In this document: one piece after another, positions 1 to 64,000 of the stretch | Layout of the letters: the number at the start of each line of letters is the position of its first letter | Numbering within the stretch: the stretch's first letter is position 1 | NCBI GenBank assembly: GCA_001792535.1 | Contig: MGGS01000018.1 | Coordinates: 3,432 to 67,431, forward strand | Reading direction: 5' to 3' | DNA: 64,000 nucleotides | Origin: Candidatus Woesebacteria bacterium RIFCSPHIGHO2_02_FULL_42_20 | Lineage (GTDB): Bacteria > Patescibacteriota > Microgenomatia > UBA8517 | Translations under genes and position numbers: made by a program | The notes under the pieces: model-generated | Told to the model about the DNA's origin: nothing | The model's input: the letters and a program-made list of their open reading frames with translations, nothing else | Database searches by the model: none

Positions 1-660
1 TGTGTTATCAAAATCGGAATAATACTGATAATCAACATATACACCCTTTATGTAGGAATCTTCTCCAAGAAATAGGATGTAAGGGTACTGCTCTTCACCT
101 CTTGCAACCAAGTTTTTATACAGCCCCTTTGTAACTGCGTCTTTTTTAGCATCTACTTTTAGCTTCCGAATTAATTTTTGGTAAACTTCTTTGTTTGATG
201 GATAGAAATTTAGTGCCGATACAATGTGAGGCCTACCAACAGATTCTCCTCCAGACGTTTTAAAACAATCATTTTCCGTTAGCTTAAATCCTAACTTTCT
301 AATGTTCTTTACCATTTTTTGCATCCTAATCACCCTTGCTTCCTGTGCCTTTCGACAATGCGTAAGCAGGTCCCTATTTGTGGGATCCACAAAAAGTCCA
401 ACTACATGAAGGCCACTCGTTGGTCCCCCACCTAAGTCAAGAGGCCATCCCGATGAGACTTCTATCCCGATTATCCATTTTGTGTACAAGTCTCTATTAT
501 TGTTAAGGATATTAACCACTTTACTATCCGGTAGAGAATCGTGGTCCGTAAAGGCAACCACGCCAATATTTCTTTCTTCACAAATTTCCAACACCTGTCT
601 ATGGCTAAGCTTGCCGTCCGATGTTATTGTATGACTGTGAAGTGTCTCGATCTTCTTCAT
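1..660 (-). CDS. PHP-domain phosphoesterase, histidinol-phosphatase-like, 5' part (runs off window start)
   Basis: Reverse-strand ORF starting MKKIETLHSHTITSDGKLS...VVAFTDHDSL. The HxH and D-rich metal motifs are typical of the PHP family. Start ATG at 660; no stop before position 1. Confidence 0.55.
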   Translation of the reverse strand, partial: MKKIETLHSHTITSDGKLSHRQVLEICEERNIGVVAFTDHDSLPDSKVVNILNNNRDLYTKWIIGIEVSSGWPLDLGGGPTSGLHVVGLFVDPTNRDLLTHCRKAQEARVIRMQKMVKNIRKLGFKLTENDCFKTSGGESVGRPHIVSALNFYPSNKEVYQKLIRKLKVDAKKDAVTKGLYKNLVARGEEQYPYILFLGEDSYIKGVYVDYQYYSDFDNT

Positions 661-695
661 TTTTGTTTTAGGCTTTCGATTTCTTCTTTAGTTGA

Positions 696-863
696 CTAAA
701 TCATACCGAGAAGCACGTTTTGGTCGTCGCGAACCTGGTCGGCAAAGGAGTCGCCAAACCGCGTACGGACCAACTCGCCGTTTAATTTCAATTTTTCAGC
801 ATATCTAGCTTCATAATTCTTAAGTTTAGCTTCAAGCTCTCTTACCCTGCTGGTCTTACCCAT
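696..863 (-). CDS. small hypothetical protein (55 aa)
   Basis: Hand-translated reverse ORF MGKTSRVRELEAKLKNYEARYAEKL... lying upstream of the PHP gene; below the ORF-track size cutoff. Confidence 0.2.
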   Translation of the reverse strand: MGKTSRVRELEAKLKNYEARYAEKLKLNGELVRTRFGDSFADQVRDDQNVLLGMI

Positions 864-933
864 ATTTACAGATTATAGCATTTTCATTTCTTAGTATTGA
901 CAAAAAACAATGTTACCTTTAATATTACCTTAT

Positions 934-1194
934 ATGGATACAAATATTGTAACATTTTCGGTTAGCGATTTGAGGCATGACACCACTAAAGTCTTAAAAG
1001 AGACATTAAACCGAGGGTTTGCATATCTTTTGAGGCATTCCAAACCGGAATTTGCATTGGTCGACATTAATTATTTACAGTCTCTAAGAGAGGCGTACGA
1101 AGATTACTTGGATATGCTGGAATTCGACAAAACAGTTAATCTCAAAAAAGTGCCTCTTGGAGCTCACAAAAGTAAGTTTATTGGCAATAAATGA
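934..1194 (+). CDS. Phd/YefM-family antitoxin
   Basis: Small acidic protein whose stop overlaps the next start by 4 nt; the pattern IVTFSVSDLRHDTTKVL...FALVDINYLQSL fits a Phd/YefM fold. Start may be at 910. Confidence 0.5.
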   Translation: MDTNIVTFSVSDLRHDTTKVLKETLNRGFAYLLRHSKPEFALVDINYLQSLREAYEDYLDMLEFDKTVNLKKVPLGAHKSKFIGNK

Positions 1195-1442
1195 AAACTT
1201 TCCTATCCTCCAAAGCAGATAAACAACTTACAAAACTTCCGCGCAAAATGCATGAAACGCTCCTTATTAGAATCGAGGCTCTACAAATTAATCCATTTCC
1301 ACCAAATTCGAAAAAACTACAAGGCAGAGCGGGCTGGCGAATCAGGGTCGGTGATTACCGAATTCTCTATACAGTTGATTCACGGAAAAAAGAGTTGACC
1401 GCACTGTCGATAGCCCACAGGAAAGACGCTTACAAAGAATGA
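1191..1442 (+). CDS. RelE/ParE-family toxin (mRNA interferase)
   Basis: GDYRILYTVD...ALSIAHRKDAY is the classic RelE/ParE C-terminal signature; 83 aa; translationally coupled to the upstream antitoxin. Confidence 0.7.
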   Translation: MKTFLSSKADKQLTKLPRKMHETLLIRIEALQINPFPPNSKKLQGRAGWRIRVGDYRILYTVDSRKKELTALSIAHRKDAYKE

Positions 1443-3025
1443 ACTAATTTGTATAATGTAACCCCCCCCACATCCCACTCTCCTTCAATTTTGCTCCAGC
1501 CGAAGTTTGCCACTTCCGTTTTTGGATTATGCGTCGGGTCGCATTTTTCTTTCTGCAATTCGCAGACAACAAATAACTGATCCGTCGATGTGGCCTCATA
1601 GTTTAAAGGGTCAATATCAACAACCGGGTCAAATCGCCACTCTAAAATATATTGATAAGCATCTTCGTAATTTCGCTCAGCGATCACGGCTATATTGAAT
1701 CTGGCAAAATTTGACTCCTCAACAATTTTGTCTGCCACTTCAAGGCTCCTCTGCAGCTGCCGGTTGAGGGAATACCTCAATGGATTGCCCGCCAAATTAA
1801 CCAGAACCAGGTAGCCAACCGTAAGCACTAAAATTATTTTTCCGACTCTATTTGACTTTTTCCAAATAAAACTAAACAGAGTACCCAAAAATATAAATAT
1901 GGCTGGGAATAAAAACCCAAAATAATGATCGTAGATTTGTTGTTTATATAGCGAGAGGCCGATTATACCGAAACCTAACCACGCCAAGACAAGCAAAAAT
2001 GATGTCTGAAAAACAAGTTTTCGTTTTCTAATGCTCTCATAAATAGCCCAAGCTAAAGTCCAAATGCTTCCCCAAGTCACAATATAAGTAGCGTTGATAT
2101 CGCCTGCTCCAACCAAACTGGAATTAATCTGATCATAAATAGGCAAAGTCTTATCCAAATTCGCCCACGGCTTGGCCGATACCGTAGTCTGGCGCTCAAG
2201 GAAAAATTTCTTGATGGCTGCGGCGTTTTGCCAGTCGTGCCGGGCGTCAAAGACAGCCAGTGGAGACATAAGCCCTACGAAAATGATAAAAGCCAATAAA
2301 GTATTTCGCAGGAAATTTACAAATTCCAATTTCCAATTTTCAAACAATTTCAAAATTCTAATTTTTACAAATACAAAAAGCAAAAAAACTAAAATAGTTG
2401 GTAATAAAAGTAGTCCTAAATAGTGACTTTGCAGAACAAAGGCAAAGGATGTTCCAAGAATTAGATACCATATTACTTTACCTTTTTTGAAAATTTTCCA
2501 TAAAGAATACATCGACAAAATGGCAAAAAAAGGCATTATATTAGGATTCCATGAAGAGTGTGAATAAGTAATTACAACAGGGGAAATCGCATAAAAGAAT
2601 GCGGCAATCCATGCCGCTTTCACCCCGAACCACTCACGAGAAACAAACCAAACCATAAACACAGTTGCTACCCCCAACACTGCTATACCAACAGCCGGGC
2701 CAGCAGGGCTTAGCCCAAACAAAAACAGCCAAGGTGCCATGAAATAGTAATACAGCGGGCCCAAATACATATTACCGATCGATGTCCCAGGTCCTATCAG
2801 AATAGGATCCAGAAAGACAAGTAAGCGTCGGACAATGATAGCGTCCCTACCCTCATCGCCTAAAAACGTCATGTATTCGGAAATTCGCCAAAGTCTAAAA
2901 AATGCCGAAAGAGCAAGAATTAGCAACAAAAAAATAAATTCTTTTTGATTAATTTTTATCTTTTTCTTTATTTTTTCGCTAATCACCAACCACCAGTCAC
3001 CAATCACTATTTTAGTTTTTGCCAT
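1430..3025 (-). CDS. GT-C fold membrane glycosyltransferase (ArnT/PMT-like, GT39/GT83 type)
   Basis: 531 aa with many TM helices; DEGR motif in the first extracytoplasmic loop (YMTFLGDEGRDAI); adjacent to a polyprenyl-phosphate GT2. Confidence 0.55.
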   Translation of the reverse strand: MAKTKIVIGDWWLVISEKIKKKIKINQKEFIFLLLILALSAFFRLWRISEYMTFLGDEGRDAIIVRRLLVFLDPILIGPGTSIGNMYLGPLYYYFMAPWLFLFGLSPAGPAVGIAVLGVATVFMVWFVSREWFGVKAAWIAAFFYAISPVVITYSHSSWNPNIMPFFAILSMYSLWKIFKKGKVIWYLILGTSFAFVLQSHYLGLLLLPTILVFLLFVFVKIRILKLFENWKLEFVNFLRNTLLAFIIFVGLMSPLAVFDARHDWQNAAAIKKFFLERQTTVSAKPWANLDKTLPIYDQINSSLVGAGDINATYIVTWGSIWTLAWAIYESIRKRKLVFQTSFLLVLAWLGFGIIGLSLYKQQIYDHYFGFLFPAIFIFLGTLFSFIWKKSNRVGKIILVLTVGYLVLVNLAGNPLRYSLNRQLQRSLEVADKIVEESNFARFNIAVIAERNYEDAYQYILEWRFDPVVDIDPLNYEATSTDQLFVVCELQKEKCDPTHNPKTEVANFGWSKIEGEWDVGGVTLYKLVHSL

Positions 3026-3717
3026 AATTTGAGTAAATCTACAAAACTTTTGATTATAACCTTAATACTTGCCCCCGTCTGACTTCCATAAACACGAGGA
3101 AAGTGATGCACACCTACCTCCGCAATTTTAAATCCTGCTTTCTTTGCCTTTGCCAGTAATTCCGGAGATATCATGCCTCCGCGAGTTGATTCTAAACACG
3201 GAATCTTATCCAACACATCTTTCTTAACCAATTTAAACGAACAATCTACATCTCTCACGTTAATACCCAAAAGCAAGTTTGCAAGTATTGTCCAACCAAA
3301 GCCGTTAATTTTGCGGAGCAGGGAGTCGCTCCTGGCCATACGAAAACCGACAACTACATCATAACCCTGAGAGGCTTTCAGATATAACTTGTTAATTTCC
3401 GAAAAGTCAAATTGCCCGTCTGCATCAATAGTCGCCACCCAATTATACCTCGCGTTATAAAAACCTGATTTTAAAGCTTCCCCATAGCCCTTATTTACTT
3501 TATGAGTGATGACTCTAATCTTTGGATCGCCAGCCTTGAGTTTATCCGCCACCAACCCCGTTTTATCACTTGAACCGTCGTTAACAATAATCACTTCCCA
3601 TTTCCCAGCTACCGTCTTAAGCACCCGGATTGCCTTTAATACTGTAGCCTTTAAATTTTTCTCTTCGTTAAAGGCCGGGAAAAAAACAGACAAGGAGTCG
3701 ATTAAATATCTGCCCAT
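3007..3717 (-). CDS. GT2 polyprenyl-phosphate sugar transferase (ArnC/DPM1/GtrB-like)
   Basis: FPAFNEEKNL...IIVNDGSSDKT...DADGQ: GT-A DXD and catalytic motifs. Confidence 0.8.
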   Translation of the reverse strand: MGRYLIDSLSVFFPAFNEEKNLKATVLKAIRVLKTVAGKWEVIIVNDGSSDKTGLVADKLKAGDPKIRVITHKVNKGYGEALKSGFYNARYNWVATIDADGQFDFSEINKLYLKASQGYDVVVGFRMARSDSLLRKINGFGWTILANLLLGINVRDVDCSFKLVKKDVLDKIPCLESTRGGMISPELLAKAKKAGFKIAEVGVHHFPRVYGSQTGASIKVIIKSFVDLLKLWQKLK

Positions 3718-3757
3718 ATGATATTATCGTAAGTATATCAAAAAACTACTGATCATA

Positions 3758-4879
3758 TTGCTATTTACCGTCGTCCCGACCTTTTTGGTGTGGTTGCCTT
3801 TCCTGCTCAAATCTGAAAGCTTTTTGGGAATACCGCTGCCCCAAAACGGTTTACAAACAGTGGTTGCCAATTACGACGGCCCGCTTTACCTTGTCGTAAC
3901 CAAGACATTATATTCGGCGAATCTAATCAAAGAAAATTTTGCGTTTCCCCTCCCTGTCGAATATTATGCGGCACACTTCCCGTTATTTCCCGTTCTAATT
4001 AGATTATTTGCAAATATCACTTATGCTCCATATGCCATGCTTATAGTAACCGTTGCCTCCGCATTTATCGCACATCTCTATTTTTTCAAACTGGCAAGAA
4101 CCTATCTAGACACAGAGAAGTCGATGTTCCTTACTGCCATTTTTTCGATTTTTCCGGCACGGTGGTTGATCGTACGGTCGGTAGGGTCACCCGAACCTTT
4201 ATTTATTGCGGCAATTATCGCAGCAATTTATTACTTTAAAAACAAAAAATATCTACTCTCGGGCATATTCGGAGCCGCTGCTCAACTAACCAAATCGCCG
4301 GGGATCTTACTTTTTATTGCCTTTGTGGGAGTTTGGGCAATAGACACTCTGCAAAAAATGTCTATCGTAAACAAAAACTTCAAATATCACTTTTCACCCA
4401 AAGCACTAGCAATCCTTTTAATCCCCGCTAGTCTCCTGGCTGTTTTTTGCATATATAAACTAACCTTTGGAAGTTTTACCGCATACTTTAGCTCGGGAGA
4501 CAACATACACATCTTTTTTCCGCCCTTTCAAATCTTTAATTACTCGGCGCCTTGGGTTGGAACGTTTTGGTTAGAAGAGATTCTTTTCATTTATTCATTG
4601 GGTCTTCTTGGAGTAATTCATTTGATTAAAGACAAGGATTATATACCTGCAACTTTCTCTTTGGTTTTTTTTCTCACTTTAATTTTCGTGTCGCATAGAG
4701 ATTTACTTAGATACTCGCTTCCATTAGTTCCGTTTGTTCTCATTTCCTTTAGGAAACTGCTTGTTTCAAAAGAGTTCAAAATCGTCTTTCTTTTCTTGCT
4801 TGTCCCAATTTATCTTTATAGTATTAGTTTTGTTTCTCAAAATGTGATGCACATTTCCGACTGGACGCCTTTCTTGTGA
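3758..4879 (+). CDS. polytopic integral membrane protein, possible GT-C glycosyltransferase
   Basis: 373 aa with about 10 hydrophobic helices, embedded in the glycosylation cluster. Confidence 0.35.
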   Translation: MLFTVVPTFLVWLPFLLKSESFLGIPLPQNGLQTVVANYDGPLYLVVTKTLYSANLIKENFAFPLPVEYYAAHFPLFPVLIRLFANITYAPYAMLIVTVASAFIAHLYFFKLARTYLDTEKSMFLTAIFSIFPARWLIVRSVGSPEPLFIAAIIAAIYYFKNKKYLLSGIFGAAAQLTKSPGILLFIAFVGVWAIDTLQKMSIVNKNFKYHFSPKALAILLIPASLLAVFCIYKLTFGSFTAYFSSGDNIHIFFPPFQIFNYSAPWVGTFWLEEILFIYSLGLLGVIHLIKDKDYIPATFSLVFFLTLIFVSHRDLLRYSLPLVPFVLISFRKLLVSKEFKIVFLFLLVPIYLYSISFVSQNVMHISDWTPFL

Positions 4880-5206
4880 CAATCAGCCGTACGCCAGCGC
4901 AAGTCGTTAATTAAGAAACGACAGAATTACAACAGGATCTTCCCGGTCTTTATCTTCATAGCCATCAATTAGCTCTTTGACACCGGATCGGGTAGTCTGA
5001 TCTCCAAAATCTTCAGTTAGCCATCTCGTCGGTACGAACCAAAAACCCCATCGGAAGGGGCACGGATCCGTAAGGTTTACCAAGCTCGAGCCTCTGGATA
5101 GATACATCGTTGGCGATCAAGATCTGATGAGGAATCTTTTCATCAACCAGCCGCTGTAAAAATGCCAACACGTCAGAAAATATAGATTAAAAGCTTCTGC
5201 CAAAAA

Positions 5207-6418
5207 CTATCTATTGCGGCGAAAGGGAGATTTCCAAGTTTTCCAGATAAACAAGTTGTACATCGTATAGTTAAAGGCTAAAACCAAAGGCATAGCCACT
5301 AGAATACCAAGCTGGCGAATCAACCGCGTATCTCCCAGTCCCAACACCATCACACCAATTACCACAAACTGAATTACAATAGCTCCGACCGAAGTCAAAT
5401 TAAATTCCAAAAACTTTCTTGCCAGCTGCACTGGACTTGTTATTTTCACGTCTTTAAATGTCCAAATATTATTCCATGTAAAATTGCTAACTATTGCGGC
5501 TTCTGCCGCAAGCGCGGCGGCCCAAGCAGAAGATTCCGCCATAAAGGCTAAGAGGCTGTTTTTTAATCCGGACACCATCCTTGCTAGAGAAAGAGTAACA
5601 GGGGTACCCGCAAAAAGCTCCAACGCGACAGCGTTTACCAAGTAACCCACAAAACCGACGATGCCAAATTTTATAAATCTCTTCTTGTCACGGATACCCA
5701 ATATTATTGCAACTTTGAACGTGGCTATCATTTCTTTTGTGTTAAATTTTGATTTATCGGTCACTCTTGGCCTAAATTCCAAAGGCACCTCAACAACTTT
5801 TTTTGCATTCTTAATTGACTGGTGCATCAGATCAACTTTATAGGCAAAGCGCTCCCGTTCCATCAGGTTATCGAGATCGATTTTGTTTAGTACTCCATCT
5901 ACCTTTGTTAATCTAAAACCTGTAGTGAGATCATGAATTGAAGGCTTAACTAAAACCATACGGATAAATAAGTTGCCTGCAAAACTAATAAATTTTCGAA
6001 AAAATTCCCACTCTTTCGGAACCGACCCTCCTGGGATATAACGAGAACCGATCACGTAATCCGCGCCAGTTAGATAGGCATCGACCATTGGTTTTACAAA
6101 TTGGGGAGGATGCTGACCATCAGCATCCATTTCCATGACGGCGTCCGCTTTGAGTCTATCTACGGCATATCGAAAACCAACGACGTAAGCGTTTCCCAAC
6201 CCCTTGTTATTACCCTGCTGGATTATATGAAGATTCTTCCGCTCTTTCATTTCAGTCTCGACAACCTGGGTCATCCCGTCTGAAGAATTATTATCAGCAA
6301 CCAACATGTGCATTTCCGCGTTGATTCTGGGAAACTCAACATCAAACAATGTGTCGATCATTTTTTTGATGTTGTCTTTTTCATTCCAAGCTGCCATTAC
6401 GATTACGACTTTTTTCAT
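5207..6418 (-). CDS. GT2 polyprenyl-phosphate glycosyltransferase fused to a C-terminal GtrA-like membrane domain
   Basis: MKKVVIVMAAWNEKDNI...DADGQHPP N-terminal GT2 domain; C-terminal about 120 aa with four TM helices, GtrA-like. Likely start at the internal Met (6418). Confidence 0.7.
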   Translation of the reverse strand: MKKVVIVMAAWNEKDNIKKMIDTLFDVEFPRINAEMHMLVADNNSSDGMTQVVETEMKERKNLHIIQQGNNKGLGNAYVVGFRYAVDRLKADAVMEMDADGQHPPQFVKPMVDAYLTGADYVIGSRYIPGGSVPKEWEFFRKFISFAGNLFIRMVLVKPSIHDLTTGFRLTKVDGVLNKIDLDNLMERERFAYKVDLMHQSIKNAKKVVEVPLEFRPRVTDKSKFNTKEMIATFKVAIILGIRDKKRFIKFGIVGFVGYLVNAVALELFAGTPVTLSLARMVSGLKNSLLAFMAESSAWAAALAAEAAIVSNFTWNNIWTFKDVKITSPVQLARKFLEFNLTSVGAIVIQFVVIGVMVLGLGDTRLIRQLGILVAMPLVLAFNYTMYNLFIWKTWKSPFRRNR

Positions 6419-6434
6419 AACATTTAAGTATATA

Positions 6435-7226
6435 CTACTCAAATAGAGTTAGTGCACCGAAAAGCGCGGCATGCTCCCCAAGGGAAGAAATTTTGAACTT
6501 TGGCACAGGATAAATTTTCAAATAGTCTTTAAGCAAGGACCTCAATCGATAAACTTTTTCGCTCTTGTTTAAAGCAACGCCGCCGCCAAAAATTACCAAC
6601 TTAGTAGGCCTGACAACTAGTACATTGGTTATTCCCTTGGCCATAACAGGTAGTATTTTATTCCAATTCTCCTCTTCCAAATCTTCCGCGCCCTTGCCAA
6701 AGTTTCTCTTAATTCCTGCTCCGCCTACAATTGCCTCTAGCTCCTTGCCGCCTTCGACAATTTGGTGACCAGGCTCAAACCTGTCAACTACTAATTTGCC
6801 CCCAGACAGTTTTATTTCAGTTCCTCCGATTGCTGTACCCCAAATAAAAAAAACAAATTCTTGATCCCTACCTCCTCCGTATGTAGCTTCCCCAATGGCT
6901 GCTAAGGTCGTATCGTTCTCCGCCTTTACAGGACAAGTAAATTCGTTCTCCAAGTCGTGAACAATTTTTCTCCCATTCCAATCAAGCAAATTCGGGCAAA
7001 TCACGACCTCTTTATTCTCGTCCTCCAACGTCCCCGGGATGCCTATTCCCACGCCTTTTAATTCCTCCGAGGATAACTTGTCAACTGTATGGAGAATATT
7101 TTTTAAATCAAGTTTGTAATCATTATTTACGTCAAATTTCTCAAACTCAACAATCTTGGGGTTACTCAGCCCGTCAAAAGAGGCAATTTTAATATTTGTT
7201 CCGCCCACATCAATGCCGATATACAT
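6435..7226 (-). CDS. ROK-family/BadF-type sugar kinase (glucokinase-like)
   Basis: MYIGIDVGGTNIK N-terminal ATPase motif; start placed at the internal Met preceding this motif. Confidence 0.65.
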   Translation of the reverse strand: MYIGIDVGGTNIKIASFDGLSNPKIVEFEKFDVNNDYKLDLKNILHTVDKLSSEELKGVGIGIPGTLEDENKEVVICPNLLDWNGRKIVHDLENEFTCPVKAENDTTLAAIGEATYGGGRDQEFVFFIWGTAIGGTEIKLSGGKLVVDRFEPGHQIVEGGKELEAIVGGAGIKRNFGKGAEDLEEENWNKILPVMAKGITNVLVVRPTKLVIFGGGVALNKSEKVYRLRSLLKDYLKIYPVPKFKISSLGEHAALFGALTLFE

Positions 7227-7303
7227 ATTTCGATTATAGTACATAAAGATCAACAAGTTATGTTTTAGTTCCAAAAACGACTATGGGATGATATAATTGG
7301 GAC

Positions 7304-8128
7304 ATGTCAGTTGAGGTTGGCAAAGGCGGATTATATTTTTTAAAACAGGCGGCAGCATCTATTCTGCCCCCAGATTATTACGTCCGGATACGGACCATGA
7401 TGCACGGCGCAATCGACAGAGTTAAGTACCCTCGAATTATCCCTGTTAATATCGGCAACACAAGTTTTATATTAGAGGTACAAAATAGACGGCAAGCAGA
7501 TATGATAGACGGTCGATACAATGAGGTAGATTTTACTCTTGCACTCCAAGATAGATTGCGTGAAGATGATATAATTTATAACGTGGGTGCTGCGTATGGA
7601 TTGCTCGCTTTACCTCTTGGTATGCGCTGTCCAAATACGGTTGACGTATTTGCTTTTGAACCCGATTATGAGCTTGGAATAGATCTAGCTCAAAATATAC
7701 TACTCAACAATGCTGGAAATATTCACCCATATCAAATAGCTATTGGCAACTTTAACGGTACAGTTGATCTACAAACAAGCGGGCGAGGCGGCAACGCACC
7801 TCAAACTACCGGAACGTGTAACGCCGGGTTTATGTTTAGGCGTCCAGTTACTCTGCGTAGCATAGAATCGCTAGTTTCTAATAGTGGATTACCAGCACCA
7901 ACTTTTTTAACGGTAGATGTCGAGGGATACGCGATGCATGTTTTGGAGGGGTTAAGAAATATCAAACCAAGAGTGATTGCGATAGAGGTTCACCCCGGAC
8001 GCGGCGGCATAAAACCAGAAACTCTGGCTGGTATAGAAGATTCTATCGGCCCGGATTATAAAATTGTATACAACAAACCTAGAGGTGGAGAAATACATAC
8101 TATTTGGGCTTCCAGCGCTTGGGAATAA
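7304..8128 (+). CDS. FkbM-family methyltransferase
   Basis: NVGAAYGLLAL...VFAFEPDYELGIDLAQNILLNNAGNIHPYQIAIGNFNGTVDL matches the FkbM SAM-methyltransferase pattern. Confidence 0.55.
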   Translation: MSVEVGKGGLYFLKQAAASILPPDYYVRIRTMMHGAIDRVKYPRIIPVNIGNTSFILEVQNRRQADMIDGRYNEVDFTLALQDRLREDDIIYNVGAAYGLLALPLGMRCPNTVDVFAFEPDYELGIDLAQNILLNNAGNIHPYQIAIGNFNGTVDLQTSGRGGNAPQTTGTCNAGFMFRRPVTLRSIESLVSNSGLPAPTFLTVDVEGYAMHVLEGLRNIKPRVIAIEVHPGRGGIKPETLAGIEDSIGPDYKIVYNKPRGGEIHTIWASSAWE

Positions 8129-8285
8129 ACTTGCCCAGACTCAATACCAACTTTATAAGCAAGTAATTCCAAAGGAAGTTAACTACAAGCATACTTAGCA
8201 AAAAGCCAGCAGTACTCATGTTAATGACATCCTCCCCGGTCTAACAAGCGGGGTTTCCCTCCAAAGGAGGATGACATATCAGCGT

Positions 8286-8579
8286 TCAATTCATCCCCGT
8301 GCTTACGCACGGGGTTTTCTTGAATGCTGTTATAAAGTTTCCTGCCAATAAAAGCGATGGCAAGCCAAGTATATAGAACACTGCCGTACTTGCTTTGCAA
8401 AAAAGAAAAATACCCTCGATGCTGCCGGCCATCGCACATCCGAATGCCGGGATAAAACTCAACATTCCGATTATCGACAAGGCTAATGATAAGATGAATA
8501 TCTTATTGTTTTTTCTCATAAAATAATTTTCAAAATATATTTCGCCTAACGTTCGGTATATCTGATGTCCCGCCGACAC
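8286..8579 (-). CDS. hypothetical small membrane protein
   Basis: 97-aa ORF with two hydrophobic helices; weak support. Confidence 0.2.
   Translation of the reverse strand: MSAGHQIYRTLGEIYFENYFMRKNNKIFILSLALSIIGMLSFIPAFGCAMAGSIEGIFLFCKASTAVFYILGLPSLLLAGNFITAFKKTPCVSTGMN
8295..8321 (+). terminator. rho-independent terminator (ccccgtgc-ttac-gcacgggg followed by a T-run)
   Basis: 8-bp GC stem with a tetraloop followed by ttttctt, read directly from the sequence. Confidence 0.5.
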
Positions 8580-8736
8580 CTTGATCTATTTTACCAATTT
8601 TCGGCGGGATATGGGAGAGTGCCGAGCCGAGGCACTCTCCAGACATACTGTGTTGTCCAAGGGTGAGCGACGTTAGGAGTGAAAGCGCAGCGTCCCCTTG
8701 AGTTCAAACCTGAGAAGCTTTGGATAAATAACCTAC

Positions 8737-9507
8737 TTAGTTTTTAATCGTTTTTTGCTTAATCTTAAATATTTGACCAGTAATATGATCGGATCGAGAA
8801 GATGCAAGAAATTCGACTAAGTCAGCAACATATTTTGGCTGAAGACACTCGTCTTTTGAATCTGGGAAAAATGTTTGTACCCCCGCGGTCCAAACATACC
8901 AAGGGGAAACTGCATTAACTTGAATTAGTTTATTGCGGAGCTCAACAGATAAAAGTTTTGTAAATTCATCCAGATATTTTTTGGATGCAAGATAAGGAAG
9001 CCAACCTTTTTCTTCTTCGGAGGAATCACCAGTGATATTAATTATCTTCCCACCTGAATTTATCAATGGAATAAGTTGTTGAGTTAAGATGGTTGTACCA
9101 GTAATACCAACATCAAATATCTCTTGAATTCGTTGAATGTCATGATCCTCAAAAGTAACACCATAATAGGCTTCCTTATCGTTATGCCAAACACCAGCAG
9201 CATTGACTAAAATATCAACGTTTTTATAATCTTTTTTTATCTTAGAAACAAAACTTTTTATCTCACTTTGTTTTGATAAATCCACTGAAAAAATTTTTCC
9301 TTTGCCCTTCTTCTTTTCGATAATTCTAAGAGTTTCTTGCAACCCGTTTTTATTTCTGCCCACCATTATGCAAAAAACACCTTTTTGGCTAAGAGCAACC
9401 ACGATTTCTCTACCAATTCCGATACTGGCACCAGTGATGATAGCAATTTTTGATTTGGTCATAGAATTAACTTTGGTTATATTTAATCTCAGGTTTGAAT
9501 TTCGCAC
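8737..9507 (-). CDS. SDR-family short-chain dehydrogenase/reductase
   Basis: IAIITGASIGIGREI (TGxxxGxG) and an NAAG motif. Confidence 0.85.
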   Translation of the reverse strand: MRNSNLRLNITKVNSMTKSKIAIITGASIGIGREIVVALSQKGVFCIMVGRNKNGLQETLRIIEKKKGKGKIFSVDLSKQSEIKSFVSKIKKDYKNVDILVNAAGVWHNDKEAYYGVTFEDHDIQRIQEIFDVGITGTTILTQQLIPLINSGGKIINITGDSSEEEKGWLPYLASKKYLDEFTKLLSVELRNKLIQVNAVSPWYVWTAGVQTFFPDSKDECLQPKYVADLVEFLASSRSDHITGQIFKIKQKTIKN

Positions 9508-9567
9508 AACTAGTGTTTATGCGAATATTTGTTCGTATAAACCGTAAAATTGTGATAATATAGTATC

Positions 9568-10374
9568 ATGCTAATCGACAGGCTGCAACAGGAAATGAAA
9601 ATTGCCGGTTTTAGCCCCAGATCAATTAAATCATACTCCATCTGCGCTCAAAAAATATACAGCCATTTCCAAAAACCCCTTAACCAAATTTCAGAAGATG
9701 AATTCAAAAGTTTCCTGGCAAAACTTGCCAACAAAAACTATTCTCCATACACCCTAAATCTGTATCACGCAACTTTTAAATATATTATCCGGAATATTTA
9801 CAAAAAACCTCTTGATTTCCGTTTCCCTTATGCAAAACGCCCCAAAAAACTGCCCGTGGTTTTATCAAGAAAAGAGATCACCATACTGATCAGTTCCCTT
9901 AATAACTCGAAACATAAAACTTTAATCGCCTTGGCTTACGGCGCAGGTTTGAGAGTAAGCGAGGTTATAAACTTAAAAGTAAGAGATATTGATCTTGAAG
10001 AATTAACAATTCACCTGAAACAAAGTAAGGGGGCAAAAGACAGAATAACAATTATGCCTGTAAAAATAAAAACTGATATCCAAAATCTTATTACGGGGAA
10101 AAAAGCGGGTGACCTGGTATTTGAAAGCGAGCGTGGGGGAAAAATCACAACCAGAACCGCGCAAAAAGTTTTTTCAAATGCCCTTAAAAAAGTAGGTATT
10201 AAAAAACCGGCCACGTTCCATTCATTAAGACACAGTTTTGCCACACACTTACTGGAAAATGGGGTTGACGTCCGCTATGTACAGGAACTTCTGGGCCACG
10301 CCAATATCAGAACAACCCAAGTGTATACTAAAGTCACTAATCCAAAATTAAAAAATATAAAAAGTCCATTATGA
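9568..10374 (+). CDS. tyrosine site-specific recombinase (XerC/XerD-like integrase family)
   Basis: C-terminal HSLRHSFATHLLENGVDVRYVQELLGHANIRTTQVYTKV (HxxR...Y catalytic motifs); N-terminal SAM-like domain; 4-nt overlap with trmD. Confidence 0.85.
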   Translation: MLIDRLQQEMKIAGFSPRSIKSYSICAQKIYSHFQKPLNQISEDEFKSFLAKLANKNYSPYTLNLYHATFKYIIRNIYKKPLDFRFPYAKRPKKLPVVLSRKEITILISSLNNSKHKTLIALAYGAGLRVSEVINLKVRDIDLEELTIHLKQSKGAKDRITIMPVKIKTDIQNLITGKKAGDLVFESERGGKITTRTAQKVFSNALKKVGIKKPATFHSLRHSFATHLLENGVDVRYVQELLGHANIRTTQVYTKVTNPKLKNIKSPL

Positions 10375-11042
10375 AAATCGAGGTCGTTACACTTTTTCCT
10401 AAAATGTTTGTGGGTCCTTTTGATGAAAGCATCATAAAAAGGGCTCGGGAAAAAGGACTGGTCGAAATAGTTATTCACGATATTCGCAAATGGGCAAAAG
10501 ACCGCCACAAGTCGGTAGACGACCGTCCATACGGCGGCGGTGTGGGCATGATACTCAAGGTCGAGCCGGTTTATGAAGCGCTAAAAGAACTGAAGTCAAA
10601 AAACTCTAAAATTATTTTACTTACCCCACAGGGCAAAACATTCAACCAAACTTTAGCCAGAAAATTGTCCAAATTTCAACACTTAATTCTCATTGCCGGT
10701 CATTACGAAGGCTATGATGAGCGGATCAGAAAACATCTCGTTGACGAAGAAATTTCCATCGGGGACTATGTTTTGACCGGCGGAGAACTTCCGGCAATGG
10801 TTCTCGTTGACGCTGTCGCACGTCTTGTCCCAAAAGTTTTGGTCAAGCCTGAAGCACTAAGACATGAAAGTTTTAATCAAAACCAAGGTTTAGACTATCC
10901 TCAGTTCACAAGACCTGAAAAATTCCAAGGCTGGAGGGTACCAAAAGTTTTACTTTCCGGAAATCACAAAGAAATTGAAAAATGGAGAAAAAAAGAGTCT
11001 TTTAAAACAACTAAAAAAAATCGGCCTGATTTAATTAAATAA
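10371..11042 (+). CDS. trmD: tRNA (guanine37-N1)-methyltransferase
   Basis: MKIEVVTLFPKMF...GDYVLTGGELPAMVLVDAVARL: SPOUT TrmD signature. Confidence 0.9.
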   Translation: MKIEVVTLFPKMFVGPFDESIIKRAREKGLVEIVIHDIRKWAKDRHKSVDDRPYGGGVGMILKVEPVYEALKELKSKNSKIILLTPQGKTFNQTLARKLSKFQHLILIAGHYEGYDERIRKHLVDEEISIGDYVLTGGELPAMVLVDAVARLVPKVLVKPEALRHESFNQNQGLDYPQFTRPEKFQGWRVPKVLLSGNHKEIEKWRKKESFKTTKKNRPDLIK

Positions 11043-11044
11043 AG

Positions 11045-12049
11045 TCATATCTGACCTGTTTTTCTGTATAAATTTTCTGCTTTTGCCTTCAAGGGCCTCC
11101 ACCACCAAGTGTTTTTCTTATACCAGTCAATAGTTTTGGAAAGCCATTTATCAAAATCGTATTTTGGCTGCCAACCTAGAGTCTTTAATTTTGTAGAATC
11201 TATGGCATACTTTCTATCGTGGCCGCTTCTGTCTTTAACAAATTTAATATACTTTTTATCCAAACCAAAAAAACCAACTATCAGTCGAGCCACATCATAA
11301 TTAGTTAACTCCTTACTGCTTCCACCCACTAAATAAGTCTCACCAATCTTACCTTTAGTAATTACCAAATCAATCGCACTACAATAATCTTCGACATAAA
11401 GCCAATTGCGGATATTATCACCTTTGCCATATAACTTAATTGGGGTATTTTCAATCAAATTTGTAATTGCACGCGGCATAAACTTTTCAGGGTCTTGACA
11501 AGGCCCGTAGTTATTGGCTCCATTGGTAATAGTTACAGGCAAGCCGAAAGTGTAGTGATATGCTCTAACCAAATGATCCGACGCAGCTTTACTCGCGGCG
11601 TAAGGACTGTGTGGATTATAAAGCGTGTCTTCTCTGAACTTATGTTTCGAATTTAAAGGCAAGTCACCAAACACTTCATCGGTTGAGACGTGATGAAATC
11701 TTTTTACTTTTACCCTTAAGGCTGCATCAAGTAAAACTTGCGTTCCCAGCACATTTGTTCTGGAAAAAATTGTCGGGTCTGTGATTGACCTGTCCACATG
11801 ACTTTCGGCAGCAAAATGGACAACAATATCCACGTTTTTCATGCATTTCGCGACAATCTCTGGATAGCAGATGTCACCTTTCACGAAAGAGTAATTTTTG
11901 TTTTCGTCGAAATCTATTGTTGAAGAAAGATGTCCAGCATAGGTCAATTTATCCAGATTTAGGACTTTATCACCGTGATATTTCTTTAGCCAATAGCAAA
12001 TAAAGTTACTGCCAATAAACCCGCATCCACCGGTTACGAGTAATCGCAT
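11045..12049 (-). CDS. rfbB: dTDP-glucose 4,6-dehydratase
   Basis: MRLLVTGGCGFIGSNF Rossmann motif, YxxxK, extended-SDR; adjacent to a sugar nucleotidyltransferase. Confidence 0.85.
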   Translation of the reverse strand: MRLLVTGGCGFIGSNFICYWLKKYHGDKVLNLDKLTYAGHLSSTIDFDENKNYSFVKGDICYPEIVAKCMKNVDIVVHFAAESHVDRSITDPTIFSRTNVLGTQVLLDAALRVKVKRFHHVSTDEVFGDLPLNSKHKFREDTLYNPHSPYAASKAASDHLVRAYHYTFGLPVTITNGANNYGPCQDPEKFMPRAITNLIENTPIKLYGKGDNIRNWLYVEDYCSAIDLVITKGKIGETYLVGGSSKELTNYDVARLIVGFFGLDKKYIKFVKDRSGHDRKYAIDSTKLKTLGWQPKYDFDKWLSKTIDWYKKNTWWWRPLKAKAENLYRKTGQI

Positions 12050-12772
12050 TTATTCGTTCTTTTTCTTTGCCCAATACCAATTAGCCAAAAATAAAGTATC
12101 AAAGGTTCCTGCGTCATCCCAAAAACCCTTCAGTTCGGAATGTTTTAGGCTCCCCTCTTTTAGATATAAATTATTTACGTCGGTTATTTCTACCTCGCCA
12201 CGCCTGGAAGGCTTTACTTTATTAATCTTGTTAAAAACCGTGTTATCATATAAATAAAGTCCGGTTACTGCAAATTTCGATTTTGGCTTTTGCGGCTTTT
12301 CTTCGATCTTTAAAATCTCTCCTTTTGAGTCAAAAACCGGAACTCCAAACCTTTGCGGGTCAGGGACTTTTCTGAGAAATATGTGCGCACCGCCGGCAAA
12401 GCTATCGACATCTTTTTTAATTTTTACATCCGTACAGTTGTCACCCAAAATCACGCAAATACTATCTTTGTCGGCAAAGTCGCAAGCAAGTGACAATGCT
12501 TGCGCTATTCCACCCTCATCCTCCTGATAAACGTACTCCAAATGCTTAATTCCAAGCTCATTGCCATTTTTAAGTACCCTCAAAAAGTGTCCCGCGTACG
12601 GGCCTCCGATAACTAACAAAATTTCGTCAATCATCGCATCGACCAATGTTTTTAGTGGGTAAAAGACCATCGGCCGGTTGTAAACAGGAAGAAGATGTTT
12701 ATTTGTAACGTAAGTCAAGGGATAAAGCCTTGTACCAAGCCCTCCTGCCAAAACCACACCTTTCATAAACAT
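12050..12772 (-). CDS. sugar-phosphate nucleotidyltransferase (glucose-1-phosphate thymidylyltransferase-like, short form)
   Basis: MKGVVLAGGLGTRLYPLT N-terminal signature; 240 aa. Confidence 0.7.
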   Translation of the reverse strand: MFMKGVVLAGGLGTRLYPLTYVTNKHLLPVYNRPMVFYPLKTLVDAMIDEILLVIGGPYAGHFLRVLKNGNELGIKHLEYVYQEDEGGIAQALSLACDFADKDSICVILGDNCTDVKIKKDVDSFAGGAHIFLRKVPDPQRFGVPVFDSKGEILKIEEKPQKPKSKFAVTGLYLYDNTVFNKINKVKPSRRGEVEITDVNNLYLKEGSLKHSELKGFWDDAGTFDTLFLANWYWAKKKNE

Positions 12773-12851
12773 TCATATTGTAACATTAATTAACATAATT
12801 CTTCGATACAAACTTTGCTTTCAACAGCAAGACTGGAATATAATTCGAGAT

Positions 12852-13928
12852 ATGAAAAGGCCAGCAAAGGACTCAAAAGGATTACAAAAAATAACTTCCC
12901 TACAAGCATGGAGTGAACTTACAGAGAAATATTTTGGAAGAAAACTTAGAATAGAAGAAAGGAAAGATCGGGAACACATCTACAGGTTCCTCAGGGAAAT
13001 GGAACTCCCTTCCGAAAAATTCATCGCATTTCCCTCTGGAGATAAGTTGCAAAAAGATGAGTTTCTCAAGGCTATTGGCAATTTAGGTTTCCCATATTGG
13101 GTTAGTGCTACCCCAAAACTAGGAACGACCAACTTAAATAGACTTTCAAAATTAAGGCTTGAGTCCACACAAGAAGGTTGGAAATTTATACAATCTGTCC
13201 CCAGATTAAAAGATTACAAAATCATCGCCATGCAATACGCGGACAACCCGGAGTTTAAAGGAAGTGTAATCGTCTCAAAAAATTTAAACGGTGTAGCCGA
13301 TTTTGTAATTGGCGATAAGCATGTCCAACTAACATCGGGTTTAACCATAACCGATCCAATGCTTTTTGATTCACAACAAATTATTCACTATTCAAATATA
13401 ATCGGGAACGAATATCAAGATTTACTCTACTCTTATATTTCCACTCACCCAGGCCATTTCGAATTTCAGTACGGGACAATAGACAAAAGAAAAGGGTTAT
13501 CGTTTTTCGACTACAACGACGAGCTTGCTTATGAAGACATAGATAAAATATTCCAAGATTTAGTTACTTACCACGATCTCAACTTACCCCAAAACAATAA
13601 TAATTGTTTATTGACAGGTATTCCTGCCAGTCTGGGAAAAGTTCAAGGAAAATGTAAAATTGTAATGAGTACGGATATAGAAAACTATAGCAAAGTCCGA
13701 AACGGAGACATTTTGGTGTCGGAAGCAACAACTCCTGAAATGACTCCGCTCATGAAAAGAGTTTCAGCAATTGTTACTGACTTGGGAGGCGTCACTTCTC
13801 ATGCAGCTATTGTTTGTAGAGAGCTTAATATTCCTTGCATAGTCGGAACCAAAAAGGGAACTTCTGTCCTGACAGACAATATGGAAGTTGAAGTTGACGC
13901 ATATAAAGGAACTGTAAAAGCTACTTGA
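12852..13928 (+). CDS. PEP-utilising-enzyme mobile (phosphohistidine) domain protein with an uncharacterised N-terminal domain
   Basis: C-terminal VSAIVTDLGGVTSHAAIVCRELNIPCIVGT is the PEP-utilizers phosphohistidine swivel motif. The N-terminal 240 aa have no recognised motif. Confidence 0.55.
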   Translation: MKRPAKDSKGLQKITSLQAWSELTEKYFGRKLRIEERKDREHIYRFLREMELPSEKFIAFPSGDKLQKDEFLKAIGNLGFPYWVSATPKLGTTNLNRLSKLRLESTQEGWKFIQSVPRLKDYKIIAMQYADNPEFKGSVIVSKNLNGVADFVIGDKHVQLTSGLTITDPMLFDSQQIIHYSNIIGNEYQDLLYSYISTHPGHFEFQYGTIDKRKGLSFFDYNDELAYEDIDKIFQDLVTYHDLNLPQNNNNCLLTGIPASLGKVQGKCKIVMSTDIENYSKVRNGDILVSEATTPEMTPLMKRVSAIVTDLGGVTSHAAIVCRELNIPCIVGTKKGTSVLTDNMEVEVDAYKGTVKAT

Positions 13929-13932
13929 TTAT

Positions 13933-14430
13933 CTACGTGTGCTTGTCGGCAACAGAGGACGCTCCCCAGGAATCGGGTTTTGTCTTTGCTTTAAAGCCAT
14001 TGCCGTTAACCATTCCGACAACTTCTTTTATCATGTCTCTTGTTGGCCCCAAAGGCCCAACGTCGACATGGATTTCCAAGTCGTATTTTGCTGGCGTAAT
14101 TGCCCGCCGCAACTGCGGAACTAACTCCCTTGCAATGTTCAGCGAAAGCAAAGTCTCTGTATAGATTTTATCCCTGAGTACCGGTTTTTTATAAATAATT
14201 TTCTTTTGCCAGAAATATCTGCCGCCTCGCCCCGTCCTATGGATAACAATTGCCGATATAAAGCGAATTTCAGCTACACCATTAAGCTGTTTTACTTGAG
14301 AATCGGTACCAATTACCAGCCTGTAAAAGCTCCCGGGTTCGCTTTGCACAAATTTTTTAATTTCGGCAATCATCCGGTTTGAAGACAGTCTCCCCATTGA
14401 AGGATTAAAAAAGAAGTTATTTTCTTGCAT
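13933..14430 (-). CDS. DUF458 (RNase H-like, YkuK-type) protein
   Basis: RLVIGTDSQ motif and overall size; start placed at the internal Met to avoid overlap with the upstream gene. Confidence 0.45.
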   Translation of the reverse strand: MQENNFFFNPSMGRLSSNRMIAEIKKFVQSEPGSFYRLVIGTDSQVKQLNGVAEIRFISAIVIHRTGRGGRYFWQKKIIYKKPVLRDKIYTETLLSLNIARELVPQLRRAITPAKYDLEIHVDVGPLGPTRDMIKEVVGMVNGNGFKAKTKPDSWGASSVADKHT

Positions 14431-14438
14431 TGCGGCAA

Positions 14439-14699
14439 TTATACCCGAAGAATAAGTGACAGGACAATCATAAGCCCCAAACTTGCTACAACCACGTATT
14501 CGATAACCACCTCGAGATACAAATCGCGGTGCGCGGAGTGATGCATTGCACCCCAAATAACATAGGCCGAAGCCACTGCAACCGAAATATAAATCTGAAA
14601 TATTCGATCATACGAAAAAACTATAAACCCAAGAGCGCCAGCCAGCAGAATTCCGATTAAGCCAAAATAATGCGGAAGATGTTTTGCAATTTTTTTCAC
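14439..14699 (-). CDS. small integral membrane protein
   Basis: 86 aa, three hydrophobic segments, 4-nt overlap with the upstream CAP-domain gene. Confidence 0.35.
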   Translation of the reverse strand: MKKIAKHLPHYFGLIGILLAGALGFIVFSYDRIFQIYISVAVASAYVIWGAMHHSAHRDLYLEVVIEYVVVASLGLMIVLSLILRV

Positions 14700-15562
14700 A
14701 AAATTTGCCCCGACTTAATAATCAGCACAACCAAAAGTATCATAGTGAGAAACGACATGTGTGCAACGCCGCGACCTGAAACCCTAAAAATTTTTCGCCT
14801 GTAAACTATGATTTCATCGACTGCAAATACACCTAAAAGCAGGCCTAGCACTGCAGTAGACATACCCTTTGTCGTGTCAAGTGGTGACAAAAGCGGTCCC
14901 CCACTAATTCTTTGCGAAGTTTGGACAGAAGCTATCAGGGCTTCGGGTTTTGGTTGTGGCCTAGTCTCAACGTTGGCTGCCTGCGCCGTCTTGGCTACAG
15001 GCGCAGCAAACAGTTGAACGACTAAGGTTGTATCCACCCCTGCCAAATCCCCCTCGACAACTGCCACCCCGATTTCTTCGTACTTGGGAGACAGCAAATT
15101 TTCCTTGTGGGACTGGGACGCCATCCAAGCATCGACGACCGATGAAGGGTTTGAAAAGTCCCTTGCAAGGTTTTCTCCGGCAAATCGGTACGTATAACCG
15201 TTGTTTTTAAAAAAATCCCAAGGTGTAACCCCATTTGGCGAGACATGGGCCCAGTAGTTGTGTTCCAGCATATCAACCGCCTTGTCACGAGCCGCAGAGG
15301 CAAGAGCCGAGTTAAAACTCAAAGGACCTAGCCCCGCTTCAACCCTTTTTTCATTCGTAAGCCTAACCACTTCCTCCATGGGTATGCTTGAAGCGAAACC
15401 CAAAACTTTCGGAAAAACAGACGACACACTCGAAAGCGTCAACTGATAAACAAAAAGGCAGGCAATAATGGCCATTAGTATTGGAGAATGCAATAATCTT
15501 GCTTTGTGGTTATTTGAATTTCTGGGAATCAGAAAATGGGCAGCATACTCAATAAACTTCAT
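14696..15562 (-). CDS. CAP/SCP (PR-1-like, YkwD-type) domain protein with C-terminal membrane anchor
   Basis: AAR...HNYWAHVSPNG...FAGENLA...VDAWMASQSHKENLL motifs of the CAP superfamily. Confidence 0.6.
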   Translation of the reverse strand: MKFIEYAAHFLIPRNSNNHKARLLHSPILMAIIACLFVYQLTLSSVSSVFPKVLGFASSIPMEEVVRLTNEKRVEAGLGPLSFNSALASAARDKAVDMLEHNYWAHVSPNGVTPWDFFKNNGYTYRFAGENLARDFSNPSSVVDAWMASQSHKENLLSPKYEEIGVAVVEGDLAGVDTTLVVQLFAAPVAKTAQAANVETRPQPKPEALIASVQTSQRISGGPLLSPLDTTKGMSTAVLGLLLGVFAVDEIIVYRRKIFRVSGRGVAHMSFLTMILLVVLIIKSGQIL

Positions 15563-15596
15563 TAATACATATTAATTCTGGTAAAATTAAAATGCA

Positions 15597-16865
15597 ATGA
15601 ACTTAATTACAAATTTCCTCAAAAGAATTCCAAAAAAACTGCATACACTTGCCGGGGTTCAACCCCAACCCAACACGCAACCAGCCGTACAACCCTGGGC
15701 TAAACCTAAAACAAAAATCCCAAAGATCTCAAAAAAAGCCTTAATTGTACTCGCAGTAGTAATACTAATTTTACTTCTGGTTAAGGCAGTAATTCCGTTT
15801 TTTGTACGTACAGTAGACCAAATCATTAATAAAGGCCAAGGTACCGCGCAAGCTTCGCCCACGCCTATTATATCCGAGCCAAAAGACGAGCCTGTGACTT
15901 TTTCGTGGGAAACTTACACAAATCAAAGGCTAAACTTTCAAGTCAGCGTACCAAGTAGTTGGGAACGAAAAGAATATGAACCTAAGAGTGCGACCACCAA
16001 TCAAGCCACTGTCGCATTCGACCCCAAGAAACTGCCGGACAAATACATTTTTGCCAGATCGTATTATGCGGTTATCGTAACTCCGGTTGGCGTCAAGGAA
16101 GAATTTAACAAACATAAAAATTTAATTGAAAGTATCGGTACTGACTCAATTACGGAAACTTTTCTGGACGGGATTCGGGGCGCCGATACGGGAAGCTTTA
16201 TTACGGTGGAACACAAAGGGTATATCTACGAACTCGTCTTAAAGTCGGTAAGAAGCGACGAGGGCAAGTTTGTTTATACCCAGATATCAAAAAGAGTAAT
16301 TTCATCATTTAAATTCCTCGACGAGCAAAACGCCCCCAACCAGCTGGGGGACATAAGAATCGATGACGGCAATGTAGTTGGAGTAGATCAAAATGGCAAA
16401 AAAACAGTTTTAATCAACAAGAGCAAATTTACAGGCGATGGGATAAAAAACTTCAGCGAAGTAAAAGTATCCCCTGACGGCTCTTTAATGTGTTTTATCG
16501 GAAACACAGACTCACCAGCTACTTTTCTTTATTACTCTGACGTTGGCGGCAAGACACCTTTCAGAATTACTGGCGGAAAAAATTGCGTCTGGTCACACGA
16601 CAGCGGGAAAATAGCTTTCAATAACGTTGTCAGCGATGTCTCACCTGTTGACGTCTTCATCTTTATTATTAATTCAAAGGACCTAAAAAACATCACTCGG
16701 ATTGTTGGTGGAGAATTCATCAGATTCTACGAAATTCCCGAATGGAGCCAGGATGATAATTTTATCGTCAGCAATTTCACAGCTTTTGACCCGAGTGGAA
16801 CTTTGCAAAGCTACACAGGCTCATCGGCAATTAATGCTACAACCGGAGAAGTAGTCGACAAATAA
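15597..16865 (+). CDS. membrane-anchored hypothetical protein with TolB-like beta-propeller-type repeats
   Basis: N-terminal TM; C-terminal repeats (VSPDGSLMCFIGN, WSHDSGKIAFNN). Confidence 0.35.
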   Translation: MNLITNFLKRIPKKLHTLAGVQPQPNTQPAVQPWAKPKTKIPKISKKALIVLAVVILILLLVKAVIPFFVRTVDQIINKGQGTAQASPTPIISEPKDEPVTFSWETYTNQRLNFQVSVPSSWERKEYEPKSATTNQATVAFDPKKLPDKYIFARSYYAVIVTPVGVKEEFNKHKNLIESIGTDSITETFLDGIRGADTGSFITVEHKGYIYELVLKSVRSDEGKFVYTQISKRVISSFKFLDEQNAPNQLGDIRIDDGNVVGVDQNGKKTVLINKSKFTGDGIKNFSEVKVSPDGSLMCFIGNTDSPATFLYYSDVGGKTPFRITGGKNCVWSHDSGKIAFNNVVSDVSPVDVFIFIINSKDLKNITRIVGGEFIRFYEIPEWSQDDNFIVSNFTAFDPSGTLQSYTGSSAINATTGEVVDK

Positions 16866-16867
16866 CT

Positions 16868-18520
16868 TCAGTCGTACAACTTTTGCTTATAGTCTTCAAG
16901 GGTTTTACGAATGTCAAAGCGCTCTGAAAGCTCTATTGAATTTCGCATTTTTTTGACCCAGCCGATAGGCATACCTTCTTCACTTCTATTGTAAAACTGG
17001 GGCAGGACCTCTTTGTCAAGCAAAGTGTAAAAGCTTTCGGCCAAGTTAGCATCGTCCAATATCCACCCCGCATCACTTAAGTCGACTTCGGCCACCCAAC
17101 CATCCTTGGTGGTCAAATTAAGCACCCCATTAGCCAGCGCTTTCATGCCCGAAGTACCGCAGGCTTCCTGGCCCACAATGGGAGTGTTAAGCCAAACGTC
17201 CACACCGGCAACCATTTTGCGGGCAAGCTCAAGGTCATAGTTGGGAACAAAAATCGCGTTACCCGAAAGCTCACCCTTCATAAAGCCAATCACTTTTTTA
17301 ATTGCCTCAACAGCCGCAGCATCGCCCACATGGGCTTTTCCGGCAAGCAAAATCTGGACTTCGCGCCCTTCGCTTTTAATCAATCGTGAAAGTCGCAAGA
17401 CATCCTCAAATATCCCTTCAAACCTTTTATAATCGGCAATCCTCCTCGCCCAGCCGACAACCAGCCTTTTCGGGTTATATCCAAAACCGGTCCGTTCAAT
17501 TACCTCCCGAAGCAAGGTGTCTTTAAGTTTGATGTGGTTTAGCCATAAATCACTATCCCCTACGCTCTTATCTGCAAACTTATAATTCTGCCACGTACCC
17601 ATATGCACCCCGTTTGTGACATAGGACCAATTCCCCTTCCAGTAGTCAATACAAAAGTCAAAATGTAACTTACTCACCGCTGTTGCTTTCCTGCTACTTG
17701 CCAACGCATATCTCGTGATACCGAAGCCTGCCTGCGCAGACTGGCCCTTATTTTCAGGCTCCTTTCCTTCTTTAATTAGAAGCTGCAGATCAACATTAAT
17801 TCCCTGCGCGTACTTCTGGGCGTAACGTTCGACCAAATTCAAATCATAAACAAGATTACCCGACGGCATAAGCGTATGGTTTGTATAAACTATTTTCGTG
17901 CGGGCTTGGACCAGCGCTTTTTCAAAGCTCACTTTTTTCTCCCCGGCGATTTGCCTGGCAACTTCCCAAACGGCAAAACAAGGTCTACCTTCATTGAAGT
18001 GGTATACGGACGGTTTTATCCCAAGAGTTTTAAGCAGTTTTACACCACCCAGTCCCAGAATTAATTGCTGCCTTAGCTCGACATCCGCTCCGCAGCAATA
18101 GTCCGAGTCCAGCGCGTACCTCCATTCATCGCTATTCTCTTCAATATCGGTTGTCAAAAAGTAAACGGTTGTAACTTCCCCTAATCTCAGTTGATATGCC
18201 GCAACGAAAACTTTTTCACCTAAGTCAATCTCAACCATTACGGGTTTGCCACGCAAGGTTACTCTCCGCAGCGACATCGACGTTTCGGGATCAAATCCCG
18301 CATTTTCCTCAACCTGTAAACCATCTTGGGTAATTTTTTGGACAAAAAATATACCCTTATATATAAGGCCTATACCTATTAAAGGAAAGTTTTCCTCACT
18401 AGCAGCTTTTACCAAATCTCCCGCTAAGACACCAAGCCCACCAGCATAAGTAGGGATTTTAGCGTCAACGGCAAACTCCGCACAAAAATACGCTACCGGA
18501 AAGTCCTTTCGGGCAGTCAT
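16868..18520 (-). CDS. alpha-glucan (glycogen/maltodextrin) phosphorylase, GT35 short form
   Basis: FCAEFAVDAKIPTYAGGLGVLAGD N-terminus and GTSGMKALANG PLP-lysine motif. Confidence 0.85.
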   Translation of the reverse strand: MTARKDFPVAYFCAEFAVDAKIPTYAGGLGVLAGDLVKAASEENFPLIGIGLIYKGIFFVQKITQDGLQVEENAGFDPETSMSLRRVTLRGKPVMVEIDLGEKVFVAAYQLRLGEVTTVYFLTTDIEENSDEWRYALDSDYCCGADVELRQQLILGLGGVKLLKTLGIKPSVYHFNEGRPCFAVWEVARQIAGEKKVSFEKALVQARTKIVYTNHTLMPSGNLVYDLNLVERYAQKYAQGINVDLQLLIKEGKEPENKGQSAQAGFGITRYALASSRKATAVSKLHFDFCIDYWKGNWSYVTNGVHMGTWQNYKFADKSVGDSDLWLNHIKLKDTLLREVIERTGFGYNPKRLVVGWARRIADYKRFEGIFEDVLRLSRLIKSEGREVQILLAGKAHVGDAAAVEAIKKVIGFMKGELSGNAIFVPNYDLELARKMVAGVDVWLNTPIVGQEACGTSGMKALANGVLNLTTKDGWVAEVDLSDAGWILDDANLAESFYTLLDKEVLPQFYNRSEEGMPIGWVKKMRNSIELSERFDIRKTLEDYKQKLYD

Positions 18521-18539
18521 ATTTTAATCGTATCAAAAA

Positions 18540-18905
18540 GTGTTACAATTAGCCAAAGTGCTCGAGATAATAAGAATTCCTCAGGGAAAAGTTTTTATAA
18601 AACAGACGAGTAGCCAGGTCAGCGAAGGACTGCTGCAACTTGACCCCGGCCAAGAAATTTCGGGCCACAACAGGCCAATTTTTGAAGAACTGGAACAACT
18701 TATGGGGGAGAGTCTAATTAAAATCTATGACGGTACAGCAGTTATTATGGAAAAACGCCTCAAGCCGGGCGATCGTTATACAATCCCCTGGAACAAAACA
18801 CACACTCATGCAAATGAAGGGTTGGAGCCATCGATTCTTAAATGGAGATTCCAAGGCGACGCCATAGACATCGTAAACCTAATCCGCATAAATTACGGCA
18901 GCTGA
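18540..18905 (+). CDS. cupin-fold protein
   Basis: LDPGQEISGHNRP...GDRYTIPWNKTHTHANEG resembles the two cupin motifs. Confidence 0.4.
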   Translation: MLQLAKVLEIIRIPQGKVFIKQTSSQVSEGLLQLDPGQEISGHNRPIFEELEQLMGESLIKIYDGTAVIMEKRLKPGDRYTIPWNKTHTHANEGLEPSILKWRFQGDAIDIVNLIRINYGS

Positions 18906-18934
18906 TTACTATTACATCCGATTAAAATACACCG

Positions 18935-19234
18935 ATGCCTGAAGAAACTTCACTTGAATCCGCAGCAAACACTATAGAAACAATTAAGACAAGAAGTGTT
19001 TCTGAGAACGAGTATTTCCATGAAGCTCTAGATCCCTCTACTTTTGTAAAGATAAAACAGGGAGATTGGCAGGAACTCAACGCTGGCACACAAATTGTAA
19101 ATGAAGGTGCGGGACCATGCTTAATAATATATGTAATCAACAAACGTGACGGCACTGTAATTTCTGGCCATTTCCCCGACATGAACAAAGAAAGACAGGA
19201 CATGTTCCTTCAAGATAAAATTGCAAACCTTTAA
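18935..19234 (+). CDS. hypothetical protein
   Basis: 99-aa ORF co-oriented with its neighbours; an antisense ORF overlaps it. Confidence 0.25.
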   Translation: MPEETSLESAANTIETIKTRSVSENEYFHEALDPSTFVKIKQGDWQELNAGTQIVNEGAGPCLIIYVINKRDGTVISGHFPDMNKERQDMFLQDKIANL

Positions 19235-19612
19235 AAAGCGTTAAGACAAAACGATGGTGCTAAGTTAAAAGTTCACCAGCCAAAAGAAATAAAGCCCGCC
19301 AGAGATCCACAATATCAAAGATATTTAGATTTGCTTGACAGGCTTAAAGAATTAAGCAAAAATCAAGCCGCGGGCCTGGAAGTTCATCTATTTGGTCAAA
19401 ATCTTTGGGTTACTCCCGGTGAAAAGCAAGCAATGGTTCAACAACTTACTGAGAATATTATCGACCAACACAATGTTAATATTGACCTAGAGAGAACGGG
19501 GATTCCCCCAATTAATATTCATGATCACCGAGAACTCGGTGAATCCGAAGGAGTAACTCACACTACATATCTCCCTGAAGATGGATCAATTCTTGTATAC
19601 ACAAGAGTAAAA

Positions 19613-21460
19613 TCACCAACTTCCCCCCCCACCTCCGCCGAAGCCTCCTCCCCCACCTCCGCCGGAAAATCCCGACCCGCCCGACCAACTGCCTGAACCT
19701 GACCACTTCCCGCTCGGGCTTGATATTAATGTATCGGCAAACCCCAACTCAAAGCCGGCGTACCAACCATAAAAGTTAAAAGTCCCGATGCTGTCAAAGT
19801 ATGAAGGCGGAGTGATAGACAAATCCTCCATATCGCTTGTTAACTTTGTCACCACCCCAAGCGCTATCGCCAAAGGAAATATATTTTCCAAAAACAAGTG
19901 CTTCTCGTGAATTTCCTGCCGCCATTTCCCAATCTCAATAAAATGTCTAAGCCCGGTTATTTGCCTGTATACGGAATAACCCCACGCGGTCTTGCGGGGC
20001 ATTGCGCGGGCGACGAATAAACCTGCCGGTATAGTCAAAACCAATACTATTACAGGAAAAACATTTCCGCTTACTTCGACAAAAAATGACAAAGTTACAA
20101 ATCCCAAAATGTATAAAACCACAGTGGTTGTGTACCAAAATGCCCGCACTGTTTCAGGGTTTCTGTCAAAAACACCCTGGTTAATCAGGCTCTCGTAAAC
20201 TTTCTTTTTAAAAGGATCGAGAACCACATAGAACTGATTTTTGAGTGCCGACATCAAAACATATTCCTTGTCGATTAAATGTTTTTGAGCCGTCTTTAAT
20301 TTGTCGGGCAGGTTGTTAAATTTCTTCTCGGCAATGGGAATACTTTTAAATATCAAATTGCTCCTGAAAAGTTCATTTAACAAATACTTCTGGTACTCCC
20401 GTAGTTTCGATCTATCCTTATCCAGTTTTATAAACTCAAAATCTGTCTTTTTTCTCAAAAACCTTTTTTCCTCTAAACGAACAATTTTAAGGTATCCGAG
20501 TCGCGCAAGCTCGACTATTTCAGCGACAATGTCGTGTATGTCTATTTTTTCATCGACTATTGTCCCCACTTGGGAAGGTGTAAACCCGTCAATCGGGTGG
20601 TATACAAGAGGAAGATATTCCCTTTTAAAAATTGCCACATCAATCTCTTTTGAGTCTTGCGGCTTGTAATAAATATTTCCTTCGGCGTACTTTCTATCTC
20701 TGCCCTTCTTATACCAAAACAGTCCCAAAGTAATTAAGGGAACCAACGCAACCGGATAACCCCAGTTGTCCAGTAAAACAAAAGCTGTGTTTTTAATTAT
20801 TCCGGGGAATATCAAATCGTTACTCTTATCCAAACCGACAACAACGGTTAGCCCACCCTGGAAATTTAAAGGATTACTCAAACTAAAACTTGCCCTCCGG
20901 TCACTATATGTACTGACACATCCAAAACACTCGATTTGATTAATTGAAGCGTAAGGCGACTCTATAATCGCTGAAGATTTATTTATAATAGTATCCCACT
21001 GGGTTCCCGTTACATTCCAATAAAGCTCTTCGTGGGTATCAAAGCGCTGTAATACTCTGCTCACCTGGTATTTAATTAAATAAACCTGTCTACCGACAAC
21101 AGTTCTGTCGGGATCGCCAATTTTTAACTGAATACTTTGTTTGTAACGACTAGTATCATAGTGAATAGGGGTGCCTTGGTCACTTGTGACAGAAGTTACC
21201 GTTAATTTGGAGTTAATACTCCGGCCGTTTGCCGTATAGTACACGGGAATTATCCTGAATATTCCGTGTTTGGGAACGGTAAAATGTGTTTCGATCCTCT
21301 CGTCAACAGTCAATGTCGTGTCTTTGTTAATTACAACATTGCTTTCGAAATTATTAATAATATACTCGCTATTAGCTGTCCCGAACTCTGCAGAAACATC
21401 TTTCGCGAAAAAGAGAACTAAAAGTGTTAAGATAACATATAGAAAATAAAATTTTCTCAT
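19613..21460 (-). CDS. DUF2207-family membrane protein with Gly-rich C-terminal tail
   Basis: Signal peptide (MRKFYFLYVILTLLVLFFA), large extracytoplasmic domain, TM helices, C-terminal GSGSWSGGSGFSGGGGGGGFGGGGGGSW. Confidence 0.55.
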   Translation of the reverse strand: MRKFYFLYVILTLLVLFFAKDVSAEFGTANSEYIINNFESNVVINKDTTLTVDERIETHFTVPKHGIFRIIPVYYTANGRSINSKLTVTSVTSDQGTPIHYDTSRYKQSIQLKIGDPDRTVVGRQVYLIKYQVSRVLQRFDTHEELYWNVTGTQWDTIINKSSAIIESPYASINQIECFGCVSTYSDRRASFSLSNPLNFQGGLTVVVGLDKSNDLIFPGIIKNTAFVLLDNWGYPVALVPLITLGLFWYKKGRDRKYAEGNIYYKPQDSKEIDVAIFKREYLPLVYHPIDGFTPSQVGTIVDEKIDIHDIVAEIVELARLGYLKIVRLEEKRFLRKKTDFEFIKLDKDRSKLREYQKYLLNELFRSNLIFKSIPIAEKKFNNLPDKLKTAQKHLIDKEYVLMSALKNQFYVVLDPFKKKVYESLINQGVFDRNPETVRAFWYTTTVVLYILGFVTLSFFVEVSGNVFPVIVLVLTIPAGLFVARAMPRKTAWGYSVYRQITGLRHFIEIGKWRQEIHEKHLFLENIFPLAIALGVVTKLTSDMEDLSITPPSYFDSIGTFNFYGWYAGFELGFADTLISSPSGKWSGSGSWSGGSGFSGGGGGGGFGGGGGGSW

Positions 21461-21698
21461 GTATATCAATGATATCCTAATAAAGTTAATCCGGAAATAC
21501 CAAATGTCTTTGTCCCCAATTCTCAAAGAAAATGGGTGGAAATGCTTATATAATCCCACATGCTCCGATCATGCAGTTGATTGTCTGAATAAATATAACT
21601 TTTTAAAAGCAGGACCAATTATTTTATTTAGAATACTGCGTTGTAATCCGATTAATGCACGCATCAAAAACCGTAAGGAGGTGACAGACCATCACTAA
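21459..21698 (+). CDS. yidD: membrane protein insertion efficiency factor YidD
   Basis: LIRKYQMSLSPIL...CLYNPTCSDHAVDCLNKYNFLKAGPIILFRILRCNP matches the YidD/haemolytic-domain family. Confidence 0.65.
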   Translation: MYINDILIKLIRKYQMSLSPILKENGWKCLYNPTCSDHAVDCLNKYNFLKAGPIILFRILRCNPINARIKNRKEVTDHH

Positions 21699-21935
21699 AG
21701 AATATAAAACACTTACTTTTAAAGATGACGAAAAAGGTAGAACCGAAATGGGGCAATGGATGGATGAACTCGCGAACACCGGTTGGGAAGTTAAAAGTAA
21801 AGAAGTCACTCAGCAAGGTTGGGATTTCTACAAGACATGTTGCCTCGGAGCATTATTTCTTCCCCTGGCGCTTTTGGGCAAGAAGGAAAACGTTATACAG
21901 GTAATTATGGAAAGAGAAGTTAAAGAAAAAACAAA

Positions 21936-23621
21936 ATGAATTGGAGATTTTATTGGTCAAACTGGATCTTTGGGGGACTATTTGGGATTATATTGGGTGC
22001 GTTTCTCCCATGGTTCACAATAGGAATACCGTTTATCCTCTCGGAAAATGTTTACGGCCTCCAAGCCGGCGGTCAGTATACACTAGTTTTGGGCTGGATA
22101 GGCATAAGTGCGCTAAGCTTAGTTTTATCACAAAAACTCTCTTTTAAACTTTTTTTCTTTATAGAGTTATTGATAGCCTCCGCAAGTTTACTTTTCTGTC
22201 TTTATATCGCCGGAGTTTTTAACCGTATAGTAGGCTTTGCAAGTATCCTAAGCACACTTCTTGCAGGTTTTGGCGTATCGAGCTTAGCCGGCACAGGTAT
22301 TGGCTTATATATCACAATCTTGGGATCAACCTTTGTGATAATCGGCCTCATCAAGTTCCAGAAAGGCGGAAAAGATAACGAGGAAGAATACGAAATCCGT
22401 CCAGCATTCATAGGATATTTATTAAGATCCTATTCGAGATTGATTTCTATAATACCTCTAAAAATCTACGGATTGGTCTTCCTTCTCATTGTGACATTTG
22501 CTACAGGATCGCTCGTTGTCGATAAACTTGGCATTACTGCCCGAAAAGAAAATAGGGAAGTTAATGAAACAATAAATTTTTCAACTATTAAAGAGAGTTC
22601 TGATTCACTTCCCGCAACTGTTAGTTATATTAAACAAAAAGGTGTACCTGGCACGCGCAAAGTAACTCTCCAAAATATATATGACAAAGAAGGTAATATT
22701 AAAGAGACGCGAACAATTTCTTCCGTAATTACCCAGAACCCAATTGACCAAATCATAGTTGAAGGGACAGTCTCCTCCTATTCCTCGGCGCAGGACCTGA
22801 GGCAAAAGGCACAACAGTTTTACGAAAACTACAAAAACAAAAATTATTCAAAAGTTAGCAACTGGTTTAAGCGGGCAACGGCCGGGAGAGAGTTAGTATA
22901 CAGCGAGGAAAAAATTGAAAAAGCCGTATCCGAATCTAAATTTGAAATAAAAGAGGTTACAGTCGGTATGCCCGAAATAACTTTCCCTTACGCAAAAACA
23001 TATGAAAGTAAGGACGAAATCGTAATTTTAGCCTCTATACCAATCGAACTTAAAAGTGAGAGTGTCTTTTACAAAGAAAAAGTAACCAATTTTAAAGCGA
23101 TCTCCTATTTTGACTTTGAAAACAAAGACTGGTTATTCTCGCCCATCGGACCTGTTTCTGTCACAGACGGCACGGGGGTTAACAAATTCACTGCCACCAT
23201 AGGAGCTGATAAACAGGAAATAGAGGGGGAAATTGGCATCCCAAAAGTTTTTCAATGGATTCCAATCGAAGAAGACTCTTATGAAAAATTCAGGCTGCAT
23301 ATTTATCTTGTCATTAACGGCGGGTTTATGGACGGTAAAAAAATAAGCAGAATAGAATTTCAGGATGTTCGTGATGACTTGGGTTACAGTCACGGTGGTT
23401 ACTACAAAGCAGATCCTTTTTATAAAAGAGGCGACAAGGACTCGGGAATCGGTCCGAATGTATGGGTTTATATAGAAACAACTATCGGAAAAGTCATTGA
23501 AGCCAAAACAATATCAATTAAAGTAACTAGGGTTTTTGAAAAACCGGTTTATTCGTATGAAGATCCAGGAATTGAAGCGTCGCCCAAAGAGTTCACCATT
23601 ACCGGGATTAAGATTAATTAA
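21936..23621 (+). CDS. polytopic membrane protein with extracytoplasmic G5-like domain
   Basis: N-terminal half of TM helices; mid-region TVSYIKQKGVPGTRKVTLQNIYDKEGNIKETRTISSVITQNPIDQIIVEGT is G5-like. Confidence 0.35.
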   Translation: MNWRFYWSNWIFGGLFGIILGAFLPWFTIGIPFILSENVYGLQAGGQYTLVLGWIGISALSLVLSQKLSFKLFFFIELLIASASLLFCLYIAGVFNRIVGFASILSTLLAGFGVSSLAGTGIGLYITILGSTFVIIGLIKFQKGGKDNEEEYEIRPAFIGYLLRSYSRLISIIPLKIYGLVFLLIVTFATGSLVVDKLGITARKENREVNETINFSTIKESSDSLPATVSYIKQKGVPGTRKVTLQNIYDKEGNIKETRTISSVITQNPIDQIIVEGTVSSYSSAQDLRQKAQQFYENYKNKNYSKVSNWFKRATAGRELVYSEEKIEKAVSESKFEIKEVTVGMPEITFPYAKTYESKDEIVILASIPIELKSESVFYKEKVTNFKAISYFDFENKDWLFSPIGPVSVTDGTGVNKFTATIGADKQEIEGEIGIPKVFQWIPIEEDSYEKFRLHIYLVINGGFMDGKKISRIEFQDVRDDLGYSHGGYYKADPFYKRGDKDSGIGPNVWVYIETTIGKVIEAKTISIKVTRVFEKPVYSYEDPGIEASPKEFTITGIKIN

Positions 23622-24555
23622 ATTGTTCCTACGGACCAAGCAAAGAGTCATACCCCATTTATCAAAATCCACGGAATATTCGTTGCATTTAAATTCTTTT
23701 ATTAGCTAGCCAATAGCCAATGTCTTCTTCCGCAAAAAAACTAAGACAAATCCTTCGACCCGCTTTCCCCAACAAGTTCCGGTCATCGCCGCAACTCGCT
23801 TACCAAAGTCGTCTCTTTCCATTATTAAATATTGTATACTACCTCGATGAGTCGCGAAACTCCCTCCGGGGTTCAAAGACCGGTTTTGGGAAAGAAGTAC
23901 TTTAGCTACCATTTTATCCAGTGGAAAATTTCACAAGTGCCAACAAATAATCCCTTTTTGACAGACAGTCTTCGCGAGCCCAGCGTCGGCATACCATGCA
24001 ATGCCACCCGAATACTCGACGACATGCAGTGCGTCAAAAGGCAAGGAACGGCTACGCCTACGAACAATACGATTATTTGGAAAAGAGCTTTTAACCCGCA
24101 AACTGACGGAACAGGAAACTGCGACGGTTGCCCAATGTTAGGAAAGAAGTCCGGCTGTATTATTTACGACGCCTCGTAAAGTTCTTAACTACCAAACGCT
24201 TGCAAACTACGCCTGAAGTTTCTCAGTAGGACCCAGCAAACTGTCGCAGTGAGCAAGTTTTTCCCTCATAACAAATAAATCCTTTCCTTCTTCGCTTAGT
24301 GCCCACTCAGCCTCAGCCACACACTCGGATCCTATATATGCCTCTACCCGGTCTCCCGCTTGCTCAATCGTTCTCATGTTCCTGTCTCTGGCCACTAATG
24401 CAGCACCATAAGCCATCGCATACATACTTCGCATCCTCGCACTGTCAAAATACCTCTCACTCATAGCCCTATTCTACACCTAATTACAAAAATCCTATAG
24501 TATCAATGGGGTTGCAAAGAGCTTTAATTTTTCATATAATTCATCTCATTAAGTT

Positions 24556-24765
24556 ATGAGGTGGCAACCACAACTCAATCAATGTTATTACGACCTTCAA
24601 GAGTTATTGGACAGCTTGTGTGAGGAATCAAGAGAGGCAAGTTTGGAAAACTTTCGAGCCCTAGCTCAAAGGAGGGTGTCAGAGCTATTTCCGCCATTGC
24701 GAACCACTACCAAGACAGAAGTTATTACTGTTCACAAACAAGGCCCAGAAGGTGAGCCAGAATAA
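24556..24765 (+). CDS. hypothetical small protein
   Basis: 69-aa ORF ending directly at the S8 protease start; weak. Confidence 0.2.
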   Translation: MRWQPQLNQCYYDLQELLDSLCEESREASLENFRALAQRRVSELFPPLRTTTKTEVITVHKQGPEGEPE

Positions 24766-26001
24766 ATGAGAAAAATATTAATTTCGGCATCTGCTTTTTT
24801 TCTGATTCTGTTTCTGGCCTCTTTTGATCTTTTCTCCCCGCGCGCGCAGGCCCAAGACGAAAACGGCCACATTCCGGGCCAAGTCCTTGTAAAATTTAAA
24901 GACGGAACCACGAAAGCCAAGAAGGAGAATTTATTAAGAAGTAACCGAGCCCAGGTGGTTGGTAACCTTGAAGCTCTCGGGGTGTCGGTACTGCAAGTCC
25001 CTGGTGTTGCAGAAGAGAGGATAGTTACAGCGCTTTCCAAAAACCCCAACGTCGAATATGCCGAATTAGACTATATCGCCGAGGCTTTCCTTATCCCAAA
25101 CGATACATACTTTAGCCTAAATCAATGGGGTCTTGAAAACACAGGTCAAACTATTAAAGGTGTTGCGGGAAAAATTGACGCCGACGTCAACGGCCCGACT
25201 GCTTGGGAGGTAACCCTTGGAGGAGTGAAAGTTGCAATCCTTGATACCGGCATTGACCAGGACCATGTAGATTTGTCGGCAAAAATTGTTCTGCAGCAAA
25301 ACTTCACAGACTCACCAACAATTAACGACCTTTACGGGCACGGCACCCACGTCGGAGGAATTGTGGCTGCGGTTACCAACAACAACACGGGCGTTGCCGG
25401 AGGTTGCCCTGCTTGCGAACTTATGAACGGAAAAGTCTTAAATGACAAAGGGTCAGGCGCTTACTCATGGATCGCAAACGGCATTACCTGGGCCACAGAC
25501 AACGGAGCCAAGGTAGTCAACATGAGCCTTGGCGGGTCCGCCAGATCCGCTACTTTGGAAAACGCGGTAAATTATGCCTGGAATCGCGGAGTCGTGGTTA
25601 TTGCGGCAGCAGGAAACTCGGCCAATCCATCCAAAACGTATCCTGCAGCCTATACCAATGCAATTGCCGTGGCCGCAACCAACAACAAAGACCAGAAAGC
25701 ATCATTTTCAAGTTACGGAGCAAAGTGGGTCGATGTAGCAGCCCCGGGAGAAAACATCTTTTCTACTTTTCCCAACCACCCTTATAAAATAAATAAATCC
25801 CTGAGTTACGATTTTGGCTCAGGTACATCTATGGCCACGCCGATGACCTCAGCTGTGGCTGCACTCATCTGGTCAACGCCTTACGGAACCTCTGCTTCCA
25901 TGGTCAGAAACAGACTCCAGGCAACCGCTGATAAAATTCCCGGTACCGGGACTTACTGGTCCGCCGGCCGCGTCAATGCCGCCAACGCCATTTCCCCATG
26001 A
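24766..26001 (+). CDS. secreted subtilisin-like serine protease (S8) with N-terminal propeptide
   Basis: Signal peptide; catalytic triad contexts VAILDTGID, HGTHVGGIVAA, GTSMATPMTSAVAAL. SD gaaggtga 13 nt upstream. Confidence 0.9.
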   Translation: MRKILISASAFFLILFLASFDLFSPRAQAQDENGHIPGQVLVKFKDGTTKAKKENLLRSNRAQVVGNLEALGVSVLQVPGVAEERIVTALSKNPNVEYAELDYIAEAFLIPNDTYFSLNQWGLENTGQTIKGVAGKIDADVNGPTAWEVTLGGVKVAILDTGIDQDHVDLSAKIVLQQNFTDSPTINDLYGHGTHVGGIVAAVTNNNTGVAGGCPACELMNGKVLNDKGSGAYSWIANGITWATDNGAKVVNMSLGGSARSATLENAVNYAWNRGVVVIAAAGNSANPSKTYPAAYTNAIAVAATNNKDQKASFSSYGAKWVDVAAPGENIFSTFPNHPYKINKSLSYDFGSGTSMATPMTSAVAALIWSTPYGTSASMVRNRLQATADKIPGTGTYWSAGRVNAANAISP

Positions 26002-26076
26002 AACTAGACTTCCTCTTTTTACCATTTTGTATTACAATCTTTCAAAGATGGGGGGTGAGACAAAAAGTTAGATAAC

Positions 26077-26283
26077 ATGTTAAATACCATACAAACAAAC
26101 GGCGCTAACGGCTATATTGAAAAGTTAATTTTGCAGGAAGGTGAAGACCCAGACACTTCAGTAAGCGACACAGGCGATGCCGGGCAAACACAAGAAGGTG
26201 AAGCAGAGGTGAATGAGACGTTGGGAGGCAATATTATTACTGGGGATGGAGGCGATAGCGGCGATCCTATAAATGCAAAATAA
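26077..26283 (+). CDS. small acidic Gly/Asp/Thr-rich hypothetical peptide
   Basis: 68-aa ORF between the S8 protease and the camelysin-like genes; weak RBS. Confidence 0.2.
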   Translation: MLNTIQTNGANGYIEKLILQEGEDPDTSVSDTGDAGQTQEGEAEVNETLGGNIITGDGGDSGDPINAK

Positions 26284-26427
26284 CAGTAAGAAAATATAGT
26301 CCAAAAAGACATACTTGACAGATGTCTTCCTAAAGCTTATTTTGTTAATTAGAAACTTTACTTCTTAAAGTCCTACCGCAAACGGAAGACTAGGAAGAAA
26401 ACAATCTGCCCCTAAGTATTTTGTGTC

Positions 26428-27768
26428 ATGAAAAGAAGCTTATTAAGTCTTCTGGTAATCGGAGTAGTGGCTGCTGCCGCATTGGGCTTGTCCCGGTCTT
26501 TTTTCTCTGACACCGAAACCTCCTCAGGGAATACTTTCGAAGCCGGCGCTATTGATCTTCTCATTGACAACGTAAGTTATCTAAACGGCAGTTTGAATGA
26601 TGGTACAACCTGGACGCTTGACAACCTCCCCGGTCACTTGTTTTTTAACTTTTTAGACCTTAAACCCGATGACGAAGGAGAGGATACTATTAGTATTCAT
26701 GTCAACAACAACGACGCCTGGGCTTGCATGGAAATGAAGCTCACCGCTAACATCGACAACGGCTGTACGGAGCCGGAAACAGTTGACGGCGATGCCCAAT
26801 GTCCGACTCCCTTTCCATCGCCAACCGCACCGGGAGGAATCGGGGAACTTGGCGACGAAGTCAATTTTGTCTTTTGGGCCGATGACGGGGATAATGTCTT
26901 GGAGGATGATGAATTACCTGTCCTTGCACAAGGCAAGGCAAAAGACGTTCTTAATTCCAAATTTACGCTTGCCGATTCGGCTTCGAGTATTTTTCCTGAA
27001 ATCGTTGACGGGCAACCGCTCGAAGGACTGACTAACTATTACATCGCAAAAGCCTGGTGTTTCGGGACACTCGGGCTTGTCCCCGTTGCCGCAGGCAGTG
27101 GGGTAAATCCGACAGTCGCTTCAGGAATTACCTGCGACGGAACGGCTCTAAACAACATAACCCAAACCGACAAACTGACTGCAGATATCAGTTTTTCGGC
27201 TGTCCAGGCCCGCCACAATCCCGACTTTTTATGCGAACCACAGCCATCTCCCACACCAATCGCCTGTATCGAAACCTATGCGGCAACAGCGCACGAAGTT
27301 AATCAGGGTACTCGCAAAAACGGCACGGCGGTACTAGCCAATCGAAGCGTAGCATCGGCAATGTTCGGCATTCCCCAGACGACTGGAACACCATCGGATG
27401 CCGGTTTCCCAGCCGGGTCATTCTATAGCCTCGGGTTTAATATTGGCAGCTTGGAGGGCGGAAGCGTAGTCCTTGGATTTACCAACCCATTCTACCCAAA
27501 TCCGGCGGGGGCAGACCTGCAAGTTTTTGAAGTCACGGGCGGGACTTACCCCGATGAAAAAGTCAAAGTTGAAGTCGGCACAACTTCAGCCGGTCCCTGG
27601 ACAGTAGTTTCGGCCGCAGCCATCCGCGACGAAGACATTGAAATTCCAGCCGGGTCTTGGCAATTTGTAAGACTGACCGATGTCAGCAATATTGCCCTTT
27701 TTGAATCAACTGCAGATGCTTATGACGTGGATGCCGTCAGGGCTTTGTGCGGAACACCAGGGGATTAA
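26428..27768 (+). CDS. camelysin/TasA-family (peptidase M73-like) secreted protein with SipW-cognate signal peptide
   Basis: Signal peptide, then SRSFFSDTETSSGNTFEAGAIDLLIDN. This matches the CalY/TasA N-terminus (AFFSDxExSxxNTFxAGTLDL). A later LKPDDEGEDTISIHVNNNDAWAC segment is also family-typical. Confidence 0.65.
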   Translation: MKRSLLSLLVIGVVAAAALGLSRSFFSDTETSSGNTFEAGAIDLLIDNVSYLNGSLNDGTTWTLDNLPGHLFFNFLDLKPDDEGEDTISIHVNNNDAWACMEMKLTANIDNGCTEPETVDGDAQCPTPFPSPTAPGGIGELGDEVNFVFWADDGDNVLEDDELPVLAQGKAKDVLNSKFTLADSASSIFPEIVDGQPLEGLTNYYIAKAWCFGTLGLVPVAAGSGVNPTVASGITCDGTALNNITQTDKLTADISFSAVQARHNPDFLCEPQPSPTPIACIETYAATAHEVNQGTRKNGTAVLANRSVASAMFGIPQTTGTPSDAGFPAGSFYSLGFNIGSLEGGSVVLGFTNPFYPNPAGADLQVFEVTGGTYPDEKVKVEVGTTSAGPWTVVSAAAIRDEDIEIPAGSWQFVRLTDVSNIALFESTADAYDVDAVRALCGTPGD

Positions 27769-27869
27769 AAAATGCTAAAAACAAAACAGATAGTTAATAT
27801 TACGATCACGTTATTAAATGCTGCCCTTATTTTCGTAATGGTTAATTTTATAACCACGAAATAAGATAG

Positions 27870-28754
27870 TTGGGTTTTTACCCTAGATTGGTGGTGAGTA
27901 ATATAAGAAAAATTTTACTTAGTTTGCTTTCTATTTCAGCAGTCGCGCTTTTGGCATTCGGCGCCTCGCGAGCTTTCTTTAGCGATGAGGAAACATCAAC
28001 AGGTAATACTTTCGTCGCAGGTGCTATTGATTTACAAATTGATAGCCAATGTCATTATTTCACTGATGAGGATGCTGACGGACAATACCTTGATGTTGGT
28101 TGTTTTACGCCAGCAAGTCCAGAACCAATACCATTCGGTAATTGGCAACTTGGTAATTTGACAACTGAAAAGTTCTTCAATTTTGCTGATGTCAAACCTG
28201 GCGACTGGGGCGAAAATACTATCAGCTTACACGTCTACAACAACGACGCGTGGGCATGTTTAGATATTAGCCCTCTAGCAGATCTGGACAATAGTATCAC
28301 CGAACCTGAGGATGAAGTCGACCTAGCTTTGCCAAGTAACGACGGGACTCCTGATGGAGACTTGGCAGAAAACCTTGAGTTTTTTGCTTGGAGGGACGAT
28401 GGAGACAATGTATTTGAACCACAAGGAAATCCATTGGAAATTCCACTCTTTTCAAACATCAGTGGCCCCGCAAGCGACGTCCTTAGTGGTAGAACTTACA
28501 CCCTCGCGGCACCGGGATCGCCAAATGTTTTTACGGGGGTTGTTGGAGACCCATTAGTTGGTAGTAACAACTACTACATTGGATTAGCATGGTGTGCAGG
28601 TGACTTAAGCGTCGATTTGGGTACTGGAGTAATTACCTGTAATGGATTGACAATGGGTAATATTGCTCAGACAGACTCCGTTTCTGCAGACTTAACATTT
28701 AGGACTGAACAGTCGAGAAACAATCCAGACTTTGACTGTGAAACAGAACTGTAA
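27870..28754 (+). CDS. camelysin/TasA-family secreted protein (paralogue)
   Basis: SRAFFSDEETSTGNTFVAGAIDLQIDS and VKPGDWGENTISLHVYNNDAWAC; paralogous to 26428..27768. Confidence 0.65.
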   Translation: MGFYPRLVVSNIRKILLSLLSISAVALLAFGASRAFFSDEETSTGNTFVAGAIDLQIDSQCHYFTDEDADGQYLDVGCFTPASPEPIPFGNWQLGNLTTEKFFNFADVKPGDWGENTISLHVYNNDAWACLDISPLADLDNSITEPEDEVDLALPSNDGTPDGDLAENLEFFAWRDDGDNVFEPQGNPLEIPLFSNISGPASDVLSGRTYTLAAPGSPNVFTGVVGDPLVGSNNYYIGLAWCAGDLSVDLGTGVITCNGLTMGNIAQTDSVSADLTFRTEQSRNNPDFDCETEL

Positions 28755-28811
28755 GTTTGGAAACTTAGCTCTTGTCCTGCAACCGCGGGACGAGGGCAAG
28801 CCGGAGGATCG

Positions 28812-29963
28812 ATGTCAAATAAGATATCGGGATTCCGGCTTGCCATGGATATAAAAATCTCCAAAGTCATCTATAACACCATCATCTTCCTGATACTCGC
28901 CGCATCGGGCTTTTTGCTTTTTGTTTACTTCGGCAAATTTGATTTTGCCAGCGCTTACATTGTCACCTCGGGATCAATGGCGCCGGCGATTGATACCGGC
29001 AGTATAGTTTTTTCGGTCAAAAGCGACACTTATAAGCCAGGAGATATTATTACATTCACTAACGGCGACAATAAAACCCACATTACTCACCGTATTATTT
29101 ATAAAGATTACCAAAATAACAACTTCATAACTTCAGGCGACGCCAATGAAGACTTGGATCGCTGGACTGTCACCTCCGAAAACGTCAAAGGCAAGGTTTT
29201 ATTCACCATTCCCTACGCGGGGTACCTTGCCAACTTTGCCAAAGAGCCATACGGCTTTATTCTCTTTATCATCGTCCCGGCGACGATAATAATCTACGAG
29301 GAACTTAAACAATTAATCAGTGAATCAATAAAATCAGTAAAGTCATTATTAAGAAAAAAGAGAAGAATATTAACTAATAAGATAAACCTGCTTCCGCAAA
29401 AAAATAATTTCGCTTTGCCCAAAATCGCCATCGCTATCCCGCTTGTGGGCAGCTTCATAGTTTTCGCCTCGCTTTCGGGGTCTTTTTTCTCGGACATTGA
29501 AAACAGCATTGAAAATGTCTTGTCTGCAGCCACTAATTTTGCGACTGCCGGGCCAACGCCCACACCCGCGCCGACAGCGCAAAACCCGATAATCAACGAG
29601 CTCCTACCAAACCCAGATCCGCCATCTGATCCTGAATGGATTGAGCTTTACAATCCAAACAATGCAGGATTTGATCTTACAGGTTGGAATTTGGTCGATG
29701 CCGCCAACAGTTCGCGCCCTCTGCCTTCGCAAATAATTCCGCCGCTTTCATACTTTGTTTATGAAACTCCCGAAGGTTGGTTAAACAATTCATCACCGGG
29801 AGACACTATAACCTTAATTGACCCACTTTCTAACCCCGTCGATCAGTACACATATACAACTGATGTTGCCGACAACAGATCGTTTGCAAGAATACCGGAC
29901 ACCAGCGGAGGCTTTGTACTTTGTCAGATTCCAACCAAAGGCTTGACAAACATCTGTCCATGA
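28812..29963 (+). CDS. ER/archaeal-type signal peptidase I (SipW-like, S26B) fused to a C-terminal lamin-tail domain (LTD)
   Basis: N-terminal TM plus SGSMAPAIDTGSIV (Sec11/SipW SGSMEP box) and a second TM around residue 200. After that TM comes SGSFFSDIENSIEN (SipW-cognate-like motif), a PT linker, then INELLPNPDPPSDPEWIELYNPNNAGFDLTGWNLVD (LTD). Confidence 0.65.
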   Translation: MSNKISGFRLAMDIKISKVIYNTIIFLILAASGFLLFVYFGKFDFASAYIVTSGSMAPAIDTGSIVFSVKSDTYKPGDIITFTNGDNKTHITHRIIYKDYQNNNFITSGDANEDLDRWTVTSENVKGKVLFTIPYAGYLANFAKEPYGFILFIIVPATIIIYEELKQLISESIKSVKSLLRKKRRILTNKINLLPQKNNFALPKIAIAIPLVGSFIVFASLSGSFFSDIENSIENVLSAATNFATAGPTPTPAPTAQNPIINELLPNPDPPSDPEWIELYNPNNAGFDLTGWNLVDAANSSRPLPSQIIPPLSYFVYETPEGWLNNSSPGDTITLIDPLSNPVDQYTYTTDVADNRSFARIPDTSGGFVLCQIPTKGLTNICP

Positions 29964-30955
29964 AAAAAATAAACTTTAAATTAATTTCGACTCTGGTCGG
30001 TGTTGTCATTGTCGCTGCCTTAGCCGGCTACGCCGCTCGGGAGCAGCCGACAACGACGCGCGCTTTCGGCAATTTAGTCGTCACTTTTGAAAGTGACCCA
30101 TTATTTGACTTTGATGACTTTAAGCCCGGCGACTGCACCCAGAAAAGCATTACCGTTACAAATAACCGTGATGAAGAGGTAAGGGTAGCGACAAAGTCTG
30201 CGAATGAGGCGAGTGTTGGAGACTTTGATTTGGCTACACAACTTGATTTCGTAATCAGCGAAAACGGCGTGGCACTTTACGGCGACGCAAGCTCCACGGG
30301 GCCAAAGACTTTAGAGGATTTTTACACAGACAGCGACATTATTGACGGCATAATGCTGACGGATGTCGCAGGCGGCGGAGCCCAAACTGTTTACAAAATA
30401 AGAATTTGCTTTGATATAAATTCCGGCAATGATTATCAGGAAACCAAGACCGTTTTTGATTTAGTTTTTGGCGAAATTTTGGTCCCCGTTAAACTTCCCC
30501 CGGAGTGCCGCCACCTGGAAGGCATTGTCACCGAAAAGATAGAAGGAACAGAAGGTAATGACAACATTCACGGAACAATCGCAAGCGAACTCATAACAGG
30601 TCTGGGGGGTAATGACCGTATTGATCCTTCCAGTGGCCACGACTGCATAGTAGCAGGAGAGGGAAACGACCACGTGGACAGCTCTACAGGCAACGAAGTA
30701 ATACTTGGCGGCGCGGGGAACGACAAGCTTCAAGGAGGAACAGGCAACGACATAATTTATGGCGGAGAAGGAAATGACAATATCGATTTGGGCAGCGGAT
30801 CTGACACGGCATATGGTGAAGCCGGCAATGACCATATTACGGGTGGAAGCGGTGACGATTACCTAGACGGCGGAAGCGACACGGATTCGCTCTTCGGCGG
30901 TTCGGGAACAGATACCTGTGTTTCCGGCGAGAACCTAAACAGTTGTGAGATTTAA
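29960..30955 (+). CDS. secreted TasA-like domain protein with C-terminal RTX-type calcium-binding repeats
   Basis: ATGA start/stop overlap with the upstream gene; signal peptide; FDFDDFKPGDCTQKSITVTNNRDEEV; C-terminal GGxGNDxI nonapeptide repeats. Confidence 0.55.
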   Translation: MKKINFKLISTLVGVVIVAALAGYAAREQPTTTRAFGNLVVTFESDPLFDFDDFKPGDCTQKSITVTNNRDEEVRVATKSANEASVGDFDLATQLDFVISENGVALYGDASSTGPKTLEDFYTDSDIIDGIMLTDVAGGGAQTVYKIRICFDINSGNDYQETKTVFDLVFGEILVPVKLPPECRHLEGIVTEKIEGTEGNDNIHGTIASELITGLGGNDRIDPSSGHDCIVAGEGNDHVDSSTGNEVILGGAGNDKLQGGTGNDIIYGGEGNDNIDLGSGSDTAYGEAGNDHITGGSGDDYLDGGSDTDSLFGGSGTDTCVSGENLNSCEI

Positions 30956-30983
30956 ACTTAGATTGACAAAATCCATCCGTTTG

Positions 30984-31000
30984 TACTAACGTACTAGTAC
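30984..31000. promoter_or_regulatory. palindromic operator-like site (gtactaacgtactagtac) between a ttgaca -35 box (30963-30968) and the yerC-like start
   Basis: Shares the core aacgtactagtac with the 28-bp perfect palindrome downstream at 31584-31611. Confidence 0.4.
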
Positions 31001-31001
31001 A

Positions 31002-31478
31002 GTGATACGTAATCAAAAACAATACTTGGGACTTACTTTCGATCTGATTAATGCTTTCAGTCTGGTCAAAAATCCTCATGATACTGCACTACTTATGCAA
31101 AATTTACTTACAGAATCCGAGATTCGTAACCTTGCCCAAAGGCTGCGTATAGCCAAGTTAATACTGTCTGGAGAAAAGCATAGAGATATCGCAAATAAAA
31201 CCCAATGCAGTATAGCTACTGTCACAAAAGTTAGTATCTGGTTAAAAACCGCCGGAGAAGGACTGGATAAAATTATTGACAAACTTCCCGAAAAATACGG
31301 GTATCCAAAAGATCTTCCGAAAGTTCCGCTTGAATTTCAGTTGCCAAAATTGATCGCTGCCGGTTTTCAATATAGCGCGGCGAAGTTACAAGAAAAGCCC
31401 TCCAAGAAACTATATGAAAATATGCAGACTAAAAGAATCATTGACAAAAATTTAAAAGAATCCTATAAACTCCACTAA
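31002..31478 (+). CDS. TrpR-like DNA-binding protein, YerC/YecD family
   Basis: TESEIRNLAQRLRIAKLILSGEKHRDIANKTQCSIATVTKVS aligns with the YerC HTH region; GTG start. Confidence 0.55.
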   Translation: MIRNQKQYLGLTFDLINAFSLVKNPHDTALLMQNLLTESEIRNLAQRLRIAKLILSGEKHRDIANKTQCSIATVTKVSIWLKTAGEGLDKIIDKLPEKYGYPKDLPKVPLEFQLPKLIAAGFQYSAAKLQEKPSKKLYENMQTKRIIDKNLKESYKLH

Positions 31479-31583
31479 CTTGAGTTTGCAACTCTTCGTT
31501 AGTGATTTTGATCCCCCAAAATGTCATTTTTGATGCAAACTAAAGTAGTTTAGGTATAAAATCAGCTTCAGAAAATAATTTCT

Positions 31584-31611
31584 TGTATTAACGTACTAGT
31601 ACGTTAATACA
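31584..31611. promoter_or_regulatory. 28-bp perfect palindrome tgtattaacgtactagtacgttaataca
   Basis: Perfect dyad with no flanking U-run; lies between convergent gene ends. Confidence 0.4.
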
Positions 31612-31669
31612 GGTATTTGAAGACTTATCTGATTACCGCCGTCATATTGTACGGGCAGTTATTGACATA

Positions 31670-33094
31670 TTAATTGCCTCCCGGCGCACCAAAAGGCAGA
31701 TTCATATAGTCGTCCCATCCCCCGGAATTGGTAGTCCTGTCCATTAGACGTGCTCCACTACCGTCACGATCAACGGCAGCAACTGTCTGCCTTATCGAGT
31801 CCGGCCCGCAATCTGTTCTCATCCCCATTGTATCCGTACAAAACGAAGTCTCCCGGCCTGAATTTCTCCAGCTCCAATCCGGCTCATGAATAGTCCTCAC
31901 GTCCCCCGTCCAGAAAGCACTTAGGTCACCAAACGGCGCATTACACGGATTTGTACTTAGGAAACAGAACTCCCCAGAAGTGCTCACCAACTGCACAGAG
32001 TCAGGGCAACCTGCGCTTGCCGATCCGTCGCTAACACACAAAGACGCGTCACCGTGAATATGATTCATAGGATTGGTAACCGCAAATGTGGCCGCCCCCG
32101 AATTCCAAACACCGCCGACATTGACCTGAAAAGGCCAAAGTTCATAAGCAGCGTCCTGGTGATCCACTATTACCCTTGCAGGTTCACTCCCGCCGCGGCC
32201 TGTTCCCTTACTTATCACGTTTCCGGTATCCGCCAACGCATAAATATGGGTATCGGCCGACCAAAACTCGAAACTGTGCATCCTCAAAAACAACCTTCCG
32301 CGGCCGCTAGTTCCTTGGTGAACCGCAACAAAATACGTATCGTTTATACCCGGTCCATAATCAAGTTCGCTTTTGCCAAAACCGTTCAGATTGCCTGCAT
32401 AGTGCGTAAAGACTTTAAAACCGGAGTGTGCTTTTAATTCGTCAAACATACCCGCAACTTTGGCGGCGTAACCAAATGGAGGCAGCGGAGCAGTAGGAGA
32501 GAGTGAAACACTTGGTCCACCCGTAGCTCCCGGCGGTGCGTCGCCGTGTTCATGATTGAAAGCACATTTGGCCCCGCCGGGGTTGGTGGAGTCAATGGGT
32601 ACAACAATAGGGTGCCATGTGCGGTACTTAAGGCCATCCGGCCCGCTGACAAAAAACCTGTCGTGCTCGGTTGCGGTACAACCCTTTACAGATTGGCCGC
32701 GGTAAGGCCCATAACTTAGAGTGGCAGTCTTTGCCGGGTCGCCGATGACCAAAGCCGAAATTTCAGGAAAAGTATCACTATTGCTCGCAGAAGTCCCGCC
32801 TGCGGGCGCGGGTAAAGGAGTAGCAGTCGGGCTAGAAGTCGAAACTGGAGTGGCTGTTGCCCGGGGCGTTGGTGTTCCCGTACAGGTTACTTTTAGTTGC
32901 CTCCTGGCGCGACCATCAAGCCATTGGGCTCCGATTCTACCCGTAACACACGTTACTGTTCCAGACTCACCTGGACCCAGCGCAAAAAGCTTGGCAATAC
33001 TCTGAGCGCTGGTATTTAAAACTTTAGTTGAAAAGAGGTAGCTGATTAACCCTAAGACTAGCGAAGAAAAAAGAAGCGCTGAAAGGCGAAACAT
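31670..33094 (-). CDS. secreted hypothetical protein with Pro/Thr-rich linker
   Basis: Signal peptide MFRLSALLFSSLVLGLISYLF; TPTPRATATPVSTSSPTATPLPAP linker; large Gly/Trp-rich domain of unknown function. Confidence 0.4.
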   Translation of the reverse strand: MFRLSALLFSSLVLGLISYLFSTKVLNTSAQSIAKLFALGPGESGTVTCVTGRIGAQWLDGRARRQLKVTCTGTPTPRATATPVSTSSPTATPLPAPAGGTSASNSDTFPEISALVIGDPAKTATLSYGPYRGQSVKGCTATEHDRFFVSGPDGLKYRTWHPIVVPIDSTNPGGAKCAFNHEHGDAPPGATGGPSVSLSPTAPLPPFGYAAKVAGMFDELKAHSGFKVFTHYAGNLNGFGKSELDYGPGINDTYFVAVHQGTSGRGRLFLRMHSFEFWSADTHIYALADTGNVISKGTGRGGSEPARVIVDHQDAAYELWPFQVNVGGVWNSGAATFAVTNPMNHIHGDASLCVSDGSASAGCPDSVQLVSTSGEFCFLSTNPCNAPFGDLSAFWTGDVRTIHEPDWSWRNSGRETSFCTDTMGMRTDCGPDSIRQTVAAVDRDGSGARLMDRTTNSGGWDDYMNLPFGAPGGN

Positions 33095-33140
33095 AAAAAG
33101 GATGTTACCTAAAACACTCTCGCTTGGCAACAGGCAAATC

Positions 33141-33602
33141 CTAATTTTCAACTACCAATGTCCCTGTCATTGAAGGATGCGGTGTGCAGTGGTAAGCGTA
33201 TTCGCTCTCGGCACTTGGTGCCGTAAATATGACCGACTCGCCTTTGTTTAGCAGTTTGGTGCCAAACGAACTGCCATCATTTGCCGTCATTGTGTGCGCC
33301 GCCGTGTCCCGATTAACTACAGTCACTTTTGCCCCGGGTTTAACCTTAAAAGTTTTGGGCGAAAACGCAAAGTTTTTTATTTCAATTGTAATTTCATCAA
33401 CAGCCCCCTGTGAACTTAGATCACTTTCTTTCAGAGTTTCTGTGTTATCTATTGCTATTTTATCTTCTTCCAAACGAGGACCTTCATTAAAGGGAAAATT
33501 TACCGGTGTAGGTACCGGAGTCACATTACCGCCCCGGACTACGACAAACCCAATTACTACTACAATGACTACCACAACACTCAGCAAAAAACCTTTATTC
33601 AT
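33141..33602 (-). CDS. cupredoxin (plastocyanin/amicyanin-like blue copper protein), membrane-anchored
   Basis: N-terminal TM; type-1 copper ligand pattern AAHTM ... YHCTPHPSMTG (His, Cys-x-x-His-x-x-Met). Confidence 0.7.
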   Translation of the reverse strand: MNKGFLLSVVVVIVVVIGFVVVRGGNVTPVPTPVNFPFNEGPRLEEDKIAIDNTETLKESDLSSQGAVDEITIEIKNFAFSPKTFKVKPGAKVTVVNRDTAAHTMTANDGSSFGTKLLNKGESVIFTAPSAESEYAYHCTPHPSMTGTLVVEN

Positions 33603-33652
33603 AGGCCAAATTAAATCTACGCTTTTTTGTTTAAAAAAGCAATTGAGACTGC

Positions 33653-34117
33653 TTACTTTTTCAACCCTTGTTCCGTGTATTTTTGAAGGAATTTTCTATA
33701 GAGGTCGTTTGTGGTCACAATGCCCACCAGTTTGCCACCTTCACCCACCACGGGGAGCCTTCTCACATTGTGGATCAGTAACATCGAGCAAGCTTTTAGC
33801 ACGTGATCTTCGGGGGCAACGGTATAAACCTTCTTTGTCATCAGCTGACTTGCACTTAGTCTGTTTATTTTTTTTGCTTCCGTTTCTATTACATCCAAAC
33901 TCAGGTAATAATCAATGTCGCGATAAAATTCTTTAATCGAAGGGAAAAGGTGGATAAGTAAGTCTTTCTCGGAAATCACGCCGACCAGCCGCTTTTTTGA
34001 ATTTACCACAGGGACGCCGGATATTTTGTTTTTGATAAGAACTCGGAGGACTTTACGGAAACCGTCTTTACTGTTAACGGTATAGATCCGCTTGACCATC
34101 ACCTCTTTGACCAGCAT
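33653..34117 (-). CDS. CBS-domain pair protein
   Basis: Two CBS motifs (GVPVV...; RRLPVV...GIVT). Confidence 0.8.
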   Translation of the reverse strand: MLVKEVMVKRIYTVNSKDGFRKVLRVLIKNKISGVPVVNSKKRLVGVISEKDLLIHLFPSIKEFYRDIDYYLSLDVIETEAKKINRLSASQLMTKKVYTVAPEDHVLKACSMLLIHNVRRLPVVGEGGKLVGIVTTNDLYRKFLQKYTEQGLKK

Positions 34118-34153
34118 CCTATAAACCTATTGTAACACAGGAAGTAAAGCAGC

Positions 34154-35940
<1,787 letters not shown>

Positions 35941-36789
35941 TTAACTCATTACCTCCATTGCCCGCGTAACGTCGGCGATTTCGTCCGTTATTGCCTGCTG
36001 CCTAACTTCGTTATAGACAAGCGTGAGTGCCTGTGAAAGATTCTGGGCGTTCTCAGACGCGCTTTTCATTGCCAACATCCGGGCCGAATGCTCGGATGCC
36101 TCGGATTCCAGAAACGCTTCCCTAAGCTGCACTTCCAAATAAAAGGGTAACATTGTCTCTAAAACCTGCTTGGCTCCAGGCTCAAAGAGGTAGACCAACG
36201 ACCCGGCATATTGGCTTGCCACATTATCGCGGGATACGGGCAGAAGTTTTTTTAGAGTTGGTTTTTGCATCAAGGCATTTATAAAGTCGGAATAGATAAC
36301 ATAGACTTCGCAAACAGTGTCTTTCCGGAATTCATCCAAGACCAGTGAAATAACTGCAGAGAGGCAAGCTTCTTTAGTCAAATCCGAAAAATCAGCCAAG
36401 AGCTGGCCGTTAAGTATAGCGAAGGATCGGGACTTTTTGCCAACCGTGATAAACAGTCTCTCCTCTTTGGCCGTATCATTCGTATCCGCCAAAACCTTCC
36501 TGAAAAGGTTGGTATTCAAGCTTCCGCAAAGGCCCCTATTCGTCGATACCAAAACATAGAGCTTCTTTTTACCTTTGCCTCTTTCAAAAAGATCAATTTT
36601 TTCCCCCTCGGCTTTTCCTGACAATTGACTGACCAATTCGTAAACTTTCATCGCGTAGGGCTTGCCCGCTTTAGCCTTGCTTTGGGAAGAGCGGACTTTA
36701 GACGCAGAAACCATTTCCAAAGCCTTGGTAATTTTTCTGATATTTTTAACCGACTGTATTCTTTTTCTTATTAACCTTGGGTTTTCCAT
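35941..36789 (-). CDS. atpG: F-type ATP synthase gamma subunit
   Basis: Operon position; gamma-like N-terminal [21 protein letters not shown] and C-terminal helices. Confidence 0.85.
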
Positions 36790-38225
36790 ATTTTTTCTTT
36801 AAATTCGGCAATTGCCTCATCCAAATCTTTTTTAGTTCCGTCGCTAAACTCCCCGGAGTCGGCAATGTCACGCACTATCTTGGATTTCCTGTCGGTAATA
36901 AACTGCATGAACGACTCTTGAAACACAATGATTTTATCTATAGCGATGTCGTCCAAACTGCCGCTTGTGACCGTGTACAAAATGACAACCTGGTGTTCCA
37001 CCGGGATCGGCGCATATTGAGGCTGTTTTAAAATTTCAATTATTCTTTTCCCCCGCTCTATCTTTTCCCGGGTGGAAGGGTCCAGGTCCGACGAGAATTG
37101 CGCAAACGTGGCAAGTTCATAATATTGAGAAAGGTCAAGCCTAAGTTTACCGGCAACTTTCTTCATGGCTGATCTTTGAGCAGCCCCGCCGACCCTGGAC
37201 ACGGAAAGGCCCACATTCAAAGCCGGCCGTACACCCGCAAAGAAAAGGTCATTTTCAAGGTAAATCTGCCCGTCCGTTATCGAAATTACATTTGTGGGAA
37301 TAAATGCAGACACATCTCCGGATTGTGTTTCGATAATTGGAAGCGCCGTCAAAGAGCCGCCGCCCAAAGCCTTTGAAAGTTTGCAAGACCGCTCAAGTAA
37401 GCGGCTGTGAAGGTAAAAAACGTCTCCCGGATATGCCTCACGGCCTGTGGGGCGCCGGAGCAGCAACGACAACTCACGATAAGCCCAAGCGTGCTTTGTC
37501 AAATCGTCATACACCACAAGAACATCATTGCCTTTTTCCATGAAAAATTCCCCCATTGCAGTACCCACATAAGGAGCCAGATAGCGTAGTGAAGCGGGGT
37601 CTGAAGCCGAAGCCAAAACAACAATCGTATTTTTGAGGACTCCAAATTCGTCTAACTTTTCAATGACCGACGCGACTTTTGACCGCTTCTGACCAATTGC
37701 TACATACAGGCAAATTACCCCCGTGGCCTTCTGATTGATTATTGTGTCAATGGCAATTGCAGTTTTACCCACTCCCCGGTCACCAATAATCAGCTCCCTT
37801 TGCCCCCGGCCAATTGGAATCATTGCATCAACGGCTTTTATGCCTGTCTGCAGTGGTGTCGAAACTTTTGACCTGTCCACTATCCCGGCAGCAACCCTTT
37901 CAACAGCCATATATTTTTCAGGTTTGATATCAGCCTTGCCGTCCAACGGGTTGCCGAGAGCGTCGACCACCCTCCCAAGGAAATCTTTACCCGAAGGCAC
38001 AGCATAAAGCTTTCCGGTAGTTGTAACTTTGTCGCCAACATTCAAGGTCGCCCAGTCTCCCAAGATGACAGCCCCTACCCTGCTTTCCTCCAGGTGCATC
38101 GCTAGCCCCACCAGCCCGTTTTCAAACTTCAAAACCTCGCCGTACATGGCGGTTTCGAGCCCGTCCAAAAACGCCACTCCGTCTTTTAGAGAAATTATTT
38201 TCCCTTCGCTTTTTATTTCGACCAT
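36771..38225 (-). CDS. atpA: F-type ATP synthase alpha subunit
   Basis: [22 protein letters not shown]-loop. Confidence 0.95.
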
Positions 38226-38452
38226 ATTTCCTTTTCTATTTTGCCCGACAAGCTCAAGTCCAAGACTATAGAGCCGACTTTGGCCTTAAAACCTCCCAGT
38301 ATCGCCGAGTCCGTCTCCTGGACAAAGGAGGCCTTGCCGGAAACTAAAGACTTGCTTACAAGAAAATCTCCTATTTTTTTTGCCAAAGCACCAAAGTCCC
38401 CATCCCTTAATTTAAGGGGAGTAACTACTATAACCTTTGTTATTTTGTCCAT
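38213..38452 (-). CDS. atpH: F-type ATP synthase delta (OSCP) subunit, C-terminal domain only (79 aa)
   Basis: [29 protein letters not shown] aligns with the delta C-terminus; no room for the N-terminal domain between atpF and atpA. Confidence 0.5.
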
Positions 38453-38453
38453 C

Positions 38454-38942
38454 TTAAGATTTAAGCTCTTTTGCCACCAAGGCTATACTTTTAAGTCGTG
38501 TTTTATCGTCCAATACGCGAGCGAGCACGTGATTAATAACTTCTTGGCTAAGTTTTTTCGAACTTTCTTTGACTTTCCGTTCCACTAATTTTGCCTGACG
38601 GTCTAACTCTCCTTGGCCTTTGGCAATTAGTGCTCTTGCCTTTTTATTACCCTCCTCGGTGGCTTCGTTTTTAATTTTTTGAGCCTCAAGTCTGGCGGCA
38701 TTTACTATGTTATTTGCGTCAGACCTTGCGGCTTTGAGTACTTTCTCTTTTGTGCTTTCAAACACTTCCTGTTTACGGGCCAATTCACCCATTGCGGTTT
38801 CGACACCGGCAAGTTTTTCCTCACGGGACTTCATGGCCTTCAATATGGGCTTGTAGAGAACTTTTTTAAGAATGACAAACAAAATAATAAAGTTAATTAT
38901 CTGCACTCCAAGCAAAAAAGGATCAATACCTAATTTTTCCAT
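38454..38942 (-). CDS. atpF: F-type ATP synthase subunit b
   Basis: Single N-terminal TM then a long charged coiled coil; operon position. Confidence 0.75.
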   Translation of the reverse strand: MEKLGIDPFLLGVQIINFIILFVILKKVLYKPILKAMKSREEKLAGVETAMGELARKQEVFESTKEKVLKAARSDANNIVNAARLEAQKIKNEATEEGNKKARALIAKGQGELDRQAKLVERKVKESSKKLSQEVINHVLARVLDDKTRLKSIALVAKELKS

Positions 38943-38953
38943 AGTAGTTTAAA

Positions 38954-39916
<963 letters not shown>

Positions 39917-39920
<4 letters not shown>

Positions 39921-40159
39921 TTTTTGGTTAATACTTTGCCTGCAATTTTAATAGCCCTTATGAAACCTACCACCACACCAAGTACTATACCGACGAGGGT
40001 GAAAGCGGGGCCTGTATCAAGTTTGCTATCCAAAATGACGCCTGACAAGAGAAATATTATAGGGAAAAACACAAGAGACACGCTAATGGACGAGGCTTCG
40101 TTAAGCAATTTGAAAGTGTTTTTAAAATCAGCTTTGTTTTTTTGCATATCCTCGTACAA
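39917..40159 (-). CDS. AtpZ/AtpI-like small membrane protein
   Basis: 80 aa with two TM helices; first gene of the atp operon, 4-nt overlap with atpB. Confidence 0.4.
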
Positions 40160-40227
40160 AAAAAATCGGCAATCTATGCCGATTGCAACTAATTGTAGCC
40201 TCGAGGCTCTTTCAAGTCAACACGAAT

Positions 40228-40620
40228 TTAAACAACTTTTTCAAATTTTCCATCTAAATGCAGATAATATAAATATACCGAAAGATCGGGATACTTTGCT
40301 AATACAACTGACCTTGCTTTAACTAAATCCTGACTGTGCCTTTGGGGCGTACTCTCCTTGCCGTATGCTCCACAATCCTCATGGTGAATTAAATAAGCTT
40401 CCTTAATCTGATGCAGCCTGACCGAGACAGCTATCTGTTTTAAAACAGTCGCCAAATCTTTTGTCGCGCCGGCAAAGCCGACTAAATCAAAAGTCTTTCC
40501 GACAAGTCTCTCGTTGGTAAACTCGCGGATAAATTTTTGAAATCGAAAGTCAATACAACAAACAACCAAGGCGTCACACGTATGAATCATATTCACAATT
40601 ATATTCCAAAACTCTAACAA
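40228..40620 (-). CDS. beta-carbonic-anhydrase-like miniprotein
   Basis: CCIDFRF (CxDxR) and HHEDCGAY (HxxCG) zinc-ligand motifs with correct spacing, but only 130 aa. Confidence 0.35.
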   Translation of the reverse strand: MLEFWNIIVNMIHTCDALVVCCIDFRFQKFIREFTNERLVGKTFDLVGFAGATKDLATVLKQIAVSVRLHQIKEAYLIHHEDCGAYGKESTPQRHSQDLVKARSVVLAKYPDLSVYLYYLHLDGKFEKVV

Positions 40621-40744
40621 AATCCTGACTAAAGGCGGGTATACAAAGGCCTCGTGGCCCAGTTGCTTTTAATAATTTCCGGATCGTCCAAACCAAGGTG
40701 TAAGGACACACCCAGGCCGGATGAATTCACAACTTTCTGATATC

Positions 40745-42076
40745 TTACAGCTTGATATACCGAGCCCCCGTGAGTGAAGTCGCGTGTCCTGGACCAAATC
40801 TCTCTGAACTAACGAACAATCTCATTCGTATATCATCCGGGTTCTTTTGCATTTTAGTTACAATTTGATTTAAGAGACCGTCATCGCCCTGCCTATATGT
40901 AGCCAACAAAGCTTCTAATCCAGTTAAACCTTTTAAAAAAGACAGATTTGAAAAACTAACCAATGGTCTTCTCTTGGACCAGATACTAAACAATCCGTCT
41001 TCATTACCTCTAATCGATTTTCGAAGTAATCCCAGACCAGATTTAATACCTATAGATAAATGGGGGTCAGAAACTAAAGTACCATCCAAACTTTCAAGCC
41101 CCAAAAACCCGACTGTCGTGGGAGAACCGGTAACAACTCTCTGTCTCCATAAATAGTCTGCCTCCCCAGTCTTGAGGCTTGAAACAAGATTTGCCAATCT
41201 AAAACACCTTGGGAAAACACGAGCAGTCGTCAAATCCGAAGCCAGTCCAAGTACATTCCCAAACCCATTCCTACCAACCTGATCAAAATCTAGTAAATCC
41301 TCGGGCGTGAACTCGGCGTGTCTTGATTCGAGAGCCAAAAATGAACTCATTACATCGGAAATTTTATCCGGGTGACTAAGTAACCAAGCAGCTTTAGTCC
41401 CGAGGACAACAGTTAAAGCCTTTGGATCCTGACTTATCAAGTCTTCTATCAAGCCATCGTGCCCAATCATAAGTGCAAATTCGAGAACAAAATTTCTGAA
41501 GACCAATGTCTCGGCAGTCTCCCTATCAATACAAAGAGATGTGTAAAGATTTTCTTGGCCAGCAACAAAGCCCTCAACTGCTTTCATAACCAAGTCCAAA
41601 CCACTCTCACCTCTATCTGCATTCAGGCGATCTCGGATTTGTTGACCAATTGACAGATCGGCCAGTCCCTGTAAAACAATTCTTGGCGAGAGAGTATGCT
41701 GATTTCTGGCCGGATAAATGCCGCCTGCGACAAAGTCCACAACTGCAGCTGCTTGACTAAACCAAGCCATCTCCGGATGAGCTTTAATTACAAGATCTAA
41801 ACCCGGCTCGGCGCTAAACATGGGTTCTGGTTTATCATTACCAAAACCCACCATATATACCCCATCCACAATCTCAATTTCGGGAATCGCCTTTTTGCCA
41901 ACACCCAAATATGCCAGACGCCTAAATTGGCTTGATGGTAAAACCAGACCCGATCCAGCCGAAGATACACCTATAGAATGCAAATACTCCTCATCAGGGA
42001 TAATAGCATTATAGGCCGCAATATCGCCATTAACATGATCAACTATTCTTCTTGTTTCTAGTTCATTAATAGCCAT
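40745..42076 (-). CDS. conserved hypothetical cytoplasmic protein (about 443 aa), no recognised motifs
   Basis: Long clean ORF; start set at MAINELE because the upstream extension overlaps the divergent regulator gene. Confidence 0.4.
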   Translation of the reverse strand: MAINELETRRIVDHVNGDIAAYNAIIPDEEYLHSIGVSSAGSGLVLPSSQFRRLAYLGVGKKAIPEIEIVDGVYMVGFGNDKPEPMFSAEPGLDLVIKAHPEMAWFSQAAAVVDFVAGGIYPARNQHTLSPRIVLQGLADLSIGQQIRDRLNADRGESGLDLVMKAVEGFVAGQENLYTSLCIDRETAETLVFRNFVLEFALMIGHDGLIEDLISQDPKALTVVLGTKAAWLLSHPDKISDVMSSFLALESRHAEFTPEDLLDFDQVGRNGFGNVLGLASDLTTARVFPRCFRLANLVSSLKTGEADYLWRQRVVTGSPTTVGFLGLESLDGTLVSDPHLSIGIKSGLGLLRKSIRGNEDGLFSIWSKRRPLVSFSNLSFLKGLTGLEALLATYRQGDDGLLNQIVTKMQKNPDDIRMRLFVSSERFGPGHATSLTGARYIKL

Positions 42077-42122
42077 GAATAATACCGATAGTGTATAATA
42101 AAGATATCTAAAAATAAAGTTC

Positions 42123-43052
42123 ATGAAAAATTCGCTTGAGCCGGTAATCTGCATGAAAAGAGATTTTGAAGCACTCCGATTCATCCTGGATAAAATCAAA
42201 ATCAAAGAACCCGCTTGTGTCTTGACTGTTAGCGGCAACGGGAAGGACATTATTTACGAAACACTGATTAAAAGATTAGAGAAACTAAAAAAAGATACGC
42301 CGCTTCTTAACATTTCAGCGACCACCGAAGAAGAACTAAATAAATTTATAGGCAAGATAAAATCTCAAACATTGCCTCTTATCTCCATTATTAATCTTTC
42401 CATCGGCAAGGACGTCTCATGGTTTTTTGATGATCTCGAAGCCCTAAGAAGAAAAAATGGAACAGCCTTCAACTATATTGTAATCACTTACTTCAAAGAT
42501 GTGGCGAATGCGTACGGACAAAAACATAAGGCTCTCATGAGGTCAATTAAAATCCTTGATAATGTCACTTTTAATGACGCGGAGAAGTTTATCAAAGACT
42601 TATCGAGAAGATTTTCCTACAAGTTAACTGCTGACGAGATCCGTAAAATTTACGGATTGAGCGATGGGCATGTCGGCCTAATCAAGTCACTTTACATGTG
42701 CGTACGAAAGGGCGAACCCTTGGATAAAAAGATTTGGGTAGAGCCATCAATCGAGTCGCGTCTACAAGCAATCCGCGAAGATAAAAAAACTTATTCTTCA
42801 AAAGAAAAAAAAGACTACGTCTTTAGCTCTAAGGAAAGAGTTGTATTCAATGTATTAGAGTTAGGTGTAGGAAAAGTTATTGAAAGAAGCGAAATAGCCG
42901 AAAGAGTTTGGGGAAACAGTTGGGAAGAAAACTATTCGGATTGGGCAATTGATCAAATAATTCACAGACTTAGGGGCAAAATCAGAAAAAATAAATTAGC
43001 CTACAAAATACTTACTAATAAAGGACTCGGGTTTACTCTACTTAAAAAGTAA
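42123..43052 (+). CDS. transcriptional regulator with C-terminal OmpR/PhoB-type winged helix and an N-terminal degenerate P-loop-like domain
   Basis: C-terminus ERVVFNVLELGVGKVIERSEIAERVWGNSWEENYSDWAIDQIIHRLRGKIRK...LTNKGLGFTL is trans_reg_C-like; N-terminus has VSGNGKD instead of a receiver domain. Confidence 0.5.
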   Translation: MKNSLEPVICMKRDFEALRFILDKIKIKEPACVLTVSGNGKDIIYETLIKRLEKLKKDTPLLNISATTEEELNKFIGKIKSQTLPLISIINLSIGKDVSWFFDDLEALRRKNGTAFNYIVITYFKDVANAYGQKHKALMRSIKILDNVTFNDAEKFIKDLSRRFSYKLTADEIRKIYGLSDGHVGLIKSLYMCVRKGEPLDKKIWVEPSIESRLQAIREDKKTYSSKEKKDYVFSSKERVVFNVLELGVGKVIERSEIAERVWGNSWEENYSDWAIDQIIHRLRGKIRKNKLAYKILTNKGLGFTLLKK

Positions 43053-43116
43053 CCTGTCAGGACACGGTCAGGATATTATCAAGCGGAAAATTTCAATCTG
43101 ACCTACAATCCCACAA

Positions 43117-43371
43117 ATGAGAAAGGGGGTGGACAAAAGGCTTTTAAGGGACATCAGAAATGCCATTTCCCAAAAAGCCCTGGACATGAAGGTCAGTACA
43201 ACCTGGTTTAAATATTTATCAAAATCAAAACACGGCTACAAGTTTCTCGTTAATAGACAAAAACAGATAACGACCTTAAGGGAAATACTTGAGTCTGTTT
43301 CTAAAAAACAACCAAATCTTTCAAAAGGCCAAATATCAGAGGCTATTTCAAAAGTAGTAAACAATTTCTAA
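43117..43371 (+). CDS. small basic hypothetical protein
   Basis: 84-aa ORF following the regulator. Confidence 0.3.
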   Translation: MRKGVDKRLLRDIRNAISQKALDMKVSTTWFKYLSKSKHGYKFLVNRQKQITTLREILESVSKKQPNLSKGQISEAISKVVNNF

Positions 43372-43776
43372 CTACTCTTCTGCCTTAGCTTCCTCTTTAG
43401 TTTCTTCTTTGACCGCTTTTTTGGCTGCCTTTACAGGTTTTTCTGCCTTCACTTCGACTGGTTCAACGACTGGTTCAACCGGAGCTGAAACCGGGCTGGC
43501 TGCAGGTGCAACTCCAGAAACTGAACTTTCCTGTGCTCTGGCTTCGCTGACAATTATTTTTCGTCCGCCCATGTCAGAACCGTTAAATTTCTCAATTGCT
43601 GCCTTTGCGGCCTCCTCTGTCTCCATTTCGACAAAGCCAAAGCCCTTGCTTCGGCCTGTGTCTTTGAAAGAAATAACAACCGCGTCCACCACTGTTCCGG
43701 CTTCGGCAAATAACTTCCGCAATTCATCGGAAGTTACAGTGTAAGAAAGATTCCCTACATATAATTTTTTATTCAC
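43372..43776 (-). CDS. RRM-type RNA-binding protein with low-complexity C-terminal tail
   Basis: LYVGNLSY (RNP-2) and KGFGFVEM (RNP-1); GTG start with AAGGAGG SD; ttgaca -35 upstream. Confidence 0.85.
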   Translation of the reverse strand: MNKKLYVGNLSYTVTSDELRKLFAEAGTVVDAVVISFKDTGRSKGFGFVEMETEEAAKAAIEKFNGSDMGGRKIIVSEARAQESSVSGVAPAASPVSAPVEPVVEPVEVKAEKPVKAAKKAVKEETKEEAKAEE

Positions 43777-43850
43777 TGATTATCACCTCCTTAGGTACAA
43801 GAAAAGTCTCCTCGAAGTCTTTTTTTCACGAAGACACGAAAGAAGACGTA

Positions 43851-44432
43851 TCACTTGTCAACATTGCTAGTATAACACACCCATATATTTTCTTGCCAGA
43901 GGCAACAGTAACTGTCGCCGTCCCGGCACAAACGGGACCTGCCTTCCGTGCAAATGGTGTTTTCCTGCCACACTCCGCAGCCGCAGCTATCGGGCGACCA
44001 TTGGCCTGCAATGCATTGATAGACTTTCTCTATTTCGGCGGCGCGTCTGCGTAGTTCCTGATTTTGACCAACCAAAACAGTCATTGTTGTTACCGTTATA
44101 AGCGCAAATACAACCATGGCAGTTGCTTTAAAACCAACAGCAATCCGGGCCATACAGGTATCACAGATGATTGTTTTCTGGTATTTGGGAACAAATTGAG
44201 AGGAACGGCAAATGAGGCAATTGACCGTTTTATAGTCTTCGGTCAAAGGCTTGTTCCTTTTTCGAATCAGCGAATCAAAGGTAAGAATAATTAAAACTAT
44301 TCCGATCTGGACGGAAGCTATGCCCAAAACCATACTCCAAAAAGGGATTTGGAGAGAAAGCAAAAATGCGCCACCCAAAAAGAGAACTACAGATAGTATA
44401 AAAAGGCCGGTGTCCTCAACCAATCTTTTCAC
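43851..44432 (-). CDS. Cys-rich membrane protein, hypothetical
   Basis: Two TM helices plus multiple CxxC pairs. Confidence 0.3.
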   Translation of the reverse strand: MKRLVEDTGLFILSVVLFLGGAFLLSLQIPFWSMVLGIASVQIGIVLIILTFDSLIRKRNKPLTEDYKTVNCLICRSSQFVPKYQKTIICDTCMARIAVGFKATAMVVFALITVTTMTVLVGQNQELRRRAAEIEKVYQCIAGQWSPDSCGCGVWQENTICTEGRSRLCRDGDSYCCLWQENIWVCYTSNVDK

Positions 44433-44490
44433 TATTATAGTTTAGCAAAAAGTCATTGAAAAAGTTTTCGGGGAATGGTTTAATGGAAAT

Positions 44491-44643
44491 ATGACGTTGA
44501 CCAAGCATGATCTAGACCAAATTGATAAACGAATAGACAAACGCTTTCAAAATCATAAAGAAGATCTACTTGAAGAGATTGACGCAAAACTTATAAACTT
44601 AAAAAGTGACATCTTTGACAGAATCGATCCAACAACTCTTTAA
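44491..44643 (+). CDS. small coiled-coil hypothetical protein (50 aa)
   Basis: Hand-translated MTLTKHDLDQIDKRIDKRFQNHKEDLLEEIDAKLINLKSDIFDRIDPTTL; below the track cutoff. Confidence 0.2.
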   Translation: MTLTKHDLDQIDKRIDKRFQNHKEDLLEEIDAKLINLKSDIFDRIDPTTL

Positions 44644-45203
44644 ATTCTTTCCGCAAAAATAAGAAGCCTTTTGTAGTCAGTTCCCACTGGCCAGCAGGTC
44701 TGAAGTATCAGCTGGTCCACCGACAAATCTTCCAAAAAAGACGCCTGGGTTGGAGACACAATCCTGGTTTCAGTCACCCTATAATCCACTTTTTCATTGT
44801 CTCTATAAATCACAACTTCATCGCCTAACTTAAGTCTTCCGAGTAAAAAAAATGCAGTATTATAACTCGTGATGTTCCATGGAACGTCCGAGCTGTGGGC
44901 AAACAAAAACGACGTCCCAGTGTCGCCCGGAAGTGCCGTTCCCTTTGCATGAGCCACACCCGTTTTAAGTTTCTCCAAATACTCCGATTTTTTCCACGGG
45001 TCGACATCGATGACTATCGGAGCATAGGCATTTATTTTTGGAATTTCAATGAAATAACCATGCCGATTAATGTCGTTAACGATATTTACTGGAAATAAAA
45101 AAAGCTTTACAAACGGAAGATAAATATACAAAAGACCAATAATTGACAGTGCCATCAGCAACATACCAAATTTTTGTACCAGTGTAGCGTTACGCTGTAA
45201 CAT
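44640..45203 (-). CDS. sortase-family transpeptidase
   Basis: N-terminal TM; FLFAHSS (His); LILQTCWP (TLxTC-like Cys); RLLIFAE (Arg). Confidence 0.6.
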   Translation of the reverse strand: MLQRNATLVQKFGMLLMALSIIGLLYIYLPFVKLFLFPVNIVNDINRHGYFIEIPKINAYAPIVIDVDPWKKSEYLEKLKTGVAHAKGTALPGDTGTSFLFAHSSDVPWNITSYNTAFFLLGRLKLGDEVVIYRDNEKVDYRVTETRIVSPTQASFLEDLSVDQLILQTCWPVGTDYKRLLIFAERI

Positions 45204-45212
45204 ATTTAGAAA

Positions 45213-45246
45213 TTAAAAAACCCGCTTGGAGCAGGTCTTGCGGGTT
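45213..45246 (-). terminator. rho-independent terminator after the LPXTG surface-protein gene
   Basis: On the minus strand aacccgcaagacctgctccaagcgggtt is followed by ttttttaatttc. Confidence 0.5.
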
Positions 45247-45257
45247 ATTATGCAGCA

Positions 45258-46397
45258 TCAAAAGGAAAACTGCAAAGTCAGAGTCAGATTTGCCGGAGAT
45301 CTCCCGGACCTGAGGCGTAAATATAGTCCCATCAAAAACATTATTACGTTTGCAATTGTGGCCAATAGAAGAGCACTGCTACCCGTGGCCGGCAAAACAA
45401 GACCTCCGACTGCCGCCGCAAGTACGCTCCCGCTCAAAGAGGATCCGCCTCCCGAGGAAGATCCGCCGCCGCTTGTAGTTCCCCCTACCATTCCCCCTCT
45501 GGGGCTTTCCGGCGGGGTAGCAGGATCACCGGGGTCAAAGTCGCAGCAGTCAATGTCAACCAAGTTATGGTTAGCAAAATTACCAATAATCGCACCAATT
45601 AATATATCGCCCGTCTTAATACTTACGTCTCCGCCGTTTCGGTTGGCAACATTGTCACCCGTATTTGCGTAAATGTCTAATCTATTGACAATATCCGAAC
45701 TGTTGGTGACAGATACAATGGTATCAGTCGTAAAGTTGGCAGTAATCAAATTGGCTGATCCGGATCCGTTTCCGTTGATTAAAGCAGACAGCGACAGTCC
45801 GCCGGCAGAAAAATTTACCTTGCTTACGTTAACGGTCGTATTTAATATTTTACCGTCTACTTTGATATTACCGGTCTGGATAGTCACGTTGCCGAAATTA
45901 TTACTTGCGGCATTATTACCAGTATTCGCATTAACATTGACGGTATTTACTATATTTGCTTGCTGATTTACCGTTACGGTATTTGTGCTGCTGTTTTGAA
46001 TATTGACATTATTTATACTTCCTTCGCCATTGCCGGTTACCTTCACATCTGTTGGCTGGGCACAGCAATCTGAAGAATCTACAACGGACGAGTTAACGTC
46101 GTTAACTACAGTTACCCCAACCTGAGAGTTTCCGGTATCAACCAATACGGCTTCTCCATTGTTTGCATTCACGTTGTTCCCGCCGGTATTTGAGTTTGCA
46201 AAAACACCATTATTGACACCGGTATCATTGCTTTGTGTAATACTTGCCGTATTCGCGCTATTGACAGTCACTTCACTCGCAGAACCCGATCCGTTACCCG
46301 AAATAACCAATTCCTCGGCGTGGGCGGCCGAGGAGCTAAAGGCGATTAGTGTAGCGGGCAGTACCATCAGCAAATATTTTTGACCTAGTACTTTCAT
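45258..46397 (-). CDS. LPXTG-anchored Asn/Thr/Gly-rich repeat surface protein
   Basis: Signal peptide; three or more repeats of about 40 aa (ANTGxNxxxxNxGxxVxxxTGD...); C-terminal LPATG + hydrophobic stretch + RLRSGR sorting signal; 4-nt overlap with upstream gene. Confidence 0.6.
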   Translation of the reverse strand: MKVLGQKYLLMVLPATLIAFSSSAAHAEELVISGNGSGSASEVTVNSANTASITQSNDTGVNNGVFANSNTGGNNVNANNGEAVLVDTGNSQVGVTVVNDVNSSVVDSSDCCAQPTDVKVTGNGEGSINNVNIQNSSTNTVTVNQQANIVNTVNVNANTGNNAASNNFGNVTIQTGNIKVDGKILNTTVNVSKVNFSAGGLSLSALINGNGSGSANLITANFTTDTIVSVTNSSDIVNRLDIYANTGDNVANRNGGDVSIKTGDILIGAIIGNFANHNLVDIDCCDFDPGDPATPPESPRGGMVGGTTSGGGSSSGGGSSLSGSVLAAAVGGLVLPATGSSALLLATIANVIMFLMGLYLRLRSGRSPANLTLTLQFSF

Positions 46398-48556
46398 GTT
46401 TTCCAGGGAACCTGCCCACTATTAAATTTAATTGCCACTGTCCGCTTTATTCCCAGATACAGGACAAACAAGAGTATAAACGGAATAGCGAGTGCCAGAT
46501 TAATATTTAATTTGCCCGCTCTGTCGCCTGCTACCAAACTTGCTTCCGGGTTTTCCAAAACCGACGAAGTCATTCCGGAAACATTCCTGTTTTGGTACCC
46601 CCCATTATTGGTCGCAATATGTAAAACATTCTCGCCTGATGCTATTTCATAACTTACTGTCGGGGAAGATGCATTACCGCCGTTTGAACTACCGTTTTGC
46701 GTTTCGGCAACATAGCCTCCGATTTCGTTGCCAGGTGACTCGCTATTTTGGGCTACCACAGGTGTGTTTTCCTTATGCGTGCCGGGAGAAACAAAGTCGC
46801 CGGCCCAACTTCCAAAGACATTTACTACAGTTACAAATAATCTGCCACCACCGGTTATGTTGTTGTTAATAAAGTTTACGAGGTTTGCCACTATATTGGC
46901 ATCGCCTGTCGTCACCGACGAGTTTCCGCCGGTATTTCTCGAGGCAATATTATCACCCGTGTTTGCGACTAAATTAAGATTATTAACAACATTTGCAGTA
47001 TTCGTCTGATTTACTGAATTATTGACCAATTGATCCACCGTCGAATTATTATTCGACTCCGCTCCGTTACCGCTATTTGTCGCGATTATTTGGCCAGCCT
47101 CATCAACTGTAAACCGGAAATCATTGGAACCGGCATAGTTACTGCCCTCTGTCGCGCCTAAAATTTTACCTATCCAGTTGCCGGCTTCGTTCACCAAAAC
47201 TATCCACCAATCGCCGCCAACTATATTAGTATTGACAACATTTAGCACCTGAGCTGTTACCGAAGCATCGCCGGTAGTTACCGAGTTATCTCCGTTCGTG
47301 TTTCTGCTTACATCGTTGTCTCCCGTGTTGGCTATAAAGTTAAGGTTGTTTTGAATATCTGCGGTATTGTTTTGGTTAATTAAATTATTTGTCTCGGAAG
47401 ACGCATTGGCCAAGTTGGTGCTCCCCGTACCGTTTCCGGAGTTCGCCGCAACTAAACCGTTAAAGTACTCCTCCGGCATGATAATGTCGCCAACTAAATC
47501 CCCGAAAACATTTACCACTGAATAAATTACATTTCCTGCTAAGTTATTATTAGCGAGTGTCAAAACGTTAGCTACGACATTGGCATCACCAGTCGTAATC
47601 GATGAGTCCCCGCCCGTGTTTCTCGATGCAGTGTTGTCACCTGAATTGGCAGCTAAGTACAAGTTGTTTTCAATGTCAGCCGTATTAGTCTGGAAAGTCG
47701 CGTCGTTGGTCAAACTGTTTATGCCGGCGGTATTTTGAGAACTGTCTCCATTACCGGAGTTTACGGCTGAACTATTTCCAAAGTTGGCGCAGCCACTGAC
47801 ACAACCGGAGGGAAAATCCAAAACAATGTCCCCCACATGATCATCCACAATGTTAAATTCGGATACCGCAACCCCGTCTATATTGGTGTTCACCGCAGTG
47901 ACAACGGTCGCCGAAGTATTTGCATCCCCAGTAATTATAAGATTGTCGCCACCGACATTTTTGGAAGCAGAATTGTTCCCTGTATTAGTCGTCAAAACCA
48001 AGTCATTGTCGACTGCAGCAACATTGTCCTGTATTGTCTTGCTATCGTTAGTCGTACTAACATTCCCATTGTTTTCGGAATTCGATCCGTTGCCGTCATT
48101 GACCACGCTCACACCGGACCCATTGCCGCTTCCCAATATCAGGCTATTGCTATTTGCATTAGTCAAAACGGCGGCGCTATTTGTTGCGTCCCCGGTATTA
48201 ATAGTCGCCCCGGAGCCAGAATTGCCATCTTGGCCACCAGTACTGTTATCTATAACTCCGGCGCTATTAGTTAAAGGTTGACTGCTTGGAGACGGAGCGG
48301 CCGACGAAACCGGTAACGGGCTGGCCGATGGCGTTGGAGTAGCCTCATTTATCGGACTATTTGACGGCGCAGGCGTAGGTGCCGCGGGTGCGGTCGGCGC
48401 GCTCGGAGGTGTTGGCATGGGCGGAGGCGTAGGTGCCGCGGGTGCGGTCGGCGCGCTCGGAGGTGTCGGTGCACTTTGGGCATAAACCACACCGCCGTTA
48501 CCAAACAGCAAAAACACTATTAACAAGCTCGATACCAATTTTTTAATTTTTATCAT
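46394..48556 (-). CDS. large secreted Asn/Thr/Gly-rich repeat protein (paralogue) with C-terminal TM anchor
   Basis: Signal peptide; duplicated PT-rich linker; at least 5 repeats such as ANSGDNTASRNTGGDSSITTGDANVVANVL; C-terminal hydrophobic anchor. Confidence 0.55.
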   Translation of the reverse strand: MIKIKKLVSSLLIVFLLFGNGGVVYAQSAPTPPSAPTAPAAPTPPPMPTPPSAPTAPAAPTPAPSNSPINEATPTPSASPLPVSSAAPSPSSQPLTNSAGVIDNSTGGQDGNSGSGATINTGDATNSAAVLTNANSNSLILGSGNGSGVSVVNDGNGSNSENNGNVSTTNDSKTIQDNVAAVDNDLVLTTNTGNNSASKNVGGDNLIITGDANTSATVVTAVNTNIDGVAVSEFNIVDDHVGDIVLDFPSGCVSGCANFGNSSAVNSGNGDSSQNTAGINSLTNDATFQTNTADIENNLYLAANSGDNTASRNTGGDSSITTGDANVVANVLTLANNNLAGNVIYSVVNVFGDLVGDIIMPEEYFNGLVAANSGNGTGSTNLANASSETNNLINQNNTADIQNNLNFIANTGDNDVSRNTNGDNSVTTGDASVTAQVLNVVNTNIVGGDWWIVLVNEAGNWIGKILGATEGSNYAGSNDFRFTVDEAGQIIATNSGNGAESNNNSTVDQLVNNSVNQTNTANVVNNLNLVANTGDNIASRNTGGNSSVTTGDANIVANLVNFINNNITGGGRLFVTVVNVFGSWAGDFVSPGTHKENTPVVAQNSESPGNEIGGYVAETQNGSSNGGNASSPTVSYEIASGENVLHIATNNGGYQNRNVSGMTSSVLENPEASLVAGDRAGKLNINLALAIPFILLFVLYLGIKRTVAIKFNSGQVPWKT

Positions 48557-48701
48557 ACTTTAAAAACCAAAATGCCAAGGTCAAGGTTTTAACCTTAAGA
48601 CTTCAATTTTTAATTTTTAATGTTCTTTTGGATTTGTGTTAGGTGTCTTGCCGAAGTGCGGGCAAGACCACCTAACTAAACCCATTTGTTTACCGTTTCG
48701 C

Positions 48702-49997
48702 TTAAGCTAAACCCAAAGCCACCAGCAATGCGTGTAAATCCAGGCTTATGCTTAAGTTCAAGCCACCCATTGGCCAGCCTGACCACTCCCATTCGGGAGC
48801 TGCTCCGTAAACGTTGCTGCCTCCGGAATTCTCGACATCAACCAGAGTTTCCGCGTTACCAGTCAAGACAGACGGGTCACCTTCCGGATCCCCGGTGTTG
48901 CGGTCAGCCCTGTTGCCACCACTTCCTGCGTAGGCGTCAAGATAGTTGCTTACACAATCCTTGTGGTGTCGACCAAATCTCCCAAAGAGCAATTCAAATC
49001 CTTGTGGACCTCTGTAGCCTCCACAGGAATTGTCTTGGAAAACAGTAGTCGTATCATCAAGATAGGCTTTGATCTCGTTTTTGGAGTTATCGCCATTACC
49101 GGCAACTTTTGCAAAGACGTCAAAAAGACATCCGCAATCGACATCGGCCCAGTTGAAGTTGACCATCGTGTCAACTTCTACTCCGGCATGAGCATCACCG
49201 GTGTCGACCAATACGTCTCCACCTGTGTTTCTATTTGCTCTGTTGTCACCGGAATTGGCATTTGCCCAAACGTCGTTTTTAACCCTAGCATCATTAGCTT
49301 GAGTCAATAAAACAGCGTGGTCGAAATCGAGCTTTATCTTGTTATCGCTATCGGCTCCGTTTTCGAGAATCTTGAGGCTAATTGACCCAGTACCACCATT
49401 ACTACTAACTAATGCAGAGTTGCTATTGGCGGCTGTCTCAATATCAACGTCAGTCGATGCTTTTCCAGTCAGAATTTCAACGTCGCCCCCAGTGTTGCGG
49501 TTGGCACGATTTTCTCCTGAAGTGGCATCAGCATTAACTTTGTTGGTTATCTTGGCATCGTTAGTCTGATAGAGATTTGTACTGCTATCGATATCTAGCT
49601 TAGCCTTGTTTTTTGAATCAGCACCATTACCCTCAATCAAAACATCCATATCAGAATTTGCCATGCAACAGTCCACAGTAGCCTCATTGCTATTGGCTAA
49701 GTTTGTTACCTTAACATCGGTTGTAGCATCCCCTGTATCAACAAGAACTGCTCCACCGGTGTTTCTACTTGCCGAGTTTCCACCAGAGCTTGCCGTAGCG
49801 TTTACATTGTTGGATATGGAAGTTTCATTAGTCTGAGTAACCGTGGTGGTTTGATCAACATCTATTTTCGCCTCGTTGTCCGAATCAGAACCATTACCAC
49901 TAATTACCAAAGTAGTTCCAGCAAAGACCGGCATAGCCGTATTAAGTAACAGGCTGACGCCAGCTGCTGCAGAAACTAATACTTTTTTGTAGTTCAT
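48702..49997 (-). CDS. secreted Asn/Thr/Gly/Asp-rich repeat protein (paralogue)
   Basis: Start set at MNYKKVL (SD aaggggg); repeats ASSGGNSASRNTGGAVLVDTGDATTDVKV, ATSGENRANRNTGGDVEILTGKAST, ANSGDNRANRNTGGDVLVDTGDAHAGVEV. Confidence 0.55.
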   Translation of the reverse strand: MNYKKVLVSAAAGVSLLLNTAMPVFAGTTLVISGNGSDSDNEAKIDVDQTTTVTQTNETSISNNVNATASSGGNSASRNTGGAVLVDTGDATTDVKVTNLANSNEATVDCCMANSDMDVLIEGNGADSKNKAKLDIDSSTNLYQTNDAKITNKVNADATSGENRANRNTGGDVEILTGKASTDVDIETAANSNSALVSSNGGTGSISLKILENGADSDNKIKLDFDHAVLLTQANDARVKNDVWANANSGDNRANRNTGGDVLVDTGDAHAGVEVDTMVNFNWADVDCGCLFDVFAKVAGNGDNSKNEIKAYLDDTTTVFQDNSCGGYRGPQGFELLFGRFGRHHKDCVSNYLDAYAGSGGNRADRNTGDPEGDPSVLTGNAETLVDVENSGGSNVYGAAPEWEWSGWPMGGLNLSISLDLHALLVALGLA

Positions 49998-50245
49998 TAT
50001 ATTCTTTTCACCCCCTTTCCAATTGGGACTCTTGCACTTCGTCGCCAATTTCACTAGTCCCCGTTTTCTTTCTCGAAAATAATCGAGAAATGCAAACGGA
50101 GGCTCCCCGATTCTATAACCTTAAAAATAAAATCGGAAAGCCTCCGTTGGCGGTCAGCTAACTTTAATTTTGTAACCTATATATATACTTTAACCAGGTT
50201 TGTTGTCAACACCCAACTTAAAGCTAGTCAGTCTTAAACTATAAC

Positions 50246-50437
50246 TTAACTTTTAAGCCGTGATTTTATACCGTTTGTTTTTTTGATATTTCTGACCGTA
50301 ATTTGAGTCACAGTATTATCCTGGACATAAATTTCCACGCTGCCGAAGCCGTTTACACTCCTTAAGGCACCTTTTAGCTCTTCAAGTAATTCAGGCGATA
50401 CTTTTTGAGTCGAATAGTCGACCATGTTAAAACTCAA
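50246..50437 (-). CDS. small DUF2292/YezD-like protein
   Basis: 63 aa; GFGSVEIYVQDNTVTQITV resembles the YezD family. Confidence 0.3.
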   Translation of the reverse strand: MSFNMVDYSTQKVSPELLEELKGALRSVNGFGSVEIYVQDNTVTQITVRNIKKTNGIKSRLKS

Positions 50438-51053
50438 ACTCGATTACCTCCTTATCCTCTGCAATTTCGCCGATCTGAATTCTAAATTTGGTACGAATGT
50501 CATCAATCGGAAACCCTACTCTGGTTGGCTTTGTCGAAATCGCCTGCACCTCGACCGGGTCGTTATGGATGTCGGGCGCAAACCATTCGTTATTGTCCCC
50601 GACAGCCAACCGCAGATAGTCACGGGTATTTATCTCAATCGCGGAGCTGTGTTCGTTGGTAATTTTGAGATTAATTATGAAAAAAGTCCTGCCTTTAATA
50701 GATGTGGCTTTTTGGCCTTTGACTATTATTTCATCCCGAAGCTCGGCATTCTCAACTAAAAATTTTATTTTACTGATCTCTTTATCTTTAGCGTCTTTAA
50801 GGGAAAACAAAAATTCTTTATTTATTTCTTTATTTGCCTTGGCAGTTGCGACATTGCCGCGCACATCCGAATACTGCACGGCGGGCCTTGAAGTAATGGA
50901 CCGGGCAATCAAAAACAGAAGGAAAAGCACTCCTGCAACAAATAAAATTTTCTTATATTTTTTTGCTTTGTGAATCAATGAGTATTTCATTTGACTAAAA
51001 AAACTGCTTCCAAGCTGAGCAGTTTTACATTCGCGCAATATTAACCCAAACAT
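50427..51053 (-). CDS. membrane-anchored hypothetical protein
   Basis: N-terminal TM with extracytoplasmic domain; overlaps neighbours by a few nt. Confidence 0.3.
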   Translation of the reverse strand: MFGLILRECKTAQLGSSFFSQMKYSLIHKAKKYKKILFVAGVLFLLFLIARSITSRPAVQYSDVRGNVATAKANKEINKEFLFSLKDAKDKEISKIKFLVENAELRDEIIVKGQKATSIKGRTFFIINLKITNEHSSAIEINTRDYLRLAVGDNNEWFAPDIHNDPVEVQAISTKPTRVGFPIDDIRTKFRIQIGEIAEDKEVIEFEF

Positions 51054-51472
51054 TAGACGAATGTCAAGCGAAGGGCACGTTTCCAGATCTTAAGCTTCGG
51101 AATCTCCAGAAAGTGACTATCATGGGTAACCAATACTGATGCTGTTTCAATTGCTTGGGCTGCAATCCAAACGTCGTTTGTTGGAATCGGAGTCCCTTTT
51201 TTATACAATTCGTTAGTTATTCTCCCGTAAATCTTTGCAGTTTCTATAGATATCTTTAAAACGCCCATTCTTTCTTTACCTAAAAACCTCACCAAAATGC
51301 CTACATTCTCACTGAATTTACTTCCCCTCTGAAAACCAGCGTACAATTCTCCAACAGATATTATCGAAAGATATACAAACTCAGAATTATAAATTTCTTT
51401 TGTAACTGATCTATCTCCCTTTATAAAGAAACTGTAAGAATTGGTGTCTAGAAGAATCTGACTCATTTCCAC
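51053..51472 (-). CDS. vapC: PIN-domain toxin (VapC family)
   Basis: ILLDTNSY...LYAGF...VTHDSHF acidic residues of a PIN nuclease; overlaps its antitoxin. Confidence 0.7.
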   Translation of the reverse strand: MEMSQILLDTNSYSFFIKGDRSVTKEIYNSEFVYLSIISVGELYAGFQRGSKFSENVGILVRFLGKERMGVLKISIETAKIYGRITNELYKKGTPIPTNDVWIAAQAIETASVLVTHDSHFLEIPKLKIWKRALRLTFV

Positions 51473-51771
51473 ATGTCATAATCTATTTTTTCAAACATTT
51501 CGTCTATCACCTTGTTAAATTCTGATGCTTCCTTCTCTGTCCAAAGTCCGCTGAATTCTGAGAGATCTTTTTCCATATCCTTTTTTTCTCCTTTTCTCAA
51601 TTTTTTAAATAATCCCTTTTGGAAAGTCTCATAGTCTATGTATATTCCTTCCGGTTTGTTATTTGAAAGAACAACAATCGGCACGCTGAGCCTTTTTGCT
51701 CTTTTGGCGACCTTCTTATAGCTCCTCTGCAACTCCGTCGCAGTGGTAGTATGCGGCATTAATATATTCAT
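51463..51771 (-). CDS. vapB: Phd/YefM-type antitoxin (VapB partner)
   Basis: ATELQRSYKKVAKRAKRLSVPIVVLSNNKPEGIYIDYETFQ; 10-nt overlap with vapC. Confidence 0.6.
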   Translation of the reverse strand: MNILMPHTTTATELQRSYKKVAKRAKRLSVPIVVLSNNKPEGIYIDYETFQKGLFKKLRKGEKKDMEKDLSEFSGLWTEKEASEFNKVIDEMFEKIDYDMWK

Positions 51772-51900
51772 ATTACCATCAGATTATCATACACATAAAA
51801 ATCGGTCAAGAAGCACAAAGTTTGATCAATAGGATACTCAATCTATCATACCCACTACCAAGAGACACTCCTATAATGGCAAGTTGTCGAGGAAATTTGG

Positions 51901-53115
51901 TTATTGGCCGGGGATGATGCGCTCAATGGTTATTACTGAATTTTCCTTTATTATTTCCTCCAAGAAAGACTCTAATATCTGTGTCAGTTGGGTCGCGTTC
52001 GTAAGGTTATAATAGCTGTTCGAATATTGGCTAAAAATCCCGACTGTTTTCGTAAATATCTCCTCTTCCTCATTATTTTTTGGGCTGTCCAGTACCGTTA
52101 CCGCATAAACTTTTACATTAGGGTCACGCACACCAAAGAAACTCCTGTTGCTTACTTCCGATAAGTATTGCGAACCAGAGTCGGCGATTCTGCACCTCAA
52201 ATAATCTCTTGCATCATCAAAACAGCCAGCGTTGCTGCCGTGGCAGTTTATATTGTTTGGGCAAAACGAGTCTTTGGTTTTAGAATTGGGAATTCCGTCT
52301 GTCACCAAAACTATAGCCTTACTTACGTCCTGATTGATATCGTTGAAATAATCCTCCGCTTTCCTCAAACCGGCACCAGTATTAGTATAATCCTCAACAA
52401 GACTTGGGCAACGGGTATCTTCGCGCCTAATATTAAGGTCAGTTTCCGGAGGATTTCCAAATCCGCTATGGGCTTCGTTATATAGCTTTTGAAAATTGGC
52501 CATTCCAGAAAGAGACTTGAGTTCTGCTCCCGAAGCATCTTTATACCAACTCGTCGTGTAACCATAGACAACGACACCAAGAGTAAAACGATCACTGTCC
52601 GGTAAATCCATTACCCCCTTAACAAATGACTTTACCGCCTCTCTTTGTTCATAAAATCTTGTTGTCTGACTGCCTTGCCTTGCTTTACTCCCCATACTCC
52701 CCGTGCAATCCATCACCAAAACAATTTCAATGTTCTCTGCGGTGGTAACAAATTCTCGCGGAATGGTCCTCTCGGCTTTAATCTTGCTCACCGCGTACGG
52801 CCTTTGAGTGGTCGCTACAATTGTTTGAACATCAGCATTGGTCGCAAAATCCACTATAAGGTGTGATCCGTCGATGAGATCTTTCTCGTAGTCGTCCAAG
52901 TCGCCAACATTTTCGTACCCCCCCACGATGCGGGCCAAGACATCATTTATTTCCGACTCGGCCGCGTATGTACTAAGAATGGTGTCCGCGGCAGAAAGAC
53001 TGCGGCGCAAAGAAAGTATTATTCTGGACTGAATCAGGGTAATGATAAAAATTGAAACAACGGACAGAAGCATTAAAAGAATTAGGGTTGTTATGCCCTC
53101 TTGGTTTTTTCTTAA
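51901..53115 (-). CDS. von Willebrand factor A domain protein with pilin-like N-terminal TM (putative pilus tip/adhesin)
   Basis: VLVMDCTGSMGS MIDAS motif; N-terminal ITTLILLMLLSVVSIFIITL. The ATG extension would overlap the upstream pilin gene, so the start is uncertain (possibly non-ATG). Confidence 0.55.
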   Translation of the reverse strand, partial: LRKNQEGITTLILLMLLSVVSIFIITLIQSRIILSLRRSLSAADTILSTYAAESEINDVLARIVGGYENVGDLDDYEKDLIDGSHLIVDFATNADVQTIVATTQRPYAVSKIKAERTIPREFVTTAENIEIVLVMDCTGSMGSKARQGSQTTRFYEQREAVKSFVKGVMDLPDSDRFTLGVVVYGYTTSWYKDASGAELKSLSGMANFQKLYNEAHSGFGNPPETDLNIRREDTRCPSLVEDYTNTGAGLRKAEDYFNDINQDVSKAIVLVTDGIPNSKTKDSFCPNNINCHGSNAGCFDDARDYLRCRIADSGSQYLSEVSNRSFFGVRDPNVKVYAVTVLDSPKNNEEEEIFTKTVGIFSQYSNSYYNLTNATQLTQILESFLEEIIKENSVITIERIIPGQ

Positions 53116-53116
53116 A

Positions 53117-53596
53117 CTAATCCCCTGTTTCAATTTTGGTCCTCCTTTGCGATACAACCAGACTAAGATGATCAGATGTGTTTGAAGACCTGACATCTTC
53201 CAAATCGAGTGAGATGTTAAGGCTCGACAGTGCTTCGCCACCCGTAACCGCTCTGGAATAATCTTTAATCGTAACATTCTTTACCAAAACGTCACCGGGC
53301 GTCAAAGCAGCGCCGTTTTTGTACACCTTACCGTCGCTCTCGAACTTGTAAACATTAGCGTCTGCTGTTATCGAATTGCTGTCAAAGTCAATTATCTTCG
53401 CCCAGCGGATATTGTTGGACAACTCAACCTGAATATCATTTTTTGTCTGATCCAAAGTTTGGGACTTTTTGACCTTTCCGCTGGTACCAAACAAGGTAAG
53501 AATCAAAGCACTAGCGCCAAGAAATATGAATGTCGTCATCAAAACTCCAATGATCAGTTCTATCAGCGTAAATCCGCCGCTCTTAGTTGTTCGCAT
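53117..53596 (-). CDS. type IV pilin-like protein (prepilin N-terminal methylation motif)
   Basis: KSGGFTLIELIIGVLM class III signal. Confidence 0.7.
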   Translation of the reverse strand: MRTTKSGGFTLIELIIGVLMTTFIFLGASALILTLFGTSGKVKKSQTLDQTKNDIQVELSNNIRWAKIIDFDSNSITADANVYKFESDGKVYKNGAALTPGDVLVKNVTIKDYSRAVTGGEALSSLNISLDLEDVRSSNTSDHLSLVVSQRRTKIETGD

Positions 53597-53599
53597 ATT

Positions 53600-54100
53600 T
53601 TAAAAATTTGCCACCAATAAACTTCCTCTAATTTCCTTGGCCTGTCCTTCCTCCATCCAGAATACAGCACTTTCAACAACCCTTGTACTTTGGTCTTCGT
53701 GCGAAACCGGGCTACAAGGGGCAAATCCCACATTAATTCCGGTCGAGATATTCCTGCAAATAGTCTTGATATTTACCGACCGGCTGAAAACGGTATCGAT
53801 ATTTTCATCTACACCGGTGGTCGGTACAAGCTCCCAAGCCACCGGGCTGAATGTCATATCAACGAAAACACTGTAGTCGCCGTCAGGATAACCGTCCCAA
53901 TCGGAAATCAGTACATTATAAGCAGACTCAATTCCTTCTTGTAAAACCAGGCTGGCACGGCCTTCATACTTTGACCTTTCGGACCGCCGAATAAGGAAAC
54001 CGACAATCGGCAGAATAGAAAACGCGATCATTGACAGAATCACGATAGAAATCAAAGCCTCCAAAAGAATAAATCCATTGCGCCTATAAGTTTTATTCAT
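53600..54100 (-). CDS. type IV pilin-like / pseudopilin protein
   Basis: RRNGFILLEALISIVIL. Confidence 0.65.
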   Translation of the reverse strand: MNKTYRRNGFILLEALISIVILSMIAFSILPIVGFLIRRSERSKYEGRASLVLQEGIESAYNVLISDWDGYPDGDYSVFVDMTFSPVAWELVPTTGVDENIDTVFSRSVNIKTICRNISTGINVGFAPCSPVSHEDQSTRVVESAVFWMEEGQAKEIRGSLLVANF

Positions 54101-54569
54101 TACTTACCTCCACAACCCCTGTATCGGCCACGGCAACACGGATAAGCCGGCCACCCGGACTAACTAAACTCACGCTTTGATCACCGGGATCAGAATTGTC
54201 TTTATCTTTGGCTCCGGTCCCCACTACAAACCAGATGAAAAAAGCATTCTCAAAAGTTGCGGGAGAATTTAGTACTAGCCTCTTGTCCACCTGCCAATCG
54301 GCAGGCTTGCCAAAAACTATTTCGTACGAACCATTTGCCTCACCCCTGACACCCCAGGCGCTTTCATTTTTGGCCTCTCTGGAAAACACATGCGCGGTAC
54401 GAAGCGAATCGGCAAAAGCTTCCGCAGAAGTCTCAAGCGCACGATTGGCTCTATACTTGGAAAAAGAAAGATAAAGCGTTGGGACCACCACTACCAAAAT
54501 GGCAATTACAACCAATATCTCGATAAGGGTCATGGCAGGTGAACTCTTTGACACAGGCAGGGATTTCAT
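54093..54569 (-). CDS. type IV pilin-like / pseudopilin protein
   Basis: SPAMTLIEILVVIAILVVV. Confidence 0.65.
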   Translation of the reverse strand: MKSLPVSKSSPAMTLIEILVVIAILVVVVPTLYLSFSKYRANRALETSAEAFADSLRTAHVFSREAKNESAWGVRGEANGSYEIVFGKPADWQVDKRLVLNSPATFENAFFIWFVVGTGAKDKDNSDPGDQSVSLVSPGGRLIRVAVADTGVVEVSNE

Positions 54570-54570
54570 T

Positions 54571-55023
54571 TTATTTAACCACCAAATTTAGGCTCCCAGT
54601 CTTAACATCCACTTTCCCCCCAACGGTTAAAACAACATTTTCGACGGGAATGGTAATTTCATAATTACCGGCGGCCAACGGACTCAGGTTCAAAGTCCCG
54701 ATTTTGACGGTGCCACGGAATGGCTTTTCATAAACAAAAAAGTCGGGTCTAAAAATAACACCCCCCACCACTGGCAAATCAACCTTCAAATAATTAAGGG
54801 GCGTCACCTCCGACTCAAAAGAAGCCATTAAATCGACTTCAACCGGCTGAGTAGTACTTGCAATTATTCTGGAGGGCGTTAACCAGACATTTAACTTAAG
54901 CTCATTTTCCGCCCTTGTCAAAAATGTCAGTGTGTCCGGTTTACTAATCAAAGTAAGCATAAAGGGGAGAACCAAAGCCAACCCAAAAATGGGTAAAAAC
55001 TTTTTAAGAGTAGCGCGTAGCAT
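54571..55023 (-). CDS. pilus-cluster hypothetical membrane-anchored protein
   Basis: N-terminal TM, co-oriented with and abutting the pilin genes. Confidence 0.3.
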   Translation of the reverse strand: MLRATLKKFLPIFGLALVLPFMLTLISKPDTLTFLTRAENELKLNVWLTPSRIIASTTQPVEVDLMASFESEVTPLNYLKVDLPVVGGVIFRPDFFVYEKPFRGTVKIGTLNLSPLAAGNYEITIPVENVVLTVGGKVDVKTGSLNLVVK

Positions 55024-55034
55024 AATTTAATATA

Positions 55035-55505
55035 TCAAACTTTGACGGTAATTGTGACAACCGGGTCACCGGCGGCTTTTTTAATCTCAACTTCTATCTT
55101 TTTTCCCGCCGATGCGCCAGCAAGCTTGTTAAAGACATTATTATTAGTCTTCGTTACGACAAACGAAGTAACACTCATGCCACGCGACCTTATTTTGTTT
55201 TTGTACCAATCTGTCACTTTTTCGGGATCGTCCCCGGTAGTCAACACGGTAACAGAACCACTGACCGAAACCGTTTGCGATCCGGGATAGTGATAGCTAC
55301 CGGAGGAATCCGGACTGACAAGTTGCTGTGTTGGCACGGGAGTATGGGGTTTAGGCGACGCCGTCGGGATCGGAACAACTGTTTCAACCGGCGTTGCTTT
55401 GATAGACAGCACCTGCTCTTGCGACACGTCAGGTTTACTTACCCGGGTATAAAACACCCCGGCCAAAACCAATATCACCGCACCGATTGTTATTAAAACA
55501 TGCAT
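55035..55505 (-). CDS. hypothetical membrane-anchored Thr/Val-rich protein
   Basis: N-terminal TM plus PT-rich linker. Confidence 0.3.
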   Translation of the reverse strand: MHVLITIGAVILVLAGVFYTRVSKPDVSQEQVLSIKATPVETVVPIPTASPKPHTPVPTQQLVSPDSSGSYHYPGSQTVSVSGSVTVLTTGDDPEKVTDWYKNKIRSRGMSVTSFVVTKTNNNVFNKLAGASAGKKIEVEIKKAAGDPVVTITVKV

Positions 55506-55602
55506 TCTCTAATGCCTTTATACCAAAAATACTCGATTTTTCAAAATTAAAATAACTTTTTTGGTTCAAAGCAGTTTACTGATTTATACCAGAAATTTTC
55601 GT

Positions 55603-56580
55603 CTAAGCAAATCCTCGTGGATTATTTTTGTGCCACTTATACGCTGTTTCGACAATTTCCTCCAAGCCATATTTTGGCTTCCACCCGAGCTCTTTTTTGA
55701 TTTTACTGCTACTTGCAACCAACTGTACAGGATCTCCAAGCCTTCTTGGCCCAACTTCATATCTGACTTTTTTCCCTACTACCTTTTCAACCTCACTGAT
55801 CACCTCAAATACCGAGTAACCGCTTCCACTCCCAAGGTTATAAACCATGCTTTTTTTAGTCAGCGACCTCAAAGACAAAATATGCGCAGTTGCAAGGTCA
55901 GACACATGAATATAATCGCGGATACAGCTACCATCTCGGGTTTTATAATCATTGCCGAAAACAAGCACTTTATCCCTTCTTCCAAGAGCAGTTGAAATAA
56001 CAATCGGAATCAAATGGGTTTCGGGTTTGTGGTCTTCCCCCCGCTCTCCGCTCGGCGAGGCGCCGGCGGCATTAAAGTAACGGAGACTTGTATATCTAAA
56101 TCCGAAAATTCTATCCAGCCAATATAAATATCTTTCGATAATGTGCTTACTTTCTCCGTAAGGACTGCCGGGTATAATCGCCGCAGATTCGTCGATGGGA
56201 ATTGTCTTTGGCTCATCGAAAAGATTTGCCGTTGAAGAAAGAATAAACTTATTAACATTATTTTTAATCATTACGGCCAGCAAATTGAGAGCATTTATCA
56301 CGTTATTTCCCAAATACAAAAACGGGTCCTGCATCGATTCCCCCACCAAAGAGCGCGCCGCAAAATGCAGTACTCCGTCAAACTTGTGCTCGTTAAAAAC
56401 TTGCTCGATGGCTTTTTTATTTGCCAAATCACCTTTGATAAATACTGCTTCTTTGGGAACAGCCTCAATGTGCCCTAAGCTCAAGTTATCGAAAACAACA
56501 ACTTCAAAGCCATTTTTAACCAGCTCTTCCACACAGTGGCTGCCAACATATCCCGCTCCGCCTGTAACCAATACTTTCAT
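55603..56580 (-). CDS. galE: UDP-glucose 4-epimerase
   Basis: [15 protein letters not shown]...; YxxxK; start set at MKVLVTGG. Confidence 0.85.
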
Positions 56581-56996
56581 ATCAAATTTAATACTCTCGC
56601 CAGCTTTTTTATTTGTCCGCCCGTTCTGGGTAATACTGACCACAAAATATATACCGCAATAAGTGCACCCAACGTATCAAAGACAATATCTCTTATAGTA
56701 GGTTGCCTGCCGGCTGTAAAAGATTGGTGCAATTCGTCAAAACCACCGTATAGTATTGTTAAGAAAATAGAAAGTTTGACAGAACTCATTTTATTTACAC
56801 CATTCCCCAGCAAAGCTCTATAAAGTAACGCGGCCAAAGTTCCAAAAAAAGCTACGTGTAAAAATTTCTTGAAGAAAAAATCCTGCCAATGGACTTCGGA
56901 TACGGCTCCTGTCGGCCGAGACGAAAACCAAAATATGACGGACGCCCAAAAAATCACCGGCCCCAAAAAAAACAAAAATTTTCTAAACTTTTCCAA
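56577..56996 (-). CDS. VanZ-like membrane protein
   Basis: [28 protein letters not shown] matches the VanZ family core. Confidence 0.55.
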
Positions 56997-57038
56997 TGTG
57001 GATTTATTATATTACAAATTTCAGTTAAAATTCTTTTA

Positions 57039-57503
57039 ATGCATACCGATCAACAGGCCAACAGTCCCGACGTCATTAAAGACATACATCTAAAGGTTGT
57101 AAGAGCCGTGAAAGATGCAGCGTTAAAAGAAATTGCAGAGGAAGATCGTCCACGCAACCGGACAATTGGACCTGCCTTGGATGCCTTCAGACGTTTCCAT
57201 GTCTCAGATCTTACTCTTGGACATCAGCTAACAAGGCTTGCACGCGAAGCTGAGGCCGCCTCCAAACCACTCATTAGCGACACCAGAGACGAGGAAATGG
57301 CATACAGACAGGCAGTTAGAGAAGAAGTTTACCCACAATTGGACGACAAATTAAAAGCTGCATTAGCTAAAGAAGCTCAAAAAGATAAAGAGAGAATGAC
57401 TCAAGCTACAATGAGTGGTGGCTTTGCATTTGGAATTGAGTCTCTACCCGACAGATTGCTATCCAATCTACTATTGGTAGTATCGGAAAGTCTAAAAGGC
57501 TAG
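57039..57503 (+). CDS. hypothetical protein
   Basis: Start moved to the internal Met (MHTDQQ) to avoid antisense overlap; no motifs. Confidence 0.3.
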   Translation: MHTDQQANSPDVIKDIHLKVVRAVKDAALKEIAEEDRPRNRTIGPALDAFRRFHVSDLTLGHQLTRLAREAEAASKPLISDTRDEEMAYRQAVREEVYPQLDDKLKAALAKEAQKDKERMTQATMSGGFAFGIESLPDRLLSNLLLVVSESLKG

Positions 57504-58369
57504 TTTGTTTTATTACTTTGGCTATCAATGAATTCTTTTATCAAGGCTCTTCGTTTAAACAAACTAACACCTGAAAATCCAACTAATCCAAGCCCAACAA
57601 GTACTGGTAAAATTGCCACGACCGGAAAAGAGTTTTGTTCATCACTTACTCCGGCAACTTCACCAATAGGTGAGGGAGAGGAAGTTTCAAACACGACTGA
57701 AGCAACTTCATCTTCCTGGTTTGTCTCTTCGGTTTCGCTAGTCTTAGGAGTAGAAGTAGCTTTAAGAGTAGATTTTGGAGTTACTATTGGAGTTGCCGTC
57801 GGTTTTTGAGTCGGAGGCGGGGTCGGAAACTTCGTCGGAGTAGATGTGGGTTTCGGTGTTGCTGTTGGGGTTGGATCAGGGGTTGGAGTGGAGCAGAGTA
57901 CCTCACTTGAACTTGAATTACTAGCAGCTTTTGTACTTGATGAAAATCTCACAAAGTTTCCTGACCCGTCAGGACTTCTTCCTATAGACTGGCCTGATTC
58001 GGCCGCACAAATTCCGCCCTCATCTCCGTAAGAAACTGTATTGATTTCTTCATTGCTGGAAATAAGAATCAATTTTATTTCGTCACCATCATTGTTTAAT
58101 CTATTTGACCAGTCAAAAGCTGCAAATCCTCCGGGGTCAATAATACTTGATAAGATCTTCTCATTATCGGCTGCATCAACCAGTTTATAAAGCGACAAAT
58201 CATGGGGTAGCGGTGACTCCTGCGGTAGAACGTGGATCTCTACCCAGTCGTCACTTGAGGAACCCGAACTAAACTCATTTATCACAACTTGTGAATAAAC
58301 CTCTCGAGAATAGAGAATTAGACAAAGTATAAATACATAAATTGATAAACCAATTTTTAAAATTCTCAT
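57500..58369 (-). CDS. secreted lamin-tail-domain (LTD) protein with PT-rich linker and C-terminal TM anchor
   Basis: Signal peptide; VVINEFSSGSSSDDWVEIHV LTD-like start; TPTPDPTPTATPKPTSTPT linker; C-terminal hydrophobic stretch plus KRR. Confidence 0.45.
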   Translation of the reverse strand: MRILKIGLSIYVFILCLILYSREVYSQVVINEFSSGSSSDDWVEIHVLPQESPLPHDLSLYKLVDAADNEKILSSIIDPGGFAAFDWSNRLNNDGDEIKLILISSNEEINTVSYGDEGGICAAESGQSIGRSPDGSGNFVRFSSSTKAASNSSSSEVLCSTPTPDPTPTATPKPTSTPTKFPTPPPTQKPTATPIVTPKSTLKATSTPKTSETEETNQEDEVASVVFETSSPSPIGEVAGVSDEQNSFPVVAILPVLVGLGLVGFSGVSLFKRRALIKEFIDSQSNKTN

Positions 58370-58397
58370 TACTCCCTATTATTCCCTTCATCCCTAC

Positions 58398-58433
58398 TGT
58401 ATCGATGTATCAATACATTGATACATCGATACA
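58398..58433. promoter_or_regulatory. 36-nt near-perfect palindrome (17-bp arms, 2-nt centre) upstream of the LTD gene
   Basis: tgtatcgatgtatcaat-ac-attgatacatcgataca; no flanking U-run. Confidence 0.35.
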
Positions 58434-58494
58434 TCACAACAAATATTTACATTTATTTCACATATCATTATACGTTTGCAAATCTAAATTTTTT

Positions 58495-59658
58495 TCAATA
58501 GTTTACGTGTAAGTAATAAGCATCAAGGCCGTCGTTTTGCTTTACGTGAACGTATCTTAAACTTCCCCCCCTGCAACCGATGGACCCTCGATAAAGCGTC
58601 CCCGCAACCGCCGCTTTGACGGCGTTGTCTCCATTATTATTGACCATATCAATCCCCGTATGTGGAGCGCCGCCATAATAATTGAGGGCTGCCGCGTAAT
58701 GCGTCATACCATAGCCTTGGGTAATTCTTACAGGATCGTTAATCGGCCAAGGCCAACTACCAGAAAATGAAAATGGTCCATCAGGTTTATTATCCCAACA
58801 AGGTACACCCAGAGAACACTCATTAGACAGACTCTTTGTAGAAAGATAGTTCGCCGGATTTTGATGTAATTGATCTTTTACAACCTCAAAATGCAGGTGC
58901 CCTCCACTCGAACAAACAGACGCACCGGGGATAATGGTCGCTATTCGCTCACCCACCCCCACGGCTCCCGCTTCGACTTCGCTTCCTTTGCCGGCAATAA
59001 TTGCCTGAATCGCTTGAATCTCTGCCAGGGCCCGCACTAAAAGCTGTTGGTATTTCTTCTCGTCATTACGGGTAATTTCGAGTAAATTTGCCTTTGCTCT
59101 TCTTTGGCGGTCAAGTTCTTGTTTTTGACTTTCAAGCCTAATTTGCAAGTCCTCCTGCTCGGTTTTTTCGATCTTGTAATTGTTTTGAGCGGATTGAAGC
59201 TTAAGCATTAAGCCACGATCGGCTTCCTGCGCACGTTTCAAATAAAAAAATCTTGAAACGGCGTTTTCCAAATCAGACGCGGTAAACAAAATATCGATAT
59301 CTGTGCCCAACCTGGCCATTTTATAAGTCTCAATGGCTCTTGTCTCAAAAGCGGCGGCCAAACTTTGCAAGGAAGTCTCAAGCTCATCAATTCGCCCCCC
59401 CAGAAGCATAATTTCTTCTTCGGTTTTTTCGATCTCAAGCACCGTCAGCGAAATTTGGGTATCGAAATGTTTAACTTGATTGGAAAGGGTATTTGCCTCG
59501 TTTTTAAGTCTGCTTATCTCATTTTGATATTCTTCTATTTGTTTATTGAGTTGTAACAACCTGTCCTCATCCGCCAGAACAAAAGTTAGGCTAAAGTGCA
59601 TTACAAGAGATAAAGTAACAAAAAGAAGAAGACCAATTTTGTTTAACACTCTTTTCAT
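58495..59658 (-). CDS. M23/LytM-family peptidase with N-terminal coiled coil (EnvC-like)
   Basis: Long coiled coil followed by a HTGIDMV...LHVNY M23 domain; downstream of ftsEX. Confidence 0.8.
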   Translation of the reverse strand: MKRVLNKIGLLLFVTLSLVMHFSLTFVLADEDRLLQLNKQIEEYQNEISRLKNEANTLSNQVKHFDTQISLTVLEIEKTEEEIMLLGGRIDELETSLQSLAAAFETRAIETYKMARLGTDIDILFTASDLENAVSRFFYLKRAQEADRGLMLKLQSAQNNYKIEKTEQEDLQIRLESQKQELDRQRRAKANLLEITRNDEKKYQQLLVRALAEIQAIQAIIAGKGSEVEAGAVGVGERIATIIPGASVCSSGGHLHFEVVKDQLHQNPANYLSTKSLSNECSLGVPCWDNKPDGPFSFSGSWPWPINDPVRITQGYGMTHYAAALNYYGGAPHTGIDMVNNNGDNAVKAAVAGTLYRGSIGCRGGSLRYVHVKQNDGLDAYYLHVNY

Positions 59659-60569
59659 TTTCCTTTACTGACCCTCGTCAGAGCCAGGAAGCTGCCTACA
59701 AACGCTATGGCAACCCCAAATAAAGCTTCTAAAGCCAAAAGGGCTCCAAGCATCCCGAAAAAATAACCGGGGTCGCGCGGCAAAACGGGAATATCCTGAA
59801 AGTAACTAATTATATAAGGGCTCACATACATTAAGACCACCGAACCTGCCAGCCAGCCAAAAAATGCGCCGACAACCCCGTAAAAGATAGCTTCAAACAG
59901 GACCGGCAGTCTAATAAAACCCGAGGTCGCACCGATCAGTTTTAATATGTCGACCTCTTCTTTTCTCATTGAAACCCGCATACCTATAACCACAAAAAGC
60001 ACCATAAACGAAGTGGCAAGAAGTACAGATACCACAATCGCTCCGCCAACTCGCACATTTGCCGTAATCGTTTTCAGTTGGTCTACTACATCTCCCAAAG
60101 TGGACTCCCCACCCAGGCTGGCAGTTATACCCACGCTTTCAACATTTTCGTTTCTTTTGACCTCATCAATAATATCCTTTGCAAGCGAAAGATCAGTTAC
60201 CGAAAACTCAACGCTTGCAGGGAAAATATCAGGACTCAATAATTCACTCAAGAGCGGGTTATCGGAGGTTGCCTTTTTGTAAATCTCCAGAGCTTCTTCT
60301 TTTGTAACAAACTTAACACCCTTTACTTTTATATTTGAACTTAAGTCTTTAATCAGGTCCGCAATGCCGGCGTCATCGGACTCGTCTTTTAAAAAGGCAA
60401 TAATCTGGGGCCGTGTCTCAAAGTAATTAATCAGCTGACTGCTTGCGTAAACTAAAAAAACTATCAAGGTTGTGACAAAAAAAGTCAGGGCCAGCACGGA
60501 AATTGCTGCAACTGCCTGGAACGGTGACCGCCGGACGTTTCTCATACTGGTGCGTAAATGATTTAACAT
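59655..60569 (-). CDS. ftsX: cell-division ABC transporter permease FtsX
   Basis: Four TM helices with a large periplasmic loop; follows ftsE. Confidence 0.8.
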   Translation of the reverse strand: MLNHLRTSMRNVRRSPFQAVAAISVLALTFFVTTLIVFLVYASSQLINYFETRPQIIAFLKDESDDAGIADLIKDLSSNIKVKGVKFVTKEEALEIYKKATSDNPLLSELLSPDIFPASVEFSVTDLSLAKDIIDEVKRNENVESVGITASLGGESTLGDVVDQLKTITANVRVGGAIVVSVLLATSFMVLFVVIGMRVSMRKEEVDILKLIGATSGFIRLPVLFEAIFYGVVGAFFGWLAGSVVLMYVSPYIISYFQDIPVLPRDPGYFFGMLGALLALEALFGVAIAFVGSFLALTRVSKGK

Positions 60570-61229
60570 CTATTGGGCAATTGCTCCTTTCTCCAGTCTA
60601 ATAGTTCTTTTTTTGAGCCTATATACTATTCCTTCGTGGTGTGTAGCAAGCATCACGGTTTTCCCTTCATTATTTATATTAGACAAAAGATCCACAATGT
60701 TTTGCGCCGTATCCCAGTCAAGATTCCCCGTAGGTTCATCGGCAAGCAAAATTTTTGGGTTGACAACAAGCGCCCTTGCTATCGCAACTCTTTGGACTTC
60801 ACCGCCTGAAAGTTGTTGCGGGAAAAGCTCCGACCGGTCACCTAGCCCCACAAGCTCAAGGACTTCGTTTACTCGCTTCTTCCAATCTCGCTTGGCCACG
60901 CCAATTACCGCCAAGGCCACTTCAATATTTTCCCTTGCTGTTCGCTCATGCAATACTTTGAAGTCTTGGAAAACATAGCCGATTTTTTGCCTTAGATACG
61001 GTATGTTTTTTCTTTTGATCTTGGTTATCTCTTGACCGTCGAAAAATACTCTTCCTGACGAAGCCTTAATATCGCCAATAAGCAGGTTCAAAATTGTCGT
61101 CTTGCCCGCGCCAGATGGCCCGGTCAAAAACACAAATTCACCCTCCTCAACTTCAAAAGATATCTCATCAAGAGCAATAATCTTCCCAAATCTTTTGGAC
61201 ACTTTTTCAAACCTTACAATGGCGGACAT
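60570..61229 (-). CDS. ftsE: cell-division ABC transporter ATPase FtsE
   Basis: GPSGAGKTT Walker A; LSGGEVQRVAIARAL signature; LLADEPTGNLD Walker B. Confidence 0.9.
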   Translation of the reverse strand: MSAIVRFEKVSKRFGKIIALDEISFEVEEGEFVFLTGPSGAGKTTILNLLIGDIKASSGRVFFDGQEITKIKRKNIPYLRQKIGYVFQDFKVLHERTARENIEVALAVIGVAKRDWKKRVNEVLELVGLGDRSELFPQQLSGGEVQRVAIARALVVNPKILLADEPTGNLDWDTAQNIVDLLSNINNEGKTVMLATHHEGIVYRLKKRTIRLEKGAIAQ

Positions 61230-61273
61230 TATTCTCTAGCTTAACAAATATTGGATATATACGCCAGCAAAAA

Positions 61274-61750
61274 TTACTGAAGAACCTTGATTTTGCCCAC
61301 ATCCATTAGCCAGCCGGCATTTTTGGCGGCAATTGTCTGACCCCAAACTTGGACTTTTTTGTCGACAAAGTTATCCAAATTGATCACCGTCGAAGTCAAA
61401 TAAACATGTTTTTCCTCACCCAAGCCGCGGTCCAAATGATGTGTCCCCTCGCCTCTAATTCCCCCGTCTCTAAGTTCTCCTTCGGCGGTGTCCGGAAAAG
61501 CTTCCTCATCTTGTATACCAGCTTCCATGTCGCTTGGTTTACCTCCTGTTTGAGCCACATTTTCGGTCCTTTCGCCAAGCGCTGCACCCGGTCGGCCTGC
61601 CAGTAGCCACCCGGTACCGGTACCCAGAAACAACACAGTAACGGACATCAACAGGGGTGCAAAAACTCCGGAAAGTCTGGGCTTTTCCTTGGGGAATTTT
61701 TTGACAACAGGGAACTCAGGCGACTTCACTTGAACGACTGACTCCGACAT
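61274..61750 (-). CDS. hypothetical membrane-anchored protein
   Basis: N-terminal TM; no motifs. Confidence 0.3.
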   Translation of the reverse strand: MSESVVQVKSPEFPVVKKFPKEKPRLSGVFAPLLMSVTVLFLGTGTGWLLAGRPGAALGERTENVAQTGGKPSDMEAGIQDEEAFPDTAEGELRDGGIRGEGTHHLDRGLGEEKHVYLTSTVINLDNFVDKKVQVWGQTIAAKNAGWLMDVGKIKVLQ

Positions 61751-61762
61751 TGTTTTAATATA

Positions 61763-62017
61763 TCAAGCTTTAGTGAGGTTCACAATATCCATTCGCAAGG
61801 TTTTTATTTGCTCTTCGTGTCTAGCGCTATAAAGACAACGAACATCGGCGTATGAGCAAAATACACAGCAAAAACCGTCAATGGTCTCAATTAGCTTGCT
61901 GCACGTCGTGCATTTATAAAAAATCTGGCAATAGGTCTTGGGCATTTCAACTTCTTCGGTACCCCCGCAATGCGGGCACGTTAGTTTTGCTTTGGTCATT
62001 AACTTATTATACCCCAC
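61763..62017 (-). CDS. small zinc-ribbon protein (multiple CxxC)
   Basis: CPHCGG...CTTCS...CCVFCSYADVRC. Confidence 0.4.
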   Translation of the reverse strand: MGYNKLMTKAKLTCPHCGGTEEVEMPKTYCQIFYKCTTCSKLIETIDGFCCVFCSYADVRCLYSARHEEQIKTLRMDIVNLTKA

Positions 62018-63092
62018 CTTTCAACTTAAGCCCGGATTCGATGAATTCGTCAAGTTCACCATCTAAAACTGCTTCTGTATCTGATGTTTGTATGTTAGTC
62101 CGTAAGTCTTTGACCATTTTGTAAGGGTGCAGGACATACGAACGAATTTGGGTTCCCCATGAAGCGGGTCTATATTCGCCTTTAAGATTTTTCTTTTCGT
62201 TTTTGACCTCCTCCCGGCTTCTTAGCCACAATTTTGACCGAAGTAACCCTAACGCAAGCTTGCGGTTTGCTTCCTGAAACCGTTCCCTCTGACTTGTCAC
62301 GACAATACCGGTTGGCATATGAGTAAGGCGAACCGCGGTCGAAACTTTCTGAACGTTTTGGCCTCCTTGACTTGAAGAATGGAAAAACTGCCACTCCAAG
62401 TCATCATCTTTTATAACAATGTCCGGCAGGTCAACTTCAACCATATCGGGCAGTACTTCGACCATGGCAAACGAAGTCTGCCGAAGGCGATCAGCGTTAA
62501 AGGGTGACTGGCGCACCAATCTATGGGTTCCCGATTCATTTTTTAGGTACCCATAGGCATGTCCACCTTCAACTTTAAAAATCACACTTTTTATTCCCGC
62601 CTCCTCTCCCGGAGTATCGTCGATCATCTGAGTTTTAAAACCCCACCTTTCACAAAACCGAAGATACATGCGGAGCAACATTGCTGCCCAATCCATTGCT
62701 TCCGTACCCCCTTGGCCCGCGTGAATTCCGACAACCGCGTTCTTGTCATCATACTGGCCTGACAAATAAGTGACTAGCTCAAGCTTTTCCAATTCTTTTT
62801 CCACACCGGCTGCTTCTTTTTCAAGGTCACTCGCCAACGACTCGTCAGCCGATAACTCCTCAAGCCCCGAAATATCTTTCTCAAGAGTTTCTACCTGTTC
62901 TACTTGTTTTTTGAGGTCGCCAATCCTTTGCATCAGATCCCGGGCGTGAGTCTGGTCTTTCCATAAATCGGGGTCGCTTGACTGCGATTCCAACTTCTTT
63001 AAGTCCAGTCGCACGGCATCCAAATTAAGACTTTTTTTAATAGTCGCAAATCGAGTTTCAAGCTCGATAATTCTCGCTTTGACATCGGTCAT
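62007..63092 (-). CDS. prfB: peptide chain release factor 2
   Basis: GQGGQNVQKVSTAVRLTHMPTGIVV (GGQ) and SPF codon-recognition motif; single uninterrupted ORF. Confidence 0.85.
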   Translation of the reverse strand: MTDVKARIIELETRFATIKKSLNLDAVRLDLKKLESQSSDPDLWKDQTHARDLMQRIGDLKKQVEQVETLEKDISGLEELSADESLASDLEKEAAGVEKELEKLELVTYLSGQYDDKNAVVGIHAGQGGTEAMDWAAMLLRMYLRFCERWGFKTQMIDDTPGEEAGIKSVIFKVEGGHAYGYLKNESGTHRLVRQSPFNADRLRQTSFAMVEVLPDMVEVDLPDIVIKDDDLEWQFFHSSSQGGQNVQKVSTAVRLTHMPTGIVVTSQRERFQEANRKLALGLLRSKLWLRSREEVKNEKKNLKGEYRPASWGTQIRSYVLHPYKMVKDLRTNIQTSDTEAVLDGELDEFIESGLKLKGGV

Positions 63093-63107
63093 GAAGCTAG
63101 TATAACA

Positions 63108-63572
63108 TCAAGGCTCACAAATAAGGTAGCGGGCGCGGCGGGCGGCATCAGGAGAGAGGGTTTGAAACTGGCTCACTATCTCGTCCACTTCATCCTGGCT
63201 CTCACTAGCCACGGATAAGGGTACTTCAGTTTCCGTACCAAGCACATTAACCAACCTTTCGCGCCCGGTCGTGATAAACGCAGCTAATGGCCTCGGAGCA
63301 TTCTCCCAACCAACAATTTCGGTAAACACAGTTCTGCCTGCCAGCAACATAAACCCTTCGACAATAATCGCGAGTAAAAAGCCCATAACCACATATGCCG
63401 TGGCCCCTTTAAAAGACCAATGAACATACATATGGCGGAGGCGTGCCAAGGAAAAAATGAGCAGAAAAATAAGAAAGACGACCAATACTGCCTGAAAATA
63501 ATTAGGAGAAAACGCCAGCTTGCCTATGTGAAAATCGAAGGTTCTAAAGGGCAGCGGGACAGCAGCTTCCAT
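63108..63572 (-). CDS. hypothetical membrane protein
   Basis: Three TM helices. Confidence 0.3.
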   Translation of the reverse strand: MEAAVPLPFRTFDFHIGKLAFSPNYFQAVLVVFLIFLLIFSLARLRHMYVHWSFKGATAYVVMGFLLAIIVEGFMLLAGRTVFTEIVGWENAPRPLAAFITTGRERLVNVLGTETEVPLSVASESQDEVDEIVSQFQTLSPDAARRARYLICEP

Positions 63573-63601
63573 AGCACCTCAATATTACCACACCAGGCAA
63601 T

Positions 63602-63904
63602 CTACAACGCTGATGCCGCAGAATTGAGGGAGTTAATATCAGCTTCAATTGTACCTTCATTAGTACTCTTAAGCTCAGTTTCAATGTCAGAAATAGCATC
63701 AGAGTCGCTTATAGGTTTCATTGTCGGAACCAAAGCTCCGTCGGACCGGCTCGTCGTGTACTGTTGGTTAACCTGTTGCGGCAGTGCCTGCTGGCTCCAG
63801 AGAAAATAGTACGAAGCGGCCGCAGCGCCGACCACTAACAGTAAAATTAGTATAACAACAATGATCGCGACAGATCCTTGTGAATTCTTATCCCTGCCCT
63901 TCAC
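63602..63904 (-). CDS. hypothetical membrane-anchored protein
   Basis: N-terminal TM. Confidence 0.3.
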   Translation of the reverse strand: MKGRDKNSQGSVAIIVVILILLLVVGAAAASYYFLWSQQALPQQVNQQYTTSRSDGALVPTMKPISDSDAISDIETELKSTNEGTIEADINSLNSAASAL

Positions 63905-64000
63905 CGGCTACTCCTTTCAAAGCTTTTAAAGCATCGCCCACCGCTACTCTGGCATCCTTGATTTTTTCGAGAACCGACTTTATATCAGTATGGAAATCAT

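Follow-up and report, generated by a model that had tools for sequence, protein, structure and literature searches.

Which of the genes around this locus belong to one extracellular system, and what might that system build? The window (the whole 64-kb stretch analysed) is part of a groundwater CPR metagenome contig (JGI Ga0209541_10000054) from an uncultured ultra-small CPR/Patescibacteria bacterium. The first-pass annotation read the genes as a fibre locus of the TasA/camelysin superfamily that has its own ER-type (SipW-like) signal peptidase and runs from a secreted S8 protease to a TrpR-like regulator. All its ORFs are present on the + strand where it placed them, though it counted six and listed seven (Table 1). 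Family and fold matches bear out the fibre locus and its peptidase, and the two paralogous SipW-cognate subunits, the lamin-tail domain (LTD) and the TasA-fold protein with RTX repeats are all there. We put at roughly 0.7 the probability that the functional unit is a four-gene operon, g3-g4-g5-g6 (26428-30955), a CPR/Patescibacteria version of a TasA-superfamily fibre system whose fibres would assemble extracellularly by donor-strand exchange.

Table 1. Features of the locus, in positions of the window; a slash marks a predicted cleavage site or, in site 2, the palindrome centre
Feature	Positions (nt)	Strand	Residues (aa)	Description
g1	24766-26001	+		Secreted S8 subtilase; Peptidase_S8 E 7.7e-55, fervidolysin-type N-propeptide
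g2	26077-26283	+	68 in all	Acidic ORF of doubtful status
Promoter-like site	26315-26343	+		TTGACA-17-TATTTT in the 144-nt gap before g3; consensus scan only
g3	26428-27768	+	446 in all	TasA-like fibre subunit paralogue
g3 N-terminal segment	26500-26559	+		SipW-cognate or donor-strand-like, FFSDTETSSGNTFEAGAIDL
g3 core			to ~275	TasA-like, after signal peptide
g3 C-terminal domain	27253-27768	+	~276-446	Unknown fold
g4	27870-28754	+	294 in all	TasA-like fibre subunit, from TTG 27870
g4 N-terminal segment	27975-28034	+		SipW-cognate or donor-strand-like, FFSDEETSTGNTFVAGAIDL
g5	28812-29963	+		Fusion of an ER/archaeal-type (SipW-like) signal peptidase I with a complete pre-protein
g5 SPase domain	28854-29309	+	15-166	
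g5 TM1			16-45	
g5 TM2			143-166	
g5 basic loop			163-207	11 K/R
g5 TM3	~29406-29483		ends 224	Probable signal-peptide role; from hydropathy
g5 motif	29484-29540	+		SGS/FFSDIENSIENVLSAATNF
g5 linker				Pro/Thr, between motif and LTD
g5 LTD	29568-29858	+	253-349	
g6	29960-30955	+		TasA-fold N-domain and RTX nonapeptides
g6 N-domain	29960-30514	+	1 to ~185	TasA fold; no FFSD motif
g6 RTX region	~30545-30955	+		~13 nonapeptides
g6 C-terminus				Conserved ...DTC...SCEI
Operator-like site 1	30981-31008			28 nt, TTGTACTAACGTACTAGTACAGTGATAC; overlaps g7 GTG start
g7	31002-31478	+		TrpR/YerC-like HTH protein
Operator-like site 2	31584-31611			Perfect 28-bp palindrome TGTATTAACGTACT/AGTACGTTAATACA, between convergent g7 and g8

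Extent of the operon

Gene order was compared over 72 evaluable CPR loci, or 66 for the g6-like count. The peptidase lies downstream of one to four TasA-like genes in 71/72 (within 400 nt in 68), and a gene resembling the g6 N-domain follows in 25/66, a figure that may be low since it comes from single-sequence phmmer, which may under-detect. The order TasA-like (one to four copies), peptidase, optional LTD protein, g6-like is conserved across many CPR lineages. Conservation does not extend to the flanks: an S8 gene is adjacent in 0/72 loci and TrpR occurs near only one of the 72, distantly. The small ORF g2, although called as a gene by JGI, has no family match, and none of the related loci searched contains a homologue. 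Contrary to the first-pass annotation, g1 and g2 are thus neighbours and not conserved parts of the fibre system. g1 has an ordinary Sec-type signal and its own promoter-like site (24512-24540, consensus scan), and the similar site before g3 offers weak evidence for the start of a g3-g6 transcription unit.

A single system comprising all seven ORFs, in which the S8 protease processes or reshapes the fibre and the TrpR-like protein stands in for SinR, would suit the shared orientation and short gaps of the genes, the secretion of S8, the position of operator-like site 1 directly after g6, and the transcription factors sometimes found in tafi and AbpX loci. It is nevertheless improbable given the counts above and the separate promoter-like sites of g1 and g3. 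Moreover, the 64-kb window holds no operator-like site upstream of either g1 or g3, and the closest relative found (locus L089, g6 75% identical) has neither TrpR nor palindromes after g6.

TasA-like subunits

g3 and g4 are Sec-exported paralogues (44% identity over ~290 aa, E 3e-65) with SipW-cognate signal peptides. Their motifs, LSRSFFSDTETSSGNTFEAGAIDL and ASRAFFSDEETSTGNTFVAGAIDL, are two of only three SipW-cognate motifs in the 64-kb window, the third lying inside g5. Cleavage probably occurs after SRS/SRA in g3/g4, a position that fits both the -3/-1 rule and alignment to TasA (A27/A28-F-N-D), so the mature ends would begin FFSD; the mature N-terminus proposed at first pass, SRSFFSD, is corrected to this inferred start. 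JGI calls g4 from GTG 27891, giving 287 aa.

The Peptidase_M73 model (PF12389), to which the subunits had been expected to match, scores g3, g4 and g6 all under the gathering threshold and mainly over the signal region; the TasA assignment is therefore based on the fold and the family context instead of this HMM. g4 has 2748 homologues, nearly all from Patescibacteria MAGs, and NCBI names some of its relatives 'TasA family protein' or 'SipW-dependent-type signal peptide-containing protein'. A Foldseek search with the g4 model agrees with the suggested TasA jellyroll, returning the TasA fibre (8aur_A) as top and only significant PDB match (E 8e-5). g4 and the g6 N-domain share the TasA fold, at only ~13-16% identity to TasA in structural alignments. 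Conservation within the family peaks at the FFSD-type N-terminal motif, which is nonetheless disordered in the monomer model (pLDDT <50). Many CPR loci have TasA-like paralogues that carry the C-terminal domain of g3; a Pfam search with it gave no match, and by hhalign it is not LTD-like.

Could g3, g4 and g6 instead be non-polymerising surface proteins (adhesins, an S-layer-like coat or 'camelysin' proteases) that have only the TasA fold and a dedicated peptidase in common with fibres? The original annotation of the family was metallopeptidase M73, its paralogues carry varied adhesin-like C-terminal domains (vWA, SpaA_2, the g3 C-terminal domain), and fibres in CPR are so far a prediction from genes. 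However, the structures that match most closely all belong to donor-strand fibres (TasA, threads, AbpA, CanX), the N-terminal strand is the best conserved part yet unpacked in the monomer model, and accessory proteins that appear to be donor-only and acceptor-only (below) would suit a polar fibre. We consider such a coat or adhesin role very unlikely.

The signal peptidase and its fused pre-protein

Judged from its sequence, g5 is an ER/archaeal-type signal peptidase with Ser/His/Asp intact. It scores 104.8 bits against TIGR02228 (signal peptidase I; cutoff 51.85), contains the SGSMAP box reported at first pass, and aligns SGSMAPA, ITHRI and GDAN to SGSMEPA, IVHRV and GDNN of human SEC11C (7p2q, E 3.7e-7), the catalytic Ser/His/Asp positions being conserved in alignment to SEC11A/C. 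With 93 against a cutoff of 190 for NF046067, it fails NCBI's equivalog model of Bacillus SipW. Hydropathy reveals three hydrophobic segments, and the C-terminal part matches LTD at 57.4 bits.

We propose that this C-terminal half is itself a substrate, in which a positively charged cytoplasmic loop, TM3 as signal peptide, SGS/FFSDIENS..., a Pro/Thr linker and the lamin-tail domain would follow one another as in a pre-protein. Cleavage at the predicted internal site, inferred by analogy and in cis or trans, would free a protein that has a donor strand and lacks an acceptor. The cleavage contexts are alike, SGS/FFSD in g5 and SRS/FFSD and SRA/FFSD in the g3/g4 substrates. Of 71 CPR loci with a downstream peptidase, 33 have a peptidase C-terminal extension of >100 aa; a SipW-like motif is found in 24 of these 33 and an LTD in 12. 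A separate LTD gene follows in nine CPR loci, and most free-standing LTD proteins start with a SipW-type signal of their own. The L089 peptidase keeps the motif (ITGS/FFSDWEKSLGNIFSAATSF) and lacks the LTD; the strand itself is therefore the conserved element.

The extension might, alternatively, stay uncleaved as a permanent extracytoplasmic domain of the peptidase, serving for instance in wall positioning or substrate binding, with the FFSD-like stretch a relic of gene fusion. Dedicated peptidases with several domains and TM helices do occur, such as TafD, in which four TM helices are combined with a second outside domain (PMC11821415), and the AbpX-associated enzyme, with ten TM helices. 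In addition, 9 of the 33 extended CPR peptidases lack a match to the motif regex used. Yet the motif after TM3 is conserved in the other 24 and agrees with the cleavage context of the substrates, the strand outlasts the LTD in L089, and most free-standing LTD genes bear the same signal. A permanent domain thus seems unlikely, if less so than the alternatives above, and we favour release of the LTD protein.

The RTX protein

The start of g6 (ATG 29960) overlaps the g5 stop codon, the ATGA seen at first pass, and couples the two genes. Its repeats give seven HemolysinCabind matches (PF00353, 125 bits, E 6.8e-37), in line with the RTX assignment. They resemble the tandem GGxGxD nonapeptides of Type I secretion RTX proteins, from which g6 differs in its N-terminal signal peptide, its place in a Sec/SipW operon and the attachment of the repeats as a C-terminal module to a TasA-fold domain; no T1SS gene appears in the locus annotations examined. 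An hhalign comparison of the g6 N-domain family with the g4 family aligned only 21 columns, at 72% probability. Among the best 150 representatives of the g6 N-domain family, 60 C-termini carry RTX, while 32 have a TM helix followed by a basic tail, in some cases with LAGTG/LADTG-like motifs. Sortase genes adjoin the operon in two loci (L005 and L007).

g6 has the TasA fold without the donor-strand motif, so it would be an acceptor-only terminal subunit, an anchor at the cell-proximal end. Where relatives have a TM helix or a sortase-like sorting signal, g6 would present a Ca2+-binding RTX beta-roll. An RTX module does not readily suggest an anchor, and g6 might therefore be an adhesin at the distal end.

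The TrpR-like gene and its palindromes

g7 matches Trp_repressor (PF01371) at 53.6 bits, as foreseen at first pass, and is thereby like E. coli TrpR and Firmicute YerC-YecD; its PDB matches are the YerC-like 3frw, 3g1c and 3kor and E. coli TrpR. It departs from the TrpR/YerC-YecD family in falling under the TIGR01321 and TIGR02531 cut-offs and in a C-terminal extension of ~60 aa. Its start is either GTG 31002 or TTG 31026. No trp genes are among the annotated genes around the locus.

The operator-like palindrome reported before the regulator start is present as site 1, 18 nt downstream of a perfect TTGACA (30963-30968) and overlapping a promoter-like element, TTGACA-18-TAACGT. Sites 1 and 2 agree at 24/28 positions and are the only two such sites in 64 kb (expected 0.02), where the core GTACTAGTAC also occurs just twice. 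The site 2 core ACTAGTACG recurs unchanged within the E. coli trp operator CGAACTAGTTAACTAGTACGCA (PMC11748629), and the core GTACTAGTACG of the palindromes matches the CTAG-centred arm of that operator. g7 probably represses its own transcription.

It is possible, though rather doubtful, that these palindromes are not operators but terminators, REP-like elements or the boundaries of a mobile cassette. Site 2 lies between convergent genes, and its RNA would form a -15.8 kcal/mol hairpin (z -3.2); a single gene, g7, stands between the two copies, and the nearest relative lacks this cassette. On the other hand, a U-tract is missing from the + strand, site 1 does not exceed shuffled sequence in folding (z -1.1) and overlaps both the g7 start and a promoter-like element, and the resemblance to the trp operator is found beside a TrpR-family gene. 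Even with the operator reading preferred, the palindromes occur only around g7, and there is therefore no sign that g7 controls the fibre genes. The regulator, which the first-pass annotation had made part of the locus, is lineage-specific at this position.

Comparison with known fibre systems

Homologues of PF12389 in Patescibacteria were noted in 2022 (Wang et al., PMC9245690), and NCBI names exist, so the family was not new when the first-pass annotation called the system possibly undescribed; for the CPR operon architecture itself we found no descriptive paper, and to that extent the suggestion stands. Archaeal TasA-superfamily fibres (AbpA bundling pili, 7UEG; Saci_0406 threads, 7PNB; CanA/CanX cannulae; AbpX) are far more divergent in sequence, and the FFSD motif, RTX modules and LTDs are absent from all of them.

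The B. subtilis tapA-sipW-tasA operon (TasA fibres 8AUR, TapA nucleator, SipW peptidase) shares TasA-fold secreted subunits with a SipW-cognate signal and donor-strand region, a dedicated ER-type peptidase, and an accessory protein joining a TasA-like N-terminal strand to another beta-sandwich, TapA there and the g5 LTD module here. The arrangement differs, as first proposed. Bacillus tapA and sipW are separate genes, co-expressed with overlapping stop and start codons (PMC10151520), whereas the equivalent parts are fused in g5, a nucleator-like module on a peptidase. In the CPR operon the major subunits come first, as two to four paralogues with extra domains; an additional TasA-fold protein, g6, has RTX repeats and no donor strand; and there is no SinR.

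Analogy with TapA/TasA and with the haloarchaeal tafi model of tip, shaft, anchor and dedicated peptidase (PMC11821415) suggests how the parts may work together. In TasA, residues 28-38 make up the donor strand, and the first strand comes from TapA (PMC9674648, PMC10151520). Here the g5 peptidase would cut the subunits after SRS/SRA, g3 and g4 would form the shaft, and the freed lamin-tail protein, made one-for-one with the peptidase, would serve as nucleator or tip in the manner of TapA or TafC; polymerisation and subunit order would follow these models as well. The proposed blueprint is that of tafi (TafC tip, TafE adapter, TafA shaft, TafF anchor, TafD peptidase; PMC11821415): a donor strand with an unrelated lectin-like domain on the tip or nucleator, TasA-superfamily shaft subunits, an anchor that takes up a strand with its N-domain and is held at the cell by its C-terminus, and a multi-TM dedicated signal peptidase in the cluster. 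Tafi use the Tat pathway, a laminin-G tip domain and an anchor ending in a TM helix; the CPR version would realise the same plan with Sec-type, SipW-cognate signals, an LTD and RTX repeats, with peptidase and tip as one polypeptide, and in a bacterium.

Extent of the conserved unit

Seven co-oriented ORFs are listed from 24766 to 31478 (see table), and the first-pass annotation took them as one fibre locus with its own accessory protease and regulator. We fetched 80 genome loci with a profile of the g4 family, plus a handful by exact protein look-up, and annotated them with the proteins of the window; 72 were evaluable, spanning Chisholm-, Levy-, Woese-, Beckwith-, Kaiser-, Nomura-, Moran-, Giovannoni-, Taylor- and Yonathbacteria, WWE3, CPR3 and Paceibacteria. 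The peptidase gene lies downstream of one to four TasA-like genes in 71 of these (within 400 nt in 68), and a gene of the type of the g6 N-terminal domain (g6N) follows farther downstream in 25 of 66 loci, 12 of them with RTX repeats. Conservation of gene order thus extends to this core but not to the flanks, since an S8 gene is nearby in 0 of 72 loci, which rejects the subtilase as a conserved accessory protease by synteny, and a TrpR gene in one, where it is distant. The functional unit is g3-g6 and not the seven ORFs. A consensus scan places separate promoter-like elements before g1 and before g3, though as evidence these are weak.

Features of the locus and its surroundings (window positions)
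Feature	Position	Strand	Description
G5-domain gene	21936-23621	+	561-aa protein, with a G5 domain; many hydrophobic segments in the N-terminal part
Gap	23622-24765		about 1.1 kb between G5-domain gene and g1; doubtful small ORFs only
ORF	24207-24464	-	doubtful, 85 aa
Promoter-like site	24512-24540		ahead of g1; good site, TTGCAA-17-TATAAT
ORF	24556-24765	+	doubtful, 69 aa; abuts the g1 ATG as TAAATG
g1	24766-26001	+	S8 subtilase with fervidolysin-type propeptide; PF00082 7.7e-55, 186.7 bits, above threshold
g2	26077-26283	+	68 aa, acidic; no match in Pfam or NCBIfam
Promoter-like element	26315-26343		before g3
g3	26428-27768	+	TasA-like paralogue
g4	27870-28754	+	TasA-like paralogue
g5	28812-29963	+	signal peptidase with lamin tail domain (LTD)
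g6	29960-30955	+	TasA-fold N-domain and RTX repeats; ATG overlaps the g5 stop as ATGA
g6 terminus	~30899-30955	+	RTX-type, G-x-SG-x-DTC-...-SCE(L/I), two Cys; not a known T1SS signal
Site 1	30981-31008		TTGTACTAACGTACTAGTACAGTGATAC; overlaps the g7 GTG start, downstream of a perfect TTGACA (30963-30968)
g7	31002-31478	+	TrpR/YerC-like
Site 2	31583-31610		TTGTATTAACGTACTAGTACGTTAATAC; falls within a perfect 28-bp palindrome (31584-31611)
g8	31670-33151	-	493 aa, predicted secreted or membrane-anchored; Pro/Thr-rich linker, several His-containing motifs
Cupredoxin gene	33141-33602	-	its end overlaps the g8 start by 11 nt
ATP synthase operon	34154-38942	-	complete F-type (epsilon, beta, gamma, alpha, delta, b) plus CBS-domain gene

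The window matches the 180-kb JGI metagenome contig Ga0209541_10000054. The subtilase reached no specific equivalog model in NCBIfam. Scanning the window against Rfam and for tRNAs gave zero matches, so the gap at 23.7-24.7 kb holds no RNA element. Farther upstream of the G5-domain gene lies a gene for a DUF2207 membrane protein, and these two are further cell-envelope genes close to the fibre operon. The ATP synthase operon just downstream belongs to ordinary chromosome and is no sign of a mobile element. The convergent neighbour g8 has no relative in Pfam, NCBIfam or PDB; its overlap with the cupredoxin gene suggests a two-gene operon, possibly copper-related. In L089, the nearest relative of the locus that was found, the cupredoxin is present and g8 absent.

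Nine of the fetched loci (L013, L018, L019, L022, L025, L046, L064, L081 and L083) are typical CPR-type TasA/SipW operons in TPA_asm MAG records, whose titles ('uncultured Gammaproteobacteria', 'Bdellovibrionales', 'Pseudomonadales') are probably taxonomic mislabels.

TasA-like subunits

The paralogues g3 and g4 share 44% identity over about 290 aa (E 3e-65), and g4 has 2748 homologues, nearly all in Patescibacteria MAGs, the nearest named one being from Candidatus Chisholmbacteria (55% identity). The names 'TasA family protein' and 'SipW-dependent-type signal peptide-containing protein' are already in use for some relatives, and in precomputed annotation many close homologues carry PF12389 (Peptidase_M73). 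The proteins of the locus themselves score below the 22.5-bit gathering threshold of that family (g3 13.6, g4 21.2 and g6 18.6-20.0 bits), matching mainly in the signal and the KPGD region. The SipW-cognate signal model TIGR04088 reports g4 (20.9 bits against a cut-off of 19) but neither g3 nor the internal site of g5, where the same motif is found by regular expression and alignment.

Because the g4 family profile reached no solved structure (zero PDB matches at E<=1 by sequence search), we compared folds. An AlphaFold2 model of g4 built from 68 sequences (pLDDT 81.3) has a TasA-type jelly-roll/beta-sandwich fold, and the Bacillus TasA fibre (8AUR chain A) was its only PDB match below 1e-3 in Foldseek (E 8e-5, probability 1.00). 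For g6N, alignment of the family with that of g4 by hhalign was confined to the F-x-F-x-D-x-KPGD motif (21 columns, 72% probability), which was not enough, and structure prediction was therefore used here also; 11 of 28 g6N relatives match PF12389 individually (best E 3.7e-6). On the evidence of the modelled folds, g4 and the g6 N-domain are members of the TasA superfamily, with none reaching the Pfam threshold, and g3, likewise below it, is a member through its homology to g4. The camelysin/TasA assignment of the first-pass annotation thus stands by fold, though not by Pfam score, and its SipW-cognate signal stands by HMM for g4 and by motif for g3.

The FFSD-E-S--N-F-AG-ID segment is the best-conserved stretch of the g4 family, invariant in the alignment, yet the monomer model leaves it unpacked (pLDDT <50), a combination that would fit an intermolecular role. 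Four Cys are also invariant in the alignment (C130, C242, C257 and C290 in g4 numbering), which suggests that the TasA-like core of CPR has two conserved disulfides. The recurrent C-terminal domain of g3 (aa 276-446) had no Pfam match even at E<=10; that it is LTD-like was rejected by hhalign (probability 0.1%).

A signal peptidase fused to a putative substrate

That g5 is an ER-type signal peptidase is borne out by TIGR02228 (104.8 bits, cut-off 51.85) and by alignment of its N-terminal 200 aa with human SEC11C and SEC11A (7P2Q, 3.7e-7), in which its SGSMAPA, ITHRI and GDAN lie opposite SGSMEPA, IVHRV and GDNN. These are the segments in which we take the catalytic Ser, His and Asp of Sec11/SipW-type peptidases to reside. 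Judged by these motifs, g5 has the Ser/His/Asp constellation of ER/archaeal/SipW-type enzymes, not Ser/Lys. It is related to Bacillus SipW but, at 93.4 bits against a cut-off of 190 (NF046067), falls short of the equivalog, that is same-function, level.

The LTD also proved genuine (PF00932, aa 253-349, 57.4 bits against 34.3). Hydropathy gives three hydrophobic segments (aa 16-45, 143-166 and 199-227), and the loop at aa 163-207 contains 11 K/R against 3 D/E. The predicted layout is a first helix running from inside to outside, an external catalytic domain, a second helix returning, the basic loop inside, and a third helix running outwards. After this third helix the chain reads ...ASLSGS/FFSDIENSIENVLSAATNF (the slash marks the putative cleavage point), followed by a Pro/Thr linker and the LTD. 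In this layout the C-terminal half of g5 has all three regions of a signal peptide (n, h and c). The cleavage context is the same as in g3 (SRS/FFSD) and g4 (SRA/FFSD), and the motif occurs only three times in the 64-kb window: in g3, in g4 and inside g5.

That the fusion arose in assembly can be dismissed, because extensions recur on the peptidases of related loci: 33 of 71 downstream peptidases are extended by more than 100 aa, and of these 33, 24 have the motif and 12 an LTD. In some the extension is a whole TasA-like domain, and in nine loci the LTD is a separate downstream gene, most examples of which start with a SipW-type signal of their own (e.g. ...ISYFSDTETSVDNFMKAGLLDF). The L089 peptidase retains ITGS/FFSDWEKSLGNIFSAATSF and the Pro/Thr tail with no LTD, in a locus whose g6 is 75% identical to ours; the conserved element is therefore the strand. 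In Paceibacteria-type loci (L015, L016, L017, L020, L021, L035, L038, L073 and L074) the peptidase ORFs are 480-560 aa long, with a longer module that starts with a SipW-type motif ending ...LDF (e.g. SYFNDIESS..N.L.A..LDF) and resembles an entire TasA-like subunit; the fusion of peptidase and substrate thus has several forms.

The RTX-ended protein and its family

The RTX member and its ATGA overlap with g5 were confirmed, with HemolysinCabind (PF00353) matching g6 at 125.4 bits (6.8e-37, seven matched stretches, above threshold) and about 13 GxxGxD units counted. A type I secreted RTX toxin or protease was considered for g6 and rejected: it has an N-terminal hydrophobic signal (aa 3-27), lies far below the cut-offs of all RTX-toxin and serralysin models in NCBIfam, and has no T1SS gene among the genes annotated around the locus.

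A word-indexed search with g6N found three matches, and 18 with a profile, where an exhaustive HMMER search found 668 representative clusters, in all of which the domain is N-terminal. The KPGD and AGNEYQ..FDL core motifs are present in the family and the FFSD motif is absent. What follows the domain varies. Among the top 150 representatives, 60 have C-terminal RTX repeats and a conserved ...DTC...SCE(L/I) terminus, and 32 a hydrophobic helix and basic tail, some with LAGTG, LADTG or LSDTG-like motifs ahead; examples of the latter are from Woesebacteria, Microbacterium and Leifsonia. Sortase genes immediately follow the g6-like gene in L005 (11629-12195, minus strand) and L007 (11703-12275, minus strand). 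Together with those motifs, the helix and the basic tail, they hint that a sortase may anchor the fibre base in some lineages.

The TrpR-like gene and its palindromes

PF01371 places g7 in the Trp_repressor family (53.6 bits against 27), as proposed, but the more specific models are not reached (TIGR02531 37.9 against 42.2; TIGR01321 36.7 against 67.25). Its PDB matches are the YerC-like 'putative Trp repressor' structures 3frw, 3g1c and 3kor (2e-7 to 3e-6), with E. coli TrpR at 1e-3, and it would be a TrpR/YerC family member belonging to neither equivalog.

The palindromes on either side of g7 share a core, ACTAGTACG, that is found unchanged within the E. coli trp operator, given as CGAACTAGTTAACTAGTACGCA in PMC11748629. 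The first-pass annotation had made g7 the regulator of the fibre genes; we reject control through the palindrome because no further copy, with up to three mismatches, is found upstream of g1 or g3 or elsewhere in the window. In L089, g7 is absent from this position. The most economical reading of the flanking sites is autoregulation of g7. As RNA, site 1 is no more stable than its shuffled versions; site 2 forms a stable hairpin (-15.8 kcal/mol, z -3.2), with no U-tract on the plus strand, and may instead be a terminator or a cassette boundary. In L006 (12220-13519) an ECF sigma factor comes after the g6-like gene, together with a DUF5667 protein that is a putative anti-sigma factor; the regulator joined to the common core therefore differs between lineages.

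A possible assembly scheme

The donor strand of B. subtilis TasA is residues 28-38, which complete the next subunit, and TapA, whose N-terminus resembles this strand, supplies the first one (PMC9674648, PMC10151520). For the haloarchaeal tafi it has been proposed that TafC, with a donor strand and a laminin-G domain, is the tip, that TafE and TafA form the shaft, that TafD is a dedicated peptidase, and that TafF, with an acceptor domain and a TM helix, is the anchor (PMC11821415). The g3-g6 operon maps one-to-one onto this scheme. We would assign the C-terminal module of g5 (donor strand and LTD, no acceptor) to the nucleator or tip, g3 and g4 to the shaft, where they would polymerise by N-terminal donor-strand exchange, and g6 (acceptor fold, no donor motif, C-terminal holding module) to the terminator or anchor. 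By analogy with these systems we infer the cleavage sites, polymerisation and subunit order; the RTX module may either anchor or adhere.

We put at roughly one in four the probability that CPR bacteria make polar, donor-strand-exchanged TasA-type fibres whose seed is self-cleaved from the C-terminal half of the peptidase, with a g6-type protein terminating them and holding them at the cell. The seed would then be a donor strand with a lamin-tail or other tip domain, each peptidase molecule would launch one fibre, and a TasA-fold protein lacking the donor strand, in RTX, TM or sortase variants, would hold it at the cell.

Both the TasA superfamily and the logic of its operons are already established (PMC9245690, PMC9674648, PMC11821415, bioRxiv 10.64898/2026.01.04.697558), and in Wang et al. 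2022 the phyla with homologues of PF12389 include Patescibacteria (PMC9245690). The available text of the 2026 superfamily survey, which queried RefSeq, assigns TasA homologues among bacteria to Bacillota and Actinomycetota alone and leaves Patescibacteria unmentioned (bioRxiv 10.64898/2026.01.04.697558). Our literature searches on a CPR operon, SipW in CPR and peptidase-LTD fusions found nothing relevant. The suggestion that the system is possibly undescribed therefore holds for the CPR operon, on which we found no paper, but not for the family, given the homologues of Wang et al. and the relatives already named 'TasA family protein'. What is new here is the clade-wide CPR architecture, the fusion of peptidase and putative nucleator, and the acceptor subunit ending in RTX, TM or sortase modules; it is not a categorically new system.

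The peptidase-substrate fusion offers a compact, testable case of an enzyme that shares one chain with its own substrate, and the adjacent protease and regulator are not to be read into the fibre system. CPR bacteria, or Patescibacteria, are a large and mostly uncultured part of bacterial diversity, generally considered likely episymbionts, with type IV pili as their best-known surface appendage. The locus and the 72 evaluable related loci reveal a second candidate for an appendage system, conserved in many CPR lineages and belonging to a superfamily known from Bacillus biofilms and archaeal pili. If such fibres attach ultra-small episymbionts to hosts or biofilms, they would be a widespread, unstudied CPR surface organelle distinct from type IV pili.

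Follow-up and report, generated by a model that had tools for sequence, protein, structure and literature searches.

A SipW-like signal peptidase fused to a substrate-like lamin-tail module in Patescibacteria, and its possible role in starting TasA-type fibres

Donor-strand fibres of the TasA type form a principal scaffold of biofilms in Firmicutes and archaea. Their initiation and anchoring, for which TapA of Bacillus subtilis provides the only known example, are still under debate. In TapA a signal peptide precedes an N-terminal donor strand that is unstructured and a complete Ig fold; the protein is confined to the start of the filament (Roske et al. 2023, PMC10151520). TapA and SipW are equally scarce, their genes overlap, and residues 44–57 of TapA are enough for biofilm formation (PMC10151520). 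In TasA the donor strand comprises residues 28–38, which lie right after the SipW site, and the N-terminus of TapA is similar (Boehning et al. 2022, PMC9674648). TasA homologues have also been reported in Patescibacteria (PMC9245690). In archaea, the bundling pili AbpA/AbpB are TasA-related donor-strand fibres, for which it has been proposed that AbpB supplies the first complementing strand and that its distal beta domains are adhesins (Wang et al. 2022, PMC9245690).

Here we describe a gene of Candidatus Woesebacteria bacterium RIFCSPHIGHO2_02_FULL_42_20, located in a 64,000-nucleotide stretch of DNA (hereafter the window), that may be compared with each of these systems. [quoted passage not shown] The module has the layout of TapA (a SipW-type signal, an unstructured donor-like strand, a complete Ig-like domain, and sipW- and tasA-like neighbours), and just as the TapA strand alone is sufficient for function in B. 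subtilis, the family of the window protein includes strand-only forms. The sandwich, in contrast to that of TapA, is a lamin-tail domain (LTD), and the likeness is one of functional analogy, the fibres here being predicted ones. The AbpA/AbpB operon differs in having neither a dedicated peptidase nor a fusion, and in its lineage and domains.

The peptidase itself resembles the ER/archaeal-type signal peptidase I (MEROPS S26B: SEC11, archaeal signal peptidase and SipW), with which it shares the SGSM-x-P, H-R and GDAN...D boxes and a catalytic domain placed between two TM helices; it differs in possessing ~220 extra C-terminal residues, which include a third TM helix as well as a site that resembles that of a substrate. 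The signal-peptidase fold is recruited to pilus assembly in Streptococcus pyogenes, where SipA/LepA, a protein without the catalytic residues, serves sortase-linked pili. SipA (PDB 4n31), which is among the fold matches of the window protein, is homologous to signal peptidases and has been described as indispensable for the polymerisation of pili; the window protein, unlike SipA, retains the catalytic residues and carries a substrate-like module. Public records name the protein merely "signal peptidase I", and in the literature searched, where the relevant paper on TasA in CPR bacteria is PMC9245690, we found no description of a fusion of SipW to an LTD or to a substrate.

Architecture of the fusion protein

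The gene is a single open reading frame that begins with ATG and contains no internal stop codon (Table 1). Its annotated start, at 28845, yields a protein of 372 residues, a version present in four NCBI MAG records; the start at 28812 is favored because of the position of the GGAGGA sequence and because of the 383-aa calls.

The N-terminal part matches the NCBIfam model TIGR02228 (sigpep_I_arch) over residues 15–166 (E 3.9e-30; 104.8 bits against a cut-off of 51.85), a match that spans model positions 2–156 of 158. The SGSMAP box, at residues 53–58, is flanked by TM1 and TM2, in keeping with a preliminary description of the sequence that had placed the catalytic box between two TM helices. 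Across 71 aligned family sequences S53, G54, S55, M56, P58, H93, R94 and D116 are invariant, and D110 is kept in at least 90%; a PATIIIYEE box at TM2 is also conserved in the family. The catalytic partner of the serine in the SGSM box is His, not Lys. In the AF2 model the catalytic domain has a pLDDT above 90 over residues 47–133, and its best PDB fold matches are to SEC11 of the human signal peptidase complex (7p2q, E 8.6e-6, and 7p2p); S24/LexA-type C-terminal domains are among its fold and Pfam matches. The equivalog model for Bacillus SipW (NF046067) gives 93.4 bits, which is under its cut-off of 190. Judged by these comparisons, the peptidase is a SipW-like enzyme that falls outside the Bacillus orthologue group; its catalytic Ser, His and Asp are intact, and we predict it to be an active ER/SipW-type signal peptidase I.

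A hydropathy scan gave three hydrophobic segments, at residues ~21–41, 147–163 and 205–224. Combined with the positive-inside rule, the scan suggests a protein with its N-terminus inside, followed by TM1, the catalytic domain outside, TM2, a loop inside, TM3, and finally strand, linker and LTD outside. The basic loop appears to correspond to the n-region of a former signal peptide; an equivalent K/R-rich stretch opens the separate LTD gene in one of the split forms described below (L050). Straight after TM3, at residue 225, begins the sequence FFSDIENSIEN. Residues 231–254 are disordered in the AF2 model (pLDDT <50), and homologues have PT linkers at the equivalent place.

That the PT linker leads into a lamin-tail domain, as first proposed, is borne out by a match to PF00932 over residues 253–349 (E 2.2e-15; 57.4 bits against 34.3; model positions 2–108 of 109), and the protein has profile matches of both kinds, S26-type and LTD. 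The strands of the LTD (residues 260–371) are modelled with pLDDT above 90 and form a complete sandwich, for which Foldseek returned the lamin Ig domains 3jt0, 3gef, 3umn and 2lll. Among Pfam families the whole protein matched LTD, S24, S26 and LPD29 only, and we found no homology of its sequence to TapA. The second, separate LTD protein noted earlier is also present, on the minus strand. Its signal peptide is without FFSD and its gene lies outside the operon of the fusion; it shows the LTD used as a surface module in the same organism.

Table 1. Positions of the fusion gene, its parts and other genes in the window.
Feature	Position	Strand	Description and basis
Fusion gene, 383 aa	28812..29963	+	Peptidase, basic loop, TM3, donor-strand-like motif, PT linker, LTD
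Shine-Dalgarno-like GGAGGA	28803..28808	+	3 nt (TCG) before ATG 28812; read from sequence
TM1, ~residues 21–41	28872..28934	+	N-in/C-out peptidase anchor; hydropathy scan; AF2 helix 5–40
Catalytic domain, residues 42–145, extracytoplasmic	28935..29246	+	TIGR02228; invariant residues; AF2 pLDDT >90; SEC11 fold
Ser55	28974..28976	+	Catalytic residue
His93	29088..29090	+	Catalytic residue
Asp116	29157..29159	+	Catalytic residue
TM2 GFILFIIVPATIIIY, ~residues 147–163	29250..29300	+	Chain back to cytoplasm; hydropathy; AF2 helix 146–188
K/R-rich loop, residues 164–204, cytoplasmic	29301..29423	+	11 Lys/Arg; sequence
TM3 IAIAIPLVGSFIVFASLSGS, residues 205–224	29424..29483	+	Internal signal-peptide-like h/c-region; module HMM; AF2 helix 205–226
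Donor-strand-like motif FFSDIENSIENVLSAATNF, residues 225–243	29484..29540	+	Pattern equals first mature residues of TasA-like neighbors
Pro/Thr-rich linker, residues 244–259	29541..29588	+	Sequence; low pLDDT
Lamin-tail domain, residues 260–383, predicted extracellular	29589..29960	+	9-strand Ig-like sandwich; PF00932; AF2; Foldseek
TasA-like protein 1, 446 aa	26428..27768	+	Extra C-terminal domain; module HMM E 8e-8
TasA-like protein 2, 294 aa	27870..28754	+	TIGR04088 20.9 bits vs cut-off 19
RTX gene	29960..30955	+	PF00353 E 6.8e-37, weak PF12389
Separate LTD surface protein	57500..58369	-	Ordinary signal peptide, LTD, PT-rich stalk, C-terminal TM anchor

The internal module and the neighboring TasA-like proteins

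The synteny of the locus is one of TasA-like genes upstream of the fusion and a camelysin-like/RTX gene directly downstream. The two upstream products are predicted SipW substrates and fibre subunits. The first (26428) has a cognate N-terminal signal that ends in GLSRS and is followed by FFSDTETSSGNTF; it has no Pfam match and was found with custom HMMs only, our own TasA-body HMM matching residues 62–274. The signal of the second (27870) ends in GASRA and is followed by FFSDEETSTGNTF. This protein reaches 21.2 bits with PF12389, slightly under the cut-off of 22.5, and has 2748 homologues, many with PF12389 or named 'TasA family'. The sole PDB match with E <1e-3 for its AF2 model (pLDDT 81.5) is the TasA fibre 8aur; the match is modest (E 2.8e-4, TM 0.34–0.42) and came from the fold search alone, a search of the PDB with the TasA-like sequence profile giving no match. 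The ATG of the downstream gene overlaps the stop codon of the fusion (ATGA). Its product begins with a TM or signal segment that lacks FFSD and has in addition a camelysin-like beta domain along with Ca-binding repeats of the RTX type, and this neighbor is kept in the same position in relatives L001, L002 and L049.

For the internal module we built an HMM from 105 homologues, excluding close relatives, and ran it on all 471 six-frame ORFs of the window. The fusion ORF was matched with an E-value of 1.6e-22, followed only by the two adjacent TasA-like ORFs (5e-8 and 8e-8), both of which align to the model at their N-terminal signal peptide and FFSD; the next-best match had an E-value of 0.25. 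The preliminary description had seen in the extension a near-copy of the cleavage-region motif of the neighbors, and the model matches just those two neighbors, at E ~1e-7. Homology between the module and the signal/FFSD region of the adjacent TasA-like proteins is, on this sequence comparison, well supported. The curated model TIGR04088 (cognate_SipW) did not match residues 181–253 alone, even at E<=10; this model is Firmicute-centered, and the N-terminal 59 residues of the genuine neighbor 26428 score just E 0.13.

The module has the geometry of a cleavage site. SipW cleavage is predicted between S224 and F225 (nt 29483 and 29484), with Ser at both -1 and -3; small residues occupy -3 and -1 in ~84% of the fused modules, whose column-by-column composition resembles that of free substrates. 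Counted from the last n-region charge, P1' lies at a distance of 20 residues in 124 of 197 fused modules (IQR 20–20) and of 21 residues in 90 of 109 free substrates. Homology of the module, the -3/-1 residues, this spacing of 20–21 residues and the split gene pairs considered below together give good support to a further early claim, namely that the peptidase is fused to a domain resembling its own substrate.

TM3 of the fused modules carries a proline, which is P210 in the window protein, in 188 of 197 cases, compared with one of 109 free substrates, and its consensus includes a conserved glycine. Given the proline, TM3 may be a permanent, packed part of the enzyme and not a disposable signal peptide, and both residues would suit a structural helix. 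We therefore hold it possible, though doubtful, that the site stays uncut: TM3 would be a stable third helix, the peptidase would display strand and LTD at the membrane surface, and a fibre, or only the LTD adhesin, would be nucleated on and anchored to the very enzyme that matures the subunits, making one protein an assembly platform. However, at an overall identity of 33–47% the site still has its small -3 and -1 residues and a ruler of exactly 20 residues, which is easier to explain if it is still cut, and the split orthologues are ordinary cleavable pre-proteins.

It is rare for a signal peptidase to hold its own substrate site in cis. Distantly related LexA-type proteases act in cis comparably, self-recognition in cis being found in the related clan-SF proteases LexA and lambda cI. 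By analogy, TM3 and the motif might fill the peptidase's own groove as an autoinhibitory pseudosubstrate that regulates its activity. The S24/LexA-type matches of the catalytic domain, the very high local concentration of a tethered site and the conserved proline of TM3 would all agree with regulation of this kind; yet the site is indistinguishable from a normal cleavable one, the split forms show the module to be an ordinary secreted protein, and there is no sign of a release signal. We consider autoinhibition very unlikely.

Conservation does not end at the predicted cleavage site: the residues that follow it, of the general form [FY]F-x-D-x-E-x-S-x-x-N, are conserved as strongly as those that precede it. 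Conservation of the strand is weaker in the fused modules than in the TasA-like subunits. By analogy with the fibres of B. subtilis, the motif would be the counterpart of the donor strand at the N-terminus of TasA and TapA, a match that points to a role as a TapA-like fibre initiator. No locus-specific co-variation was detected between the fused strand and the strands of the neighboring subunits (identity 0.466 with own versus 0.453 with other loci; permutation p=0.14); the motif is too strongly conserved for this comparison to be informative.

The motif-coding DNA of the fusion is only 44–57% identical to that of the TasA-like genes, and a recent gene conversion was accordingly rejected. "Terminator-like" matches at 29466 and 26481 proved to be merely the SFFSD codons (TCT TTT TTC TC), and a search of the whole window against Rfam gave no match.

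Conservation of the fusion and its split relatives

The identical 383-aa protein is found on 31 contigs (JGI, Logan and ENA). Cluster representatives at E<=1e-30 number 335; the combination of peptidase and internal module is present in 196 distinct cluster representatives, with the LTD as well in 121 of those. In diverged representatives, with 33–50% identity, a single frame still runs unbroken from the peptidase through loop and TM3 into the motif. The sequence had been described from the outset as continuing in frame past the second TM, and the open reading frame, the identical contigs and the 196 representatives all uphold this. A frameshift or an assembly join might be suspected, the two parts being separate overlapping genes in some relatives; nevertheless, the 31 contigs, several independent MAGs and the 196 representatives rule out an artefact for practical purposes, and a sequencing error that fused two genes is excluded by the same representatives together with the independent assemblies.

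Among Patescibacteria relatives, 24 of 67 unfused sipW genes have a separate LTD gene immediately downstream, often overlapping. Each of these 24 LTD genes encodes a signal peptide and a variant of the motif (17 recognised by regular expression, the remainder by eye). The layout of the C-terminal module of the window protein is matched exactly by separate genes in L029 (Roizmanbacteria), L072 (Gottesmanbacteria), L077 (Levyibacteriota) and L050, in which the same components follow in the same order as in the fusion: the split LTD protein, with its signal peptide, FFxD motif, PT linker and LTD, is the equivalent of window residues ~190–383. The difference is that the pairs consist of two genes, often overlapping by a few to ~80 nt, whereas the window has one; and that the split LTD protein, translated from a start codon of its own, is an ordinary pre-protein, whereas its counterpart in the window is internal. 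Since these 24 unfused sipW genes are followed by a gene for signal, motif and LTD, we conclude that the window gene is a fusion of a conserved enzyme-substrate pair. The sipW-LTD pairing is found inside TasA-like operons across Patescibacteria.

The constant part of the family is TM3 plus strand, not the LTD. In fused homologues the strand is followed by an LTD, by one of three other unnamed domains or by multiple domains, and Pfam gave no match to the alternative C-terminal cargo domains. In some species globular cargo is missing and the protein ends 22–60 residues past the site (about 20 in L022). Domains that vary between homologues, a fusion that seems to have arisen in several lineages, and the occurrence of the LTD on an unrelated anchored surface protein of the same organism would be expected if FFSD were only a determinant of SipW recognition and cleavage, and the LTD protein a secreted cargo, for example an adhesin. 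Loss of a stop codon between overlapping genes would then have produced the fusion, without any part in fibre initiation; such an event would be mechanistically easy, because in split forms sipW overlaps the gene that lies downstream of it. We nonetheless think this explanation improbable. The cargo-less forms retain TM3 and strand; the residues beyond the site, besides being as conserved as those before it, fall on the donor strand that experiments have defined in TasA and TapA; and the sipW-LTD pairs sit in TasA-like operons across the phylum.

A candidate TapA-like fibre initiator

On balance we favor the reading that SipW has here been fused to a TapA-like fibre initiator, made up of a donor strand and a complete Ig-like domain, which is probably released between S224 and F225. 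Both the role in initiation and the cleavage we infer largely from the likeness to TapA. The disorder of the strand and the completeness of the LTD in the AF2 model count for an initiator, and the cargo-less forms parallel TapA, in which a short strand region suffices.

The C-terminus of the peptidase has been joined to what is normally, in Patescibacteria, the product of the next gene after sipW, a SipW-dependent secreted protein comprising signal peptide, strand, PT linker and complete Ig-like LTD. If the module is an initiator, the enzyme would trim the signal peptides of the adjacent TasA-like subunits and thereby expose their N-terminal donor strands. Its own C-terminal module would serve as fibre initiator: the flexible strand after TM3 would enter the groove of the first TasA-like subunit, and this insertion would start polymerisation by donor-strand exchange. 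The LTD would mark the start of the fibre, because its complete sandwich is unable to accept a strand, and it may serve as an adhesin. The module would most probably be freed between S224 and F225, in cis or by a neighboring molecule, giving a three-TM peptidase and a 159-aa strand-linker-LTD protein at 1:1 stoichiometry. Against this model it may be said that a covalently tethered signal peptide, once retained, could be a competitor of the substrates at the active site.

The shortest forms bear also on an uncut site, since a protein that ends ~20 residues beyond it (L022) makes sense as a tethered strand; for TapA, moreover, colocalisation with the membrane and anchoring of fibres have been reported (PMC10151520, PMC9674648). 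The preliminary description had taken the fusion to suggest autoprocessing or tethering of the LTD at the cell surface; of the two outcomes, release of the initiator is the one we prefer.

In either case the family offers a natural experiment, in which an initiator-like strand has been hard-wired to the processing peptidase of a large group of uncultivated, ultra-small bacteria, sometimes with nothing else attached. The arrangement lends independent support to the view that the "SipW cognate" motif really is a donor strand, and to the view that initiator and peptidase act together, 1:1. At a practical level, hundreds of database entries labelled "signal peptidase I" could be corrected by a rule derived from the family.

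The locus provides a candidate surface fibre and adhesin system for Patescibacteria, in whose biology attachment to host cells is central. Should the site remain uncut, which we regard as the main, though tentative, alternative, the peptidase would be a self-contained platform for the assembly of fibres by donor-strand exchange in a single-membrane bacterium. A single polypeptide would then mature TasA-like subunits, nucleate the fibre and anchor it permanently with an LTD adhesin, and would be a one-protein functional counterpart of the chaperone-usher or sortase machineries; as such it may bear on host attachment by episymbiotic Patescibacteria.

The fused gene and its family

The preliminary description placed here a SipW-type signal peptidase joined to a module resembling its own substrate. 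A single uninterrupted reading frame, preceded by a GGAGGA box, encodes the peptidase, a third membrane segment (TM3), an FFSD motif and a lamin-tail domain (LTD); the frame ends in a TGA that shares bases with the start codon (ATG) of the following gene. Residues 15-166 score 104.8 bits (E 3.9e-30; cut-off 51.85) with TIGR02228, the model for ER/archaeal-type signal peptidase I, and residues 253-349 match PF00932, the LTD, above the gathering score (E 2.2e-15), so that both domains first described are present. With the Bacillus SipW equivalog model the score is 93.4 bits, short of the 190 that this model requires. Hydropathy marks three membrane segments (approximately 21-41, 147-163 and 205-224), and since loop 164-204 carries 11 Lys/Arg residues, the positive-inside rule would place the catalytic domain and everything past residue 224 outside the cell.

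An AlphaFold2 model (alignment of 71 sequences, mean pLDDT 84) is confident for the peptidase domain (strands 47-133) and for a nine-strand sandwich (260-371). A long helix at 146-188 comprises TM2 and a cytoplasmic extension, and TM3 forms helix 205-226; residues 227-254, containing the FFSD motif and the PT linker, are disordered (pLDDT <50). In the PDB, Foldseek's top match is human SEC11 of the signal peptidase complex (7p2q, E 8.6e-6), followed by the Streptococcus pyogenes pilus-assembly protein SipA (4n31) and then lamin Ig-fold domains (3jt0, 3gef, 3umn). Because S53-G54-S55-M56-x-P58, H93-R94 and D116 are invariant among the 71 aligned sequences, the enzyme is expected to be active.

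A word-indexed search returned 162 relatives, most with an LTD, and phmmer, run exhaustively over 1.84 billion representatives, gave 335 matches at E<=1e-30. When the two were pooled, 196 of 221 distinct proteins contained peptidase plus internal module (TM3 and the donor-strand-like motif that starts at residue 225), 121 of these with the LTD as well; 21 further proteins are giant multi-LTD proteins that match by the LTD alone. Gene calls on 31 contigs, taken from several sources, give the exact 383-aa sequence. Together with the 196 proteins this rules out an artefactual fusion through sequencing error. All public names met for fusion proteins were simply "signal peptidase I", and the identical protein in the databases places the window in a Patescibacterium (Microgenomates group).

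Features of the window and of related loci
Feature	Coordinates	Strand	Description
Subtilase	24766-26001	+	secreted; PF00082, E 7.7e-55; fervidolysin-like N-terminal prodomain
TasA-like gene 1	26428-27768	+	extra C-terminal domain of ~165 aa (residues ~280-446) after PSPTP linker
TasA-like gene 2	27870-28754
GGAGGA box	28803-28808		5' of fusion
Fusion	28812-29963	+	383 aa
TM3 of fusion	29424-29483		residues 205-224
Hairpin plus T-run matches	29466-29491; 26481-26507		false positives
Downstream gene	29960-30955	+	directly 3' of fusion; ATGA overlap
Downstream gene, relatives	L001 7781-8917; L002 7310-8539; L049 6935-8221		same position
493-aa protein	31670-33151	-	predicted secreted; PT-rich region
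Cupredoxin-like ORF	33141-33602		153 aa; C-terminal HCTPHPSMTG motif
Second LTD protein	57500-58369	-	signal peptide, LTD, PT-rich stalk, TM anchor
Paired SipW paralogues	L060 5965-7640; L064 5872-7443; L074 6010-7600		flank ~190-aa secreted protein
Haloarchaeal SipW-like peptidases	L061 5896-6870; L063 496-1722		C-terminal extensions of 324 and 408 aa

The internal module and the free substrates

The curated model TIGR04088 did not match the isolated module, and a direct test was therefore made with a family-specific HMM of the TM3 and motif region (105 homologues, closest relatives left out), run against the window's 471 six-frame ORFs. The best match was the fusion itself (E 1.6e-22). The only others were the adjacent TasA-like genes 2 (E 5e-8) and 1 (E 8e-8), both aligned exactly at the N-terminal signal peptide plus FFSD; the following match stood at E 0.25. 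The proposed resemblance to neighbouring substrates is thereby upheld.

Column by column, the two sets are almost alike: free substrates (n=119) read T(-3) G A(-1), then F F S D T E T S T G N T F x A past the site, and fused modules (n=117) S/T(-3) x S/A(-1), then F/Y F S/F D x E x S x G N I/V F/L x A. The distance from the last n-region charge to the predicted P1' residue is tightly fixed in both, with a mode of 20 residues in fused modules (IQR 20-20; 124/197) and of 21 in free substrates (90/109). In the fusion the predicted site falls between S224 and F225, with Ser at -1 and -3. By HMM match, composition and spacing, the module is anatomically a complete SipW-type signal peptide.

The sole systematic difference is a proline in the hydrophobic segment (P210 in the fusion, with a conserved Gly three residues further on), present in 188/197 fused modules and 1/109 free substrates, that is, missing from 108 of the 109 TasA-like signal peptides. 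It may pack TM3 against the enzyme or provide a kink that reaches the active site in cis. Its conservation also speaks for the main rival explanation, a permanent tether in which the internal site stays uncut; the preserved anatomy of the site favours cleavage at S224-F225, which would occur in cis or in trans.

Neither strand co-variation specific to the locus nor gene conversion at the DNA level was found. Two terminator-like matches of the consensus scan are false positives: they fall within genes, on the codons for S-F-F-S (TCT TTT TTC TC) in the cognate motif.

Gene order, cargo and neighbouring genes

With HMMs built here for the peptidase, the module, the LTD and the TasA body, we scanned 80 GTDB species loci and three from neighbourhood look-ups, one of the three being already among the GTDB loci. 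The fused form occurs at 26 loci; informative record titles name Woese-, Chisholm-, Gottesman- and Amesbacteria and other Microgenomates, and one to three TasA-like genes with the N-terminal motif almost always lie upstream. More divergent fused forms belong to Saccharimonadales, WWE3, Shapirobacteria and Minisyncoccia (loci L025, L059, L082, L041, L070, L052). Directly after unfused sipW, a separate LTD-containing ORF follows in 24 of 67 cases, overlapping or <=300 nt away; the motif stands after the signal peptide in 17 of these 24 (regex), with variants, seen by eye, in the other seven. The small separate proteins (L029, 240 aa; L072, 235 aa; L077, 246 aa; L050, 248 aa; L039, 250 aa) run signal peptide, FFxD strand, PT linker, LTD, the layout of fusion residues ~190-383. 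Given this gene order, the window gene is a fusion of a conserved sipW-then-substrate pair, in which the former n-region of the substrate has become the cytoplasmic loop that joins TM2 to TM3.

Beyond the strand, fused proteins carry an LTD in the majority, and otherwise one of at least three other unnamed domains or no domain. The alternative domains have no Pfam match; their signatures are ENK.VF..W.AILGDG..GTLKY.PEGP (proteins P0043, P0060, P0064, P0080), GEKTA.LYDS.E.TCP.GA (P0049, P0056, P0073, P0095, locus L009) and ICHVAGR.D.PANYITL...GHF.E.G.P.AGHEEDY.GPC (L017, L019, P0110). Five cargo-less forms, L020 to L024, are complete genes with stop codons within the contig and have a short tail only (L021, 232 aa; L022, 221 aa, ending 19 residues past the predicted site). 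Since cargo varies or is absent while the strand is kept, the selected unit is peptidase, TM3 and strand.

Paired SipW paralogues at Roizman- and Shapirobacteria-type loci represent another layout of the same toolkit. The haloarchaeal extensions, with extra hydrophobic segments and no FFSD-type motif, may be an independent elaboration. Several GTDB representative MAGs with Patescibacteria-type sipW/TasA-like/LTD operons (L008, L010, L011, L013, L020, L022, L023 and others) are titled 'uncultured Gammaproteobacteria', 'Pseudomonadales' or 'Bdellovibrionales', probably wrong labels in third-party assemblies.

TasA-like protein 2 has 2748 relatives, many with PF12389 or named TasA family. Its AlphaFold2 model (pLDDT 81.5) has, as in the fusion, a disordered motif segment, and its only PDB match at E <1e-3 is the TasA fibre 8aur (E 2.8e-4); the TasA-like profile matched no PDB sequence. 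The extra domain of TasA-like protein 1 (...DLQVFEVTGG...DAYDVDAVRAL) has no Pfam match. The translationally coupled downstream gene encodes an N-terminal TM/signal that lacks FFSD as donor motif, a beta domain of camelysin type (weakly matched by PF12389 and TIGR04090) and RTX Ca-binding repeats; with a possible acceptor domain and no donor strand, its product might end the fibre or anchor it. The separate second LTD protein of the preliminary description is present: its ordinary signal peptide (without FFSD), long stalk and C-terminal anchor with KRR indicate that LTDs are also displayed by a conventional route. The subtilase, just upstream of the TasA-like genes, has no counterpart at the corresponding position in the gene tables of L001-L003 and is thus probably outside the conserved operon. 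The 493-aa protein, which the cupredoxin-like ORF follows, matched neither Pfam nor NCBIfam. Over the whole window, Rfam gave no matches.

Likeness to TapA

In Bacillus subtilis, TasA residues 28-38, directly past the SipW cleavage site, form the fibre donor strand, which the TapA N-terminus resembles (PMC9674648). TapA begins with a signal peptide (residues 1-43); residues 44-57, the smallest part that still functions, donate a strand, and a complete Ig fold, unable to accept one, confines the protein to the filament start. TapA and SipW are equally scarce, and their genes overlap (PMC10151520). TasA homologues are reported in Patescibacteria, and an initiator/adhesin role has been proposed for the archaeal accessory protein AbpB (PMC9245690).

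The window module compares point by point: its signal is of the SipW type, its strand is flexible and bears the subunit motif, its Ig-like sandwich is complete, and it is encoded together with sipW in an operon of TasA-like type. Fused proteins without cargo correspond to minimal TapA. All the parts, namely S26B peptidase, LTD and TasA-like substrates, are already known, and public databases list the protein by a generic name; a literature search found no description of the fusion, and a conserved union of an enzyme with its own substrate or initiator appears to be undescribed. The initial reading is thus supported and sharpened: from this match we infer, as the best explanation, that the protein is SipW joined to a TapA-like fibre initiator, which would be cleaved and would initiate the fibre.

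What the first reader, a model, noticed from the sequence alone, without database searches (positions are those of the whole stretch)
40745..43052. Unknown 443-aa protein divergently paired with an atypical wHTH regulator
The minus-strand ORF (start at MAINELE) is long and clean, but I cannot match it to any family; it has no P-loop, Rossmann or metal-ligand cluster. Divergently and overlapping its upstream region is a 309-aa protein. That protein's last 70 residues are a textbook OmpR/PhoB winged helix (ERVWG...IDQIIHRLRGKI...GFTL). Its N-terminal 220 residues are not a receiver domain and carry a degenerate P-loop-like VSGNGKD. The architecture (an NTPase-like sensor with a C-terminal wHTH, next to a single unknown target gene) is unusual for a small genome.
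Basis: inference. Interest (0 to 1): 0.55.

Follow-up and report, generated by a model that had tools for sequence, protein, structure and literature searches.

The report
Truncated orphan gene with paired regulator
The "unknown 443-aa protein" is a deletion-truncated copy of a 533-aa protein from a fast-evolving family known only from Woesebacteria-type ultra-small bacteria, which always sits back-to-back with an unusual DNA-binding regulator and may carry a very divergent alarmone-synthetase-like domain.

Summary
Both ORFs are at the stated coordinates. The window comes from a Candidatus Woesebacteria (CPR/Microgenomates) genome. B (42123..43052, 309 aa) has a genuine OmpR-type winged helix at residues 234-306. 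It has no receiver domain. Its N-domain carries a degenerate P-loop and gives only sub-threshold STAND/AAA hits.

A (40745..42076) matches no Pfam, NCBIfam, PADLOC or PDB entry, but it is not intact. Sister genomes that are 100% identical over 7 kb encode a 533-aa protein. The window lacks 154 nt between two copies of a 14-nt direct repeat. That removes residues 428-474 and leaves the conserved last 59 codons out of frame (40629..40808).

The A family is rare. All 10 lineages found carry B divergently upstream, separated by 28-80 bp. Pro_CA_2 usually follows A, and a small conserved gene often follows B. A diverges much faster than its neighbours. A second species carries an independent nonsense allele in the same C-terminal domain.

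Structure models of the intact allele, motif order and weak profile matches suggest that this C-terminal domain is RelA/SpoT-like. No sequence search confirms it.

The pairing is supported. Regulation of A by B is inferred from the arrangement. The biochemical function of A is not established.

The parts
40745..42076 (-). Gene A, truncated allele (443 aa). Residues 1-427 are identical to the intact 533-aa allele P0016. Residues 428-443 are out-of-frame sequence. The model shows a helical core at about residues 90-335 and the start of an alpha/beta domain from about residue 340.
40795..40808 (-). Deletion junction. This is the single remaining copy of the 14-nt direct repeat ttcagagagatttg. The intact allele has two copies, 154 nt apart start to start.
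   Evidence: two 100%-identity blastn blocks whose query ends overlap by 14 nt; 154 nt extra in L039/L040
40629..40808 (-). Out-of-frame (-1) remnant of A's conserved C-terminus. It holds 59 codons, FREIWSRT...NWATRPLYTRL, plus the ancestral stop TAG at 40631..40629.
   Evidence: hmmsearch of the family C-terminal profile against this frame, E 2.5e-10; identical to P0016 residues 475-533
42077..42122 (.). 46-bp divergent intergenic region. ATAGTGTATAAT (42088..42099) occurs once in the 64-kb window and is conserved next to A's start codon in orthologous loci. A promoter-like site on the + strand has its -35 at 42070-42075 and its -10 TATAAT at 42094-42099. On the A strand the same bases read TACACT, a -10-like hexamer.
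42123..43052 (+). Gene B, 309 aa. It has an N-terminal domain of about 220 aa with a degenerate P-loop and a C-terminal OmpR-type winged helix. The first ATG is preferred as the start because homologues conserve the MK.S.P.L.M.RD leader.
42228..42248 (+). Degenerate Walker-A-like stretch VSGNGKD (B residues 36-42).
42822..43040 (+). Trans_reg_C winged helix-turn-helix (B residues 234-306).
   Evidence: PF00486, E 2.1e-9; SaeR, WalR and PcoR DNA-binding domains
43117..43371 (+). Gene C, 84 aa, function unknown. It is conserved immediately downstream of B in L001 (83 aa) and as the N-terminal part of 175-177-aa proteins in L003, L007 and L017.
   Evidence: blastp E 3e-19 to 4e-6; no Pfam hit
40228..40590 (-). 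Pro_CA_2 (beta-carbonic-anhydrase-like, 120 aa counted from the ATG at 40590; the ORF as listed starts at TTG 40620). It contains CxDxR and HxxC motifs. It lies 38 nt downstream of A's ancestral stop codon, on the same strand, and is followed by the ATP synthase operon.
   Evidence: (PF20393, E 2.3e-13, 50.9 bits against a 30-bit cut-off)

Best explanation
The locus is a lineage-specific gene module of Woesebacteria and related Microgenomates.

Shown:
- Gene A and a small beta-carbonic-anhydrase-like gene (Pro_CA_2) run leftwards. Gene B and a small gene C run rightwards. They start from a 46-bp region that carries a conserved ATAGTGTATAAT element.
- B is a transcription-factor-type protein with an OmpR-type winged helix at its C-terminus. 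Its N-terminal domain is derived from a P-loop NTPase but has lost the catalytic signature.
- In this strain A is broken. Slippage between two 14-nt direct repeats removed 154 nt. This deleted residues 428-474 and put the conserved last 59 codons out of frame. The 443-aa ORF is therefore a truncated allele of a 533-aa protein.
- Truncated and intact alleles coexist in the same population.
- An independent nonsense allele exists in another species.

Inferred:
- The conserved element reads as overlapping, back-to-back -10 boxes for the two directions.
- B binds the shared promoter region and controls A-Pro_CA_2 and itself.
- Intact A consists of an all-helical N-terminal part of about 330 aa and a C-terminal alpha/beta domain of about 200 aa with a RelA/SpoT-like (RSH) nucleotidyltransferase fold.
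- The recurring truncations indicate that A's C-terminal domain is dispensable or costly.
For: Truncation:
- The window and L039/L040 are 100% identical apart from 154 nt, and the junction shows a 14-nt overlap.
- The intact allele P0016 is 533 aa. The 443-aa allele P0015 is recorded on 21 contigs, including several NCBI Woesebacteria genomes.
- The out-of-frame remnant matches the family's C-terminal profile at E 2.5e-10.
- Its stop codon restores the usual 38-46-nt spacing to Pro_CA_2.

Family and pairing:
- An exhaustive phmmer search of 1.84 billion representatives found only four relatives.
- hhalign links the two subtypes with 93.7% probability.
- A divergent B gene is present in the window, L001, L002/L008, L003, L007, L009, L010, L017, L042 and L043, which is 10 of 10 lineages.
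- Pro_CA_2 lies downstream of A in 6 lineages.
- Gene C lies downstream of B in 5 lineages.

B:
- Trans_reg_C matches above threshold.
- The SGNGKD and LSGGHVGLIKSLY motifs are conserved.
- NB-ARC, AAA_22, nSTAND5 and nSTAND6 give sub-threshold hits on the same stretch.

Cis element:
- It is conserved next to A's start codon in loci whose B proteins are only 31-53% identical.
- It is unique in the window.
- A promoter-like site matches 10 of 12 positions.

RSH-like domain:
- The AF2 model of P0016 has pLDDT 67.6 and pTM 0.73. Its C-terminal order is beta, helices, beta(DDIRMRLFV), alpha, beta, alpha, beta, beta, alpha.
- In Foldseek against BFVD, rank 1 is a phage 'RelA/SpoT' protein and rank 3 is 'Tas1' (probability 0.84, TMt 0.40).
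- In Foldseek against PDB, RelA, an exported small alarmone synthetase and three FaRel2 chains are among the top 50.
- The best local hhalign match puts the family's Y...E.QI strands on RSH YxSxH/ExQIRT. The score is 20.3, and 0 of 60 column-permuted nulls reach it. The subtype-2 profile on its own picks PKG..L..LQ.AL against GRxK..SI..K.
- The Lys and Asp at the corresponding positions are invariant.

Second truncation: L002 and L008 are 99.9% identical, and a GAA>TAA change sits at A codon 396.
Against: - No sequence method sees RSH homology. There is no RelA_SpoT Pfam hit at E<=1 in 10 family members. No RSH chain appears in HMMER profile searches of the PDB. The hhalign probability is only 1.5%, and the global hhalign alignment falls out of register.
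- All Foldseek E-values are above 0.5 and TM-scores are at most 0.40.
- The models rest on a 7-sequence alignment.
- The window's subtype has Ser or Gln in place of the RSH catalytic Glu.
- There are about 55 residues between motif 1 and motif 2, against about 15 in known RSH proteins.
- B's DNA target is untested.
- All loci come from one CPR group, so shared ancestry could account for part of the synteny.
- The truncated protein might still work through its helical part.
- No structure prediction was run for B.
Confidence: 0.6

Rival explanations
1. First reader's view. The 443-aa ORF is an intact, functional protein of a new fold, and it is the single target of the divergent NTPase-like wHTH sensor.
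For: - The ORF is open.
- NCBI annotates it as a 443-aa hypothetical protein in several genomes.
- This allele is the commoner one in assemblies, with 21 contigs against 2-3.
- Its helical core (residues 90-305) is modelled at pLDDT 70-89 and could work alone.
Against: - The intact 533-aa allele has 100% identical flanks.
- The family-conserved C-terminus lies out of frame.
- All other family members are 467-580 aa and have that C-terminus.
- The module has more conserved members than one target gene.
Confidence: 0.1
2. A is the effector of a conflict or toxin-type system: a toxSAS-, Tas1- or CapRel-like nucleotide pyrophosphokinase with a fused helical sensor or inhibitor domain. B is its dedicated repressor. 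Knock-out alleles spread because the effector is costly.
For: - The closest fold matches are Tas1 and FaRel2-type RSH proteins.
- A is 21-29% identical between genome pairs whose B is 33-50%, Pro_CA_2 63-72% and atpB 47-70% identical.
- The A and B trees are incongruent, which suggests allele replacement.
- Two independent truncating alleles exist, plus a further 55-aa deletion allele.
- Polymorphism clusters in the module.
Against: - PADLOC gives no hit.
- The genes are divergent rather than co-transcribed as in toxin-antitoxin pairs.
- No mobile-element context is seen. The module sits in conserved housekeeping synteny next to the ATP synthase operon.
- The window's subtype lacks the catalytic Glu.
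- The RSH assignment itself is uncertain.
Confidence: 0.17
3. A and B are neighbours only by shared descent within Microgenomates and are not functionally coupled. B regulates other genes, for example gene C or the ATP synthase / K+ uptake neighbourhood.
For: - All loci come from one CPR group.
- The ATP synthase operon and Kup are also repeatedly nearby.
- More distant B homologues (L013, L016) have no detectable A neighbour. In L015 the arrangement differs and the 547-aa neighbour is not detectably A-like.
Against: - The head-to-head arrangement with a 28-80-bp spacer is kept in 10 of 10 lineages, while the rest of the neighbourhood is rearranged. The ATP synthase operon lies on either side, and Pro_CA_2 is present or absent.
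- A conserved element sits in the spacer.
- Protein divergence is deep, with A down to about 15-20% identity.
Confidence: 0.12
4. The frameshift is bypassed. Either it is a sequencing error, or programmed -1 ribosomal frameshifting within the 22-codon overlap gives a protein of about 486 aa that has the conserved C-terminus but lacks residues 428-474.
For: - The -1 frame remnant is fully open for 59 codons.
- A run of five G lies in the overlap window.
Against: - The lesion is a 154-nt deletion between direct repeats, not a homopolymer indel.
- It recurs in many independent assemblies.
- Read by eye, the overlap contains no X XXY YYZ slippery heptamer.
- An open remnant is expected anyway for a very recent deletion, because the flanks show 0 mismatches in 7 kb.
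- The deleted segment contains a predicted core strand and helix.
Confidence: 0.03

Closest known systems
OmpR/PhoB-family response regulators (Trans_reg_C, PF00486), including atypical or orphan members
   Same: B's C-terminal 73 residues match Trans_reg_C above the Pfam threshold. They align to the SaeR, WalR, PcoR and CovR DNA-binding domains. The DNA-binding domain sits at the C-terminus, as in these proteins.
   Different: B has no receiver domain and no phospho-acceptor Asp context. Its N-terminal 220 residues are about twice the length of a receiver domain and carry a P-loop-like motif.
STAND / AAA+ NTPase transcription regulators (the MalT type has the NTPase followed by a C-terminal HTH; AfsR/SARP proteins combine an OmpR-type wHTH with NB-ARC)
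   Same: The domain logic is the same: a P-loop-type module fused to a DNA-binding domain. There are sub-threshold hits to NB-ARC, AAA_22, nSTAND5 and nSTAND6 at the P-loop stretch. The GG-containing motif LSGGHVGLIKSLY recalls the helical lid motif of these NTPases; this resemblance is from memory.
   Different: - B is only about 220 aa in this part and has no TPR or other sensor repeats.
- Walker A lacks Ser/Thr, and its Lys is not conserved.
- Walker B Asp is replaced by Asn.
- The wHTH is C-terminal, whereas it is N-terminal in SARP/AfsR proteins.
- No model reaches its Pfam threshold.
RelA/SpoT homologue (RSH) superfamily: small alarmone synthetases, Tas1, toxSAS (FaRel2, CapRel), and the N-terminal half of long RSH proteins
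   Same: - The predicted strand/helix order of A's C-terminal domain matches the RSH order.
- The motifs are collinear: PKG..L..LQK with GRxK..SI..K; D....R-hydrophobic strand with DxxGxR; an aromatic strand with YxSxH; E.QI...NW.SR.Y with ExQIRT...W....YK.
- RSH proteins are the top-ranked Foldseek matches in two libraries.
- A helical region precedes the domain, as in long RSH proteins.
   Different: - Pfam/HMMER does not detect the similarity, and hhalign gives less than 2% probability.
- About 55 residues containing three helices are inserted between motifs 1 and 2.
- There is an extra helix before the last two strands.
- The catalytic Glu is replaced by Ser or Gln in the window's subtype.
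- No HD signature is seen in the helical part.
Pro_CA_2 (PF20393) beta-carbonic-anhydrase-like small proteins
   Same: The gene downstream of A matches PF20393 above threshold and has CxDxR and HxxC motifs.
   Different: It is a neighbour of the finding and not the finding itself. Its link to A is positional only, seen in 6 lineages.

Membership tests
OmpR/PhoB response regulator | C-terminal winged helix-turn-helix (Trans_reg_C) | tested here: met
   PF00486 matches residues 234-306 at E 2.1e-9 and 37.8 bits, above the 26.2-bit cut-off. PDB hits include SaeR at 5e-5 and WalR.
OmpR/PhoB response regulator | N-terminal receiver (REC) domain with a phospho-acceptor aspartate | tested here: not met
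   There is no Response_reg hit at E<=1. NCBIfam response-regulator models align only to residues about 215-306. The N-domain is about 220 aa and has a P-loop-like motif.
STAND / AAA+ P-loop NTPase | Walker A motif GxxxxGK[ST] | tested here: not met
   The window has SGNGKD. Homologues have SGFGVK, EGMGIS, SGNGIT, ISNGKG and DMGKR. The Lys is not invariant and Ser/Thr is absent.
STAND / AAA+ P-loop NTPase | Walker B motif hhhhD[DE] | tested here: not met
   The corresponding strand reads (I/V/L)xxNxS, for example SIINLS.
STAND / AAA+ P-loop NTPase | Significant profile or fold match to an NTPase domain | tested here: inconclusive
   Hits are NB-ARC at 0.019, AAA_22 at 0.039, nSTAND_NTPase5 at 0.046 and nSTAND6 at 0.11. 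All lie on the same stretch and all are below threshold. The PDB profile search returned only designed Rossmann or P-loop proteins.
RSH (RelA/SpoT homologue) synthetase domain | Match to the RelA_SpoT sequence profile (PF04607) or to RSH sequences | tested here: not met
   No hit at E<=1 in 10 family members. No RSH chain appears in PDB profile searches. An own RSH HMM finds nothing. The hhalign probability is 1.5%.
RSH (RelA/SpoT homologue) synthetase domain | RSH fold (five-stranded mixed sheet with the characteristic strand/helix order) | tested here: inconclusive
   The AF2 topology fits. RSH proteins rank 1 and 3 in BFVD (Tas1 probability 0.84, TMt 0.40), and five are in the PDB top 50. 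All E-values are above 0.5. The domain could not be searched on its own.
RSH (RelA/SpoT homologue) synthetase domain | Catalytic residues: Lys of GRxK, Asp of DxxGxR, Glu of ExQIRT | tested here: inconclusive
   The Lys and Asp equivalents are invariant in 8 of 8 sequences. The Glu is present in L001, L003, P0014 and L017 but is Ser or Gln in the window's subtype. These equivalences rest on a weak alignment.
toxSAS toxin-antitoxin module | Toxin and antitoxin co-transcribed as an adjacent pair | tested here: not met
   A and B are divergent in all 10 lineages. PADLOC gives no hit.
toxSAS toxin-antitoxin module | Growth inhibition that is neutralised by the partner | not testable with these tools
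   This needs expression experiments.
Pro_CA_2 (neighbour gene) | PF20393 profile match plus Cys/His/Cys metal ligands | tested here: met
   E 2.3e-13 and 50.9 bits against a 30-bit cut-off. CCIDFR and HHEDCG are present in the sequence.

The most novel reading that the evidence does not exclude
The A family is a previously unrecognised, extremely divergent branch of the RelA/SpoT superfamily, confined to Microgenomates (CPR). It would consist of a helical, pseudo-hydrolase-like part followed by a synthetase-like domain. Subtype 2 keeps the catalytic Glu and makes an alarmone-type nucleotide, or pyrophosphorylates a target. Subtype 1 has lost the Glu. The module would be controlled by a dedicated regulator whose degenerate P-loop domain senses a nucleotide. 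Recurrent knock-out alleles within populations would show that the activity is costly, as for conflict or toxin-type effectors.
Probability: 0.22. Interest if true: 0.72.

Novelty: new variant of a known kind. Interest (0 to 1): 0.5.

Why it matters
CPR bacteria have tiny genomes in which a large share of genes have no assigned function, and very little is known about how they regulate genes or signal stress.

This locus gives a concrete, testable module. It contains a regulator with a new architecture: a pseudo-NTPase domain fused to a C-terminal OmpR-type winged helix. That regulator is strictly paired with an orphan family that may be a cryptic RelA/SpoT relative.

If the RSH reading holds, it would extend alarmone or toxSAS-type chemistry into a lineage where profile searches do not find it. 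It would also give an example of natural on/off alleles of such an enzyme within one population.

There is also a practical lesson. An open 443-codon ORF in a metagenome-assembled genome was in fact a recent deletion allele. This was detectable only by comparing sister strains and by reading the other frames.

Tried and rejected
1. Pfam, NCBIfam, PADLOC and PDB-sequence searches of A and nine homologues gave nothing above noise. The isolated hits (RVP_2, HisKA, Phosphodiest, NsnC) appear in single members and are inconsistent with each other.
2. A word-indexed homologue search with A, alone and as an 8-sequence profile, found only A itself and one other member. The exhaustive phmmer search was needed.
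3. Foldseek of the truncated model against the PDB gave only noise, such as IDO1, complex I and transporters.
4. A CCDC47 hit (E 1e-4) and Cmr4 hits (E 0.015) with C-terminal profiles were judged spurious. They are short, compositionally driven, and not reproduced between the two profiles.
7. The 547-aa convergent neighbour of B in L015 (Daviesbacteria) was tested as an A homologue and gave no HMM hit.
8. A global hhalign of the A C-terminus against RSH does not keep the motif register. A full-length A profile against the E. coli RelA N-terminal half scores 20.4 at 0.6% probability. It aligns the PKG motif with GRPK and the family motif N.L....D.......P with ANRLG...ED...RYLHP, but this is not significant.
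9. Dyad symmetry in the window's 46-bp spacer: no inverted repeat was found. There is only a 16-nt tandem direct repeat at 75% identity, which may be chance. L001 and L002 have CCTATA...TATAGG arms that the window lacks.
10. Literature searches for PF20393 and for CPR plus ppGpp returned nothing relevant.
Full report
**What is at the coordinates**

The minus-strand ORF that begins MAINELE runs 40745..42076 (443 aa). Its longest form is 501 aa and reaches 42250. The plus-strand ORF runs 42123..43052 (309 aa). The two start codons are 46 bp apart.

The surrounding genes are an F-type ATP synthase operon on the minus strand downstream of A, an RRM protein and a sortase. Exact database matches carry names from the Rifle aquifer: ACD_52C00024G0008/9, Candidatus Woesebacteria bacterium RBG_16_41_13 and others. 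The window is therefore from a Woesebacteria genome (Microgenomates, CPR).

**Gene B**

- Pfam Trans_reg_C matches residues 234-306 at E 2.1e-9, above the gathering score. No receiver domain is found.
- NCBIfam response-regulator models and PDB DNA-binding domains (SaeR, WalR, PcoR, CovR) align only to the C-terminal part.
- In an alignment of nine homologues the N-domain shows a partly conserved SGNGKD stretch. Its Lys is not invariant and it has no Ser/Thr. There is a hydrophobic strand ending in N-x-S where Walker B would lie, and a strongly conserved LSGGHVGLIKSLY motif.
- Four different P-loop NTPase Pfam models (NB-ARC, AAA_22, nSTAND_NTPase5, nSTAND6) align their N-terminal P-loop region to this same stretch in four different homologues. 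All are below threshold, at E 0.02-0.1. A PDB profile search gave only designed Rossmann or P-loop proteins.
- I read this as a domain derived from a P-loop NTPase that has lost the hydrolysis signature.
- The first ATG (42123) is the likelier start. Homologues conserve the leader MK.S.P.L.M.RD. A related strain has a 30-nt deletion between the repeats TTCATGAAAA and TGCATGAAAA that fuses the two ATGs.

**Gene A is a deletion allele**

A has no hit in Pfam, NCBIfam, PADLOC or PDB sequences. Homologues found by exhaustive phmmer are 513-555 aa and share a C-terminal motif that the 443-aa ORF lacks.

I translated the other frames downstream of the last conserved motif. In the -1 frame there is an open stretch of 59 codons, FREIWSRT...IIKSNWATRPLYTRL. 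It matches the family's C-terminal profile at E 2.5e-10. It ends at a TAG at 40631..40629.

The 90%-identity cluster of A contains a 533-aa member, P0016 (OGM68296.1). It is identical to A up to ...VSSERF, then has 47 further residues, and then exactly this 59-residue tail.

The loci that encode P0016 (L039, L040) are 100% identical to the window over more than 7 kb, apart from 154 extra nt. The two alignment blocks overlap by 14 nt (ttcagagagatttg, window 40795..40808). This is the signature of a deletion between short direct repeats.

The 443-aa allele is recorded on 21 contigs, including several NCBI Woesebacteria genomes. The intact allele is on 2-3 contigs. The deletion is therefore a real polymorphism that segregates in the population and not a single assembly error.

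Another member of the cluster, P0023, carries a different internal deletion of 55 aa.

**The family and its partners**

The locus neighbours of B's homologues are unknown proteins of 395-515 aa. BLASTP does not match them to A, although they match each other. hhalign joins the two groups with 93.7% probability over 318 columns. HMMs built from one group detect the other.

Counting distinct lineages (window, L001, L002/L008, L003, L007, L009, L010, L017, L042, L043), every A-family gene has a B-family gene divergently upstream, 28-80 bp away.

Pro_CA_2 follows A after 38-46 nt in six of these lineages. A small gene C follows B in five. C is 84 aa in the window, at 43117..43371.

More distant B homologues in Levybacteria, Daviesbacteria and others lack a detectable A neighbour.

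The ATP synthase operon is often nearby. It lies on different sides and strands, so the A-B head-to-head pair is the invariant part.

**The spacer**

The 12-mer ATAGTGTATAAT (42088..42099) occurs once in the 64-kb window. Near-matches occur at the chance level.

The same element (CCTATAGTGTATAAT, TTATAGTGTAAAAT, CCTATAGTATAC) lies 0-9 nt from A's start codon in L001, L002/L008, L003, L009 and L010.

On B's strand it supplies a TATAAT -10 box, with TAGCCA 18 nt upstream (10 of 12 matches). On A's strand the same bases read TACACT or TATACT, 6-13 nt before the ATG. That would give a near-leaderless A transcript; this is an inference.

No dyad was found in the window's spacer. Binding of B at this element is the natural hypothesis but is untested.

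**What intact A might be**

AF2 with a 7-sequence alignment gave pLDDT 61 and pTM 0.68 for the truncated form. It gave pLDDT 67.6 and pTM 0.73 for P0016.

Residues about 90-335 are all-helical. Residues 340-533 form an alpha/beta domain: a strand, four helices, strand 416-422 (DDIRMRLFV), a helix, strand 441-449, helix 471-485, strands 490-500 and 507-514, and a final helix.

The deletion removes residues 428-474, which include most of one helix and one core strand. It also frameshifts the rest of the domain.

I had noted, from memory of RelQ and RelA, that the family's motifs resemble the RSH synthetase motifs and occur in the same order:
- PKG..L..LQK;
- D....R followed by a hydrophobic strand;
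- an aromatic strand;
- E.QI...NW.SR.Y.

I then tested this idea.
- Against it: there is no RelA_SpoT Pfam hit in ten members. No RSH chain appears in two PDB profile searches. An RSH HMM built from verified RelQ, RelA and Rel sequences finds nothing. The hhalign probability is 1.5%, and the global alignment slips out of register.
- For it, from profile comparison: the best local hhalign match is exactly the predicted register, YxSxH/ExQIRT. Its score of 20.3 is not reached by any of 60 column-permuted controls, whose maximum is 16.1. The subtype-2 profile alone picks the predicted PKG/GRxK pair, collinear with the first match.
- For it, from fold search: in Foldseek against BFVD, a phage 'RelA/SpoT' protein ranks first and a 'Tas1' protein ranks third (probability 0.84, TMt 0.40, 231 columns). 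Against the PDB, RelA, an exported small alarmone synthetase and three FaRel2 chains are in the top 50 of 350,542 chains. All of these have E above 1.
- Residue conservation: the Lys and Asp that would correspond to the ATP-binding Lys and the metal-binding Asp are invariant. The catalytic Glu is kept in subtype 2 and in L017. It is Ser or Gln in the window's subtype.

I put the RSH-like fold at roughly 0.6. I put enzymatic activity of any member well below that.

**Evolutionary behaviour**

Between the same genome pairs, A is 21-29% identical, B 33-50%, Pro_CA_2 63-72% and atpB 47-70%.

In neighbour-joining trees, the window's B groups with those of L001 and L008, but its A groups with those of L007, L009 and L010. 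The A genes of L001 and L008 group with that of L003. This hints at replacement of A alleles at a fixed locus. The data set is small and the evidence is weak.

In a second species, L002 and L008 differ at only 7 of 7,242 positions. One difference is a GAA>TAA nonsense codon at A codon 396, again cutting off the C-terminal domain. The other six lie in the spacer and the first 75 nt of B.

So the C-terminal domain of A has been truncated independently in two species. Polymorphism concentrates in this module.

**Verdict**

The 443-aa protein is a broken allele, and the module has four genes. B is a new architectural variant of an OmpR-type regulator. A belongs to a rare orphan family confined to Microgenomates, with a possible cryptic RelA/SpoT-like domain.

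Control of A by B and the biochemical activity of A are inferences.

Noticed in passing
window 42115..42159: The direct repeats TAAAGTTCATGAAAA and TAATCTGCATGAAAA lie 30 nt apart. A related strain (P0001, SRR3989344) lacks exactly these 30 nt, which removes B's first 10 codons or shortens the spacer. This is a second repeat-mediated deletion polymorphism in the same locus.
   Followed up: partly
cluster member P0023 (SRR3989344), corresponding to window A residues about 112-166: This is a third allele of A. It has an in-frame 55-residue deletion between the similar stretches AAAVVDFVAG and MKAVEGFVAG, on top of the 154-nt deletion.
   Followed up: no
L002:3031 versus L008 (A codon 396); L002:4243-4344: In another species, two assemblies are 99.9% identical and differ at 7 sites in 7.2 kb. 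One is a nonsense mutation that truncates A's C-terminal domain. The other six cluster in the A-B spacer and the first 75 nt of B.
   Followed up: yes
A and B proteins of window, L001, L003, L007, L008, L009, L010, L017: Neighbour-joining trees of A and B are incongruent. The window's B groups with L001/L008, but its A groups with L007/L009/L010. This suggests two deep A types exchanged at a fixed locus, or strong rate differences.
   Followed up: partly
window 43117..43371 (+): An 84-aa ORF downstream of B is conserved. L001 has an 83-aa version at 38% identity. In L003, L007 and L017 it forms the N-terminal half of 175-177-aa proteins. It has no Pfam hit and contains a W(F/L).Y....YKF motif.
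   Followed up: partly
window 40228..40620 (-): The Pro_CA_2 ORF is listed from a TTG at 40620 (130 aa). Orthologues and the annotation of L039 indicate the ATG at 40590 (120 aa). This protein is the best-conserved member of the neighbourhood, at 63-72% identity.
   Followed up: partly
window 33600..40160 (-): A complete F-type ATP synthase operon (atpI-like gene, then subunits a, c, b, delta, alpha, gamma, beta and so on) directly follows Pro_CA_2 on the same strand. No terminator-like site was found between 40400 and 43500, so read-through from A's promoter is possible.
   Followed up: no
L011, L014, L021, L028, L031, L038 record titles: Several MAG records with clear Microgenomates-type gene content are titled 'uncultured Gammaproteobacteria bacterium' or 'Candidatus Eisenbacteria'. 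These are probably mislabelled taxonomy in the TPA assemblies.
   Followed up: no
L018-L038; proteins P0007 and P0008 (L004-L006): Many other Microgenomates proteins share only B's wHTH with the signature EEKYSDWA. They have different, longer N-terminal regions (401-421 aa) and different neighbours. This suggests a lineage-specific expansion of receiver-less OmpR-type regulators.
   Followed up: no
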